A DNA stretch of 46,971 bases from Minisyncoccota bacterium (GTDB lineage Bacteria > Patescibacteriota > Minisyncoccia > Phycocordibacterales > UBA9973), in contig JANNRS010000033.1 in assembly GCA_031401615.1 (NCBI GenBank), positions 1-46,971 of the forward strand. The letters are read 5' to 3'. The position numbers and the translations under genes are program-made. Under the pieces are notes generated by a model. That model made no database searches. It was not told where the DNA came from and saw only the letters and a program-made list of their open reading frames with translations. This document shows, piece by piece, positions 1 to 46,971 of this stretch. Position 1 is the stretch's first letter. Each line of letters begins with the position of its first letter.

Positions 1-1034
1 CCAGCAGCATCCCAAGCTAGATAACCTTCACCAGAAGTTGGGTTTGACGGTGTAGCTGAAGCAGCATTTGGAAGTCGGAGTCCTTGTAGAGCGGTAGTGC
101 TGTGAGTAGTCAAACCAAGATCAATGTAAGAAAGAGCCCCAGCTGTTAAATTAATTGCTCCGGTTGTGTTGCCGATATTTGTCAGAGCTGTACCGGTCGC
201 GTTGATATTTGTTGCCCCAGTTATTGTTAAACCTCCAGTGCCTTGAATGAGACCAGAGCCAGCAGTTAGCCCAACAGTGGTAGCAAGCCCTGCGATAGTA
301 AGCGCGCCAGTAGAAGTTATTTTATTTGAGGAAGAGAAAAACTGAATGTCACCAGTTGTGCCGGCGTTAAATGTTAGAGCATTTGAACCAGTTGCTTTTA
401 ATCCTGCTAAAGTTGCATGACCTAAAATAAGTGCGCCAGAAGTAAGGACTGGAATTTGGTTATCAGTGGCACTTTGTGCTGGAGTAAATCCTCCGACGGT
501 TCGAGAGTTAATCGCAAAGCCAGAAGAGACCACCTGTTGCCTTGGAGAAAGAGTTTCAAATACTTCATCACCTCCAGTGGTACATGATGCCCCGACTCTT
601 GTTGCAACTTCAACATTTATAAAAGCTTGGTCATCAGTAAAAGTATAGTCAAGAGTATCTCCTCCAGCACCGGTGTCTCCGATGTTCCCATTGAAAACTC
701 CTTCACGAGTTAAGATAGTCATCGTAGATGGAGCAGCATAAGAAAGTGGCCAGACTTGGTTTGGGTTTGCGGTTCCACCAGTAGCTACATTCCAAAGAGA
801 AAATTTATAACAATAATTGATTCCACTTGGGCCACCAAGAAGATTGCCACTACTATCCATCAAACGTCCTTGAAAATTTATCAGACTTGGAACACCGGCA
901 GCAGCGTTAAGCTGTGAAGAAAAAATTGGTATAAAAACTGAGATAAAAAATAGAACTGAAACGCAAAAAGATACAACACTAAAACGTGTTTGATATAGCT
1001 TGCGTAGACTGAAAAAAATATTACGCGGTTTCAT
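1..1034 (-). CDS. Large secreted/surface protein, N-terminal part only (C-terminus lies beyond the left window edge)
   Basis: My own translation from ATG (complement of 1032..1034) gives [58 protein letters not shown]... It stays open to base 1. It is absent from the ORF track because it is truncated. It has an N-terminal hydrophobic anchor followed by T/G/A/N-rich repetitive sequence. Confidence 0.6.
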
Positions 1035-1116
1035 CAAATTTATGCTTATATTGTAACATAAAGCATACTCGCAATGCACATACATATAGTGCAATTTTGT
1101 GTAAAACTGTGGAAAC

Positions 1117-1148
1117 AAAAAATCAGGCCCTTTTTGACCTGATTTTTT
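1117..1148. terminator. Bidirectional hairpin terminator
   Basis: AAAAAATCAGG / CCTGATTTTTT form an 11-bp stem with a 10-nt loop and A/T runs on both sides. It lies just downstream of the stop of the 1165..1845 gene. Confidence 0.5.
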
Positions 1149-1164
1149 GTTTAATTCTTATGAT

Positions 1165-1845
1165 TTATGGAGTCTTTTTAACGCCACTTATTGGAGTATT
1201 TTTAGGTGGATTGGTTAACTCTTTTGGTAGTAGTGATTCTATCTCTTCAACAGTCTTAAAACCGCTGACAGTTTTGCCGTTTATGACGAGTCCTGGAAGA
1301 GAACTTTGAATTTTATAAATAGAAGTTAGAGCTTTGATGGTTGAAAGATCCAAATTGTAATCAAATGAATAAACGCGTAGTGTCGGATACTTTTCTCGGA
1401 GCGCATCTAAGACATAGCTTTGTTTAGTACAGTCAGTACAAGCATCTTTGTTACCATAGAAATAAAATACTGTAGCTATTTTTTGTTTACATCTTTCGGC
1501 AATTCTTTTTGATAAAAGAAAGTCTTTAACTTGTAAAATAGTGTATTGTTTTTTCAAAAATTGTACTTCTTCTTTGTCTCCAACATTTTGTTCACTGTAG
1601 CTAATTTTATCTGCCAAAGTTGCAATTTCTTGAGAGAGAATTGACCGGTCGACATCTTGACAAGAGAGCTCTTCCAGAAGAGAAAATTGAGTTTCTGATG
1701 AGAGAATATCGATAGCAATTTTGTTCTGAATATCCTTGATTTCATTGATCTTTTTGTTATTAACATAGTTACTAAGATACCATCCAGTAGCGAAAATACC
1801 ACAAGTAATCAAGAGGACGAAAAAGTATTTTTGGAAGCCTTTCAT
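1165..1845 (-). CDS. Membrane-anchored thioredoxin-fold protein (CxxC = CTDC)
   Basis: N-terminal TM helix (YFFVLLITCGIFATGWYL). The C-terminal segment FYFYGNKDACTDCTKQ...PGLVINGKTVSGF resembles a glutaredoxin/thioredoxin-like fold. Confidence 0.55.
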   Translation of the reverse strand: MKGFQKYFFVLLITCGIFATGWYLSNYVNNKKINEIKDIQNKIAIDILSSETQFSLLEELSCQDVDRSILSQEIATLADKISYSEQNVGDKEEVQFLKKQYTILQVKDFLLSKRIAERCKQKIATVFYFYGNKDACTDCTKQSYVLDALREKYPTLRVYSFDYNLDLSTIKALTSIYKIQSSLPGLVINGKTVSGFKTVEEIESLLPKELTNPPKNTPISGVKKTP

Positions 1846-1877
1846 ATGTTTTATATTTTACACCGCGGTAATAAAAG

Positions 1878-3134
1878 TTATCGCCATTTTGGCTGACCAG
1901 ACCGTGTTATTGTATTCCAAACTGCCTTCAAAAGCCAGACTGGGGCAATGACGCTATATAGGAGTAAATAAATAATAATATGCCAATGAAACCCCTGACC
2001 CTGTTTCGATAATTTTGTTCCAACCAAAATAGAGAAAATTATCATGCCATAGAGAACAACTGAAATAAATATAATAGTTTTTGTATTGATAAAAAACCAG
2101 TCAAGGTTTGTGTTGAAACTCAAATTAAACCCTTTGATAGATATTTCAGTACTTTTCTTGATGATAAAAATAATAAAATTGTAAAGAAGGGCAAAAGACA
2201 AGTAAACAACTGCAACTATAGAAATAATACCGCTCGGCAATGTAAAGAATGAAAAGTTTCCATACTTTGTTTTAAAAATCAAACGACGATAGTCAATAGT
2301 GTTGTTTATAAAACCATAAATCCATCTAAGCCTTTGTACATAAAGCTTTTTGATGCTGTTTGGAGATGAAGTAAAAACATAAGCGGTGTGACAGTGATCT
2401 ATTTTCATATGATTCTCTTGCATACGATAAGCTATCTCTTGGTCTTCAGTGTTATACGCTTTTTTAAATTTTCCTATTTTTTGAAAAACCTCTTTTCGAA
2501 AAACAGAAAATGGTCCGGGTGTTACGTGAATAGCTCCTAGGTAGGCCAACATGCGTTTGTTATAAGTACTCATATTGTATTCTACTTTTTGTGCATGTTG
2601 AATAATATTTTTTGGTTTGTTAACAATGAGAGATGGTGCAACCGCCATTACATCTGGTTTGCGTTGAAAAACATTTATCATTCTCTTTAGTGCATCGGGA
2701 GCAACAAATGAATCAGCGTCAAGACAGGAAATAAAATCTGCTTTTGTTTGATCTATTCCAAAATTAACAGCGGTGTGTTTACCGCCATTTTCTTTCTGGA
2801 AAATACGTACTTGAGAGTTATCTTTATATTTGAGTATTTCTTGCCAAGTATCATCAGTAGAACCATCATCAACAACAATAACCTCCAGTTTATCTTTTGG
2901 ATAATCAAGTGCTAAAAGTGAATCGATGGTACCATGCACAGTTGTTCCCTCGTTCCAAGCTGGAACAATTACTGCAACAGTTGGGAACTGCGAGAGCTCT
3001 GGAGTCTCTTCCCCGTGCAATGAATTTAAGTGCTTTCTTCGTTCAAAAAAAGTCACCATAAAAAAAACCTGTACATAAACGGCCAAAAAAACGATGATAT
3101 ACATAGCTATTTCCGAAAATGGCATGTCTCGCAT
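1878..3134 (-). CDS. Family 2 glycosyltransferase, processive membrane synthase type
   Basis: Motifs VIVPAWNEG, VVDDGSTDDT, CLDADS and QRLRW (QxxRW), plus several C-terminal TM helices. Start moved from 3224 to the MRDMPF methionine so it does not overlap the divergent dsbA-like start. Confidence 0.8.
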   Translation of the reverse strand: MRDMPFSEIAMYIIVFLAVYVQVFFMVTFFERRKHLNSLHGEETPELSQFPTVAVIVPAWNEGTTVHGTIDSLLALDYPKDKLEVIVVDDGSTDDTWQEILKYKDNSQVRIFQKENGGKHTAVNFGIDQTKADFISCLDADSFVAPDALKRMINVFQRKPDVMAVAPSLIVNKPKNIIQHAQKVEYNMSTYNKRMLAYLGAIHVTPGPFSVFRKEVFQKIGKFKKAYNTEDQEIAYRMQENHMKIDHCHTAYVFTSSPNSIKKLYVQRLRWIYGFINNTIDYRRLIFKTKYGNFSFFTLPSGIISIVAVVYLSFALLYNFIIFIIKKSTEISIKGFNLSFNTNLDWFFINTKTIIFISVVLYGMIIFSILVGTKLSKQGQGFHWHIIIYLLLYSVIAPVWLLKAVWNTITRSGQPKWR

Positions 3135-3200
3135 AATACCATTTTTAAAGGGTTTTTGGAAGCCCAAGACACTTCTATAAAGTGCGCTATAATGATCTAC

Positions 3201-3944
3201 ATGGAACAACAAGAACAAACACAAAATGAAACTACTGGGGCACCAAAAAAGAGTATGAGTATTAGTATTCCAGCAGCTATTATCACCGCCGGGGTTGTTA
3301 TCGCTTTAGCCCTTGTCTTCTCAGGTAAAGGAAGTGGAGTCGTCAAGAATAATCAAGTAAATAACAAACAACCAACATCAGAGGAACAAGCTCCCCCACA
3401 AAATGTTTCTATTAAGCCTACAGATCATGTTCGTGGTGATATAACAAAAGCAGAAGTTGTTATTGTCGAATATTCAGATAGTGACTGTCCGTTCTGCCAG
3501 CGTTTCCACGAAACTATGAAAGATGTTTTAAAAAAATATGGTAATAAAGTAGCTTGGGTCTATCGAAACTTCCCTCTTGATATCCACCCAAATGCTAATA
3601 ATGAATCCTATGCAACAGAATGTGTAGCAAAACTAGGTGGTAATGATGCATACTGGTCATACCTTGATAATGTCGTAGATATTACTGTCTCTCCAGATAA
3701 GAGTAAATCGGTTCTAACAAATATGGCAACAGCTCTGGGTGTTGAAGCTAAGTCTTTTGAAACCTGTATAAATAGTTCAGAGATTAAGGATTTGGTTAAT
3801 GCACAAATAGCAGAAGCACAAGCTCTTGGGGCTCGAGGTACCCCTTATAGTATTGCTATTGGAAAAAATGGTCAACAGGTAGTGATCTCCGGAGCGCAAC
3901 CAATTGATCAAGTATCAAAAATCATTGATGGCTTGATGAAATAA
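3201..3944 (+). CDS. DsbA-family thiol:disulfide oxidoreductase, membrane anchored
   Basis: CPFC active site (YSDSDCPFCQRFH), a TM anchor (ISIPAAIITAGVVIALALVF) and a GTPY cis-Pro-like motif. Start chosen at MEQQEQ (ATG 3201) rather than the track start 3030. Confidence 0.8.
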   Translation: MEQQEQTQNETTGAPKKSMSISIPAAIITAGVVIALALVFSGKGSGVVKNNQVNNKQPTSEEQAPPQNVSIKPTDHVRGDITKAEVVIVEYSDSDCPFCQRFHETMKDVLKKYGNKVAWVYRNFPLDIHPNANNESYATECVAKLGGNDAYWSYLDNVVDITVSPDKSKSVLTNMATALGVEAKSFETCINSSEIKDLVNAQIAEAQALGARGTPYSIAIGKNGQQVVISGAQPIDQVSKIIDGLMK

Positions 3945-3951
3945 AAACAAT

Positions 3952-3982
3952 AAAAAATCCCTTATAATATAAGGGATTTTTT
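3952..3982. terminator. Bidirectional rho-independent terminator between convergent dsbA-like and rpoD genes
   Basis: AAAAAATCCCTTA-TAATA-TAAGGGATTTTTT, a perfect 13-bp stem including the A/T runs. Confidence 0.6.
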
Positions 3983-3993
3983 ATTGTTTTTAT

Positions 3994-5334
3994 TTAGTCG
4001 AAATAGTTTCTTAATTTTTGAATCTTGTCATTTTGACGAAGTTTTTCATGAACTTTGGCTTCAATCTGTCTGATACGTTCACGAGTGACACCAAACTCAC
4101 GTCCAACTTCTTCAAGAGTATGTTGCACGCCGTCAATAAGTCCGTAACGCATTTCCAATATTCGGCGCTCCTTGGGTGAGAGTTCAGCAAGCACTGCCCC
4201 CATCTGTTCTTTGAGCATATTTCTTGTTGCTTCTTGATCAGGACGCAGTAGTTTATCGTCTGGAATAAATTCTCCAAATGTTGATTTGTCTTCATCGTCC
4301 CCTATAGGTTGCTCGAGTGAACGAGTCTCTTGATTAATCTGTTCGATGACACGAACTTTCTCAACTTCGATTCCCATTTCGTTGGCAATCTCTTCAGCCA
4401 ATGGATCACGTCCCAAGTCTTGACCGAGACGACGAACAACTTGTTTATATTTTGAAATAGTCTCAACCATGTGAACCGGGATACGAATGGTTCGAGACTG
4501 GTCAGCTAAAGCTCGAGTAATAGATTGACGGATCCACCAAGTCGCATAAGTAGAAAACTTATAACCTTTAGTCCAGTCAAATTTCTCAACGGCCTTAAAT
4601 AGACCGATATTCCCCTCTTGAATAAGGTCAAGTAAAGTCAAATCAGCAGTACGATTGGCATACTTTTTGGCAATAGAAACAACTAGACGAAGGTTAGCTC
4701 GAGCCAATAAATTTTTGGCTTCTAAGTCACCAGCTTGGATACGTCGCGCAAAATCTTTTTCTTGAGCAGCGTTAATAAGAGAGTACTGTCCAATATCTTT
4801 AAGATACATTTGAACTGAGGAGAAAGAGTGGCTATCTTTAACATACTTTGAAAGATCTTCTGTGCTGTCAACATCGAGTAAATTCCCGCCTTCAAGGACA
4901 TCAATACCAGCTACACTAAACTTCTCATAAATATCATCTAAAAATGAGATATTGCTCTCAATATCAGGAAACATCTTCAGAATCTCATCATAGGTTATGA
5001 ACCCGCGCTTTTTACCTTTGACTAAAAGTTCTTGCGCCTTAACTTCCATATCTTGAAGTTTCTTGGCAGTGTTTACCTCACGACGAGGACTACCAGCGTG
5101 TCGAATGGTAATAGGTTTTGGCTTTGTCTTCTCTTTAACAATCGCCTTTTTAACTACTTTCTTAGGTTTTGTTTTCTTAATTGCCTTCTTAGCGACTTTT
5201 TTCTGTGGCGCCTTAGCAACAGAACGTTTTTTCGGTGCAGATTTTTTTACTGCAACCTTCTTAGTTGACGTCTTTTTGACGCTTTTTTTAGTTACCATTT
5301 TCTTTTGTATCTTCTTGTTTTTTGTTTTTGGCAT
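3994..5334 (-). CDS. rpoD: RNA polymerase primary sigma factor (sigma-70 family) with lysine-rich N-terminal extension
   Basis: Region 2 ([40 protein letters not shown]), region 3 and region 4.2 ([20 protein letters not shown]). Confidence 0.9.
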
Positions 5335-5386
5335 ACTTTTTATTACTTAGGCTCAATCATTTACGAAAAATCTTTTCTTGTCAAGC

Positions 5387-7087
5387 CTACCCTCCTTGAT
5401 GAGGATAGTCATGACGACGTTTATTTATTTGTTGAATTAGGTCAGATAGACGATCTACTTCTATTTCATTACCTTCTGTCTCTGCTTGTCTTAAATCTCT
5501 TGAATATTCTATTCGTACGTTAGTTAAAAATGTATCAGTAATTTTTATAACAAGTTCTTGTGCGATCTTAATTTGGTCATCATTACTTAAAGATGAATAA
5601 TCTTTTTCCACGATAGCTAAAGCCCTATCGAGCCTATCTTGTGGTATTGCTGGCGCTGAGAAAAGAATATCCCCGGTAAATAGCGTGTTAAGGGGTTCAA
5701 TTACCTTCTCTATGGCATCTGAACCAAAACATTTCCGAATGGCTGTAAGTCTTTCATAAGGCGTACTTTCTTCAGTATTTTTTATTTTATCTTGACCAAC
5801 AGGAGAAACAAGAAGTGTATTTACTTTTTTGAGTTCTTCGACAATGCTTTCACTTGGCATACCTGTTTCTTGAGAAATCATTGTGATATAAAGATTCTTT
5901 TCCATTGCAGATGCGACACGAGCTAAAAATGGAAAGAGTTTTTCTTTTATTGTCCGAACAAAAACGTGTGGAGACAATGACTGCTTTTTAATGAGATAGA
6001 GGTGGTGCTCAATAAAGTGCTTACTCTCTTTAAGTTTTTCTTTCCAAGCATCAGCACCTTGCTCTTTAATAAGATCTGCTGGATCTACTCCTTCTGGTAG
6101 AACAACTACTTTAGGGTTCATCCCTAGAGAAAGCGCTACTAAGGCTGCGCGATCCATCGCTTTTTGTCCCGCTTCATCTCCATCAAAAGCTAGAAATAAA
6201 TGTGGAGTTAACCTAGAGAGTACAGCTAGATTCGAAAACGGATCTTGGGCAGACTCTTCTGAAACAGCGGTCCCTGAAGAAGCAACCGTGTTACGAAATC
6301 CTGCTTGGTGAGATAAAACCAAATCAAACTGACCTTCAACTAAAATAGCAAAATTATTTTTTTTAATATGAAATTTTGCTTTATCAAAACCAAAAAGAGT
6401 TTTTGACTTTTGGAAGATTTCAGTTTCCGGAGAGTTTAAATACTTTGGCCCTTCACCGTCATCAGGAAAACTTCGACCTGAAAATCCAATCACTCGACCA
6501 CTGGAATCATTCAGTGGAAAGAGTATTCTTTTTCGGAATCGATCATAGACCTTACCTTCAGTTTTTTTAATGAGCCCAGCTCGAACTGCAATAGATTGAT
6601 CTTTGTCATTTTTACACAGACTCTCTATTGTTCGCCATTCGTCGGCGACATATCCTATACGAAAGGCATCAATAGTTTCTTTCAATAAGCCACGTTTTTC
6701 TAAATAAGTTTGTGCTGAGCTAGACTCATTTAGGAGCTTTTGATAGATATTTGTAGCTTTCTCAAGAATTTCATAGACTCCGTCTGTATCAGAGACCAAG
6801 GGATTGTTGGTAAGTGTTACGCCAGCCCTGTCAGCTAAAAGTTTAAGCGCACCTTTTTTATCTAGCCCTTCAAACTGTTCAACAAAAGTAAAGATGTCTC
6901 CTTTGGCTCCACAACCAAAACAATAGTAAAGTCCTCTCTCTGCAGAAATGTTGAAAGAAGCAGTCCGTTCATTATGGAACGGGCACTTGGCCTTGAACTG
7001 GGAACCTGATTGCTGAACAGTTATGTATGAAGACAGTACTTCGGTAATAGGCAATCGATCTTTGATAGTCTCGAATACCGTTTTCAT
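5387..7087 (-). CDS. dnaG: DNA primase
   Basis: CHC2 zinc finger (CPFHNERTASF...CFGCG) and Toprim motifs (VEGQFD, FDGDEAG). Confidence 0.9.
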   Translation of the reverse strand: MKTVFETIKDRLPITEVLSSYITVQQSGSQFKAKCPFHNERTASFNISAERGLYYCFGCGAKGDIFTFVEQFEGLDKKGALKLLADRAGVTLTNNPLVSDTDGVYEILEKATNIYQKLLNESSSAQTYLEKRGLLKETIDAFRIGYVADEWRTIESLCKNDKDQSIAVRAGLIKKTEGKVYDRFRKRILFPLNDSSGRVIGFSGRSFPDDGEGPKYLNSPETEIFQKSKTLFGFDKAKFHIKKNNFAILVEGQFDLVLSHQAGFRNTVASSGTAVSEESAQDPFSNLAVLSRLTPHLFLAFDGDEAGQKAMDRAALVALSLGMNPKVVVLPEGVDPADLIKEQGADAWKEKLKESKHFIEHHLYLIKKQSLSPHVFVRTIKEKLFPFLARVASAMEKNLYITMISQETGMPSESIVEELKKVNTLLVSPVGQDKIKNTEESTPYERLTAIRKCFGSDAIEKVIEPLNTLFTGDILFSAPAIPQDRLDRALAIVEKDYSSLSNDDQIKIAQELVIKITDTFLTNVRIEYSRDLRQAETEGNEIEVDRLSDLIQQINKRRHDYPHQGG

Positions 7088-7089
7088 TT

Positions 7090-10000
7090 TTATTCTTCGT
7101 GATTCTTAATATCGTTAACCTTGAGTACCTTTCGATCTCGGAAACCGGTCCCTGCTGGGATTAATCTTCCAACAGTAACATTTTCTTTGAGTCCTCGGAG
7201 AGTATCAGTCCCACCTTTAATAGCGTTGGTAATCAAAACACGATTTGTGTTTTGGAAAGAGGCGGCTGAAATCCAACTCTTAGCAAAGAGGGCTGTCTGA
7301 GTAATACCCAAAATGATAAGGTCAGCCTTGGCTTCTCGCAGTCCCATATCTCGCATCTTAGCATTTTCTTCAATAAGATCAGTAACTTCAATAGTGTCTC
7401 CAATAGAGAAAGCACTTTCTCCAGCATCTTTAACTTTGCGTCGTGAGAACATTTGTCTAACTATGATTTCCAAATGCTTTCGAGCGATTGCGGCACCTTG
7501 AAGCTCATAAACTTTACTAATTTCTCGAACAATGTAGTCTTCAGCCATTTCTTTTCCTCCAAATTCATAAACTTCATCAATGTTAGCTGAACCATCTGTC
7601 AGAAGTTCACCAGCTATAACATCTTGACCTGCTTTTACAATAGCAATACGACGTGGGTTAACAACATATTCAACACTTTCTTTTTTAGCTTCTTTATCAC
7701 TAGAGAGCACAACAATTATTTTGTCTGTCCCATCTTCTTTAATTTCAGAAACAGTACCAGCATATTTATTAACAAGTGACGGATTTTTGATTGTTCGACA
7801 TTCGAATATTTCTTCAACACGTGGAAGTCCCGCTGTAATATCGATACCAGCAAGTCCGCCGGCGTGGAAGGTTCGGAGAGTGAGCTGTGTCCCCGGTTCA
7901 CCAATGGCTTGAGCCGCCACAATACCAACAGCTTCACCTTTTTCAATTAAGTGTCCCCTTCCGAGGTCAAGGCCGTAACATGTTCGGCAAATACCGTAGA
8001 CTGTTTTACAAGTCATAGGAGTTCGGACGAAAACTTCCATCACACCTTTTTGTTCTACTAGAGTTGCATCATCTTTCATGATGAGATGTCCTTTCTTAAA
8101 GAGAGTTGTGCCATCTGCTAGAGTAATATCCTTAGCCAAAATTCTACCTCGAATTGTCTTACCAATTGGAATTTCAAGTCCAGAAATAACTTCTTTAATA
8201 ACCCTCTTTGAAAGTTTAGTTCCACAATCCTCTTCAGTAATAATGACGTCTTGTGCCACATCAACCAGACGACGAGTTAGGTAACCAGCTCGAGCAGTAT
8301 TAAGCGCTGTGTCGGCCAAACCTTTACGAGAACCGTGGGTAGTGATGAAATATTCAATAGGAGAAAGTCCTTCCTTATAAGAAGGAATAATCGGGAAATC
8401 AATAGTTCGTCCTGTAGTATTTTGAATCATACCCTTCATACCAGCCATTTGAGTCACGTTACTCATACTTCCTCGAGCACCTGAGGTAATCATGTCGTAG
8501 ACAGAGCTGTGTTTTTTAACAGTTGCAGTCAAGGCTTTTTCAATTTCACTTTTAGCTTTATTCCAAACTTCAATAACTTTTTGGAAACGTTCCTCCTCTG
8601 AAAGAAGCCCGTCTTCAAATTGAGTCTTGATAGCATCTTCCATAGCACGATGATTGGCAATAATAGCTGGCTTTTCTTTTGGTACAACAACATTATCAAT
8701 CCCCCAAGTTACACCAGAGCGAGTTGCGTATTTATATCCAAAATTTTTGATTCTATCAAGAACCGGAGCAATAGCGGCAATACCAAAATCAGAAATTAAA
8801 GTATCAACTATACCAATAATCTTCTTAGCGGTAACTTCGTCGTTCGTATAGGGAAACTCTGCTGGTAAGATAGAGTTAAAGAGTAGACGTCCAGCTGTTG
8901 TCTCAAAAGGTTTACCGCCAAATTGTTCATACTTTGGATTATTGGTTCCGAGAACGAATATCTTGGCACGATATGATACGGCACCTAAGTCATAAGACAT
9001 AAGCGCTTCATTTGGACTAGCAAAATACATACCTTCGCCCTTGTCACCATCAACAATAGAAGTCATCCAATAACAACCGAGCACGATATCCAACATTTTT
9101 GATGACACAATTGGGTCACCGTTTTGTGGTTTAAGTAGGTTCTTATCAGCTGCAACAATAGTTTTTGCTTCATGTTGAGCAGTATCAGAGAGCGGTAAAT
9201 AGACTCCCATTTGGTCACCATCGAAGTCAGCGTTAAAAGCTGGACAAACGAGTGGGTGGACTTGGATAGCATTACCTTCAATCAACACAGGCATAAATGC
9301 TTGAATACCAAGTCTGTGGAGTGTCGGCGCTCGGTTTAAGAGTACATACTTTCCAGCAATAACTTGTTCGAGAATTGCCCAAACTTCTGGAATACCATCT
9401 TCAATCAATTTGTTAGCACCACGAATATTAAATGCCAATTCTTGTGAAATTATTTTCGAAATTACAAAGGGCTTGAAAAGCTCCAGCGCCATGTGCTTTG
9501 GAAGTCCACATTGATTAAGTTTTAGATTTGGACCAACAACAATAACACTTCGCCCAGAATAGTCTACACGCTTACCGAGTAAGTTCTGTCGGAACAAACC
9601 TTGTTTACTTTTGAGGTTATCGGAGAGAGATTTGAGGGCACGACGTTGTGCCTGACTCATGGCTGGAGAATCCTGCCCAGCAATACTGTTATCAATAAGA
9701 GCATCTACTGCTTCTTGCAAAATACGCTTTTCGTTTCGGAGAATAACATCTGGAGCACCTATTTCTTTTAATTTTCGAAGACGATTGTTTCGATTGATAA
9801 CACGACGGTAAAGGTCGTTGATATCAGATGTCGCATGTCGACCACCTTCAAGAGCCACCATCGGACGAAGGGCTGGTGGGATAACTGGAATACGAGTTAA
9901 GAACATCCATTCAGGGCGAATACCGGCATACATCATGCCTCGAATAAGTGAAAGGCGCTTGTTGAGTTTTTCACGCTCGGCGGCCCCAGCTTTTTCCAAA

Positions 10001-10710
10001 GATTTTTCTGTCTTGGTTTTGAGTTTTGCTAAATCAATTTGATTGAAAAGTTGGAAAACAGCTTCAGCACCAATACCTGCTTCAAAGGCAGAACCGTACT
10101 TGAGTGAGTAGTGATGATAAGCAATTTCGTTGAGAACTTTACCTGTTCGGATTTCAGCAATTTCCTTTTTTGTATTTAGAAGTAGTGTTTTCAGTTTGTC
10201 ACGAGTTTCGTCGTCAGCTGCATTTTTTAATTTATTTTTAAATTCAGTATCAAGATCGACAATAATACGATCCCTTTCATCTTCATGAACAGAGACAATA
10301 ATATAGCCAGCGAAGTATATAACTTTTTCAAGTTCAGTAAGCGGAATACCAAGTAAGATACTCATTCTTGAGGGCACACCACGGAGGAACCAAATATGAG
10401 CGACAGGAGAAGATAGGTCAATGTGACCCATACGATCACGACGAACAATGGATTGTGTGATTTCAACACCACATTTTTCACAGATAATACCAGCATAACG
10501 AATACGCTTGTACTTTCCACAGTAACATTCATAATCTTTCTCTGGACCGAAGATGCGCTCGTCAAACAGGCCACCTCTTTCAGATCGGCCAGTACGATAG
10601 TTGATAGTTTCGGGTTTTGTAACTTCACCATATGACCATTCAAGGATCTTCTCAGGAGAAGCAAGCTTCAGAACAATTTTATCGAAATTTGTTGTATCTA
10701 ATGTTTTCAT
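7090..10710 (-). CDS. rpoC: DNA-directed RNA polymerase subunit beta prime
   Basis: NADFDGDQM catalytic motif, a zinc-binding CYCGKYKR...CEKCGVE segment, and full-length similarity of the 1206-aa product. Confidence 0.97.
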
Positions 10711-10727
10711 AAATTTATTACTTCTGA

Positions 10728-13700
10728 TTATTGTGCTGTTACTTCTTCTGCTTCTGCGTCGACGACCTTTGGTGTCCCTCCTTGCAAATCTACGTCCAGT
10801 GATAATCCTCTCAAATAGTTAAGCATCACCGAGAACGATGCCGGTGCATTCGGCTCTCTGATTTTCTCTCCTTTAATGATGGCATCAAATGTCGCAGCTC
10901 GGCCACGAATATCATCAGACTTGATCGTTAACATTTCACGCAAAATATGTGATGCTCCGTATCCTTCCAAAGCCCAGACCTCCATTTCCCCAAAACGCTG
11001 TCCTCCAGACTGAGCTTTACCTCCGAGTGGTTGCTGAGTAATGAGTGAGTACGGACCGATTGAACGCATGTGAATCTTGTCTTCCACCATGTGGTGCAAT
11101 TTCAAGATGTACATATAACCAACTGCAATATCTTGTTCAAATTTTTCACCAGTTCGCCCATCGTAAAGTGGCACACATCCGTTTTCTGGAAAACCTGCCT
11201 CTTTAAGCTCAGCTTTAATCTCTGCATCAGAAGCTCCACAAAATGGTGGCACTATAGCTTGATAACCAAGTTCGTGAGCAGCCATACCCAAGTGAAGTTC
11301 AAGAATTTGTCCTAGATTCATACGAGATGGCACGCCGAGTGGAGTAAGGACAACGTCAACAGGGGTACCGTCTTCCATATATGGCATATCTTCTTCTGGA
11401 AGCACCACTGAAATAACACCTTTGTTTCCGTGTCGTCCAGCTAGTTTATCTCCAACTGAAATATTTCGAAGTTGTGCTACCTCAATAACAATTTTCTTGA
11501 TAACACCACTTTCTAGATTGTGACCTTGGTCACGTGAGAAAATCTTTACACGAATAATACGTCCACGCTTTCCATGGTCCATTTTCAGTGAGGTATCTTT
11601 TACATCACGAGCCTTTTCAGCAAAAATACTTCGAAGCAATCTCTCTTCTGGAGTAAGTTCTGTTTCACCTTTTGGAGTAATTTTCCCAACAAGTAAATCT
11701 CCCTCTTTAACTTCTGCTCCCACGCGGATAATACCGTCTTCGTCCAAATCTTTAAGACGAGTTTCTCCAACATTTGGAATATCACGAGTTGTAACTTCCG
11801 GACCAAGCTTGGTATCACGAACAACGCAAGTGAACTCAGCGATATATATAGAAGTAAATTTTGAATCCTTGATCAGTCTTTCAGAAAGGATAATCGCATC
11901 TTCGTAGTTGGCACCGTTCCAAGACATAAATGCCACGCGCATATTTTGTCCAAGCGCGATTTGGCCATGATCTGTTGTTGAACAGTCTGCAAGCAAATCT
12001 CCCTTCTTAACTTTTTGTCCAATAGTAACAACAGGGCGTTGATGCAGTGATGAGAAGTTGTTTGTTCTTTGAAAGTTCACCAAAAAATAGTGATGATCTT
12101 TACCACTTTTATCTCCCTTTACTGTGATCTTTGTTGCATCAAGAGACATAACTTCACCAGCTTCTAGTGCCATAACAAGACGACCTGAATAAGGAGCGGC
12201 TTCTTGCTCTATACCGGTTGCCACTAGTGGTGCTTCAGGACGAACAACAGGCACAGCTTGCTTTTGCATGTTACTTCCCATGAGGGCACGGTTAGCTTCA
12301 TTATGTTCGAAGAACGGGATCATACTAGTCGCCAGAGAGAAGGCTTGGTTGGTAGCCACGTCAATAAAATCAACCTTTGATTTATCAACAATACCTGGCA
12401 AAGTACGAATACGTGCTTCAACCTGACTTGGTAGATGGCCCTTTTCATCATAAGCAGTTCCAGCGTGGGCGATAGTATATCTTTCTTCTTCCAGAGCATT
12501 TAAATAAACAATTTCTTCAGTAATTTTCCCATTCTTAACTTTGACATAAGGAGTTTCAATAATACCAAAATCATTGATGCGAGCATAAATAGCCAAACGC
12601 AAGATAAGTCCAATGTTTGGACCTTCAGGGGTGTGGATAGGACAAACACGACCGTAGTGAGAAGTGTGCACGTCACGAACTTCAAGCGTGGCACGCTCAC
12701 GAGTCAAACCTCCGGGGCCGAGGGCTGAGACAGTTCGAAGAAGCTCAATTTCAGAGAGAACATTTTCTTGGTCCATGAATTGAGAGAGTTGGTTAGTTGT
12801 AAAAAATTCTTTAATACGAGCTTGGAGTGGACGCTGGTTAACAACTTGAATAGGGAGTGCGTTCATTGAGTCAATGGTACTCATACGGTCTTGCACGTTT
12901 CGCTTGATCTGAGTCATACCCATAAATATTTTTTGTTGAAGCAGTTCGCCAACGAACTTCACACGTCTTGAACCGAGGTGATCGATATCGTCTGGTTTTG
13001 ATCCAGGGGTCATGTTTAATGTTATGACATGATTGATTATCGCAGCGATATCTACCGCCGAGAGGGTCTTGCGAGCCATTTCCTTATCGCCCATATCGAG
13101 TTCAAAGCGGTTATTAAAACGAAATCGTCCAACTGGAGAAAGATCATAACGTTCCTCACTGAAAAGTGTAGTTATAAAATCTTTAGCATTGTCAGCAGTG
13201 GCTAAATCTCCATCTCGAAGTTTTCGATAAATTTCAACGTAAGCTTCTTGTGAACTTTTGCTAATATCTTTCTCTAGACAATGAGCAATAACGCCTTTGG
13301 CTACATCTCCCTTAAATAGTTTCTTTATTTCTTCATCTGTAGATACTCCGAGTGCCCGAAGAAGCGACACAATTGGGAATTTGCGCTTCTTGTCGATACG
13401 AACAAAGATTTCTCCAGATGGATCAGACTCTATTTCAATCCAAACACCACGGTTTGGGATAATCTTGGCGCCAAAGAACTTCTTGCCTTTTACTTCAAGT
13501 TCAGTAAAAAAGACACCTGATGATCTTGAGAGTTGTGGTACTAGAACTCTTTCAACGCCGTTGATGATAAATGTCCCGTGGTCGGTCATCATCGGAATAT
13601 CAGACATGAAAATTTCCTGTTCTTTTTCTGTACCTGTTTGTTTGTTAGTTAGTTTTATACGCGCTTTAAGCCCACTATCATATGAAAGTTTATTTTCTTT

Positions 13701-13949
13701 GGCATGATTTTCACCAAACTTTGGTTCTACTAAGTTGAAAGAAACAAAATCAAGCTGGAATTTTTTTCCAGAGTAATCATTGATAGGAGTGAATTCTTTA
13801 AAAACTTCCTTTATACCTTTTTCAATCAACCAGTTATAGGAATCTAATTGGTGTTGGATAAGGTTTGGGAACTCGGCTAGAGGCTTCTTATATTTCGAAA
13901 AGTACTTCTTGGGACGCGCAGTGCTGTGGTCTTTTGTAGTTTTACTCAT
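10728..13949 (-). CDS. rpoB: DNA-directed RNA polymerase subunit beta
   Basis: Conserved blocks GRHGNKGVIS, PFCGASD..., QRFGEMEVWALEGYGA. Product is 1073 aa. Confidence 0.97.
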   Translation of the reverse strand: MSKTTKDHSTARPKKYFSKYKKPLAEFPNLIQHQLDSYNWLIEKGIKEVFKEFTPINDYSGKKFQLDFVSFNLVEPKFGENHAKENKLSYDSGLKARIKLTNKQTGTEKEQEIFMSDIPMMTDHGTFIINGVERVLVPQLSRSSGVFFTELEVKGKKFFGAKIIPNRGVWIEIESDPSGEIFVRIDKKRKFPIVSLLRALGVSTDEEIKKLFKGDVAKGVIAHCLEKDISKSSQEAYVEIYRKLRDGDLATADNAKDFITTLFSEERYDLSPVGRFRFNNRFELDMGDKEMARKTLSAVDIAAIINHVITLNMTPGSKPDDIDHLGSRRVKFVGELLQQKIFMGMTQIKRNVQDRMSTIDSMNALPIQVVNQRPLQARIKEFFTTNQLSQFMDQENVLSEIELLRTVSALGPGGLTRERATLEVRDVHTSHYGRVCPIHTPEGPNIGLILRLAIYARINDFGIIETPYVKVKNGKITEEIVYLNALEEERYTIAHAGTAYDEKGHLPSQVEARIRTLPGIVDKSKVDFIDVATNQAFSLATSMIPFFEHNEANRALMGSNMQKQAVPVVRPEAPLVATGIEQEAAPYSGRLVMALEAGEVMSLDATKITVKGDKSGKDHHYFLVNFQRTNNFSSLHQRPVVTIGQKVKKGDLLADCSTTDHGQIALGQNMRVAFMSWNGANYEDAIILSERLIKDSKFTSIYIAEFTCVVRDTKLGPEVTTRDIPNVGETRLKDLDEDGIIRVGAEVKEGDLLVGKITPKGETELTPEERLLRSIFAEKARDVKDTSLKMDHGKRGRIIRVKIFSRDQGHNLESGVIKKIVIEVAQLRNISVGDKLAGRHGNKGVISVVLPEEDMPYMEDGTPVDVVLTPLGVPSRMNLGQILELHLGMAAHELGYQAIVPPFCGASDAEIKAELKEAGFPENGCVPLYDGRTGEKFEQDIAVGYMYILKLHHMVEDKIHMRSIGPYSLITQQPLGGKAQSGGQRFGEMEVWALEGYGASHILREMLTIKSDDIRGRAATFDAIIKGEKIREPNAPASFSVMLNYLRGLSLDVDLQGGTPKVVDAEAEEVTAQ

Positions 13950-14003
13950 TTTTGTATATAGCGTCCTCCGTCGTCGCCTCTGGTGCGACTCTGGCGGACA
14001 GGC

Positions 14004-14039
14004 AAAAAATCGCCAAAACGTCTAACATTTACGTTTGGC
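14004..14039 (-). terminator. Candidate attenuator/terminator hairpin in the rpoB leader
   Basis: Minus strand reads GCCAAACGT-AAATGTTAG-ACGTTTTGGC followed by GATTTTTTG. It lies between the predicted promoter and the rpoB ATG. Confidence 0.4.
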
Positions 14040-14112
14040 TTATCTAATAAAGGGTTTTCTCTAAAATACAGAATCTCTTGGCCGTAACTCTTCCGGGAGG
14101 TGTAAGGAGACA

Positions 14113-14141
14113 AATATAGCTTATATGCTTTGTAATGTCAA
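14113..14141 (-). promoter_or_regulatory. Candidate sigma-70 promoter for rpoB
   Basis: Minus strand reads TTGACA, a 17-nt spacer, then TATATT. It sits about 160 nt upstream of the rpoB start. Confidence 0.45.
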
Positions 14142-14239
14142 CCCGTTAGTGAGCCCAGGCACAGCATAAATTGCGTATGGGTTAAAAATCCATACAGTGC
14201 CTGGATCTACTACCGGATCAACCAAATCTCCATGTAATT

Positions 14240-14274
14240 AAAAAAGCCGTCCTCAAAATCAATTGAGAACGGCC
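14240..14274 (-). terminator. Rho-independent terminator after the 14302..14559 ORF
   Basis: Minus strand reads GCCGTTCTCA-ATTGATTT-TGAGGACGGC followed by TTTTTT. Confidence 0.55.
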
Positions 14275-14301
14275 TGTATTGTGCTTGGTTGTATTTTTTA
14301 A

Positions 14302-14559
14302 TTACCAAGGTTCTTCCCCTGTACCTTTAATTCTGTAACCATAAAATATTGGGGTTAACCCGTCACCTCTGTTTGTAGGCTTAGACGAGTAACCTAAACC
14401 ATGACTGAGATGAACCTTAGGGGCTTCTACTTCTTCAATGTATTCAATACTTTCCTCATTTTTTTGAGGCATACCAACCACTTTTAGTGGTAAAACTGCC
14501 GTAAGATTATTTGCGTTGGCTATTATGGCCTTTATTTTTTTTCTGAGTGTGTGTCCCAT
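14302..14559 (-). CDS. Hypothetical small protein
   Basis: ORF with no family I recognise. Start set at MGHTLRKK. It sits between trmD and the terminator. Confidence 0.4.
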   Translation of the reverse strand: MGHTLRKKIKAIIANANNLTAVLPLKVVGMPQKNEESIEYIEEVEAPKVHLSHGLGYSSKPTNRGDGLTPIFYGYRIKGTGEEPW

Positions 14560-14609
14560 AATTGTAAATTTGTTTATACAATAGCACGTATAGTACATAA
14601 AGTCAATAG

Positions 14610-15317
14610 TTAATTCTTCTGGCTTTCTCCTAAACCAGCTCCTGAGCTGGTCGGACGAACAATCTTTGATTGTTTTAGTCGCCAGGCTTCTATCTTTTTA
14701 TGGTCTCCCCCCACTAGAACAGGTGGGACTTTGTGCTTTTTGCCTTTATAAATAAGGATTTCTGGGCGAGTATAGACCCGTGGACTAGCTATTCGGGCTT
14801 CTTCTAAAGACTCTTTATCCCCTAAAACTCCAGGTATTTGACGGACTATGGCATCAGTCATAACGAGTGCAGGCAGTTCCCCCCCTGTCAAAACATAGTC
14901 ACCGATACTATATTCATCAGCTTTCAATATTTTACGTACCCGATCATCTACCCCTTCGTAACGTCCACAGATAAACACAACGTCGCTATAGCTTTTCGCC
15001 ATTTTCTTGGCTATGACATTGGTAAACATTTTGCCACTTGGAGAAAGCATTACCACCTTTATTTTTTTTGACTTGGGTGTCGGACTCCCAAGTTTAAGTT
15101 TTGAATAGGCGCGAAGTATTGGCTCAGCAGTCATGACCATACCGGGACCACCACCATACGGGCGAAGGTCAGTTTTACTGTGTCGGTCTTTTGAATAATC
15201 ACGAATATTAAGTACAGCAAAGTTCGCCAACTTTTTATCTTTGGCACGTTTAAGCATCGCTTCCCCGAGGTAGCTTTCAATCATTTCTGGAAATATGGTT
15301 AGAAAATGAAATTTCAT
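14610..15317 (-). CDS. trmD: tRNA (guanine37-N1)-methyltransferase
   Basis: MKFHFLTIFPEMIESY..., GGGPGMVM, DYVLTGGELPALVMTDAIVR. Start set at the MKFHF methionine. Confidence 0.9.
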   Translation of the reverse strand: MKFHFLTIFPEMIESYLGEAMLKRAKDKKLANFAVLNIRDYSKDRHSKTDLRPYGGGPGMVMTAEPILRAYSKLKLGSPTPKSKKIKVVMLSPSGKMFTNVIAKKMAKSYSDVVFICGRYEGVDDRVRKILKADEYSIGDYVLTGGELPALVMTDAIVRQIPGVLGDKESLEEARIASPRVYTRPEILIYKGKKHKVPPVLVGGDHKKIEAWRLKQSKIVRPTSSGAGLGESQKN

Positions 15318-15392
15318 ATTTAGATAGTAGTGTTTACTGAGTATAAAGTCAAAAGGTGCCACAATTTGTGGCACCTTATACAATACTTTATT

Positions 15393-15611
15393 CTAAAAAA
15401 CATTCTGCTTAAGGTAAATAAAGCCTACCCAAAGAAAATGCCCCGCCGCAGCTGTAATAAATAAAAATACAATAGCAAATATAACTCTTACAAAAGGAGC
15501 AAAAAACCCTCCAATTGGTCTGTTGTTTATTTTTGCAATTCTTTGCATAAAGAATGCAGCAGAGGTCAGAATGATGATTAAAAGAGCAGAGAAAAATCCT
15601 ATAGGCAACAT
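15393..15611 (-). CDS. Small hypothetical membrane protein
   Basis: Two predicted TM helices (MLPIGFFSALLIIILTSAAFF..., VIFAIVFLFITAAAGHFLWVGFIYL). It occupies the position where rimM is usually found. Confidence 0.35.
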   Translation of the reverse strand: MLPIGFFSALLIIILTSAAFFMQRIAKINNRPIGGFFAPFVRVIFAIVFLFITAAAGHFLWVGFIYLKQNVF

Positions 15612-15710
15612 AATAAAAAATTTAGAATGAATAATTTGTTTCCTTTTAACTATATCACATTTAAGTGATAATGTCAATATTAAACTTTGTCTTCGCCCAT
15701 ATATAAAATA

Positions 15711-16016
15711 TTATAAGTCTTTTAAATCAGCCATTGCGTCATCGAGGTTGGCCACATCGGGCGCTCTTTCGTAGCCAGCTGGTTCGTTGATCTTGAGGTT
15801 CACGCGGGCATTGTGCTTCATTCCCACAACACGAAGTAGTGTACGGATAGCCTTGGCAGTGTTGCCTTGGCGACCAATTATCTTACCCATATCGGTCGGA
15901 TTGACTGTCATAGTCAAAAGTACTCCCATCTCGTCCACTGTTCTATCTATAACAACGTCGTTTGGATTATCTACCAATGCCTTTACTACCATTTCCAAGA
16001 ATTCTTTATCATTCAT
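15711..16016 (-). CDS. KH-domain RNA-binding protein (YlqC/UPF0109-like)
   Basis: GKIIGRQGNTAKAIRTLL is a GxxG KH motif. This is the conserved position downstream of rpsP. Confidence 0.8.
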   Translation of the reverse strand: MNDKEFLEMVVKALVDNPNDVVIDRTVDEMGVLLTMTVNPTDMGKIIGRQGNTAKAIRTLLRVVGMKHNARVNLKINEPAGYERAPDVANLDDAMADLKDL

Positions 16017-16082
16017 ATCATTATCTGTCTTAAAGTATTAATACTGCTATTGTACTATTTTTCTCTTTCTTACGCGAGTGCG

Positions 16083-16159
16083 CGGAGTAATTTTGTTGGC
16101 GAGGACTGTTTGAGTCCGCCAACTGGCGGATGAGTTCCGCAGACAATAAAATTACTCCG
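16083..16159 (-). repeat. GC-rich long hairpin element E1 (homologous to 31684..31766)
   Basis: A 16-bp outer stem CGGAGTAATTTTGTTG / CAATAAAATTACTCCG with one G-U pair. The apex holds overlapping alternative hairpins. It lies 11 nt after the rpsP stop, inside the rpsP-KH operon. Confidence 0.6.
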
Positions 16160-16170
16160 AGCACAAGCGA

Positions 16171-16476
16171 CTATTTCTTCTTCGCTTCCTTCCTCTTCAC
16201 TGTTGGAGCCTTCTTTGAAAGCACGTTCTTTTTCTTGCCTTCTATCACTTTGTGCTTTATGAGCATATTGTGAACAGTTGGAGAAACTTGGGCGCCATTT
16301 TTGATCCAGTGAAGGATGCGGTCATTCTTGAGGATAACAGTATCACTCTTTGGTGTTTGAGAGCCTAGGATTTCTAGGAACTTACCACTTTGTGGACCAT
16401 TTTTTGAATCAGTAACAACCAAGCGAAATTGCGCTTCGTTCTTTCGTCCAATGCGTTGTAGTCGGATCTTTAACAT
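16171..16476 (-). CDS. rpsP: 30S ribosomal protein S16
   Basis: MLKIRLQRIGRKNEAQFRLVV... is the canonical S16 N-terminus. The ORF could also start two codons earlier, at 16482. Confidence 0.9.
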   Translation of the reverse strand: MLKIRLQRIGRKNEAQFRLVVTDSKNGPQSGKFLEILGSQTPKSDTVILKNDRILHWIKNGAQVSPTVHNMLIKHKVIEGKKKNVLSKKAPTVKRKEAKKK

Positions 16477-16557
16477 GTGCATCGGATAATAGCAGACAAT
16501 ATAAAAAGAGTCAAAGAAATTCTATGCGGATTCTAACTGCCATGTTACAGTATTGCC

Positions 16558-18513
16558 ATGCAGTCTAATACTACAGAACTCAAAATCGGAACCCAATTTG
16601 AGGGCTCTATAAATATATCTACTAAAGGTATCGGTTATGTACGGGTACGAGATCTGCCCGGCCAAAAAGGCGCCAATATCAGTATCGAAGTTCCTCGCGA
16701 AGCCCTGAACCGTGCTTTTCATGGCGACATTGTTTTAGTGGAAGTCACTGACCTTCCTCCAGCAGAGAACCCAAGAGGGAAAGTCATCGACATCCCCCGC
16801 CGAGCCAAAGTTGGTTATAGTGGCACACTATCTTTCGAACAAGGTTCTCACTGTATAGTGACCAACGACGGACGAATGTACACACCTATTGTTATTGCTG
16901 GCGACAAACTCTCTGGTGCTAAACAAGGAGACAAAGTTTTCTGTGCTATTACCGACTGGCCAGATCCGATGGGTACGCCAAAAGGTGAAGTCGTACGTGT
17001 ACTTGGTAAACCACTTGAGAACAATGCTGAGATGCTTTCCTTGGCTTTGGAAAAAGGATTTGACGATACTTATCCGGCTGAAGTTGAGGCAGAAGCTAAA
17101 AAAATTCACGAACATGGTATAACTCCCGAAGATATTTCTTCTCGTCGAGATTTTCGCACCACTACTACTTTCACTATCGACCCAGCTGATGCCAAAGACT
17201 TTGACGACGCTATCTCTGTGAAGTTTTTAGAAAATGGTAATACTGAAGTCGGTATTCACATTGCCGATGTTTCAAACTACGTTGTTCTAGGAACAGCGCT
17301 TGATGCCGAAGCCTACCGCCGTGCCACATCTGTCTATCTAGTTGACCGAACTATAGCTATGCTTCCAGAAGTGCTTTCCAATGAACTTTGCTCTTTGAAT
17401 CCTGATGTTGATCGACTAACGATGAGTGCGGTATTTGAAATCACGCCAAAGTTCGAAGTAGTTAACGAATGGTTTGGGAAAACGGTTATTCATTCTGCAT
17501 TTAGATTTACTTACGAAAATGCTCAAGAAGTTTTGGATACAAAAAACGGTCCTTATTTAAAAGAATTACAAGCAGCCTTAGTTATCGCCCAAGATCTGGA
17601 AAAGAAGCGTTTCAACGAAGGCGCACTGTCTCTCGATACTCCAGAAGTAAAGTTCACACTCGATACTACTGGTCACCCAATCGGTGTTTATGTAAAAACT
17701 CGTGGACAAACTCATCATATGATCGAAGAGCTAATGCTTTTGGCCAACAGAAAAGTTGCTCAGTTTATCGCCACTCGCGACAACAATGCTCAGGAAATAT
17801 TTATGTATCGTATTCATGATAAACCAGACCTCGACCGTATGGCCGACTTGCATTTATTTTTGAAACGTCTCGGTCACAACTTACCACTCGACAAAGATGG
17901 ATTTATCCCTTCTCGCGCCTTGAACGACTTGATGATCTCTCTCGATGGGAAACCTGAAAAAGAGACAGTTCAAATATCTATCGTGCGAAGTATGGCCAAG
18001 GCTATTTATTCAACCAAAAATCTTGGTCACTACGGTCTAGCTTTTGAATACTATACACACTTCACTTCTCCAATTCGTCGTTACCCTGACCTTGTTGTTC
18101 ACCGATTACTCCAAGCATATCTTCACGATGAAATTATCACTAAAGATACTTGGGTCACTTACGACAAGATTGCTTCTCACTCTTCAATTCGTGAGAAAGA
18201 AGCCGCGGATGCAGAACGAGCTTCAATCAAATATAAACAAACAGAATATATGGCTGACCGTATCGGTATGCAATTTGAAGGCTCTGTTACTGGAGTATCT
18301 ATGAATGGGCTCTTTGTTGAAGAAAAAGAAAGTCGCTGTGAAGGTATGATTAGACTTCGCGACTTAGGAGAAGACTATTTCGAATACAATGACAAAGAGC
18401 TTGCTATTGTTGGCAAGAGAACTAAAAAAACATTCCGTATTGGGGACAAAGTAAGGTTTAAGGTAGCAGGCGCTGATATTACCAAAAGAATGATCGACTA
18501 CAAACTTGTTTAA
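16558..18513 (+). CDS. rnr: Ribonuclease R / exoribonuclease II family (RNB domain plus C-terminal S1)
   Basis: RNB motifs (TIDPADAKDFDDAIS, HYGLAFEYYTHFTSPIRRYPDLVVHR) and an S1-like C-terminus. Confidence 0.9.
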   Translation: MQSNTTELKIGTQFEGSINISTKGIGYVRVRDLPGQKGANISIEVPREALNRAFHGDIVLVEVTDLPPAENPRGKVIDIPRRAKVGYSGTLSFEQGSHCIVTNDGRMYTPIVIAGDKLSGAKQGDKVFCAITDWPDPMGTPKGEVVRVLGKPLENNAEMLSLALEKGFDDTYPAEVEAEAKKIHEHGITPEDISSRRDFRTTTTFTIDPADAKDFDDAISVKFLENGNTEVGIHIADVSNYVVLGTALDAEAYRRATSVYLVDRTIAMLPEVLSNELCSLNPDVDRLTMSAVFEITPKFEVVNEWFGKTVIHSAFRFTYENAQEVLDTKNGPYLKELQAALVIAQDLEKKRFNEGALSLDTPEVKFTLDTTGHPIGVYVKTRGQTHHMIEELMLLANRKVAQFIATRDNNAQEIFMYRIHDKPDLDRMADLHLFLKRLGHNLPLDKDGFIPSRALNDLMISLDGKPEKETVQISIVRSMAKAIYSTKNLGHYGLAFEYYTHFTSPIRRYPDLVVHRLLQAYLHDEIITKDTWVTYDKIASHSSIREKEAADAERASIKYKQTEYMADRIGMQFEGSVTGVSMNGLFVEEKESRCEGMIRLRDLGEDYFEYNDKELAIVGKRTKKTFRIGDKVRFKVAGADITKRMIDYKLV

Positions 18514-19972
18514 CGCTGTAAAACAAAAACATGTTTTAATTTCTGTATTGATTACTTTACTAGTATGGGGTTTTTTCTTGTTCAAAACTCAAATAACCAA
18601 GACCTTAGCCGAGAACGTAGAAAGTATTAAACAAAATGTTAATAATGACGACTTACTAGCTGGTTTTAAAAAAGAAAGGACAAAAGGCATCACTATGTTC
18701 CGAGGCAACACCTCGCGCACTTTTTATGGGACCGGACCAATACCAACAAATCCTGGTGTACTTTGGCAATATCCAAAAGAAAAACCACTTTGTAGCAACT
18801 CGCCGGTTGCTGGAATCGCAAAGTATTGGTGTGGAAATGGTTGGACTGGACAGCCATCAGTTTGGGAGCACGAAGGAATTACAGAAATCATATTTGGTGC
18901 TTATGATAAACAAGTACACTTTTTAAATGCAGAAACTGGTGAACCTACTCGCCAACCCTTTATGACAGGAGACATTGTCAAAGGATCTGTAACATTAGAC
19001 CCAGATAATTTTCCACTTCTTTACACCGGATCAAGAGACAACTTTTATAGAATCATAGCGCTCGATAGAGATGTCCCGACAGAGCTCTGGAAGCTCGAAG
19101 CTAAAATAAGTGACGGTGTTTGGAATAATGATTGGGATGGAAATAGTTTGATTGAAGATGATATTTTATATGAAGGCAGTGAGAACGGACTCTTTCATAT
19201 CATCAAACTCAATCGTGAATACGACGCTTTGGGAAAAGTAACAGTGGCCCCAATAGAGCTCGTAACTATCCCAACTTTTTCAAAAGAATTTATAGACATC
19301 ATTGGTGATGAAGATCTCAGTATTGAAAGCTCCCCGCTTAAAATCGGTAACACTGTGTATATCGCAAACTCTGGAGGGCGAATTATGGGCTTTGATGTTT
19401 CAAATGTAGAACAAGGAATAGCTCCAACAGTTTTTGATTTTTGGACCGGTGATGATACTGATGCAACTCTTATTGCTGACGATGATGGATTTATCTACGC
19501 GGTAAGCGAAGAAGAGAGATTGAATGCTCGATCAAAAGAAGTTGGGCAGATCATAAAACTCGATCCAAAGAATCCGAGCTCTCCACTTGTTTGGAGTATC
19601 CAAGTTCCTAAGAAAAATGGTGTCACTGGTGGCGTCTGGGCCACACCGGCTCTCTATAGCGACCATCTTTATGTTCCAACAAACCCAGGAGACCTACTGA
19701 CTATAGATATAAAAACTGGGATTGTTACCGATAGTATTTTTGTCGGCACTCATGCTTGGTCTTCACCAAATATCGTTGACGGACAACTACTTCTAGGGAC
19801 TTGTGAAGGAAAACTACAAAACTACTCGCTAGGCGATCCATCAAAACCGGAACCAGTCTGGGAACTGCCAATAAAAAACCAAGGTTGCATCGAATCCACT
19901 CCCGCCATCTGGAAAGGCAACTTATATTTCGGCACTCGTGAAGGGTTTATTTTCAAAGTCGGACAAAAATAA
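18506..19972 (+). CDS. Membrane-anchored PQQ-like beta-propeller repeat protein
   Basis: N-terminal TM helix, then repeated propeller-like blades (W...G..., GGRIMGFD, DGFIYAVS, GNLYFGTREGFIFKV). The TTG start overlaps the rnr stop by 8 nt, so the start is uncertain. Confidence 0.7.
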   Translation: MFNAVKQKHVLISVLITLLVWGFFLFKTQITKTLAENVESIKQNVNNDDLLAGFKKERTKGITMFRGNTSRTFYGTGPIPTNPGVLWQYPKEKPLCSNSPVAGIAKYWCGNGWTGQPSVWEHEGITEIIFGAYDKQVHFLNAETGEPTRQPFMTGDIVKGSVTLDPDNFPLLYTGSRDNFYRIIALDRDVPTELWKLEAKISDGVWNNDWDGNSLIEDDILYEGSENGLFHIIKLNREYDALGKVTVAPIELVTIPTFSKEFIDIIGDEDLSIESSPLKIGNTVYIANSGGRIMGFDVSNVEQGIAPTVFDFWTGDDTDATLIADDDGFIYAVSEEERLNARSKEVGQIIKLDPKNPSSPLVWSIQVPKKNGVTGGVWATPALYSDHLYVPTNPGDLLTIDIKTGIVTDSIFVGTHAWSSPNIVDGQLLLGTCEGKLQNYSLGDPSKPEPVWELPIKNQGCIESTPAIWKGNLYFGTREGFIFKVGQK

Positions 19973-19973
19973 A

Positions 19974-20001
19974 AAGCTGTTTTAGTATATTCAAACAGCT
20001 T
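19974..20001 (+). terminator. Hairpin just after the beta-propeller gene
   Basis: AAGCTGTTT-TAGTATATTC-AAACAGCTT followed by a weak T tract. Confidence 0.4.
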
Positions 20002-20017
20002 TATTGATTAAAAAATT

Positions 20018-20203
20018 TTAAGTTTTTAAAATAGCCTTCCTTGTAATAGTAAATTTTTTTACTGGATCTGTGGTACTTTGGCAGTGTATAGGAGTACCAT
20101 TCATATTTAACATTTCAAATGCCTTCTCCGCTTTTTTTGAGAACCGAACATGTTGGTTAAATCTGTAGCTAAAAAACTTTTTTAATAGTTTAGATAAGTT
20201 CAT
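20018..20203 (-). CDS. Hypothetical small basic protein (doubtful)
   Basis: ORF only, with no recognisable family. Trimmed to MNLSKLLKK because the longer form covers the secG promoter. Confidence 0.2.
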   Translation of the reverse strand: MNLSKLLKKFFSYRFNQHVRFSKKAEKAFEMLNMNGTPIHCQSTTDPVKKFTITRKAILKT

Positions 20204-20254
20204 GTCTTTGAATTTTCTTAACTTTACCCTACTAGCCCACAAAGTCAATACAGG

Positions 20255-20283
20255 TTGAATCCTGACCCAACTGGTGCTATAGT
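20255..20283 (+). promoter_or_regulatory. Candidate sigma-70 promoter for secG
   Basis: TTGAAT, a 17-nt spacer, then TGC-TATAGT (extended -10). It ends about 15 nt before the secG ATG, implying a very short leader. Confidence 0.45.
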
Positions 20284-20298
20284 GTACTAGTTTCACCT

Positions 20299-20526
20299 AT
20301 GGCACTGACACTCCAAATCATTCAAATAGTCTCAAGTCTACTCATCGTAGTACTAGTTCTCCTCCAGCGCTCAAATAGCTCTGATATGGGCAGTACCCTC
20401 GGGACAGACGGCGGAAGCTTCCTACAGACACGACGTGGCGCGGAGCGTTTTATTTTTGTGCTGACTATTATAGTGGCTATCGTATTTGCTATTGCCAGCT
20501 TGGCATCGCTTATATTGCTTCCATAA
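20299..20526 (+). CDS. secG: Preprotein translocase subunit SecG
   Basis: 75 aa with two TM helices and a central Gly-rich loop (LLQRSNSSDMGSTLGTDGGSF). Confidence 0.75.
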   Translation: MALTLQIIQIVSSLLIVVLVLLQRSNSSDMGSTLGTDGGSFLQTRRGAERFIFVLTIIVAIVFAIASLASLILLP

Positions 20527-20582
20527 AAAATAGCTCTTATAGTGTTGGTGAGTTTGTACCCTAGTAGAAAACTATTTTTCTT

Positions 20583-22112
20583 ATGAAAACATTGCTAATA
20601 TCTTTCTTTTCTTTTCTTAAAAAGGAAAAGGTTCCAACCAAAGAAAATCTTATTGAAATAAAAGATAGCCAATTTTCTTTTTATAAAGGGGGCTTAATTT
20701 TTTCATGTTTACTAGTGGTTTCTTTATTCCTAGCATTACTAATGTCTATCAGTAGTCGTTTTTCTATAGAAGCCCCAGACTATGGTGGGACTTTATCTGA
20801 AGGAATTATTGGCTCTCCAAAGTTTATAACTCCACTTCTTTCTTCGAGTGAAACTGATCAAGCTCTGACCAAGCTCATTTATTCTGGGTTGGTCAAAGAT
20901 ACTGATCAAGAAGGAGCCTTTTATCTACTACTAGCAAGTAGATTTGTCGCTAGCCCCGATGGTAGAGAATATCTATTTACTCTAAAAGACAATTTAACTT
21001 TCTCAAACAAAATGCCACTAGAGAGTAGTGACGTACTTTTTACTTTTGAAACAAAAAAACGTTTAGCTCTTTTGGCTGACCCAAGTAGTGATTGGTCAAA
21101 TATTTCTGTAGAAACTCCTGATAGTAAAACTGTGGTCTTGAAAACATCAGGACCTAAAGAGTCTCTAACTGAAAAACTCTCTCTTGGTATTATACCTAAA
21201 GATCTTTGGGGATCAGTTGATATTGAATCAATACAGGATAGTACTCTCAATACCTCCCCTATAGGAGCAGGGCCTTTTACTATAAAGCACATCAACTATA
21301 ACAATACTTTACCGAAAGAATTGGTGCTCAAAAGAAATGTCCATTTTGTAGGGTCAAAACCTTATATAAAAACAATAAAAATTATCATTTTTGCTAACCA
21401 GTTAGAATTAAAAGATGGATTGCAAAATAAGTCTATCAATAGTACTACTGCTCAAAATGGAACTTTCATAGACACTAAAATACAAGAAAAATTTTCAATA
21501 AAACAAATACCAACAGAGAAAAATATTTCACTCTTTGTGTTACCTTCATCCAAAGGAACTTCTTCTATCGCCTTATCTAATATTGAGAGATCAATTGACA
21601 GAAAAAAAATAATTGATATCATTGAGAAAGGTTATGGCATAGCGCTCTACTCTTCCTCGGAAGCCTCTACTGTTGAGGAGCAAGAAGGATCAGTCAATAG
21701 ACTGATAAAACTCGGTTATAAACAAAACGAATCTGGTAACTTAATAAAAGATGGTTCCCCAATAGCAGTATCAATCGTGGTACGCACTGATGAACAACTT
21801 TTGCAAAGCGCCCAGATGTTATCTCAAGAGTTTTCTCGTTTTGGTATAACAACTGAGTTAAAAGCATTTGACCAAGGATTATTTACTGAACAAGTAGCCC
21901 AAAGAGTTTACCCGTTCATCCTCGGAACAGAGACTGATATTCCAGCAGGTTACGAGCGCATCATTCCTTTATACACAAAAACCATTCCCAGTATTACTGA
22001 AAAATACGTACACACTGTTTTACCGCTAGTGATTAGAACGCGAGCCGAAGTATTTCGTGATATAGAAAGTTGGTATGTACGAACAGACAAAGTATGGAAA
22101 GGATTTAACTAA
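20583..22112 (+). CDS. Extracellular solute-binding protein, family 5 like, membrane anchored
   Basis: N-terminal TM helix, GGTLSEGIIGSPKFITPLL, and overall SBP-5 architecture. There are no adjacent permease or ATPase genes. Confidence 0.65.
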   Translation: MKTLLISFFSFLKKEKVPTKENLIEIKDSQFSFYKGGLIFSCLLVVSLFLALLMSISSRFSIEAPDYGGTLSEGIIGSPKFITPLLSSSETDQALTKLIYSGLVKDTDQEGAFYLLLASRFVASPDGREYLFTLKDNLTFSNKMPLESSDVLFTFETKKRLALLADPSSDWSNISVETPDSKTVVLKTSGPKESLTEKLSLGIIPKDLWGSVDIESIQDSTLNTSPIGAGPFTIKHINYNNTLPKELVLKRNVHFVGSKPYIKTIKIIIFANQLELKDGLQNKSINSTTAQNGTFIDTKIQEKFSIKQIPTEKNISLFVLPSSKGTSSIALSNIERSIDRKKIIDIIEKGYGIALYSSSEASTVEEQEGSVNRLIKLGYKQNESGNLIKDGSPIAVSIVVRTDEQLLQSAQMLSQEFSRFGITTELKAFDQGLFTEQVAQRVYPFILGTETDIPAGYERIIPLYTKTIPSITEKYVHTVLPLVIRTRAEVFRDIESWYVRTDKVWKGFN

Positions 22113-22145
22113 TTACAAATACAAAATAAATCTAATAGAATAGAT

Positions 22146-24038
22146 ATGACAGAACAAACAAACACAACACCAAATCACACAAACTCTAGTACAGCGACGC
22201 CAACCAAACGACCGTTTGTTAAAACATTCCCAAAACGTAACAAACCATTCAACAACCGCAACCAATTCAAACGTCGACCAGTACAAGCCCCTATGCAAAT
22301 GCAAGACCTGAACGCGCAACCACTTGAGCGTAAAACTGCTCATATCCCAGATGTTGCCCCGGATGTAATTCGTATCATCCCTCTCGGTGGAGTAGAAGAA
22401 ATCGGCAAGAATATGACTGCTATTGAAATCGGCGACGATATCATTGTTATTGATGCTGGTATGTTCTTTGCCAATGGTGAAACCCCGGGTATTGACTACG
22501 TTATCCCAAATACTCGTTACCTTGAGGAAAGGAAGCATAAAATCCGAGCGCTAATCGTGACTCATGGACACTTGGATCACATCGGTGGGGTACCACTTGT
22601 ACTCTCTCGTATTGGTAACCCGCCTGTATATTCACGCAACTTAAGTGTCCTCATGATGCGTAAACGACAAACAGAATTCCCGCACCTACCAGCACTAAAT
22701 GCTATTACTGTTGAGAAAGATGAGATTGTTACAATCGGAAAAATCAAAGTAAAATTTTGGGGAGTAACTCACACTATCCCAGACTCTATGGGAGTTATCA
22801 TTGAAACTCCTTATGGATGGATCGTAAACCCTGGTGATTACAAGCTCGACCAAGTGGATGGTATCGTCAGTGCTGATGAAGAAAAAGAATACAAAATATT
22901 CGACAACAATAAAACACTGCTTTTGATGACTGATTCAACTAACATTGAAAATGAAGGTTTTGCAATGCCGGAAATAAAGGTGCACCAAGGTATTGAAAAT
23001 ATTCTTCGACGTATCAATGGCCGGATTATTATTGCGGCTTTTGCTTCTCATATTACTCGACTAGTAAAAATTATTGAGATAGCTGAAGCTTTGAATAAAA
23101 AAATTGTTCTTCAAGGAAGGTCAATGAAATCCAATATTGAAATCATAATTCAAGCAAACCTTTTAAAGATAAAAAAAGATACCATCGTCTCTATGGAGGA
23201 GGCAGATAGACTTCCACCAAATCGGGTCATTATTTTATCTACAGGAGGTCAGGGTGAAGAGTTCTCAGCACTTTCTCGAGCGGCAAATAAAACAGATAAA
23301 AGATTTATTATAAGAAAGGGAGATACTGTTATTTTGTCTGCTTCAGTTATCCCCGGGAATGAACGTGCGGTAGAAAAAATGAAAGATGGGTTAGCTCGCC
23401 AAGAAGTAAAACTCATTAGTTATCGTACCCCAGGAGAAGAAATCGTTCATGCTACTGGACATGGTAACAAAGAGGACGTGAAGTGGTTACACAAAAAAGT
23501 TAATGAGAAGTTTTTTATTCCTATTCACGGAAACCATTTCCGACTACAGCTACATAAAGATCTAGTAATGGAACTTGGTATGCCAGAGGAAAATATTATC
23601 GTTCCAGATAATGGAAGTATTATTGAAATTACTGAGGGTGGAACCAAGATGGTCCTTCGAAAAGAAAAAGCTCCAGCTAGCCCTATGGTGGTGGATGGAT
23701 TCTCTATTGGGGATGAACAAAGCGTTGTGCTTCGTGACCGACAAGCTCTCGCTGATGCAGGTATGTTCGTAATCATCGCTACTGTTGATCAGAAAACTGG
23801 AATCCTGCGAAAGAGCCCTGATATTATTTCTCGTGGCTTTGTTTATCTCAAAGAGAGCCAAGAACTCCTGCGTCATACTCGTATCTTGATCAAAAAAACT
23901 GTAGAGCAATCATATAAAAACGGTGACCAAATGAATCTAGATAACGTTAAAAATATGGTTGCCGATACTGTAGCAAAATACCTTTACCAAAAAACAGCCA
24001 AGAGTCCTGTTGTAATTCCTGTTATACTTAGTTTCTAA
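22146..24038 (+). CDS. rnj: Ribonuclease J (metallo-beta-lactamase / beta-CASP)
   Basis: VTHGHLDHIGG motif, beta-CASP region and HATGHG motif. The N-terminus has a ~60-aa T/N/P/Q-rich extension. Confidence 0.9.
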   Translation: MTEQTNTTPNHTNSSTATPTKRPFVKTFPKRNKPFNNRNQFKRRPVQAPMQMQDLNAQPLERKTAHIPDVAPDVIRIIPLGGVEEIGKNMTAIEIGDDIIVIDAGMFFANGETPGIDYVIPNTRYLEERKHKIRALIVTHGHLDHIGGVPLVLSRIGNPPVYSRNLSVLMMRKRQTEFPHLPALNAITVEKDEIVTIGKIKVKFWGVTHTIPDSMGVIIETPYGWIVNPGDYKLDQVDGIVSADEEKEYKIFDNNKTLLLMTDSTNIENEGFAMPEIKVHQGIENILRRINGRIIIAAFASHITRLVKIIEIAEALNKKIVLQGRSMKSNIEIIIQANLLKIKKDTIVSMEEADRLPPNRVIILSTGGQGEEFSALSRAANKTDKRFIIRKGDTVILSASVIPGNERAVEKMKDGLARQEVKLISYRTPGEEIVHATGHGNKEDVKWLHKKVNEKFFIPIHGNHFRLQLHKDLVMELGMPEENIIVPDNGSIIEITEGGTKMVLRKEKAPASPMVVDGFSIGDEQSVVLRDRQALADAGMFVIIATVDQKTGILRKSPDIISRGFVYLKESQELLRHTRILIKKTVEQSYKNGDQMNLDNVKNMVADTVAKYLYQKTAKSPVVIPVILSF

Positions 24039-24040
24039 GT

Positions 24041-25192
24041 ATGTTAAGCAAGAAACACATAAGATTTATTTTCCTAGCATCATTTTTCTTTTCTTTACAC
24101 ATGGCACTGCTGGCTTATGTGAACTCTAGTATGCTCGGAACAATAGCTTCACCAAATCTCATTGGGGCTACATATATTATCGCTTCTGTCCTATCAGTTA
24201 TCTTTGTCACTATTGCCACACAGGTTATCCGAATTATTGGAAATGTTAAATATGTAATATTTACTCTTGGTGCTAGCGCTGTTCTTTTGTATTTTATTAG
24301 TACCAATTCTGGATCATCACTTGTTCCTCTATTTATTCTCTACTTTTCTCTCAATTCAGTTATTCTCTACGGCCTTGATTTGTTTCTCGAGCATTATTCA
24401 TCTGAAAATAAAACTGGGAATATTCGAGGTCTTTATTTAACTTTAGGTAATATTGGTTGGGTTATTGCCCCTATTGTCTCTGGTACTCTGCAAACAAAGT
24501 TTGGTTTTTCTGCGATTTATCTCGTGGCATCAATTTCAGTAGCTATTACCTTTTGTATTATATTCTTTAGTCAGCGTGGGTTTGTAGATAAGGTTTACCA
24601 TAGAAGCCATTTTGTTGATGGTATGCGAACACTTCTTCGAAATAAAAACTTGCGCAAATTAGCTTTCCTTAGCTTTTTACTTCAATTTTTCTTTGCAATT
24701 ATGGTTATCTACTCTCCTGTCTACCTAACATCGATCATTGGTTTCTCTTGGAAAACTCTTGGGGTACTACTCTCTATTATGCTTTTACCATTTGTTATTT
24801 TCCCCTATCCATCAGGTTATATAGCTGATAAATACTTGGGTGAGAAAGAGTTGATGTGTTTTGGTCTTATCATTATGGGGCTTGCGACTATTTATTTTGC
24901 CAGAGTTGGAAATGCTAGTTTTGTTATTTACGCTATCATTTTATTTATGAGTCGTATGGGAGCTAGTATTTTTGAAACTATGTGTGAAAGTTCATTTTTT
25001 AAACGAGTAAATGACGCTGATTCATCGGTCATTAGTGCTTATCGAAATATGATGCCAGTTGCCTATATTGCCGGACCTCTCATCGGTGGAGCTATCTTTA
25101 CCCTAACTTCTTACCAGACACTCTTTTCTTTACTTGGAATAATAATGATTTTAGCTAGTCTCTACGCCTTACGCTTGAAAGATACTAATTAA
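24041..25192 (+). CDS. MFS transporter
   Basis: About 12 predicted TM helices, 383 aa, with MFS-like loop motifs. Confidence 0.8.
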   Translation: MLSKKHIRFIFLASFFFSLHMALLAYVNSSMLGTIASPNLIGATYIIASVLSVIFVTIATQVIRIIGNVKYVIFTLGASAVLLYFISTNSGSSLVPLFILYFSLNSVILYGLDLFLEHYSSENKTGNIRGLYLTLGNIGWVIAPIVSGTLQTKFGFSAIYLVASISVAITFCIIFFSQRGFVDKVYHRSHFVDGMRTLLRNKNLRKLAFLSFLLQFFFAIMVIYSPVYLTSIIGFSWKTLGVLLSIMLLPFVIFPYPSGYIADKYLGEKELMCFGLIIMGLATIYFARVGNASFVIYAIILFMSRMGASIFETMCESSFFKRVNDADSSVISAYRNMMPVAYIAGPLIGGAIFTLTSYQTLFSLLGIIMILASLYALRLKDTN

Positions 25193-25245
25193 ATACTATC
25201 AAAATTGATTTTATTAAAAAAAGAAAAGTTTATTAGAAATGATTC

Positions 25246-25782
25246 TTAATCGACTTTCATATAACACTGGACATATGCTGCTGTGGCATTATAAATATGG
25301 CCAGCTCCACAAGATGATGGTGATACTGGTGGTTCTGTCGTCCAACGAACGTAGCTTCCTGCTGAAAAAAGAAAACCATCATAAGTTCCATTAAACGATG
25401 AAGCAATATTACTGTACAGATATCCCCCATACCCTCTTGAACTATCTGCTGGGTCTACTAATTTTTTACTTATATAGTTAGCTAGGTAAGCATCAGTTAC
25501 AGGATCAGCCCCTACAGAAACCCAGACTCCATAACAAGTAGCACTAATACAAATCCAAGAGGAAGAAACTGGTACACTGCCTGTATTAGTTAAGCCTAAA
25601 GAAAATGCATTAAATAATTGCCTGGTATCAGAAATCCTTTGAGAATTTCTTGCTCTTAACTTAGATGAGTTAACTGATGCTAAAATAACTGCAGCTAAAA
25701 TACCAATGACAGCAATAACTACAAGAAGTTCAATAAGAGTAAAACCTTTCTCTTTTTTGAGTAGTTTCCCAAAAAATTTCAT
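25246..25782 (-). CDS. Type IV pilin-like protein (prepilin N-terminal methylation domain), orphan copy
   Basis: KGFTLIELLVVIAVIGILAAV is the class III signal. A TATAAT sits 11-12 nt upstream of the ATG. Confidence 0.8.
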   Translation of the reverse strand: MKFFGKLLKKEKGFTLIELLVVIAVIGILAAVILASVNSSKLRARNSQRISDTRQLFNAFSLGLTNTGSVPVSSSWICISATCYGVWVSVGADPVTDAYLANYISKKLVDPADSSRGYGGYLYSNIASSFNGTYDGFLFSAGSYVRWTTEPPVSPSSCGAGHIYNATAAYVQCYMKVD

Positions 25783-25839
25783 AATGTTTAAATTATACTA
25801 AAGCAAACAAAAAAAAGCAAACAAAAAGCCCTAAGAACT

Positions 25840-26002
25840 TGGTTGCCAGACCTGGAATCTCACTACTCGCTTCGCTGCGTTTTGACAACCTCTCGGTTTT
25901 CAACGCTCGCTTCACTCACTGCTTTCCTCCACAGGGAAACTCCCGTTTCCCTGACACCCTTCCCGTTCTCGTCTAGGTCGCACCGTTCACCATGTTCACT
26001 GC
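25840..26002 (-). other. GC-rich module A ending in a displaced tRNA T-stem/acceptor fragment with encoded ACCA
   Basis: On the minus strand the module ends ...GAGATTCCAGGTCTGGCA-ACCA. The 13-mer TCCAGGTCTGGCA repeats at 26003..26015. Internal hairpins are CAGGGAAA/TTTCCCTG (25932..25953) and AACC-GAGA-GGTT. The track ORF 25843..26076 is probably spurious. Confidence 0.5.
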
Positions 26003-26097
26003 TGCCAGACCTGGACTCGAACCAAGATAATATCCTTCAGAGGGATACGTCCTACCCGCCTAGACTCGACGTCTAGTCGAGGCTGGCCATTAGACGA
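26003..26097 (-). pseudogene. Disrupted tRNA-Gln(CUG)-like copy
   Basis: 49 nt (26007..26055) are identical to tRNA-Gln 26125..26173. The D-loop is split after the conserved GG by a ~31-nt GC-rich palindrome (26056..26086). The 3' acceptor is TCTGGCA but the 5' strand (TAACTCT) cannot pair with it. Confidence 0.55.
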
Positions 26098-26119
26098 AGA
26101 GTTAAACTTTTATACAAGG

Positions 26120-26190
26120 CTGGGAGACCTGGACTCGAACCAAGATAATATCCTTCAGAGGGATACGTCCTACCATTAGACGATCTCCCA
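26120..26190 (-). tRNA. tRNA-Gln (anticodon CUG)
   Basis: Manual cloverleaf: TGGGAGA/TCTCCCA acceptor, GTCT/GGAC D-stem, TATCC-CTCTGAA-GGATA anticodon arm, CTTGG-TTCGAGT-CCAGG T-arm. 71 nt, no full encoded CCA. Confidence 0.9.
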
Positions 26191-26317
26191 GCCTTGTATA
26201 AAAATTAATTTAATTAAATATATACTTCTTCAAGAACTTTCTACCTGCAGAAGATTTAAAATATTTTTCTCTTTTTCTTGCATCTATTCTAGCGAGAAAT
26301 TGCTCTTCATATACAAC

Positions 26318-26372
26318 TTGCCAGACCCGCCTCGACTTGCAGAAGCTTGTCGACGCGAGGCGGATCTGGCAA
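26318..26372. repeat. GC-rich palindromic hairpin carrying both orientations of the TGCCAGA acceptor-like heptamer
   Basis: TTGCCAGACCCGCCTCG, a 21-nt loop, then CGAGGCGGATCTGGCAA. The stem is 17 bp with one mismatch. Its arms resemble the insert in the pseudo-tRNA D-loop. Confidence 0.7.
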
Positions 26373-26414
26373 TCTGGCTTACTATAGCGAAAAATAGCTT
26401 ATTACTCAAGACCT

Positions 26415-26939
26415 TCAACGTAGGCCTGATTCACAAGAAATATTATTAATAGTTATTTTGTTAATACTTACTATAACTGCATCTGTTGGACAACTAGGTA
26501 ATGTTTCTCCGCCCTTAGCCATCACTTTATAAGTGCCTATTGGTAATCTTATTGAATACTTACCATCTACTCCAGAATTTGCTTTATAAATTTTTCCTAA
26601 GGAATCAGTAAAAGAAATACTAGTCTCATAAGCTTTAAAGGCACAATTCGGATCTGGTATTATCCCAATAGGGCCACCACAAGCTGGTTCTAAACCAACT
26701 ACACCGTTAACAGTACCAAACTCCACCTTAGGAGGCATAATCTTAACAATTAGTGGACATTCGGCAAATTGACATTGCGGGCCGCTACGGATGACATAAG
26801 AGTTGTCGGGGCACTTTATGGTATCCAAAGGACAAACAACCTCTTGAGGCAGTGGGGCTACAGCCTGCTTCTTATCATAGTTAATAGCGATAAAAGCACC
26901 TAATAAAATAAGTAAAGCAATAATTGTTCGAATGGACAT
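26415..26939 (-). CDS. Cys-rich secreted hypothetical protein
   Basis: N-terminal signal/anchor (IIALLILLGAFIAI), 10 cysteines, and a C-terminal GKYSIRLPIGTYKV beta-sandwich-like motif. Confidence 0.5.
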   Translation of the reverse strand: MSIRTIIALLILLGAFIAINYDKKQAVAPLPQEVVCPLDTIKCPDNSYVIRSGPQCQFAECPLIVKIMPPKVEFGTVNGVVGLEPACGGPIGIIPDPNCAFKAYETSISFTDSLGKIYKANSGVDGKYSIRLPIGTYKVMAKGGETLPSCPTDAVIVSINKITINNISCESGLR

Positions 26940-27169
26940 AGAGTAAGTGTATACCTACTCCAAGACAAATGCGAGAATACCAAATTCTTTAATCTTTTCT
27001 TCATAACCAGGAAAACTATGGTATTGAGCAATCATATTTTTTGCATTACCAATACCTGGGTGAATTGTGTTTGGAGAATACTTTTTAAAAAGAGCTGTTA
27101 ATGTTTTGAAGTGAGAAACTTTCTTCCATTTTTCAAACTTTGTAAAACGTAAGTATAATACATGGCAAA

Positions 27170-28858
27170 CTATTTTTTCCTGCCTCTTCGGCGGGTCGCC
27201 GAAGAGGCGACTTTTTTTTCTAAAGAGGCTTTTATAAATCCAGTAAAAAGCGGGTGTGGAGAAAGTGGTCTAGCTTGAAATTCTGGATGAAACTGACAAC
27301 TAATAAAAAACGGATGCAACTTCTTTGGTAATTCCATAATTTCCATAAGAGTCCCGTCTGGAGAGACACCTGAAAAGACAACTCCAGCATCTTCTAGTCG
27401 CTCAATAAAAAGTGGATTGACTTCAAACCGATGTCTGTGGCGTTCTAATATTTTATTTGTTTTATACAGAGACTGCACGATAGAGCCTTTTTTCAGATAA
27501 CACTCGTAAGACCCTAGTCTCATACTGCCACCGTATTCTTCTTTCTTCATCTTCTCCTTCTGTGCATCCATCATATCAATAACACACTCTTTGCTCCTAG
27601 GGTTTATTTCTCTAGAAGTTGCACCCTTCAGCCCTGCCAAATGCCTTGCTGTTTCTATAACTGCCAACTGCATACCGTAACAAAGTCCAAGGTATGGAAT
27701 ATTATTTTTACGTACATATTCTATGGCTTTGATCTTGCCTTCTATCCCCCGAGATCCAAATCCTCCCGGAACCAAAACTCCGTGATATTTTTTTAATTTA
27801 GAAACACTCTTAGGGTTTTTCTCAAATTCCAAAGCATTAACCCAGTCAATTAAGGGTTTTTTACCAAGAGCATAAGCTGAATATTTAACTGCTTCAATAA
27901 CCGAAAGATACGAATCGGTGAGGGTAAAGTCCCCTGTATCAAAATATTTACCGACGATGGCAATACGAACTTCGTCTTTAGCATGGTGCACGGTGTGTAC
28001 CATTTTTTTCCAAGCCAAAGTTGTTTTAGGTTTTTTGGATGGGAACTTTAGGTTAAGCAATTTTGCAATTAGTTTTGACAATCCCTCTTTCTCAAAATTA
28101 ATAGGAATATCATAAATACTCTTTACGTCAGGCGCAGAGATCACTTGCCCTTTTGGAACATTACAGAAAAATGACAATTTTTCTTTGCGTTTCTCGTCGA
28201 GTTGTTCCTTGGAACGAGCCATAATAATATCTGGTTGGATACCAGAAGCATTTAACGTGCGCACCGAGTGTTGAGTTGGTTTTGTTTTCATTTCACCAAT
28301 ACTAGATGGTGTCGGCAAATATGAAACCATAACAAACATCACCCTCTCTGGATCACGGAGTTTAAGTATACGAGCAGCTTCCAGGAATAAAATATTTTCA
28401 TATTCTCCTACTGTGCCACCGACCTCTATAACTGTAACCTCTGCGTTGGCTTTCTTCTGGGCTCTTTCAATACGTCCAACAATCTCAAGAGGAATATGGG
28501 GGACTACTTGAACACAAGCTCCTTTATATTTAAGCGCTCGTTCATTTTCTATAACACTCAGATAAACGCGCCCAGTAGTCATATAGTTGATACGAGTTAG
28601 GTCTATATTTAAAAAACGCTCATAGTTACCCATATCCTGATCACACTCATCTCCGTCTTTGGTCACAAAGACTTCACCATGTTCAGTAGGATTCATTGTT
28701 CCAGCATCAATGTTGACATATGGGTCTATCTTTATAGCTGTGACGGTCGTTCCTTGGTCCTGAAGAATCTTGGCAATAGAGGAGGCTGTTATTCCTTTTC
28801 CGACTCCGGAAATGACACCACCAACAACGAAGATGTACTTAGGAATAATTTTTTTCAT
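27170..28858 (-). CDS. pyrG: CTP synthase
   Basis: N-terminal GGVISGVGKGI and a glutamine amidotransferase domain (GLCYGMQ, HRHRFEVN). It has an extra C-terminal basic tail. Confidence 0.95.
   Translation of the reverse strand: MKKIIPKYIFVVGGVISGVGKGITASSIAKILQDQGTTVTAIKIDPYVNIDAGTMNPTEHGEVFVTKDGDECDQDMGNYERFLNIDLTRINYMTTGRVYLSVIENERALKYKGACVQVVPHIPLEIVGRIERAQKKANAEVTVIEVGGTVGEYENILFLEAARILKLRDPERVMFVMVSYLPTPSSIGEMKTKPTQHSVRTLNASGIQPDIIMARSKEQLDEKRKEKLSFFCNVPKGQVISAPDVKSIYDIPINFEKEGLSKLIAKLLNLKFPSKKPKTTLAWKKMVHTVHHAKDEVRIAIVGKYFDTGDFTLTDSYLSVIEAVKYSAYALGKKPLIDWVNALEFEKNPKSVSKLKKYHGVLVPGGFGSRGIEGKIKAIEYVRKNNIPYLGLCYGMQLAVIETARHLAGLKGATSREINPRSKECVIDMMDAQKEKMKKEEYGGSMRLGSYECYLKKGSIVQSLYKTNKILERHRHRFEVNPLFIERLEDAGVVFSGVSPDGTLMEIMELPKKLHPFFISCQFHPEFQARPLSPHPLFTGFIKASLEKKVASSATRRRGRKK
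27182..27208. repeat. Perfect 12-bp GC-rich palindrome inside the last codons of pyrG
   Basis: GCCTCTTCGGCG-GGT-CGCCGAAGAGGC, followed on the plus strand by a T8 run. It encodes the ...SSATRRRGRKK tail. Confidence 0.7.
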
Positions 28859-28860
28859 AA

Positions 28861-29784
28861 TCAGACGTTTAAATATTTCCGAGCTGCAAAATAACTAGAG
28901 ACGGCACCAAGGAATATTCCGACCAAAAGCACTAGTACTGAAGTAGAGAAAAGATGTGAGACATAATATTGGTAAAGGTTCATATTCATAAGTGTTCCAA
29001 CTTGTCGGGTCACAAAATAAGTTACCGGTAAAAATAGCAACATAGTGATAATCCAAGCAAAAAGCCCATACAACATACCCTCGACAATAAACGGACCCCT
29101 AACATAAGAACTACTTGCACCAACTAGCCTCATGACCCCGATTTCTTCTCGAGACATATAAATAGTTAGACGAACTGTCGTATACATAATGATGATAGAA
29201 ATAAGCGACAAAATAAGAGTTATTGCTAATCCACCCTTTTTAACTCCGTCAATCAAAAAGTTCAACCTCTCTATAACTACCTTGTTTTGAGCAAAGTTTA
29301 TACGTTCAATGATTTGACTATTGTCTCTAGCAATCTGACTATCACCCTCTAAAAGAGTAGCGATAGATTCATACTGTGCCGAATCTTTGGCCTTGATACG
29401 AATAGACCCACCAAATGGATTGTCACCGAGCTCGTCGAGTGCTTGAAGAGTTAAATAGTCATCAGCATGACGATCACGAAAAGCCAAAACTTCTTCATCG
29501 GCAGATACATATTCGATATCTTGAACTTCTGGAATCTTCGTAAGGGTATCTTTGAGAGCCAAGATACGTTCTTCAGGGGCATCAACAGTAAAATAAACCG
29601 CGATGTCTACCTTGTCTTGGAGTGAGACAATCATCGATGAGATAGATGCATTGAAAAGAATAAGCGCGGTAATAAGTGATAGTGTAATAGTAGTCACTAG
29701 TACTGACGCAGAAGAAACTAGACCATTTCTTTTAAAATTAATCCATCCTGATTTTAAAACTCTTTTTAGGGTAATCCAAAACAT
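28861..29784 (-). CDS. ftsX: Cell division ABC transporter permease-like protein FtsX
   Basis: TM1, a large extracytoplasmic loop, then three C-terminal TM helices. It lies directly downstream of ftsE. Confidence 0.85.
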   Translation of the reverse strand: MFWITLKRVLKSGWINFKRNGLVSSASVLVTTITLSLITALILFNASISSMIVSLQDKVDIAVYFTVDAPEERILALKDTLTKIPEVQDIEYVSADEEVLAFRDRHADDYLTLQALDELGDNPFGGSIRIKAKDSAQYESIATLLEGDSQIARDNSQIIERINFAQNKVVIERLNFLIDGVKKGGLAITLILSLISIIIMYTTVRLTIYMSREEIGVMRLVGASSSYVRGPFIVEGMLYGLFAWIITMLLFLPVTYFVTRQVGTLMNMNLYQYYVSHLFSTSVLVLLVGIFLGAVSSYFAARKYLNV

Positions 29785-29802
29785 ATTTATATTATAACAG
29801 AA

Positions 29803-30480
29803 TTATATTTTGACTTTCGGCTTCTTATCGTCTCCAACAATTCTACCCCGCTCCATAGTCACTACCCGAGATGGGATAGCGTCCATAACTTGTCTATCGT
29901 GAGTTGTTAAAATAACAGTAGTTCCAAGATCATTAATCTTTTTTAAAATATGGATAACTTCCGCAGTGTTAGCACTATCGAGGTTACCAGTAGGCTCATC
30001 GGCAATCAGTATCTCAGGTTGATTGATAATGGCACGAGCAATAGCTAGGCGCTGTTTTTCTCCACCTGAGAGTTGCCCTGGGAAGTGGTACATTCGCTCT
30101 TGAAGATCAACCAACTGGAGCACGTGTGGGACATCACTAATGATTTCTTCATCGCTCTTACCGGCCGCTTCCATAGCAAAAGCAATGTTTTCATAAGCTG
30201 TTTTATTTGGCAGTAAGCGAAATTCTTGAAACACAGTTCCAATGCGGCGACGTAGCGCAGTGAGCTCAGCTCTAGAATAAGTTTGCAAATCAACATTATC
30301 AAAAAGCACTGTACCTTCAGTTGGCTCTTCCTCAGCTGAAATAAACTTTGTCAGGGTAGTCTTACCGGCCCCCGATGGACCAACAAGTGTGACAAATTCA
30401 CCTTTTTCTATTTCCAGATTGGAGTGTTCGATACCAACGGCACCATTGGGAAAGACTTTTGAGACATTTACAAATCGAAT
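29803..30480 (-). CDS. ftsE: Cell division ATP-binding protein FtsE
   Basis: Walker A GPSGAGKTT, signature LSGGEKQR, Walker B ILIADEPTG. Start set at MIRFVNVSK; the ORF extends to 30495. Confidence 0.9.
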   Translation of the reverse strand: MRFVNVSKVFPNGAVGIEHSNLEIEKGEFVTLVGPSGAGKTTLTKFISAEEEPTEGTVLFDNVDLQTYSRAELTALRRRIGTVFQEFRLLPNKTAYENIAFAMEAAGKSDEEIISDVPHVLQLVDLQERMYHFPGQLSGGEKQRLAIARAIINQPEILIADEPTGNLDSANTAEVIHILKKINDLGTTVILTTHDRQVMDAIPSRVVTMERGRIVGDDKKPKVKI

Positions 30481-30494
30481 CATTACGGGAATCA

Positions 30495-31376
30495 TTATAC
30501 CATGCTCTCTGGTATGAGGAACGGTTCGATGTTTCCTCTTTCGAGGACACTATCTACATCCCCAACCTCCACCCCGCTCCTGTGATCTTTGACCATCTTA
30601 TAAGGATGCAAAACATAAGATCGGATTTGATTGCCCCAAGTGATTTCCATTGTTTTTGAAATATACATTCCTTTCTCTTTTGCAATGCGTTCTTCTTCAA
30701 GTCGAGTAAAAAGTTTAGCCTTGAGCATAGATAGAGCCAATTCACGATTTTGTTCTTGAGAACGTTCGCTAGTAACATGAATTGATAAACCTGTAGGAAC
30801 ATGAACCATACGTACAGCTGTTTCTCTTTTGTTTACATTTTGTCCACCTGGACCACCACTTTTGGCAAAAGAAACTTCTATATCATTTTCAGGGATATCA
30901 ATAGTTGTATCTGATTTTTTAAATTCAGGAATAACTTCTACCATAGCAAAAGATGTATGACGCTTGGCATTGGCATTAAATGGCGAGATGCGCACGAGGC
31001 GATGAACACCTGATTCATTTTTGAGAGTTCCATAAACATTTTTTCCCTCAATGATAAATGTTACATTTCGATAACCGCCATTATCGTTTTTATTTTCATG
31101 TAAAAAAGAAACCCCCCAACCTCTATTTTCTATAAATTTCATATACATATGTAAAAGCATCGCCGCAAAGTCTTCAGCATCATCTCCTCCAGCTCCAGCA
31201 AACAATGTCATGACAGCATTGCCTTTATCGTATTTACCTACCCCCTCTAGTTGGTCTTTGAGGTCTTGGAGCTCTCGAATGGTCGCCTGAGCCTTAACCT
31301 TGTCAGACCAAAAATCCGCCTGCGCCATAGCGGTCTCAATATCTGTGATTTGCTTTTGAATACTCTCCTTTTCCAT
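30495..31376 (-). CDS. prfB: Peptide chain release factor 2 (short form, no frameshift)
   Basis: SPF tripeptide (RISPFNA) and GGQ motif ([11 protein letters not shown]). Start set at MEKESIQ. Confidence 0.9.
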
Positions 31377-31423
31377 ATTGACAAAATATACCAAAAAATG
31401 TAAATTTTTCAAAAGTATATAAA

Positions 31424-31636
31424 ATGGATAAACATTTAAAGAAATTTTTTAAAGTAAAAGATGAAGACGAAAGTAAGTGGGATACACTGATAGAAAAAAT
31501 TAATAAGGCGGAGAAAATTGAGGATAAAAAAGAAGGCGTACAGGAGTTTATAAATATAATGAAAAAAATGAAGCCTTTTGGGAAAATGCGAAGGTTCGCT
31601 ATCAAATCACTTAGAAAATACACGGAAAAGAAGTAA
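31424..31636 (+). CDS. Small Lys/Glu-rich hypothetical protein
   Basis: 70-aa ORF followed by a strong terminator. No family recognised. Confidence 0.4.
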
Positions 31637-31668
31637 GGTTCATATGCTCTATGAACCTTTTATTTTTT
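31635..31668 (+). terminator. Rho-independent terminator
   Basis: AAGGTTCAT-ATGCTCT-ATGAACCTT followed by TTATTTTTT. Confidence 0.6.
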
Positions 31669-31683
31669 AGACTTCTTCCTTGA

Positions 31684-31766
31684 GCTCGGAGGTACTTATA
31701 TTGTTTGCGCATTGAGGACTCTGCGCAGGCATCCGCAAAAAGAAAACATTATAAGTACCTCCGAGC
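31684..31766 (-). repeat. GC-rich long hairpin element E2 (homologous to 16083..16159)
   Basis: A perfect 17-bp outer stem GCTCGGAGGTACTTATA / TATAAGTACCTCCGAGC plus a 5-bp extension. The apex contains GAGGACT and TCCGCA, as in E1. It starts 2 nt after the methyltransferase stop codon. Confidence 0.65.
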
Positions 31767-31768
31767 GA

Positions 31769-32476
31769 TTACTTCTTCTCGTAATAACAAACAATACTCC
31801 GCCTCTTATTCGGCTTACCTCTTATGTTGTGTTGATGGGAAAGCTCTTTGTGTTGAAGGATAAACTGCTCACCAAATGCATCGTGTAGCGCTTCGTCAGT
31901 CCAGACATATTCATACACCTTCATCTTAGAGTGAATATATGAGTTGGCTTCTCCGCCATTTTGATTCTTAATTAATTCTTGCGCATGTTTGTCGCCCTTT
32001 CCATAAAAAGATTTGAAGAAAAGTAGACCTTGAGGCTTTAACACCCTGTGAAGCTCTTTGATATATCTTTCTCGTTCTATTTCTTTCAAGAAATGGCTGG
32101 CCATCATATCAAGCACTAAGTCTACTGATTGATCAGGAAGCGGGATGGTTGCACCGATAGAGTGAACTATAAAGGTAAGCTTGCTTCCCCACTTTTGTTT
32201 TTCGGCTCGAGCTTTTGCTTGATTGATAGCTTCTTCGGAAATATCATAACCGAAACCTCGCACGCGAAATTCGTCATTCATCCAGAGTAAATTGCGACCG
32301 TTGCCACAACCAGCATCAAGCACGGTGATGTCACTGCGGAGAACATCATCTCCATACTCTTTCTTGGCCCAGCGAGTAAACTTTTGTAAGTCAGCCGAAG
32401 ACTCATCCGAAAGCTGAAAAAACGCCGGTTCTTTATATTCCTTATTCCAAAATTCTTTTAGTCGTTTTTCATTCAT
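31769..32476 (-). CDS. Class I SAM-dependent methyltransferase
   Basis: Motif I VLDAGCGNGRN, with LVLDMMASHF as a post-I/II region. Confidence 0.8.
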   Translation of the reverse strand: MNEKRLKEFWNKEYKEPAFFQLSDESSADLQKFTRWAKKEYGDDVLRSDITVLDAGCGNGRNLLWMNDEFRVRGFGYDISEEAINQAKARAEKQKWGSKLTFIVHSIGATIPLPDQSVDLVLDMMASHFLKEIERERYIKELHRVLKPQGLLFFKSFYGKGDKHAQELIKNQNGGEANSYIHSKMKVYEYVWTDEALHDAFGEQFILQHKELSHQHNIRGKPNKRRSIVCYYEKK

Positions 32477-32525
32477 GAATTGACATTCTAACAGAAAAGT
32501 TGTAATGTAGCAAAAAACAAATAAT

Positions 32526-32759
32526 ATGAAAAAGGTATACTACACACTACTTCATAAGCAATTCGGTACTTATCTACACAACCCTAATTCAGTTCTTAAT
32601 ATTAAAGGAGTTATACCCCAATATGTAGCCCCTTTTTCTGGCCTACATGATTCGGAGCATATAAAAAATAAAAAAAATATTTTGAAATTAAAAAAATGGA
32701 TCGAACAACATGAACCTGTCGATGTTATAAAAGTAACACTGACTACAGAAAAGATTTAA
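32526..32759 (+). CDS. Hypothetical small protein
   Basis: 77-aa ORF ending at a bidirectional terminator. No family recognised. Confidence 0.35.
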   Translation: MKKVYYTLLHKQFGTYLHNPNSVLNIKGVIPQYVAPFSGLHDSEHIKNKKNILKLKKWIEQHEPVDVIKVTLTTEKI

Positions 32760-32767
32760 CTTTCACC

Positions 32768-32800
32768 AAAAAGCCGGAATAATTTATTCCGGCTTTTTTT
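32768..32800. terminator. Bidirectional rho-independent terminator
   Basis: AAAAAGCCGGAAT-AATTT-ATTCCGGCTTTTTTT, between convergent genes. Confidence 0.7.
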
Positions 32801-32802
32801 AT

Positions 32803-34608
32803 TTATTGATTCTTCGGACGTCGAGCTTTTGTTCGCTCTGTATCATTTAAATATTGCTTTCGGAGACGCACTGAGAGTGGTGTAACTTCGAGGAATTCAT
32901 CATCCACCATCACTTCAAGTCCGCGTTCGATAGTCATAGTCCACGCCGGTATGACAGTAACTGCTTCATCAGTACCAGAGGCACGCATGTTGGTAAGCTG
33001 TTTACCTTTGGTTGGGTTTACTTTCATTTCTTCTCCCTTTGAGGTGTTCCCAATAACCATACCTTCATATACCTCAGTCTGTGGGCTTATGTAGAGCACA
33101 CCACGATCCTGGAGTCCCCAGAGGGCAAATGCGAGAGCTTTACCGCTTTCCATAGAGATCATAGAACCAACGTTTCTTCGAGTGATTTCTCCAGCATAAG
33201 GACGGAATCCTAGAACACGAGAACTCATTATTCCTTCTCCTTTTGTATCAACCAAAAACTGGTTTCGATAACCAAGAAGTCCACGAGTAGGACCTGTGAA
33301 AACCATACGCACAGTATTATTTTTTAAATTCATATCACCCATGATAAATCCGCGCATACCGAGCTTTTCGATAATAACGCCTTGAAACTCTGCTGGAGCA
33401 TCAATCGTGACTTCTTCAAAAGGTTCACTCTTTACACCATCAATTTCTTTGATAATAACTTGTGGCTGAGAAACTTGGATTTCATATCCTTCTCGTCGCA
33501 TTGTTTCAAGAAGAACCGCGATGTGCATTTCTCCTCGGCCAAAGACTGTGAAGCCTTCAGCGATACGATTTGGATTTGGAGAGAAGTCTACTTTTAGTCC
33601 CACGTTGACTTCAAGCTCTTTTTCAAGTCGCTCTCGGATTTGTCGTGAAGTCACGAACTTTCCTTCCTTACCAGCAAACGGTGAGTTGTTAACCAAAAAG
33701 TCTAGAACGATAGTTGGCTCATCAATAGTAATAGCCGGAAGAAGCTCTGCATCTTTGACCACGGTAATAGTCTCTCCGATGAAAATATCTGGAATACCAG
33801 CAATCATAACAATATCTCCAGCCACTGCTTCCTGCACTTCATCACGCTTCATACCATGGAAAGTAAAAAGCTTAATGATCTTTGCTTGTCGATCAGCACG
33901 GTCTGTAGTCTTAACGAAAACAGTATCTCCTACTTTTGCTACTCCTTCATAAACTCGCCCAACAGCAAGTCGTCCGAGGAAGTTATCATACGCCAAGTTA
34001 AATGCCTGCATACGAAAAGGTTTAGTAATATCGTTTTGTGCAACTGGAACTTTTTCAAGGATAGTTTCAAATAGTGGAGCCAAATCTTTCTTTTCATCAG
34101 TTTCATTTTTCATTGCTACACCATCGCGACCGATAGCATATACAGTAGTAAAGTTAAGTTGTTCGTCGGTTGCCCCAAGCTCTAGGAAAAGTTCAAAAAC
34201 ACCGTCATGAGTATGGGCGCAGTTTGCTCCTGGCTTATCGATTTTATTTATAACCACAATTGGTTTGAGTCCTAACTCTAAAGACTTTTTTAAAACGAAA
34301 CGAGTTTGTGGCATTGGTCCTTCTTGGGCATCAACAATCAAAAGCACTGAGTCGATAGAGCGAAGTACACGCTCAACTTCAGATCCAAAGTCCGCGTGAC
34401 CTGGTGTATCAACAATGTTGATTTTAGTATCCTTATATATAACCGCTGTGTTTTTAGCGTAAATAGTGATACCGCGTTCTAGCTCAATAACATTTGAGTC
34501 CATAGAGGCACCATCAAGAATCTCACCGCAAAAAGCGAGCATTTTGTCAGTAAGGGTTGTCTTACCATGGTCCACATGGGCAATAATTGCGATATTTCTT
34601 ATTTCCAT
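32803..34608 (-). CDS. typA: Translational GTPase TypA/BipA
   Basis: [22 protein letters not shown]-motifs, and full-length 601 aa. Confidence 0.95.
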
Positions 34609-34677
34609 ATTTTTATAAATAAATGCCCGCTTGTACGGGCGCTAGGATATTCACTATATCAGAAAATATTAAAAAAG

Positions 34678-35337
34678 CTAGGATTTGTTTATTCGCGCTT
34701 TCCTAATTAATTTTGTAAACAAGAAAGCAAAAGTAATACCTGTTACAACCATAGCACCATAATAAATCATGACGTCTCGAAAATTATCAAAGTCTAAGTG
34801 CCTAAAGACAAAGTATATTAAAGTATAAGGAATAAGTGTTAAAACCAATGTATAACTAAAATATTTTTTGAAAGATATTTTAGTTAATCCTAAAGCGTAA
34901 CTAAGAAAATCAAAAAAATAATAACCAAGCGTTCTACCAATAATAAGGAGTGGCCTTTCGTGACTCATGGTTGCCTCATCAATTTTAGCCATATTTTCTT
35001 GTCCAACTAGTTTAACTACCAAACTACGACCCCACCTTCGTGCAATATAAAAACATATGGGAGCACTTATCATACTAGAGAGATAAAAAAGTGCTAGCAT
35101 TGATTCATACCCATAGAGTCTTACACCGAGAAAGAAGAAGGCTGATCCCGAAAGAGGAGCGAATACTTGGGTACAAACTAATACCAACCCAATAAATACA
35201 GGACCTGCCCAGCCAAGGCGGAGAGCTATGTTTTCTAATATTTGTTTATCAATAGAATAGAGAAAATAAATAAAAGTGATAAGAATTAATACCCAAAATA
35301 TACTTTTTGTAATTTTCTTATAATTGTATTTACTCAT
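34678..35337 (-). CDS. TVP38/TMEM64 (DedA/SNARE-associated) family membrane protein
   Basis: Multi-TM protein with ...FAPLSGSAFFFLGVRLYG... and IARRWGRSLV motifs. Start moved to MSKYNYKK because the longer ORF overlaps tRNA-Thr. Confidence 0.7.
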   Translation of the reverse strand: MSKYNYKKITKSIFWVLILITFIYFLYSIDKQILENIALRLGWAGPVFIGLVLVCTQVFAPLSGSAFFFLGVRLYGYESMLALFYLSSMISAPICFYIARRWGRSLVVKLVGQENMAKIDEATMSHERPLLIIGRTLGYYFFDFLSYALGLTKISFKKYFSYTLVLTLIPYTLIYFVFRHLDFDNFRDVMIYYGAMVVTGITFAFLFTKLIRKARINKS

Positions 35338-35342
35338 TTTTG

Positions 35343-35414
35343 AGCCGTTTGTGGGAATCGGACCCACGGTCTCTGTCTTACCAAGACAGTGCTTTACCAC
35401 TAAGCTAAAACGGC
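35343..35414 (-). tRNA. tRNA-Thr (anticodon GGU)
   Basis: Manual cloverleaf: GCCGTTT/AAACGGC acceptor, CTGTC-TTGGTAA-GACAG anticodon arm, GTGGG-TCCGATT-CCCAC T-arm. The T-loop has C at position 55. Confidence 0.8.
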
Positions 35415-35466
35415 TTTGCTATTAAATAGTATCCATAAAGATACCATAAAATAACATTTTTTCAAT

Positions 35467-35600
35467 GTAATAGAATGCTCGAACGCAGGTAGAGTTTTTG
35501 AAAGACATTGCACAAGCTGACTGAGCTGAGCATAGCAAAAATTCATCAGAATTTTACGCGTGTCTTTCAAAAACTGATACCAAGAAAGAGTTTCTATTAC
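35467..35600. repeat. Long nested inverted repeat between the helicase gene and tRNA-Thr
   Basis: A perfect 15-bp inner stem AGTTTTTGAAAGACA (35493..35507) / TGTCTTTCAAAAACT (35561..35575), plus an outer 9-bp pair GTAATAGAA / TTCTATTAC. Confidence 0.6.
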
Positions 35601-35605
35601 TAACT

Positions 35606-37168
35606 TTATATAAATGTTAAAGCGATACCAGTTTTTGAAGCTCTCCCTGTTCGGCCGATACGATGAATATATGTATCGTAAGTTGAAGGAGTTTCGTAGT
35701 TGATGACATGGGTGATGTCTGGAATATCAATACCACGAGCGGCTACATCGGTCGCTACCACGATTTGAATCAATCCTTTAGATAGAGATTCAACAGCGCG
35801 GTTACGTTCACGACTTCTCATGTCCCCATGAAGCGGTGAGACAGCAAAACCACGGGCTCTTAGGTCACGCGCCAGTTCATCAACATTACGCTTGGTTTCT
35901 CGGAAGATCAAAACTTTCTTGGCCTCAGGACGAATCAGTATTTCATGAAGTGCGTCGAGTTTTTGCCCTCTCGGAGCCCGAACTACATCTTGATCAACAG
36001 AACTAGAAGTATCGCGGGTCTTCACAGAAATAGTTATCGGATCGTTTAAAAAGTCAGTACAAAGTCTTTTGATTTCTGGAGCGAAAGTCGCAGAGAAAAA
36101 CATTCCTTGTCGGTGAGTTGGGAGCAATTTCAAAATCATTTTCATGTCATCAATAAATCCCATATCGAGCATACGATCAGCTTCATCGAGAACGATAGTA
36201 GATACGCGATCCATCGGGATTTTACCTCGAGCAATCAAGTCTTTAACACGTCCCGGGGTTCCAACGATCATGTGTGCCCCATGCTCTAGGTCACGCATTT
36301 GTTTGCCGATAGGCATACCCCCAACAACTGCCACAGAGAAAAGTCGCATCCCTTGGGTAAAGACCCGAAATTCTTCTTGAACTTGAATAGCAAGTTCACG
36401 TGTTGGAGCTAGAATCATGGCTTTATGATTTCTATCTGTAACCATTTTATTAATGATCGGAATAAGAAAGGCCGCTGTCTTACCAGTACCAGTACTAGCA
36501 ATACCAATAATATCTCCACCTTTGAGGGCAACAGGGATTGCTTGATCTTGGATCGGAGAAGGATGCATGATCCCCTTTTTGATAAGGTTCATAGAAAGTG
36601 TTTCAGCAATATCAAAGTCAGTAAAAGCGTGAGTCGCTACATACTTCACTTCTTCTGCAACGGTTGCTTTGTTGATGAACATTGATTCATCAATACGGTC
36701 TTTTTTAAAGCCTCCACCTCCACGACCTCCACTACGAGCTGGACGACCACTAAAACGACCCCCTGAAGAAGTTGGTCTTCCACCATAACCTCCACCACCT
36801 GTCCGCGCAGGACGCGGTGAAGAATAAGAACGTGCTTCAGAACCAGGACCTGTTCTAGGTCTTGTACCGTATGAAGAAGAACTTGAATAAGTACTGTTGC
36901 CTACTAAACGTGCAGTTCGTGGTGCACTACTATATCCTCCTGTTCTTGGAGCACTTGAGTACCCAGAACTTGGTCTAGATGAGCCACCTTTAAAACTTGG
37001 TTTTGAAAATGAAAAAGCTTTCTTTGGGGCAGAAGAAAAACCTCCGCTTGAAGAGAAAGTAGCTCGACGTGACGAAAGGGGGCTTCTTGTAGAAGACCCA
37101 GAACTAGTCCGTGGCGAATAAGAACGGCGCGGGGCTGACCCGCTATTTGATTTATTATTTGAATTCAT
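35606..37168 (-). CDS. DEAD-box ATP-dependent RNA helicase with S/G/R-rich N-terminal extension
   Basis: Motifs PSPIQ (Q/Ia), ASTGTGKT, DEAD (VLDEADRM), SAT and HRIGRTGR. Start set at MNSNNKS. Confidence 0.9.
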   Translation of the reverse strand: MNSNNKSNSGSAPRRSYSPRTSSGSSTRSPLSSRRATFSSSGGFSSAPKKAFSFSKPSFKGGSSRPSSGYSSAPRTGGYSSAPRTARLVGNSTYSSSSSYGTRPRTGPGSEARSYSSPRPARTGGGGYGGRPTSSGGRFSGRPARSGGRGGGGFKKDRIDESMFINKATVAEEVKYVATHAFTDFDIAETLSMNLIKKGIMHPSPIQDQAIPVALKGGDIIGIASTGTGKTAAFLIPIINKMVTDRNHKAMILAPTRELAIQVQEEFRVFTQGMRLFSVAVVGGMPIGKQMRDLEHGAHMIVGTPGRVKDLIARGKIPMDRVSTIVLDEADRMLDMGFIDDMKMILKLLPTHRQGMFFSATFAPEIKRLCTDFLNDPITISVKTRDTSSSVDQDVVRAPRGQKLDALHEILIRPEAKKVLIFRETKRNVDELARDLRARGFAVSPLHGDMRSRERNRAVESLSKGLIQIVVATDVAARGIDIPDITHVINYETPSTYDTYIHRIGRTGRASKTGIALTFI

Positions 37169-37238
37169 TGTTTGTCGTACCGTGTCATGCAGACACAATT
37201 GGTCGACAACACAAGTAGTTATTAGTTATTACCCACCT

Positions 37239-37267
37239 ATAGTAATACGTAAGCTCAAAAAAGTCAA
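37239..37267 (-). promoter_or_regulatory. Candidate sigma-70 promoter for the helicase gene
   Basis: Minus strand reads TTGACT, a 17-nt spacer, then TACTAT. Confidence 0.4.
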
Positions 37268-37285
37268 GTATTTGGTACCTAAGAT

Positions 37286-37669
37286 CTAAGACTGAGGAGG
37301 ATTTTGTTTTTTTGACTGATATAAATAGAACAAAGCTAGTGGTGCTGCCCAATTAGCGAATCTTTCTACAAAATCCCAGACTGGATCAGGACCAAAAGGC
37401 CATCTTACGAGAGCTGTCCATAAACCCCAAAATGCCATCCAAAGAAGAAATACTCTTACAGGTTTAAACAATACCACAAGTGCCAAAATTACATCCATAA
37501 GACCGACAATAAAAAGAATGCTAGTTATACTAGAAGGATCAGTGATACCAAAACTTGTAAAATACTTAAACCAACCCTCTTTACCTTGTAAAGCAAAAAT
37601 ACCATGCCCTAAAAATTCTCCAGCTACTCCAATTCTTAACGCCCATTCTAACTTTTTCTCATTTGTCAT
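37286..37669 (-). CDS. Small integral membrane protein (DoxX-like topology)
   Basis: Four predicted TM helices. The family call is weak. Confidence 0.5.
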   Translation of the reverse strand: MTNEKKLEWALRIGVAGEFLGHGIFALQGKEGWFKYFTSFGITDPSSITSILFIVGLMDVILALVVLFKPVRVFLLWMAFWGLWTALVRWPFGPDPVWDFVERFANWAAPLALFYLYQSKKQNPPQS

Positions 37670-37748
37670 ATATTTATTATTTATATAATAATACTTTAAG
37701 TATATACCTCTTAAGGTGAAATGTTTCTACCAGGAGTGCATAACTTAA

Positions 37749-37885
37749 ATGGATTTGCGCGATCGACGGGACTTTCCCTCGACTCTCGGTTCGTCAGTCA
37801 CTCACCTCGGTCTGGGCACCACCTCACGGTTTCACCTGATGGCTCAACATCGCTCCGGTGTTCGAGCCCCTAACTCTCATTCATA
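37749..37885 (-). other. GC-rich module B ending in a displaced copy of the tRNA-Asp T-loop/acceptor
   Basis: Minus strand 37774..37756 reads AAGTCCCGTCGATCGCGCA, against AAGTCCCGCCGTTCGCGCA in tRNA-Asp (37942..37924). It shares the colinear motifs GTGAGTGA and AACCGAGAG with module A. The track ORF 37749..37952 is probably spurious. Confidence 0.5.
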
Positions 37886-37913
37886 TAAAAAAGCCCAAAG
37901 TAATGTTGGGCTA
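37886..37913 (-). terminator. Rho-independent terminator of the tRNA cluster
   Basis: Minus strand reads AGCCCAA-CATTACT-TTGGGCT followed by TTTTTT. Confidence 0.6.
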
Positions 37914-37925
37914 TTTTATATGATG

Positions 37926-37999
37926 CGCGAACGGCGGGACTTGAACCCGTAACCTCCCGCGTGACAGGCGGGTGCTCTAACCAGTTGAGCTACGTCCGC
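37926..37999 (-). tRNA. tRNA-Asp (anticodon GUC)
   Basis: Manual cloverleaf: GCGGACG/CGTTCGC acceptor, CCCGC-CTGTCAC-GCGGG anticodon arm, ACGGG-TTCAAGT-CCCGC T-arm with an A49-C65 mismatch. Confidence 0.9.
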
Positions 38000-38040
38000 A
38001 ACTTTTGTTGCGTCTACACAATAGCACCTGCTTGTGTATT

Positions 38041-38114
38041 GTGTCGAGGGAGAGGCTCGAACTCTCGACCTTAGCTTTATGAGTGCTACGCTCTAACCAC
38101 CTGAGCTACCCCGA
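38041..38114 (-). tRNA. tRNA-Met, elongator type (anticodon CAU; could also be a lysidine-modified Ile2)
   Basis: GTCGGGG/CCTCGAC acceptor, CTCATAA anticodon loop, GAGAG-TTCGAGC-CTCTC T-arm. Confidence 0.85.
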
Positions 38115-38176
38115 CAATGAAGAAAATATAGCACATTATAGGGTTTTTTCAAGATAAACCATCTTAAAAATTACTG

Positions 38177-38247
38177 TTGCGGGGCCACGAATCGAACGTG
38201 GGCCTCAAGGTTATGAGCCTTGCGAGATACCTCTTCTCTACCCCGCG
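38177..38247 (-). tRNA. Initiator tRNA-fMet (anticodon CAU)
   Basis: C1-A72 mismatch (CGCGGGG / CCCCGCA), A11:U24 in the D-stem, CTCATAA anticodon loop, CCACG-TTCGATT-CGTGG T-arm. Confidence 0.85.
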
Positions 38248-38338
38248 GTATATATTTGAATGTAATACCGTTCCTTATCTATAATACTGCGGACTGGCTC
38301 ATAACCTTAAAGGTTACTCGCTCTACTGTATCCTCTCG

Positions 38339-38368
38339 GAGATACCTCTTCTCTACCCCGCGGTATAT
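38339..38368 (-). repeat. 30-nt direct duplicate of the tRNA-fMet 5' acceptor/D-arm plus 6 nt of upstream flank
   Basis: gagatacctcttctctaccccgcggtatat occurs at 38224..38253 and again at 38339..38368. Confidence 0.7.
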
Positions 38369-38425
38369 TAAGAGTGAACGCTGATGATTGTACGACAGAA
38401 AATAATACTTCGCAAGCACTAAGTA

Positions 38426-39073
38426 TTAATCTATTACTTCTAAATCGCGAAAAACTATTTCGTAATAAGACAAAACACGTCGAGACTCTGGCATTGTTAG
38501 AATAAAATCAGATCCGTCGTGAGCGATACGGTTGCGTACTTTGTGAGCTTCCCAAGCTATATTGATCGATGGCAGTTTATCTGGAGTAATTTGTTTGAAC
38601 TTGTCCCCTAGTGTGTCTCCATAAAAACCTTTCTGGTCTAATATACGATCAAGATAAATATCGGCTTCGATAATAGCTAGTCGCCAATCGCTTGGGCTAT
38701 CAGAGAGTAATTTGCTTCTGATACCATTCCATGTTTCATTCACCCGCATAGCACCATGATCTATAAAGTGTTCCCCTGTTGCACCCGATAAATCAATTTC
38801 GGCACCAAGAGATTCTACTTTTTTAGATTTTTTAGGTTTGTCTTCTTGCTTCAGCTCATAAAGACGTACCAAACAATACAAAATGATAGCGATTAAAATT
38901 ATTACCAAAAGAGTAGCTAAAGTCTTTAGCCCTGAAAAAAAATTACTCCCTGCATTAGGGTCGGTAATATTACCACCAAAGAAAAAGTTAAACACCCGTG
39001 CTACTGCTCTATATATCAAAAAGAAAAAGTATTCAACATTTAGAAAAACTGGATTGGGCAACTGAGTTTCCAT
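38426..39073 (-). CDS. Membrane-anchored hypothetical protein with a C-terminal HEPN-like Rx4H motif
   Basis: TM helix LATLLVIILIAIILYCLV, and a C-terminal helical domain containing AWEAHKVRNRIAHDG. Confidence 0.45.
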   Translation of the reverse strand: METQLPNPVFLNVEYFFFLIYRAVARVFNFFFGGNITDPNAGSNFFSGLKTLATLLVIILIAIILYCLVRLYELKQEDKPKKSKKVESLGAEIDLSGATGEHFIDHGAMRVNETWNGIRSKLLSDSPSDWRLAIIEADIYLDRILDQKGFYGDTLGDKFKQITPDKLPSINIAWEAHKVRNRIAHDGSDFILTMPESRRVLSYYEIVFRDLEVID

Positions 39074-39092
39074 ATCTCTATTGTACCCTAAA

Positions 39093-40490
39093 CTAGTCTG
39101 TTCTTACATCCTCAACAACTTTGCCAAGAGCAAAAAGCTTTTCTTCTCCAAAGCGTGGACCAATAAATTGAACCCCTAGAGGTAGCCCCGCTTCTGTTTT
39201 TCCAGAAGGAATAGAAATAGAGGGGTGCTGAGCAATATTGGCTGGTACAGTGAATAGGTCTGCTAAATACATCGCTACTGGATCATTTGCCTTCTCTCCT
39301 ATTTTAAAAGCAGGGGTTGGAGTAGTCGGTGTAAAAATAGCATCATAGTCTTTAAGTACATCAGCAACTTCTTTGCGAATGATTTCTCTCAAAGCGACAG
39401 CTTTATTGTAATAAGCATCATAGTAACCATGAGAGAGCACATATGTACCCAACAGAATGCGACGACGAACTTCTTTACCGAAGAGTGCTCCGCGGGTCTC
39501 GCCATATAGATCTTGTTGTTTCTGGCTTGATCCAACTCTCTCTCCATAACGAATTCCATCAAGTCGAGCTAAGTTTGACGAGACTTCTGCTGGCATCAAG
39601 ATATAGTACACAGCCAATGAGTCACCGTAATGTGGTAAATCAACTTCTGTAAATGAAAACCCCTGCTCTTCCATTTCTTTTTTTATTTTTTCAAAATTCT
39701 CTTTCACTTCGTGATCAATTCCTCCTTGATCAAAAATACCTTTTGGAATAGCAATTTTTTTCTTAAGCTTTGTGTCACAAATTCTATCTTCCTTTTTTAT
39801 ACAAGTAGCATCCAATGGTTCGTACGCAGAAATAATATTGTAGATTGTTTGTGCATCAGCAACAGTCTTTGCCATAGGGCCAATTACGTCAAGTGAGCTC
39901 CCCATAGAAATCAAACCATGACGAGAGACGGTACCATAAGTAGGAAGCATCCCCACAACCCCACAAAAAGATGACGGTTGCCGTATTGACCCACCAGTAT
40001 CAGAGCCGAGCGCTAGAACTGTTAAGTCTGCCGCCACAGCAGCTGTTGAGCCACCTGAAGATCCCCCCGGGACTCTATTGTTATCGTATGGATTTAGTGT
40101 TGGACCATAGGCTGAATTCTCAGTACTTGAACCCATGGCGCCATCATCCATATTGGTACGACCAATAATAATTGCCCCAGCTTCCTTGAGAGCTTTGATA
40201 ACTGTCGAATCATATGCTGCAATATGATGGTCGAGCATATGTGAACATGCTCCAGCGATGTGACCTGCCATCATAACGTTGTCCTTGATAGCCACAGGAA
40301 TACCTGTGAGGGCCGTAGCTTTGCCACTAGCCAATACTTTCTCCGCGTTCGCTATCTGCTCATCAATATCATCGAAAACTTCCCTAAAAGCATTGAGCTT
40401 TTCACCTTTCGCTTTTTCTACATAAGAAGAAACCAAGTCCTTTATAGTGATTTCTCCAGAAATTATTTTTTTGTGTAATTCATCTAACAT
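39093..40490 (-). CDS. gatA: Glutamyl/aspartyl-tRNA amidotransferase subunit A
   Basis: Amidase signature GGSSGGSTAAVAA...GSDTGGSIRQPS. Confidence 0.95.
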   Translation of the reverse strand: MLDELHKKIISGEITIKDLVSSYVEKAKGEKLNAFREVFDDIDEQIANAEKVLASGKATALTGIPVAIKDNVMMAGHIAGACSHMLDHHIAAYDSTVIKALKEAGAIIIGRTNMDDGAMGSSTENSAYGPTLNPYDNNRVPGGSSGGSTAAVAADLTVLALGSDTGGSIRQPSSFCGVVGMLPTYGTVSRHGLISMGSSLDVIGPMAKTVADAQTIYNIISAYEPLDATCIKKEDRICDTKLKKKIAIPKGIFDQGGIDHEVKENFEKIKKEMEEQGFSFTEVDLPHYGDSLAVYYILMPAEVSSNLARLDGIRYGERVGSSQKQQDLYGETRGALFGKEVRRRILLGTYVLSHGYYDAYYNKAVALREIIRKEVADVLKDYDAIFTPTTPTPAFKIGEKANDPVAMYLADLFTVPANIAQHPSISIPSGKTEAGLPLGVQFIGPRFGEEKLFALGKVVEDVRTD

Positions 40491-40492
40491 AA

Positions 40493-40771
40493 TTATTCAA
40501 TAACCTTAGGTACTTGTACAAAACCATCTTTGTGAAGTGGTGCAGCCTCAACAAGGTCATAGACACTAGCTAGTGGCATCACAATATCCTCACGAGCTAC
40601 ATTCCTCTGGGCAAATACCTTATCATCAGAGGCGGAAAGCTTAACCTTTTGGATAACATCAATGAACTTAACAATATTATTGATATCTTTCGCCAACTGT
40701 TCTTTTTCCTCTTCTGGCACTGTCAGCCGAGCCAAAAGCGCCAAATGGTCGAGTGTTTTTGAGTCAATCAT
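40493..40771 (-). CDS. gatC: Glutamyl/aspartyl-tRNA amidotransferase subunit C
   Basis: 92 aa with HLALLARLTVPEEE..., directly upstream of gatA. Confidence 0.85.
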   Translation of the reverse strand: MIDSKTLDHLALLARLTVPEEEKEQLAKDINNIVKFIDVIQKVKLSASDDKVFAQRNVAREDIVMPLASVYDLVEAAPLHKDGFVQVPKVIE

Positions 40772-40856
40772 TGTCTAAATATAACAGATTTTAGAGTGTT
40801 TTCAAAAACTATTTGACATTATATAAAGATGTGCTACTATATAAAAAACTAAAGTA

Positions 40857-41021
40857 ATGAAACTTAAAAAACTATCATGGATTTTATTTAACAAAACCAA
40901 TGAGTTCCATTTAATAGGTGCTTTCTTAATTTCATCAATAATTACATGTGTTGGATTTTTAGGGTTATCTTATTTACTTCACATATGTAACTACCCTGGT
41001 TTTGAGAAGTGGCTTTGGTAA
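40857..41021 (+). CDS. Possible 54-aa membrane peptide (below the ORF-track size cut-off)
   Basis: My own translation is MKLKKLSWILFNKTNEFHLIGAFLISSIITCVGFLGLSYLLHICNYPGFEKWLW. It is preceded by TTGACA...TATATA-like promoter boxes at about 40813..40845 and followed by a terminator. Confidence 0.3.
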   Translation: MKLKKLSWILFNKTNEFHLIGAFLISSIITCVGFLGLSYLLHICNYPGFEKWLW

Positions 41022-41030
41022 AAACGATAC

Positions 41031-41058
41031 AAAAAATTTGAGATAATCTCAAATTTTT

Positions 41059-41059
<1 letters not shown>
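41031..41059. terminator. Bidirectional rho-independent terminator
   Basis: AAAAAATTTGAGA-TAA-TCTCAAATTTTTT. Confidence 0.6.
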
Positions 41060-43538
<2,479 letters not shown>

Positions 43539-43540
43539 AA

Positions 43541-44173
43541 TTATTTTCTCCAGTTAGTTATCAGAGTCTGTTGAGATATGGATCTTTGAATTGTGCCATT
43601 TAACCAAGAAATAGTAGAGGTAACAACTAGTTGATCTGTGCTTGAGCCTGAAGGGGCTATCTTAATACTACGTACAAATGATGTTTGAAAAGGAGGAGTT
43701 CCCAAAATAGGAGGGAATGGGTATGGGTTACCTTCATAACCATAAAAAGCGTTGTTTGGATAGTAATAAATAAATGGACAAACACCGCTCTGACATTCTT
43801 TAATCTTTGCTCCCGTAGTATAAGGGTCAACATAGCAACCGTTAGTTCCTAGACAGCCAGAAGAAGGGTTTCCAGTTGGATTACCGTCAGTACCAACCGC
43901 CAAGACATTTATCTGCCATTCATCCCACAATATATCTTGTTCAAAAGAAGTATCACGTGAGTTTCGAATATATTCAATAGATTCTTGTAGAAGATTGTTG
44001 GCTACTATCTGGTTACGAGAATATCTTACTGAGTAAAACCCTCCAGCTGCCAATGAAAGTAGTGCCCCGATAGATAATGTCAAAATAAAAATAGCTACTA
44101 AAGTTTCTATTAGAGTAAACCCTGCCCCTGGTGGGGTAAATCCTGATTGTTGTGTTTTGATAATTTTATACAT
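43541..44173 (-). CDS. Minor pilin with prepilin-type N-terminal methylation domain (GspI/PilV-like)
   Basis: GAGFTLIETLVAIFILTLSIGAL. Start set at MYKIIKT to avoid overlapping the upstream gene. Confidence 0.7.
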   Translation of the reverse strand: MYKIIKTQQSGFTPPGAGFTLIETLVAIFILTLSIGALLSLAAGGFYSVRYSRNQIVANNLLQESIEYIRNSRDTSFEQDILWDEWQINVLAVGTDGNPTGNPSSGCLGTNGCYVDPYTTGAKIKECQSGVCPFIYYYPNNAFYGYEGNPYPFPPILGTPPFQTSFVRSIKIAPSGSSTDQLVVTSTISWLNGTIQRSISQQTLITNWRK

Positions 44174-44177
44174 AATG

Positions 44178-44795
44178 TTATTCAATAGCTCTTTGTGATA
44201 AATAAGTCTGTATTGCAAATGGTTGTGTCTCTTCCCCTGCCACAGCAATACCTTGGATAAATATCATTACACTTGGCTGTATCGCATCAGATGTTCCAGA
44301 GCCGTTAACATAAAAAGACAATTTTTCTACATTTATTTCTGGGGCAGTGATAGCAATCCAGTTGGTCCAACTACTACCTAACTCCTGTGTCCTTTTTTGT
44401 ATTGTACCTGTCAATGTTGTAGCATCAGTATAAAGTTTATATTCGACCTTCTGGTCAACCCCCAAAGTTGAATCTATATAGAGTATGTTACTTGGAGACT
44501 CGGCCTCAAATGGACAATTTGGGTTACCTCCATTAGATGGTAAATTTGTCTCTCCACCACAAGCAACTGTGTTACCGGTACGGATAGTTCTAGACATAGA
44601 TTCAATTCCGAAGTTTAAGTTATCAATAACAATACGCATAGCTTGAACCTTTCTTGAAGAATTATTTACTGTATACAAAGAACCAACTACAGCTAAAACA
44701 ACAATAGTGAAAAGTGTTAAGGAGACCATTAGTTCCACTAAAGTAAATCCTGCCTGAGGAAAACTGCTATTAAACTGTTTCTGTATATTTTTCAT
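44178..44795 (-). CDS. Minor pilin with prepilin-type N-terminal methylation domain (GspJ/PilW-like)
   Basis: QAGFTLVELMVSLTLFTIVVLAVVGSL. Confidence 0.75.
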   Translation of the reverse strand: MKNIQKQFNSSFPQAGFTLVELMVSLTLFTIVVLAVVGSLYTVNNSSRKVQAMRIVIDNLNFGIESMSRTIRTGNTVACGGETNLPSNGGNPNCPFEAESPSNILYIDSTLGVDQKVEYKLYTDATTLTGTIQKRTQELGSSWTNWIAITAPEINVEKLSFYVNGSGTSDAIQPSVMIFIQGIAVAGEETQPFAIQTYLSQRAIE

Positions 44796-44797
44796 GA

Positions 44798-45448
44798 CTA
44801 TTTAACTCCTATCTGTCCAGTATTCCAGACTGATACTTTTCTACGAAGTCCCTTAGCTGACTGTAAAACAATATCAACATAAGAAGCAATCTGGCAATCT
44901 TCAGCAGAGCTTGATCTATAACAAATAATAGCATCGGGGATAGGCCTACGGAACGTAATATCAACTGAACCGGTAGAAACACAACCAGAAGTAGCGTCGG
45001 TACATAGCTCAACAATTGAATCAAAAGTTTCTATTGAAAAATTCTCTAAACATTCTGACCCTACATCAGGAGTACCACAAGTTCCATCGCCGTTATATAT
45101 CTTGTTTGGTAACTGTCCTACACTCTCTGGAATATCAGCAAAAAGAATAAATTGTTTTCGATTAGGTTCAAAACTTCCACTTGTAAAGTCTAATGAGAAA
45201 CTTATGCCGTAAGCTGGGAAACTTTTTGTACTTCCTCCTCCATTGTCGAGCCCCCTAACACTTGTCGCGTAGGTTTGAACTTTTCTTACTGTAAGGGCAA
45301 CTTCTTGAGACAGATTTCTAATAGAAACATTGGTACTAAAATCAGAATAGTTAAATAGCAACACAGACGAAATAACACTAAAAATCCCTAAGACAACGAT
45401 AAGTTCAATGAGAGTAACGCCGGATTGTTTTTTATTTATTATGGCCAT
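44798..45448 (-). CDS. Minor pilin with prepilin-type N-terminal methylation domain (GspH/FimT-like)
   Basis: QSGVTLIELIVVLGIFSVISSVLL. Start set at MAIINKK. Confidence 0.7.
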   Translation of the reverse strand: MAIINKKQSGVTLIELIVVLGIFSVISSVLLFNYSDFSTNVSIRNLSQEVALTVRKVQTYATSVRGLDNGGGSTKSFPAYGISFSLDFTSGSFEPNRKQFILFADIPESVGQLPNKIYNGDGTCGTPDVGSECLENFSIETFDSIVELCTDATSGCVSTGSVDITFRRPIPDAIICYRSSSAEDCQIASYVDIVLQSAKGLRRKVSVWNTGQIGVK

Positions 45449-46230
45449 ATTGGAAACAAGGTTGAAATTGTAACTCCCCACAAACTAACGATAGCCAGAG
45501 CCACTATCATAAAAGGAGCAAAAGGGATCTCACTTTTCATACCATAAGACCTGGAAACACCTAATAATAATAGCCCAATAATAGCTCCTAGCCAAAATGA
45601 TAAAAGGAATACAGAAATACTTCCAGCAATGCCAACTAGCCAGCCGACCCCAAGAGCCAATTTAACATCACCAAAGCCCATCAATCGACCCTTAGAAAAA
45701 AACCATAAGAAGAAGAACGGTGCTGCTAGTAAAAATCCGGCTAAAAGAGCGTTAAGAAATGAAAACGATGGGATAGTTGCTACTTTCCAAACAATAGAAA
45801 CAAAACTAAGGACGATAAATGGATAAACTATTTTGTCAGGGATAATTTTGTGACGAAGATCATAAATAGTAACGACAATCAGTAAAGCTGCGACAATAAT
45901 GCTGAATAGGAAAGCTACCCAACTATATAAATCGAGGCCTTGTTGCAAAAAAATTCTTGTATAAAGGATTACAAACAAGACTCCAGTAATAAGCTCGACA
46001 AAAGGATATTGGAAAGAAATCTGTGATTTACAAGAACGACATTTGCCACGTAAACCTAGAAAAGAAAATACTGGTATCAATTCATACCAACGTAGTGTTG
46101 TACTACATACAGCACATTTTGATCGACCAGAGACAACGCTTCGGCCAGTGTTCAATCGCAAGATAACGACGTTGAGAAAACTTCCAATAATAAGACCGAA
46201 GACAAAAATAATGATCGGCAAAAATATCAT
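45439..46230 (-). CDS. pilD: Prepilin peptidase (A24 family, PilD-like)
   Basis: GLIIGSFLNVVILRL, a Cys-rich CAVC...CRSC loop, and the catalytic Asp contexts YDLRHKIIPD and GFGDVKL. Start set at MIFLPIII. Confidence 0.85.
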   Translation of the reverse strand: MIFLPIIIFVFGLIIGSFLNVVILRLNTGRSVVSGRSKCAVCSTTLRWYELIPVFSFLGLRGKCRSCKSQISFQYPFVELITGVLFVILYTRIFLQQGLDLYSWVAFLFSIIVAALLIVVTIYDLRHKIIPDKIVYPFIVLSFVSIVWKVATIPSFSFLNALLAGFLLAAPFFFLWFFSKGRLMGFGDVKLALGVGWLVGIAGSISVFLLSFWLGAIIGLLLLGVSRSYGMKSEIPFAPFMIVALAIVSLWGVTISTLFPIWP

Positions 46231-46266
46231 GGCTATATTGTACCACGCACAAGAAACGAACAAAAC

Positions 46267-46293
46267 AAAAAACTCGCTTTATGCGAGTTTTTT
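46267..46293 (-). terminator. Rho-independent terminator/attenuator between the major pilin and pilD
   Basis: AAAAAACTCGC-loop-GCGAGTTTTTT. Confidence 0.6.
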
Positions 46294-46322
46294 GTTTTAA
46301 TAAATATAGAGATAGTTCTTAT

Positions 46323-46856
46323 CTATTCTACACAAGCACCACCAGTAACCTCCGCGGTAATAGCTGCCTGATCTAATGTTGCACCTCCTACAGTAATAGC
46401 TTTTGACTTTCCAGTACTATCTACACACCAACCTGAGTTAGCCGTACCTGCAGTACCTGACTTCAAGATAACTGCCGTTGCCCATGCGCCTCCTCCTACA
46501 GTAGAAGAACAAGCACCAAAACCACCGAGCCCTACTGCGTGTGAAATAGCTGCGGCCATTTGTGTTTGACCAAAGATATTTGCTGAAGCTGCTGCAGGAC
46601 AAGCTGCAGAAGCCACTGCTGCAGGAGCAGAACCTGCTACACAAGCTGTACCAGTGTTTGAATAACAGCCCAAACTATCGTACTGGATTTCAGCCTGAGC
46701 ACGAATGTTTGCCAAGTCTGCTTTTATAGCGGCATCAGCCCCCTTCGCACGAGCTGAGTTAAGTGATGCGAGCACCACAGAAGCCAAGATACCAATAATT
46801 GCGATTACCACCAACAATTCGATGAGGGTAAAACCGCGTTGTGAATTCTTTTTCAT
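46323..46856 (-). CDS. Type IV major pilin-like protein
   Basis: QRGFTLIELLVVIAIIGILASVVLASLNSARAKG, with an Ala/Gly/Cys-rich C-terminal domain. It is followed by a terminator and then pilD. Confidence 0.85.
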   Translation of the reverse strand: MKKNSQRGFTLIELLVVIAIIGILASVVLASLNSARAKGADAAIKADLANIRAQAEIQYDSLGCYSNTGTACVAGSAPAAVASAACPAAASANIFGQTQMAAAISHAVGLGGFGACSSTVGGGAWATAVILKSGTAGTANSGWCVDSTGKSKAITVGGATLDQAAITAEVTGGACVE

Positions 46857-46971
46857 AACAATTAGTTTTTTAATTAAAAATAATATTTGAATCTTAATAA
46901 TCGATTATTACAAATTCCTTTGTAACTCCATAAAGTATATCATAGAAAAGGGCTATCCACGCAAGTGGATA

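Follow-up and report, generated by a model that had tools for sequence, protein, structure and literature searches.

Integration into tRNA genes is said to occur at particular sublocations, and the CIMEs of Streptococcus are non-autonomous derivatives of integrative elements. To our knowledge, the small genomes of CPR/Patescibacteria contain few annotated mobile elements or non-coding features. Here we describe a tRNA-Gln(CUG) locus from a Minisyncoccota bacterium, in which a GC-rich block of 146 nt (26002-25857) is one copy of a widespread repeat family, about 0.15-0.25 kb in length, of the ultrasmall CPR/Patescibacteria. The family is so far unannotated, being absent from Rfam and from the literature examined. 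Like T-loop integrative elements and CIMEs, it shows a direct repeat that begins in the T loop of an intact tRNA or tmRNA gene and reaches its 3' end or passes it, with the gene end restored on one side, tandem accretion at the regenerated site and no integrase inside the small element. Unlike them, it is only 0.15-0.25 kb long, the same core is found at at least 30 tRNAs as well as at protein genes, an antisense arm and a covarying hairpin core take the place of arm-type protein sites, and no tyrosine integrase was found near family copies.

The DNA analyzed, referred to below as the window, is a contig of 46,971 nucleotides. Coordinates of the features of the locus follow the numbering of the window and are read on the minus strand, and L-numbers (L001 and so on) are labels of the relative sequences and contigs with which it was compared.

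Organization of the tRNA-Gln locus

Three tandem tRNA-Gln-related units are found at the locus. A promoter scan of the window located a promoter-like site at 26409..26381 (-35 TTGAGT at 26409, a 17-nt spacer, and -10 TATAGT ending at 26381), about 9 nt upstream of a TGCCAGA strand. In the closest relative, L001, TATAGTA lies about 10 nt before a tRNA-Gln with the acceptor strand TGCCTGA, which is of the same type as TGCCAGA, and the site in the window is probably the native tRNA-Gln promoter. Just downstream, in place of a tRNA body, stands a hairpin, H1 (26372..26318), made up of TTGCCAGATCCGCCTCG, a 21-nt loop and CGAGGCGGGTCTGGCAA, with arms of 17 nt that are 94% complementary. Its acceptor strands, TGCCAGA and TCTGGCA, are of the native type, that of tRNA-Gln in the relatives L013 and L053. 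The 5' arm, TGCCAGATC, is the 5' acceptor strand that is missing from the second tRNA-Gln copy described below, and the 3' arm holds a third copy of GGTCTGGCA (26327-26319), which a preliminary description of this DNA had overlooked. That description had missed both H1, with its missing acceptor strand, and the antisense arm that precedes the core.

The intact tRNA-Gln(CUG) lies at 26190-26120, where the preliminary description had placed it; ARAGORN and Rfam agree on the call (59.8 bits), and the acceptor stem is TGGGAGA/TCTCCCA. Complementary flanks extend this stem by 16 further base pairs (26206..26105), giving a pairing of 23 nt that is 96% complementary (26206-26184 with 26127-26105). 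This was the longest such pairing among the 286 tRNAs examined, and extended acceptor-flank pairing was rejected as a general CPR feature, since the intact tRNA of the window is the extreme of that set.

The second tRNA-Gln is truncated at its 5' side and spans 26097..26003, from the D arm to the 3' acceptor strand. It had been described as identical to the intact gene over 49 nt, a stretch contained in the 56 nt that the two have in common at 96% identity (26174-26119 and 26056-26001). Three defects attributed to it were confirmed: the 3' acceptor strand reads TCTGGCA where the intact gene has TCTCCCA, it has no complementary 5' strand next to it, and the D loop is split by a palindromic insert (26086-26055). 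ARAGORN, a check proposed at the outset, returned the intact gene plus a weak second tRNA-Gln; the weak call, by ARAGORN and Rfam, spans 26070/26066 to 26003/26010, with 32.7 bits over model positions 9-63 only. With an unpaired acceptor stem, an incomplete cloverleaf and an interrupted D loop, this copy fails as a functional tRNA gene. The palindrome of the D loop and H1 was also considered as a repeat family in its own right and dismissed, as 2.1 Mb of DNA held no other copies.

The inserted block begins where the truncated tRNA ends. The first copy of a 13-nt direct repeat, TCCAGGTCTGGCA, occupies 26015..26003 and consists of the 3' strands of the T stem and acceptor stem of the truncated tRNA. 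It is followed by the left end of the block (26002..25983), which reads G-CAGTGAAC-ATG-GTGAAC-GG and holds two GTGAAY motifs; the same two motifs recur at the left end of short-gap members of the family (L033 tRNA-Thr, L184/L194, L116, L189 and L171). Next comes a 5' antisense arm, TGCGACCTAGACGAGAAC (25982..25965), a degenerate antisense copy of the T loop, the 3' strand of the T stem and the 3' acceptor strand, in which 15 of 18 aligned bases match TGCCAGACCTGGACTCGAAC with a 2-nt gap; folding predicts that it pairs with 26021-26003. The conserved core (25970..25857) comprises a linker, GGGAAGGG, hairpin 1 (25953..25932; CAGGGAAAC-GGGA-GTTTCCCTG), the segment GTGGAGGAAAGCAG, an optional middle hairpin with tandem G.A pairs (25919..25905; GTGAGT-GAA-GCGAGC), hairpin 2 (25903..25882; TTGAAAACC-GAGA-GGTTGTCAA) and a purine-rich tail ending in GTGAGAT. 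The second copy of TCCAGGTCTGGCA (25856..25844) and an ACCA (25843-25840) close the locus, so that the 3' terminus of the region 25970-25840 reads ...GGCAACCA. The GC-rich block, hairpins 1 and 2, and the two copies of the 13-mer with their terminal ACCA are thus present as the preliminary description had reported them.

The terminal ACCA is extra relative to the flank of H1, and CCA is encoded by none of the five intact tRNA genes of the window, as had been noted before. A retro-derived 3' end, copied from the end of a mature tRNA, was rejected as a family trait because CCA occurs where the gene lacks it in only two of about 50 copies, those of the window and L200.

A conserved repeat family in CPR/Patescibacteria

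Membership of the window copy in the family was established with a covariance model, R2, built from 50 members with the window excluded. R2 has a single match in the 47 kb of the window, at 25970-25857 on the minus strand (85.7 bits, E 5.4e-21), and a second model, R1, scores the same copy at 116 bits. By BLAST, the two covariance models and a pattern scan, the core was also found in L029, L033 (three copies, within 20 kb), L041 (two copies), L053 and L075, and one strict pattern placed the core, about 110 nt long, in more than 120 metagenome contigs in addition to several CPR genomes.

The family core consists of two or three conserved hairpins. In the family alignment helix 1 is 99.5% paired, with double-sided changes in three of its eight pairs, and helix 2 is 97.7% paired, with double-sided changes in six of nine. 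Taken together, the two helices are paired in 98.6% of cells with 176 double-sided changes, a level reached in 0 of 500 shuffles, while controls in which the helices were slid gave 37-71% pairing. The middle hairpin has Watson-Crick variants in other members, and many members are without it. The loop of hairpin 1 is mostly of GNRA type across the family, and GCGAAGC mini-hairpins occur. Such strong structural conservation across hundreds of copies indicates that the core is not decaying filler, and of the earlier suggestion of a decayed att scar the decay does not hold, although the suggestion was right in part.

Searches of the window, L041 and L121 against Rfam 15, at the gathering threshold and at E values up to 10, returned only tRNA, with everything else far below threshold; this Rfam search had also been proposed at the outset, and it assigned the module to no family. 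The family was likewise not found described in the literature by keyword and sequence-string searches or in the text of Weinberg et al. (2017; PMC5737381). Several other identities were considered and set aside. A tmRNA or permuted tmRNA is contradicted by the lack of any ARAGORN call in the window, the lack of an Rfam match at E up to 10, and the multi-copy distribution; RNase P, SRP and 6S RNA are excluded by copy number and by the Rfam results. A 57-aa frame from the Logan gene caller and a 77-aa plus-strand ORF are not conserved, and since the middle hairpin is optional any reading frame through the module would be broken. The single IMG/VR match fell inside a gene and was judged to be chance, and a viral origin was rejected.

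Targets, arms and flanking repeats

Of 117 copies, 59 follow a tRNA gene on the same strand at a distance of 17-84 nt (up to 255 nt in a few cases), with 30 anticodons represented. Other targets are tmRNA genes, at their 3' ends, and protein genes (dnaK and a glycosyltransferase gene), at their 5' ends, with the first 15-20 codons duplicated; at these protein genes the orientation of the element is reversed, the arm being sense and the repeat antisense to the mRNA. Throughout the family the 5' arm reproduces the tRNA from G53 on as its reverse complement and ends about 10 nt before the core (GGTC). The downstream repeat begins within the T loop or T stem, extends to +1 to +12 or farther beyond the tRNA end, and reaches an identity of 33/33. 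The flanking repeats are between about 9 and more than 55 nt long. Direct repeats scoring at least 12 accompany 30 of 52 copies linked to tRNA genes and 19 of 50 others, versus none in shuffled controls. The window copy fits the same rule, with its arm at 25982-25965 and its repeat at 25856-25844 matching 26015-26003 at 13 of 13 positions, and flanking direct repeats derived from the 3' part of a tRNA are therefore a feature of this locus and of the family as a whole.

Further observations concern the cores, the repeats and their surroundings. Cores that are 84% identical occur at different tRNAs, with the arms of each matching the local tRNA, and site-specific core lineages by tRNA type were rejected because only four of 24 nearest neighbours had a tRNA label in common. 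The repeats do not resemble a simple target duplication of fixed length, because their length varies and because at dnaK and the glycosyltransferase gene the two copies differ mainly at synonymous sites. Nor do they resemble a simple att copy borne by the element, since the repeats of L123 are identical at 33 of 33 positions while the nearest core sits at another tRNA. In many members a long terminator-like palindrome (a hairpin) lies between the tRNA and the module, an unrelated "core B" occupies the same slot as core A, and gene-sized cargo (an R-M system in L041; a serine recombinase) is found between inverted copies. The family poses a puzzle: one core occurs at many different conserved targets, each time with inverted and direct arms that match the local gene, and this is explained neither by simple target duplication nor by simple integrase att sites.

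Evidence for mobility and a candidate enzyme

The distribution of the family is multi-copy and polymorphic. Identical copies of about 235 nt occur at at least five unrelated sites, and tandem arrays were found in L154, L121, L180 and L108. Syntenic tRNA-Gln genes are without the module in L004, L008, L009, L010 and L013, and with it in L041 and L053, so that both other copies and module-free sites, the lack of which the preliminary description would have taken as a sign of local tandem duplication, are present. The closest relative, L001, ends at its tRNA-Gln and therefore offers no direct before-and-after comparison for the window copy; among the DNA compared, neither an excised form nor an empty allele of exactly this locus was found, nor was a mobilizing enzyme.

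These observations, together with the repeats at tRNA ends, support the miniature cis-mobilizable element that the preliminary description had listed among its options. The reading we favor, with moderate confidence, is that 26002-25857 is a non-autonomous, site-specific mobile element, MITE-like or mini integrative, that was inserted at the 3' end of tRNA-Gln(CUG), and the 13-nt repeat is best read as the target or att duplication that brackets it. The window copy would itself have moved, and the element presumably acts at the level of DNA rather than RNA. As had been remarked before, no integrase was recognized among the window ORFs, listed by position and first residues, and no integrase or recombinase recurs within 6 kb of 99 copies, where the ORF clusters consist of synteny genes only; it is on these grounds that we call the element non-autonomous. 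A full-length relative with a tyrosine integrase and the same att arms, which had been suggested as something to look for, was not present in the DNA compared.

The layout suggests how such an element might work. It runs from a short left end with two GTGAAY motifs, through an antisense copy of the T loop to acceptor and the hairpin core, to a right end of GTGAGAT. The antisense arm could pair with the 3' part of the upstream tRNA or with the downstream direct repeat, and with the core this pairing could form a folded, cloverleaf-like site. A recombinase or transposase supplied in trans, rather than a protein encoded by the element, might recognize this site. The tRNA gene that received the element may later have lost its 5' acceptor strand and gained the D-loop palindrome, and its function may have been taken over by the intact copy next to it.

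In related contigs, the only recombinases seen close to tRNA genes were large serine recombinases, and their genes are convergent to the tRNA genes. Two large serine recombinases were also the sole candidates among 73 proteins from contigs of the L126-type subfamily, as judged from the 25 Pfam families listed of 110. No long direct repeats were found around those serine recombinase genes; the recombinase gene of L046 has inverted repeats of at least 50 nt.

A bolder proposal, which we put forward only tentatively and consider doubtful, is that the family is a self-retargeting element, in which the antisense and sense arms, not the sequence preference of a protein, set the target. Closed by the arms, the folded core would mimic the target site in double-stranded form. 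A recombinase that recognizes structure and is supplied in trans would bring the mimic together with its chromosomal counterpart, and each new target would rewrite the arms. Self-retargeting would explain why near-identical cores are found at at least 30 tRNAs, tmRNA, dnaK and the glycosyltransferase gene with locally matching arms, and would also explain core B in the same slot, cargo between inverted copies and the convergent large serine recombinase genes, which are a candidate for the enzyme. Crossover might then take place at the T-loop palindrome TTCGAA, whose centre is CG.

Alternative explanations

The conservation of the core and the GNRA-type loop of hairpin 1 would also suit a structured non-coding RNA with arms that act at the RNA level, an interpretation that we think unlikely. 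The antisense arm might act as a switch, pairing with the 3' half of the tRNA, and so blocking its maturation, or with the downstream repeat, with the core as sensor or protein-binding domain; or the core might be a scaffold and the 3' repeat a guide that brings a nuclease or recombinase to the tRNA gene, in the manner of TnpB omega/reRNA or of the homing guides used by CRISPR-associated transposons. The sense-antisense-sense order does resemble attenuators, a guide RNA likewise has a conserved scaffold and, after it, a variable stretch that matches a nearby target exactly, two hairpins covary strongly, and the third, optional hairpin has compensated variants. Compared with shuffles, the full 541-nt region folds much better (z = -7.4) and the module alone no better (z = -1.2). 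The helices contain 12 G-U/U-G versus 11 A-C/C-A in 1492 cells, a weak test in an alignment fitted to the model, and this lack of a G-U excess is at least as compatible with a hairpin acting as DNA as it is with an RNA. A terminator-like palindrome often separates the tRNA from the module, no promoter of the module was noticed in the sequences inspected (the promoter scan covered the window), the left junction is without a conserved TAM-like motif, and the ORF clusters and one Pfam summary revealed no TnpB, IscB or Cas gene nearby. Because orientation is reversed at protein genes, no single RNA-level role fits both these and the tRNA cases. The expressed tRNA-like RNA that had been proposed earlier finds no support, with no Rfam match, no excess of G-U, intervening palindromes and a CCA that is not family-wide.

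Derivation from IS200/IS605-type single-strand-DNA transposons (PATEs) is quite unlikely for the family, although one subfamily looks the part. A Y1 HUH transposase that recognizes imperfect end hairpins would move such derivatives, and the 3' part of the tRNA with the antisense arm would form the left-end hairpin of tRNA-linked copies. Members of the L126-type subfamily (L126, twice, L104, L165, L142 and L135) have similar imperfect hairpins at both ends, are without terminal inverted repeats and target duplication, and keep the same ends, TTTAATGAC...GGAGTTTAC, although their sites are unrelated; folded single-stranded DNA would moreover agree with the GCGAAGC mini-hairpins and with stems that lack a wobble bias. 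Only this subfamily has the features expected of PATEs, though. Copies linked to tRNA genes are flanked by long direct repeats of a sort not produced by IS200/IS605 elements, and are without a right-end hairpin or constant flanking tetranucleotide, and the window copy, with its 13-nt flanking repeat and no right-end hairpin, is of this kind. Neither Y1_Tnp nor OrfB_IS605 is among the 25 families listed of 110 for the 73 proteins of the L126-type contigs. It is more improbable still, to the point of being hardly credible, that the locus is a decaying local tandem duplication of tRNA-Gln with random filler, which the preliminary description had kept as its fallback, or an assembly artefact. The three tandem tRNA-Gln-related units speak for this, as do copies alike over 56 nt, a length that breaks short-read assemblies; an independent Logan assembly of SRR20217205 indeed breaks within the 56-nt repeat, and the central join (26145-26036) rests on one assembly. 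That independent assembly, however, reproduces both flanks identically, the same composite arrangement is seen at the tRNA-Lys of L171, and the supposed filler is a conserved family member that scores 85.7 bits with an independent, window-free model and occurs in hundreds of unrelated contigs.

Implications for CPR genome annotation

The family reveals a gap in annotation, as an element that is very common (more than 120 contigs by one strict pattern) and easily modelled is missing from the RNA family library and the literature examined. The element breaks assemblies at tRNA genes, yields pseudo-tRNA calls such as the "tRNA-Gln" at 26070-26003, and duplicates the ends of essential genes. The family would mark the ends of tRNA, tmRNA, dnaK and glycosyltransferase genes as recombination hot spots in these bacteria, and this marking could aid the curation of MAGs and strain tracking. 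If the arms do specify the target, the family would represent a programmable insertion system with only about 0.2 kb in cis.

Comparison with known systems

Beyond the integrative elements and CIMEs discussed above, the family invites comparison with integrons. As in attC sites, an imperfect inverted repeat (here the arm and the repeat) surrounds a variable or structured centre, hairpins are kept as structure, and in tRNA-linked copies inspected by eye the arm and the repeat have AAC...GTT at their inner ends; as in CALINs, there are tandem units with short or gene-sized cargo, such as the R-M cassette of L041 and the arrays of L121 and L108. The centre of the family is, however, strongly conserved in sequence, its arms copy the neighbouring gene and are not R and L boxes, its arrays start at tRNA genes rather than at attI, and its repeats are far longer than the 6-7 nt of integrons.

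With tmRNA and tRNA-like RNAs the window block has in common an end made of the 3' strands of T stem and acceptor stem, followed by A and CCA, with a matching 5' strand upstream, but the terminal piece is without a T loop, CCA is not family-wide, and copies are multiple per genome (L033). The L126-type subfamily resembles the PATEs of IS200/IS605 in its hairpins at both ends, its lack of inverted termini and its lack of duplication, and a scaffold followed by a target-matching segment recalls the omega-RNA of TnpB; in contrast to both systems, tRNA-linked copies have long direct repeats and no TAM-like constant flank, neither TnpA nor TnpB was found near family copies, and Rfam gave no match of omega-RNA type. 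Compared with CTX-phi and other IMEX, whose folded single-stranded DNA is what integrates, the target of the family is not dif, the element is about 40 times smaller, and it has no replication genes. The order of target, cargo, inverted copy, loop and target is nevertheless like the trace left by integration of a folded hairpin attP, as in CTX-phi and IMEX, and in both, the folded stem duplicates the target in double-stranded form.

The tRNA-Gln locus

ARAGORN and Rfam place an intact tRNA-Gln(CUG) at 26190-26120 (59.8 bits) and a weak second tRNA-Gln at about 26070-26003 (32.7 bits, model positions 9-63 only), both on the minus strand, and comparison of the window with itself revealed 56 nt common to the two copies at 96% identity, which bears out the intact gene and broken second copy of the preliminary description. 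The breaks reported in the second copy are all present: its 3' acceptor strand reads TCTGGCA (TCTCCCA in the intact gene), it has no matching 5' acceptor strand adjoining it, and a palindrome (26086-26055, minus strand) lies inside its D loop. So are the 146-nt GC-rich block with its two named hairpins (26002-25857; G+C 52-56% versus roughly 30-45% for the remaining window) and the 13-mer TCCAGGTCTGGCA, which is repeated from the end of the broken tRNA-Gln at 25856-25844 and followed there by ACCA; CCA is encoded by none of the five intact tRNA genes of the window. An independent Logan assembly is base for base identical in both flanks, its contigs breaking within the 56-nt tRNA repeat.

The earlier reading missed a 17-bp hairpin, H1 (26372-26318, minus strand; arms TGCCAGATC... 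/ ...GGTCTGGCA), upstream of the intact gene. Its arms are the acceptor strands that the broken copy would need, and a promoter-like site (26409-26381, minus strand) directly precedes it. Complementary flanks (26105-26127 / 26184-26206) add 16 bp around the intact tRNA-Gln, the longest such stem among 286 tRNAs examined. The 5' acceptor-type strand GCCAGAT is doubled in tandem at 26364-26380 (AAGCCAGAT-TGCCAGAT), and in the predicted minimum-free-energy fold of the 541-nt region the outer copy would pair with the terminal GTCTGGC (25851-25845). At 25800-25827 an exact tandem pair of a 14-nt unit, AAAGCAAACAAAAA on the plus strand, stands between the element and the promoter-like TAGTATAAT of a type IV pilin gene (25782-25246).

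A family of arm, core and repeat modules

The 146-nt block between the 13-nt repeats is one member of a module family. BLAST of the module against fetched loci of relatives and metagenomes (L numbers) found matches in L033 and L029, where a similar block follows another tRNA (fMet, Thr) and is closed by a copy of that tRNA's 3' end. A covariance model of the core recovered copies after tRNA-Asp and tRNA-Thr in L033, after tRNA-Gln in L041 and L053, and in part in L075; the pattern GGTCGGGRAA N4-14 YCCCGTGGAGG matches at least 120 metagenome contigs, and a core search over 100 sources returned 99 matches. A second covariance model, built from 50 members with the window copy left out of training, scored that copy at 85.7 bits (E 5.4e-21), with no other match in the window. 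No Rfam family matches the module at permissive thresholds, and keyword and sequence-string searches of a paper library, with a text search within one further paper, turned up no description of the module family. The picture is of a family of miniature elements, widespread yet unannotated, whose design is unusual: an antisense copy of the neighboring gene's end (the arm) precedes the core and a direct copy (the repeat) follows it. A viral origin was rejected, the one viral contig matched by the strict pattern being a chance hit inside a gene. L033, a Parcubacteria contig with three module copies, also carries an FMN riboswitch and a LOOT RNA (6188-6306 and 15238-15362).

The core consists, in order, of a linker GGRARGG, GGTC, hairpin 1 (GGGAAAC-GGGA-GTTTCCC), GTGGAGGAARGCAG, an optional middle hairpin (GCGAGC-GAA-GCGAGC with tandem G.A pairs, or a wholly Watson-Crick variant), hairpin 2 (TTGGAAACC-GWG-GGTTTCCAA) and a purine-rich tail often ending GTGAGAT. 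In the window, on the minus strand, the left end occupies 26002-25983, the arm 25982-25965, the core 25970-25857 and the repeat 25856-25844. Across the family alignment hairpins 1 and 2 are 98.6% paired, with both-sided changes in 176 cells; none of 500 shuffles paired as highly, and slid controls reached 37-71%. In the window, the linker together with the 5' half and loop of hairpin 1 (25964-25941; family consensus GGGAAGGGGTCGGGAAACGGG) also contains four G3 runs separated by short loops, which formally make up a G-quadruplex motif and would compete with hairpin 1; some family members have other loops and do not share it.

A same-strand tRNA lies 17-84 nt upstream (in a few cases up to 255 nt) in 59 of 117 pattern instances, representing 30 anticodons. 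Other copies follow tmRNA 3' ends (L085, L103) or sit in antisense at the 5' ends of protein genes, namely dnaK (L086) and a glycosyltransferase gene (L166, L097, L158, L149). The arm of tRNA-linked copies matches, in reverse complement, the tRNA beginning at G53, where the T loop starts, and in some copies continues through the acceptor strand into the flank; the repeat runs from the T loop or T stem to the tRNA end or beyond, with up to 33/33 positions identical. Flanking repeats scoring at least 12 were found in 30/52 tRNA-linked copies, 19/50 other copies and no shuffled controls. One form of the stretch between tRNA and arm is a long, perfect, terminator-like palindrome; the other, two GTGAAY motifs, is found in a short-gap class to which the window belongs. 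The window module (25857-26002) has five GTGA(A/G) motifs, two in the left end, two in the region of the middle hairpin and one in the right end; a rough estimate gives about 0.6 chance occurrences of the GTGA tetramer in 146 nt; these motifs may be protein-binding repeats.

Evidence for mobility, and candidate enzymes

The suggestion that the block is a mobile element is supported by copies at unrelated sites, by arrays and by syntenic tRNA-Gln genes that lack it. One subfamily, identical over about 235 nt (TTTAATGAC...GGAGTTTAC), occupies at least five unrelated sites, none adjoining tRNAs (L126 3700-3990 and 6300-6590; L104; L165; L142; L135). Modules form tandem arrays in L154, L121, L180 and L108, and in the latter three a second core of about 110 nt, core B, unrelated to the first (core A) and without a match in Rfam, takes the same slot in tandem with core A, flanked by an antisense arm and a tRNA-Gly 3' repeat (L121 ~700-960, minus strand; L180; L108 ~3400-3640, minus strand; conserved block AGCCGGAAGCGGG.ACCCGCAA...GAGTACTTAGTGCGC...CACTTAGTAACTCGTGAC). 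The syntenic tRNA-Gln is free of the module in L004, L008, L009, L010 and L013 and has it in L041 and L053. Core pairs 84% identical join tRNA-Gly with tRNA-Lys and tRNA-Ile with tRNA-Val, while each arm matches its own tRNA; clustering of cores by tRNA type was ruled out, as only 4/24 nearest neighbors share a label. Two module copies in L041 (7520-11011) enclose a restriction-modification cassette with 81-bp inverted repeats at its borders; in the second copy the hairpin 2 loop carries an insert of 45 nt. The cassette encodes an HTH regulator, a 357-aa ORF without a Pfam match and a LexA-S24-N6/N4 methyltransferase fusion.

Inspection of the window ORFs by position and first residues recognized no recombinase, and no recombinase recurs within 6 kb of the 99 module copies. 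Some of the fetched CPR contigs do encode large serine recombinases (PF07508 plus a zinc-ribbon domain). Their genes face a tRNA gene in convergent orientation, at a distance of 17 nt to 1.8 kb on its downstream side, in L046 (104-1582 and 15443-16480, both minus), L203 (285-1735), L088 (7511-8812, minus), L004 (14339-15472, minus) and L006 (7188-8222, minus); in L132 (6582-8210, minus) the gene comes directly after a module's terminal repeat. The L046 contig holds a serine recombinase cassette within inverted repeats of at least 50 nt that start in a tRNA-Thr 3' end. TTCGAA, in the T loop, reads as a palindrome centred on CG; if a large serine recombinase crosses over there, that could explain products in both orientations, which we regard as a lead. 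Flanking repeats vary in length across the family, the shortest being about 9 nt and the longest more than 55 nt; at dnaK and some glycosyltransferase genes the two copies differ almost solely at synonymous sites, as if they came from different lineages, and identity extends over 33-42 nt in L123 and L149. The flanking repeats match no simple scheme.

Relatives and origin of the window locus

The CTP synthase adjacent to the locus is 83% identical to a Candidatus Nomurabacteria MAG protein, and every contig among the best 80 relatives resembles a CPR/Patescibacteria MAG, several of these records being labelled Gammaproteobacteria, Bdellovibrionales or unclassified 'bacterium'. Many have a tRNA-Gln(CUG) downstream of pyrG, with acceptors of the TGCCAGA/TCTGGCA type in L013 and L053, TGCCTGA in the closest relative, L001, and the TGGGAGA type in L004 and L008. 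Because the first type occurs among relatives, the promoter-proximal H1 strands look like the ends of the native tRNA-Gln gene. In L008 (4633-4775), 30 nt after the gene, there is a 45-nt copy of the tRNA-Gln from anticodon loop to 3' end, reading TCTCACA in place of TCTCCCA and without a module, which has the look of a further att-type scar at this tRNA; L004 has fragments resembling a T arm after its tRNA-Gln. The L001 contig stops exactly at the tRNA-Gln 3' end (3255-3326), and the Logan contigs from the window's own sample likewise break in the tRNA repeat; module-type elements are probably a cause of broken CPR assemblies at tRNA genes.

The window holds three tandem units related to tRNA-Gln: H1, the intact gene, and the broken copy, behind which the element lies. 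The H1 unit looks like the native promoter and acceptor strands with a hairpin in place of the tRNA body; the intact gene has a TGGGAGA-type acceptor within the 16-bp flank stem, and its body is the same as in the broken copy. The H1 interior is related to the D-loop insert, and the 3' flanks are alike (H1, TCTGGCA-AGTTGTATA; intact tRNA, TCTCCCA-GCCTTGTATA; terminal repeat, TCTGGCA-ACCA-AGTTCTTA). To judge from these resemblances, the locus looks like the outcome of bodies exchanged between two stem-loops. The module would have inserted at the end of a TCTGGCA-type tRNA-Gln gene.

Alternative explanations

That the locus is simply a decayed duplication, or an artefact of assembly, is highly improbable, since the module's family membership excludes both. 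The arrangement is neither a one-off nor an assembly accident, because L171 has the same composite at a tRNA-Lys (2100-2200): an intact tRNA with a flank stem (13 bp, second longest of the 286), then a truncated second copy, module and repeat. The strength of conservation and the scaffold-plus-target layout would suit a functional RNA, either a switch or a guide, but this is unlikely given the terminator-like hairpins between tRNA and module, the reversed orientation at protein genes, and the fact that we noticed no promoter for the module in a promoter scan of the window and in the sequences read, and found no partner gene nearby. The stems also lack a wobble bias: in an alignment fitted to the model, 12 G-U/U-G pairs stand against 11 A-C/C-A pairs, and there is therefore no sign of RNA-level reading on the tRNA strand. 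A DNA hairpin suits the pairing statistics at least as well as RNA.

That the modules of this miniature element family are single-strand transposons of the IS200/IS605 type is quite doubtful, since the tRNA-linked copies do not fit, although one subfamily does. The 235-nt subfamily, which shows no target duplication and has imperfect hairpins of a similar kind at its two ends, resembles an IS200/IS605 PATE.

Follow-up and report, generated by a model that had tools for sequence, protein, structure and literature searches.

A displaced tRNA-Asp end marks a putative member of a tRNA-flanking element family in Patescibacteria

The 3' end of a tRNA-Asp gene is found a second time, in nearly the same form, a short way downstream of the gene. 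What lies between the two copies, and why would the end of a tRNA be kept outside its gene? We address this question for a stretch of 46,971 nucleotides, hereafter the window, to which all positions refer unless a relative is named.

The tRNA-Asp locus and its surroundings

The window is chromosomal CPR DNA (Nomurabacteria/Paceibacteria). Its GatA is 85% identical to that of a Candidatus Nomurabacteria MAG and 50-77% identical to those of other Paceibacteria. The ORFs tested (about 30, against Pfam) are housekeeping only: RpoB/C, RpoD, DnaG, TrmD, RNase R, RNase J, PyrG, FtsEX, RF2, BipA, a DEAD helicase, GatA, LigA, pilins and a prepilin peptidase. The same survey found no integrase, transposase or reverse transcriptase in the 47-kb window. 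On the minus strand tRNA-fMet, tRNA-Met and tRNA-Asp are followed by a terminator palindrome, a GC-rich segment and the displaced repeat, and the gatA-fMet-Met-Asp synteny is widespread in relatives. The features of the locus are the following.

38176-38247, minus strand: tRNA-fMet
38041-38115, minus strand: tRNA-Met
37925-37999, minus strand: tRNA-Asp(GTC), the resident gene (ARAGORN; Rfam tRNA 65.8 bits)
37924-37942, minus strand: first sense copy, S1, the last 19 nt of tRNA-Asp
37881-37923, minus strand: terminator palindrome between tRNA and module (inverted repeat, terminator scan)
37860-37876, minus strand: degenerate antisense arm, A (inverted repeat)
37774-37862, minus strand: full-length match to the covariance model R1, which describes the P2+P3 core (29.7 bits, E=3.6e-6)
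37821-37859, minus strand: P2 hairpin (pattern match, covariation, fold)
37776-37816, minus strand: P3 hairpin, lineage variant (fold, alignment to the covariance model; same variant in L005)
37756-37774, minus strand: second sense copy, S2, of the tRNA-Asp 3' end, from T-loop A58 to position 75

S2, AAGTCCCGTCGATCGCGCA (37774..37756), matches the tRNA-Asp 3' end, AAGTCCCGCCGTTCGCGCA (37942..37924), at 17 of 19 positions; by a rough estimate of our own, which is not a computed test, such a match would arise by chance within 400 nt with a probability of about 1e-6. The segment between the terminator (GC stem 37892-37912, then a T run) and S2 has 58% G+C, compared with 39% for the window. The displaced copy, separated from its gene by terminator and GC-rich segment, had been described in the original prediction and is borne out. 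So are the accompanying remarks that S2 would form a Watson-Crick pair 49:65 where the resident gene has a mismatch, which the tRNA scan also flags, and would break pair 5:68. The prediction had read these two differences as the product of a recombination junction inside the T-loop, and on this point the relatives indicate otherwise. S2 is identical to the tRNA-Asp 3' end of one related genome (L078), and its position 68 is that of the closest relative (L004), whose 5:68 pair is U-A and not A-U. S2 therefore appears to carry a tRNA-Asp variant that occurs in related genomes.

The closest relative has no module at its tRNA-Asp locus. Three contigs from two other samples (L001-L003), with identical neighbouring proteins, hold both modules of the window in identical form; as these contigs end within tRNAs, they are uninformative on presence or absence among strains. 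Judged against the flanking genes, the whole fMet-Met-Asp cluster (about 430 nt; 3322-3747 in L004, 37925-38247 in the window) points in opposite directions in the window and in L004, and other relatives show that it has flipped repeatedly. At its tRNA-Met, L004 instead carries a duplication on the 5' side that forms an acceptor-stem minihelix with a UAAGCGAAGCUUU loop. In the window, a second copy of the first 30 nt of the tRNA-fMet region (5 nt of leader, acceptor 5' strand, D arm) lies exactly 115 nt upstream (38224-38368, minus strand), and a purine-rich GUAGAGCGAGUAA and a 13-nt perfect antisense of the anticodon arm (38296-38308) lie between the two copies. This duplication, of which similar cases occur in L019, L026, L036, L054, L083 and L020, looks like a 5'-side counterpart of the 3' modules.

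A covarying core between copied tRNA ends

The arrangement recurs. At about 17 of 48 related tRNA-Asp loci the tRNA is followed by a terminator palindrome, an antisense copy of the T-loop and 3' end, a core and a sense copy from C56. By hand tally about 13 of the 48 carry an R1-type module, and a few more modules are short, of a different core type (type A, see below) or decayed. The repeat reproduces the 3' end of the relative's own tRNA-Asp, though its sequence varies by genome (19/19 in L008, L029, L042, L051 and L076; 18/19 in L062; 17/19 in L049; 16/19 in L005 and L031), and lies 150-180 nt downstream of the gene. In these relatives a 9-bp hairpin with a CUGC loop often interrupts the antisense arm, which ends at the complement of T54-C56 (...GAA), and C56 is the exact first position of the sense copy. 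Other relatives have this layout after tRNA-Met, tRNA-fMet and tRNA-Thr, with arms taken from the tRNA concerned, and in L046, L078, L041 and L062 modules are embedded in tRNA operons, with no terminator.

Where copies are well kept, pairing of the antisense arm continues through the discriminator (positions 73-75) and beyond, and together with the tRNA end the arm makes one long perfect palindrome across the terminator. A continuous S1-terminator-A palindrome, sometimes perfect, is found in L079, L033, L082 and L057, and direct repeats extend far beyond the tRNA in L111, L131 and L042. Units stand in tandem in L042, L057, L079, L054, L029 and L182, with differing P3 subtypes in the tandems of L029 and L057. 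The unit in L042 (8845-9420; tRNA 3' end, terminator, antisense arm, core) is repeated at least twice before an N stretch and may be either a real array or an assembly artefact.

The family element is a three-way junction of helices P1, P2 and P3. The closing helix P1 is formed by the antisense copy (A) and the sense copy (S2, from T-loop C56) of the neighbouring gene's end. P2 comprises helix Pa, an internal loop G(G/C)A opposite GA, helix Pb and a variable tip. A GGG linker joins it to P3. The base of P3, GUCGCGAA/UUUGUGAC, holds two G.U pairs, both conserved, together with a bulged A that lies 8 nt ahead of the junction; the upper stem is variable. P3 abuts the sense arm without a linker, so that P3 and P1 can stack.

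Several lines of evidence support this architecture. A P2 pattern gave 17 GC-rich matches in 847 kb of relatives' loci, every one downstream of a same-strand tRNA, and RNAalifold applied to an unguided alignment of relatives recovered Pa with no broken pairs and full covariation. For an independent test of P2 we used metagenome copies picked by a P3 pattern alone. The GA of P2 is present in 107 of 111 such modules; Pa and Pb are fully paired in 63 of the 107, compared with 4.5% when partner strands are swapped between modules, and 16 Pa and 30 Pb pair combinations occur. Mismatches in P2 of these modules are more often G.U than A.C (16 vs 3), which points to folding on the tRNA-sense strand. 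P1 mismatches show no bias of this kind (26 G.U vs 24 A.C). A 40-sequence alignment, A3, is 98% paired with double changes in 14 of 19 pairs; none of 500 shuffles matches the real pairing and slid controls reach 37-47%. As the A3 seeds were picked for perfect Pa/Pb and the P3a pattern, the evidence free of this constraint lies in the diversity of pair types and in the covariation of upper P3. The helix tips are rich in GCGAAGC-type loops, which are unusually stable in DNA.

R1 found 21 matches in 800 kb of relatives' loci, 21/21 beside tRNAs. The match at 37774-37862 is the sole significant one in the window, and the near relative L005 is among the 40 seed sequences of the model. The next-best match in the window (7873-7941, minus strand; 12.3 bits, E=0.14) lies inside rpoC, has a P2-like AAAGGUGAAGC...GGUGAACCGGGG and is most likely due to chance. 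The core in the window begins 63 nt after tRNA-Asp, compared with a family range of about 50-320 nt from a same-strand tRNA.

The family-consistent fold of the window copy is also its unconstrained minimum free energy structure (-40.2 kcal/mol). P1, of 6 bp, pairs GGGGCU (37865-37870) of arm A, which also supplies CGAAC to the junction, with AGUCCC (37768-37773) of S2. The antisense arm is degenerate, and by hand count it matches the antisense of the tRNA-Met T arm at 14/19 positions vs 10/19 for tRNA-Asp. P2 is canonical (ACC-GGA-GCG ... CGU-GA-GGU): ACC of Pa (37857-37859) pairs with GGU (37821-37823), GGA (37854-37856) faces GA (37824-37825), and GCG of Pb (37851-37853) pairs with CGU (37826-37828) below a variable tip. 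In P3, CCCAGAC (37810-37816) pairs with GUCGAGGG (37776-37783); this is a paired variant, common to L005, in which a GA internal loop replaces the consensus base, and several consensus pairs are non-standard in its alignment to the covariance model. The apical loop motif GAGUGACUGACGA (37791-37803) recurs identically in one metagenome copy. Comparison of the window with L005 shows compensatory changes in Pb and, in P3, a C-G pair replaced by U.G.

The window holds a second module, at tRNA-Gln.

25841-25981, minus strand: Gln-locus module with a type A core
26001-26056, minus strand: decayed partial copy of tRNA-Gln, upstream of the Gln module (ARAGORN and Rfam, weak)

This module combines a partial antisense arm GACCUAGA, the core and a sense copy UCCAGGUCUGGCA at 25844-25859. 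Type-A homologues with local-tRNA arms follow tRNA-Asp in L031, tRNA-fMet in L066 and tRNA-Thr in L008 and L043; the alignment of these 4 sequences defines no more than one hairpin. The two modules had been proposed to be related on the basis of two shared words. Both words, GTGAGTGA (37798-37805) and AACCGAGAG (37783-37791), occur where the proposal had placed them, on the same strand and in the same order, and at no other locus of the window; in the Asp module both fall within P3. As evidence of common origin they are at chance level. Under a first-order Markov null the probability is 0.51 for a shared 8-mer, 0.20 for a shared 9-mer and 0.15 for two separate shared 8-mers, so such sharing is expected for two purine-rich segments. 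The words also occupy non-homologous structural positions: GTGAGTGA overlaps the recurrent P3 apical-loop motif (GAGYGACNGRCGA) in the Asp module and a variable linker in the Gln module, and AACCGAGAG forms the stem and GNRA loop of the conserved type-A hairpin in the latter but a P3 strand and internal loop in the former. A MAFFT alignment of the two modules gave no convincing homology. They are thus alike in architecture and in a purine-rich loop vocabulary (GAGYGA..GCGA) and differ in their core. The GC-rich segment at tRNA-Asp is accordingly no random spacer. A coding remnant was rejected, as the spacing of the words differs by 7 nt between the modules and leaves no common reading frame.

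The decayed tRNA-Gln (region 26001-26100, minus strand) has 56 nt in common with the intact gene. A hairpin of 31 nt is inserted in its D-loop, and its acceptor 3' strand reads UCUGGCA, not UCUCCCA. It is this decayed copy, and not the intact tRNA-Gln, that the type-A sense arm matches. The intact gene (26105-26206, minus strand) is enclosed in an inverted repeat of 23 nt, which lengthens its acceptor stem by 16 bp, and upstream of it (26318-26372, minus strand) is a 17-bp hairpin UUGCCAGAuCCGCCUCG/CGAGGCGGgUCUGGCAA whose ends resemble the acceptor stem of the decayed copy.

Breadth of the family and the source of its arms

A metagenome survey with one narrow P3 pattern returned at least 120 loci, and the same pattern had no match in viral contigs. 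Among the 122 matches listed, 81 follow a same-strand tRNA at a distance of at most 320 nt, 7 stand on the 5' side of one, 15 are too near a contig end to judge, and 19 have no called tRNA within 320 nt. The 7 matches on the 5' side lie in the leader of tRNA-Asn and have mirror-image arms (sense, core, antisense); some modules sit between tRNA-Asn and promoter-like sequence, the promoter being judged by eye. The adjoining tRNAs (88 of the 122 matches listed) represent about 18 amino-acid identities, and it is usually the local tRNA from which the arms are copied. In 41 copies of a 'T-loop class' the sense arm is 93% identical to the local tRNA (19/19 in 15 of them) and the antisense arm about 79%. 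Their breakpoints are fixed whatever the tRNA: A ends at the complement of T54 and S2 begins at C56. A second arm class (Ala, Lys, Arg, Glu, Val) has arms of about 5-7 nt from the extreme 3' end of the tRNA. The direct repeat may be as short as about 4-7 nt or as long as 50-60 nt or more. No neighbouring protein family recurs around the at least 120 metagenome copies.

In L203, L174, L097 and L167 the core follows the terminator of the topoisomerase I gene (topA), and topA coding sequence (TKTIPER) about 90 nt upstream is the source of the arms. The element is therefore not strictly limited to tRNAs. The topA S2 copies are more alike each other than their own S1, which suggests that the duplication is old.

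In four other loci (L178, L158, L162, L191) a large serine recombinase gene stands convergent to, and immediately 3' of, a tRNA-Asn with a 5' module. The recombinase may mark an integrated element at that tRNA-Asn and is probably unrelated to the module, from which the tRNA separates it; we rejected it as a module partner. In L143 a small insertion (about 170 nt) splits a module inside its P2 region; with its terminal inverted repeats of 12 nt (ACACCAACATTG/CAATGTTGGTGT) and a duplication of 8-9 nt (GGCGAGCC), it looks like a MITE. The modules themselves were rejected as MITEs or IS-derived elements: their arms differ by host gene, their repeats vary from about 4-7 to 50-60 nt or more, and in the windows examined cores within a single genome can differ, with one R1 match in 47 kb.

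A direct repeat of a tRNA 3' end, with the resident tRNA intact, is also what tRNA-targeting integrative elements produce. Tyrosine-integrase att sites lie in the T-loop or 3' end of tRNA genes, and casposons generate target duplications of 14-15 bp at tRNA 3' ends. The leading idea of the original prediction was an integrative-element site; as a scar, it would be an attL/attR remnant left after deletion of the element body. The start of the repeat in the T-loop, the classical integrase crossover region, and the missing module in L004 agree with such a scar. It would nevertheless predict neither the antisense copy of the tRNA end nor the covarying core, both missed in that first reading, and it leaves unexplained why this core stands beside about 18 tRNA types at hundreds of loci with a spacing of 150-180 nt kept across genomes. 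The segment between the repeats is only about 150 nt, conserved, covarying and strand-specific, and neither an integrase nor Cas1 accompanies it: element genes are missing among the roughly 30 ORFs of the window compared with Pfam, and no protein recurs near the metagenome copies. Unlike a fixed target duplication, the repeat also varies widely in length. We consider an att scar, and arm-type sites of integrative elements with it, very improbable.

The arms could also be by-products of replication. Template switching around stable hairpins, followed by palindrome extension, would copy the flank first inverted and then direct; the arms would have no function of their own and only the core would matter. 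The continuous and sometimes perfect S1-terminator-A palindromes fit this explanation, as do arms drawn from any upstream sequence, coding DNA included, and the missing RNA-type mismatch bias in the arms. It does not account for the fixed arm boundaries (T54 complement; C56) in every T-loop-class copy or for the location of the core beside tRNAs, and in topA, S1 lies about 90 nt from the hairpin, so that S1, hairpin and A are not contiguous. We regard this explanation as unlikely.

RNA, folded DNA and the place of the family among known systems

Rfam 15 scans at gathering and permissive E-value thresholds, covering the window, 12 relatives and 5 canonical metagenome copies, returned only tRNAs and noise. 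RNase P, SRP, tmRNA, 6S, riboswitches, ribozymes and group II introns were rejected for want of a match to their Rfam 15 covariance models. Also set aside, because their defining motifs are absent or Rfam is silent, were a group II intron fragment, hammerhead or HDV-type ribozymes, a T-box, C/D or H/ACA guides, retrons and DGRs. A full-text literature search found no description of the module, with subscription journals outside its coverage and a prior description possible. To our knowledge, no known system combines a conserved core, host-gene arms in both orientations and fixed T-loop breakpoints. We consider the element family absent from Rfam 15 and categorically new, with the reservation that it may prove to be a new family within orphan structured RNAs.

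Group IIC introns come close in some respects. They insert behind intrinsic terminators, and the module lies directly behind a terminator hairpin; its P3 has a bulged A 8 nt from the 3' end, ends in AC like domain 6 and is preceded by a 3-nt linker. In contrast to these introns, the module has a core of about 90 nt without domain 1, no Rfam group II match and no reverse transcriptase, and its P2 does not correspond to domain 5, which has 34 nt and an AGC/CGC triad.

Another parallel is offered by integron attC sites and CTX-phage attP(+). These share with the modules the order of sense site, body, antisense arm, variable loop and sense arm, the preservation of structure more than sequence, a strand-specific fold and the possibility of arrays. 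The module could thus be a non-autonomous mobile DNA element acting as folded single-stranded DNA. Its A/S2 stem would imitate the duplex T-loop and 3' end of a tRNA gene, and a recombinase or HUH enzyme encoded by the host would place the unit behind the gene, yielding the order sense, body, antisense, loop, sense. Judged by attC and CTX biology, S1-terminator-A-core-S2 would be the formal product of such a folded-hairpin integration. Target-derived arms for about 18 tRNA types and even the 3' coding region of topA, patchy distribution among relatives with absence from L004, tandem arrays, variable repeat length, S1/S2 identity exceeding A/S2 complementarity and the perfect long palindromes of some copies are all in accordance with this idea. 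So is strand specificity: the modules are on the gene-sense strand, which is leading by GC skew and has the sequence of the lagging-strand template.

Several observations stand against it. No recombinase, transposase or reverse transcriptase is encoded in the window or recurs near the at least 120 copies, no association with IntI or Xer was seen in the loci examined, and viral contigs hold no match. Unlike attC and attP(+), the module has no R/L boxes (GTTRRRY, by eye), its 'cassette' is geneless, its arms copy the local host gene and a conserved three-way junction bearing sequence motifs forms its loop. In an active MITE family the cores of one genome would be near-identical; here they vary (types A and B in the window, different P3 subtypes in the tandems of L029 and L057). 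The topA S2 copies indicate an old duplication, and deep structure with compensatory change, together with vertical inheritance between the window and L005, is more typical of a functional RNA. We view a folded-DNA element as possible, if on balance doubtful.

Rather than a folded-DNA mobile element, we favour an RNA that is transcribed along with the tRNA, the segment 37756-37876 (minus strand) being a diverged, structurally intact member of a large strand-specific tRNA-flanking family in Patescibacteria (CPR). We assign this joint reading a probability of about 0.5. It is favoured because of the G.U bias in P2 and the conserved G.U pairs in P3, the compensatory evolution between the window and L005, the copies inside tRNA operons and tRNA leaders, and the deep conservation without an associated protein gene. 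The functional form would be an RNA of the tRNA-sense strand, made by read-through of the tRNA terminator or directly within a tRNA operon or tRNA leader. Its core may be a protein- or RNA-binding, possibly catalytic, domain, clamped by arms that would be local copies of the host gene's end. Cores would have spread among tRNA genes by duplication or transposition, followed by long vertical inheritance; pre-tRNA processing, a decoy function and self-propagation are candidate roles. Transcription may be weak, since most copies, that of the window included, have a terminator-like hairpin between tRNA and module, and the window module has no predicted promoter.

Some results count against an RNA. 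The P1 arms show no excess of G.U over A.C, and the S1/S2 direct repeat (93%) is better kept than A/S2 complementarity (about 79%). The fold energy of the window module is unexceptional (z=-0.34), and the helix tips are rich in loops of the DNA-stable kind. The long palindromes reaching past the discriminator look like templated copying at the DNA level and not like selection for tRNA mimicry.

An RNA of this kind would have partial counterparts in YrlA/Y RNAs, viral tRNA-like structures and mascRNA-type signals, in which the closing helix likewise repeats tRNA acceptor and T-stem sequence, and some modules lie in tRNA operons, where tRNA-processing enzymes act. The module differs from these RNAs in that the P2/P3 junction replaces the T-loop, the T-loop/D-loop elbow is lost and pairing of the antisense arm through the discriminator leaves no free NCCA end. 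It also matches no Rfam model, and some modules use non-tRNA arms. Of the two origins first suggested, integrative-element sites or a conserved RNA, the latter came closer, and Rfam excludes the known housekeeping RNAs.

A further reading would cut across RNA and DNA. The modules might form a new class of protein-less, self-propagating elements, RNA or DNA, that copy gene ends, a proposal we put forward tentatively and consider rather improbable. A core of about 90 nt, possibly catalytic or a guide scaffold, would install itself behind or before tRNA genes and build its closing helix from an inverted and a direct copy of the host gene's end. The breakpoints at the T54 complement and C56, the bulged A and the arms from about 18 tRNAs and topA would then be footprints of a nucleic-acid-templated insertion chemistry.

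CPR genomes are tiny and streamlined, yet many of their tRNA genes bear a structured appendage of about 150 nt with deep covariation. As an RNA, the appendage would represent a large orphan class tied to tRNA biology, with possible roles in processing, as a decoy or in the sensing of tRNA. As a DNA element, it would be a mobile unit that encodes no protein and takes its arms from its target, a new insertion logic and a possible source of programmable targeting. Either reading accounts for the assembly breaks at these tRNAs and for the pseudo-tRNA calls of tRNA finders, and R1 provides a concrete covariance model for annotating CPR genomes.
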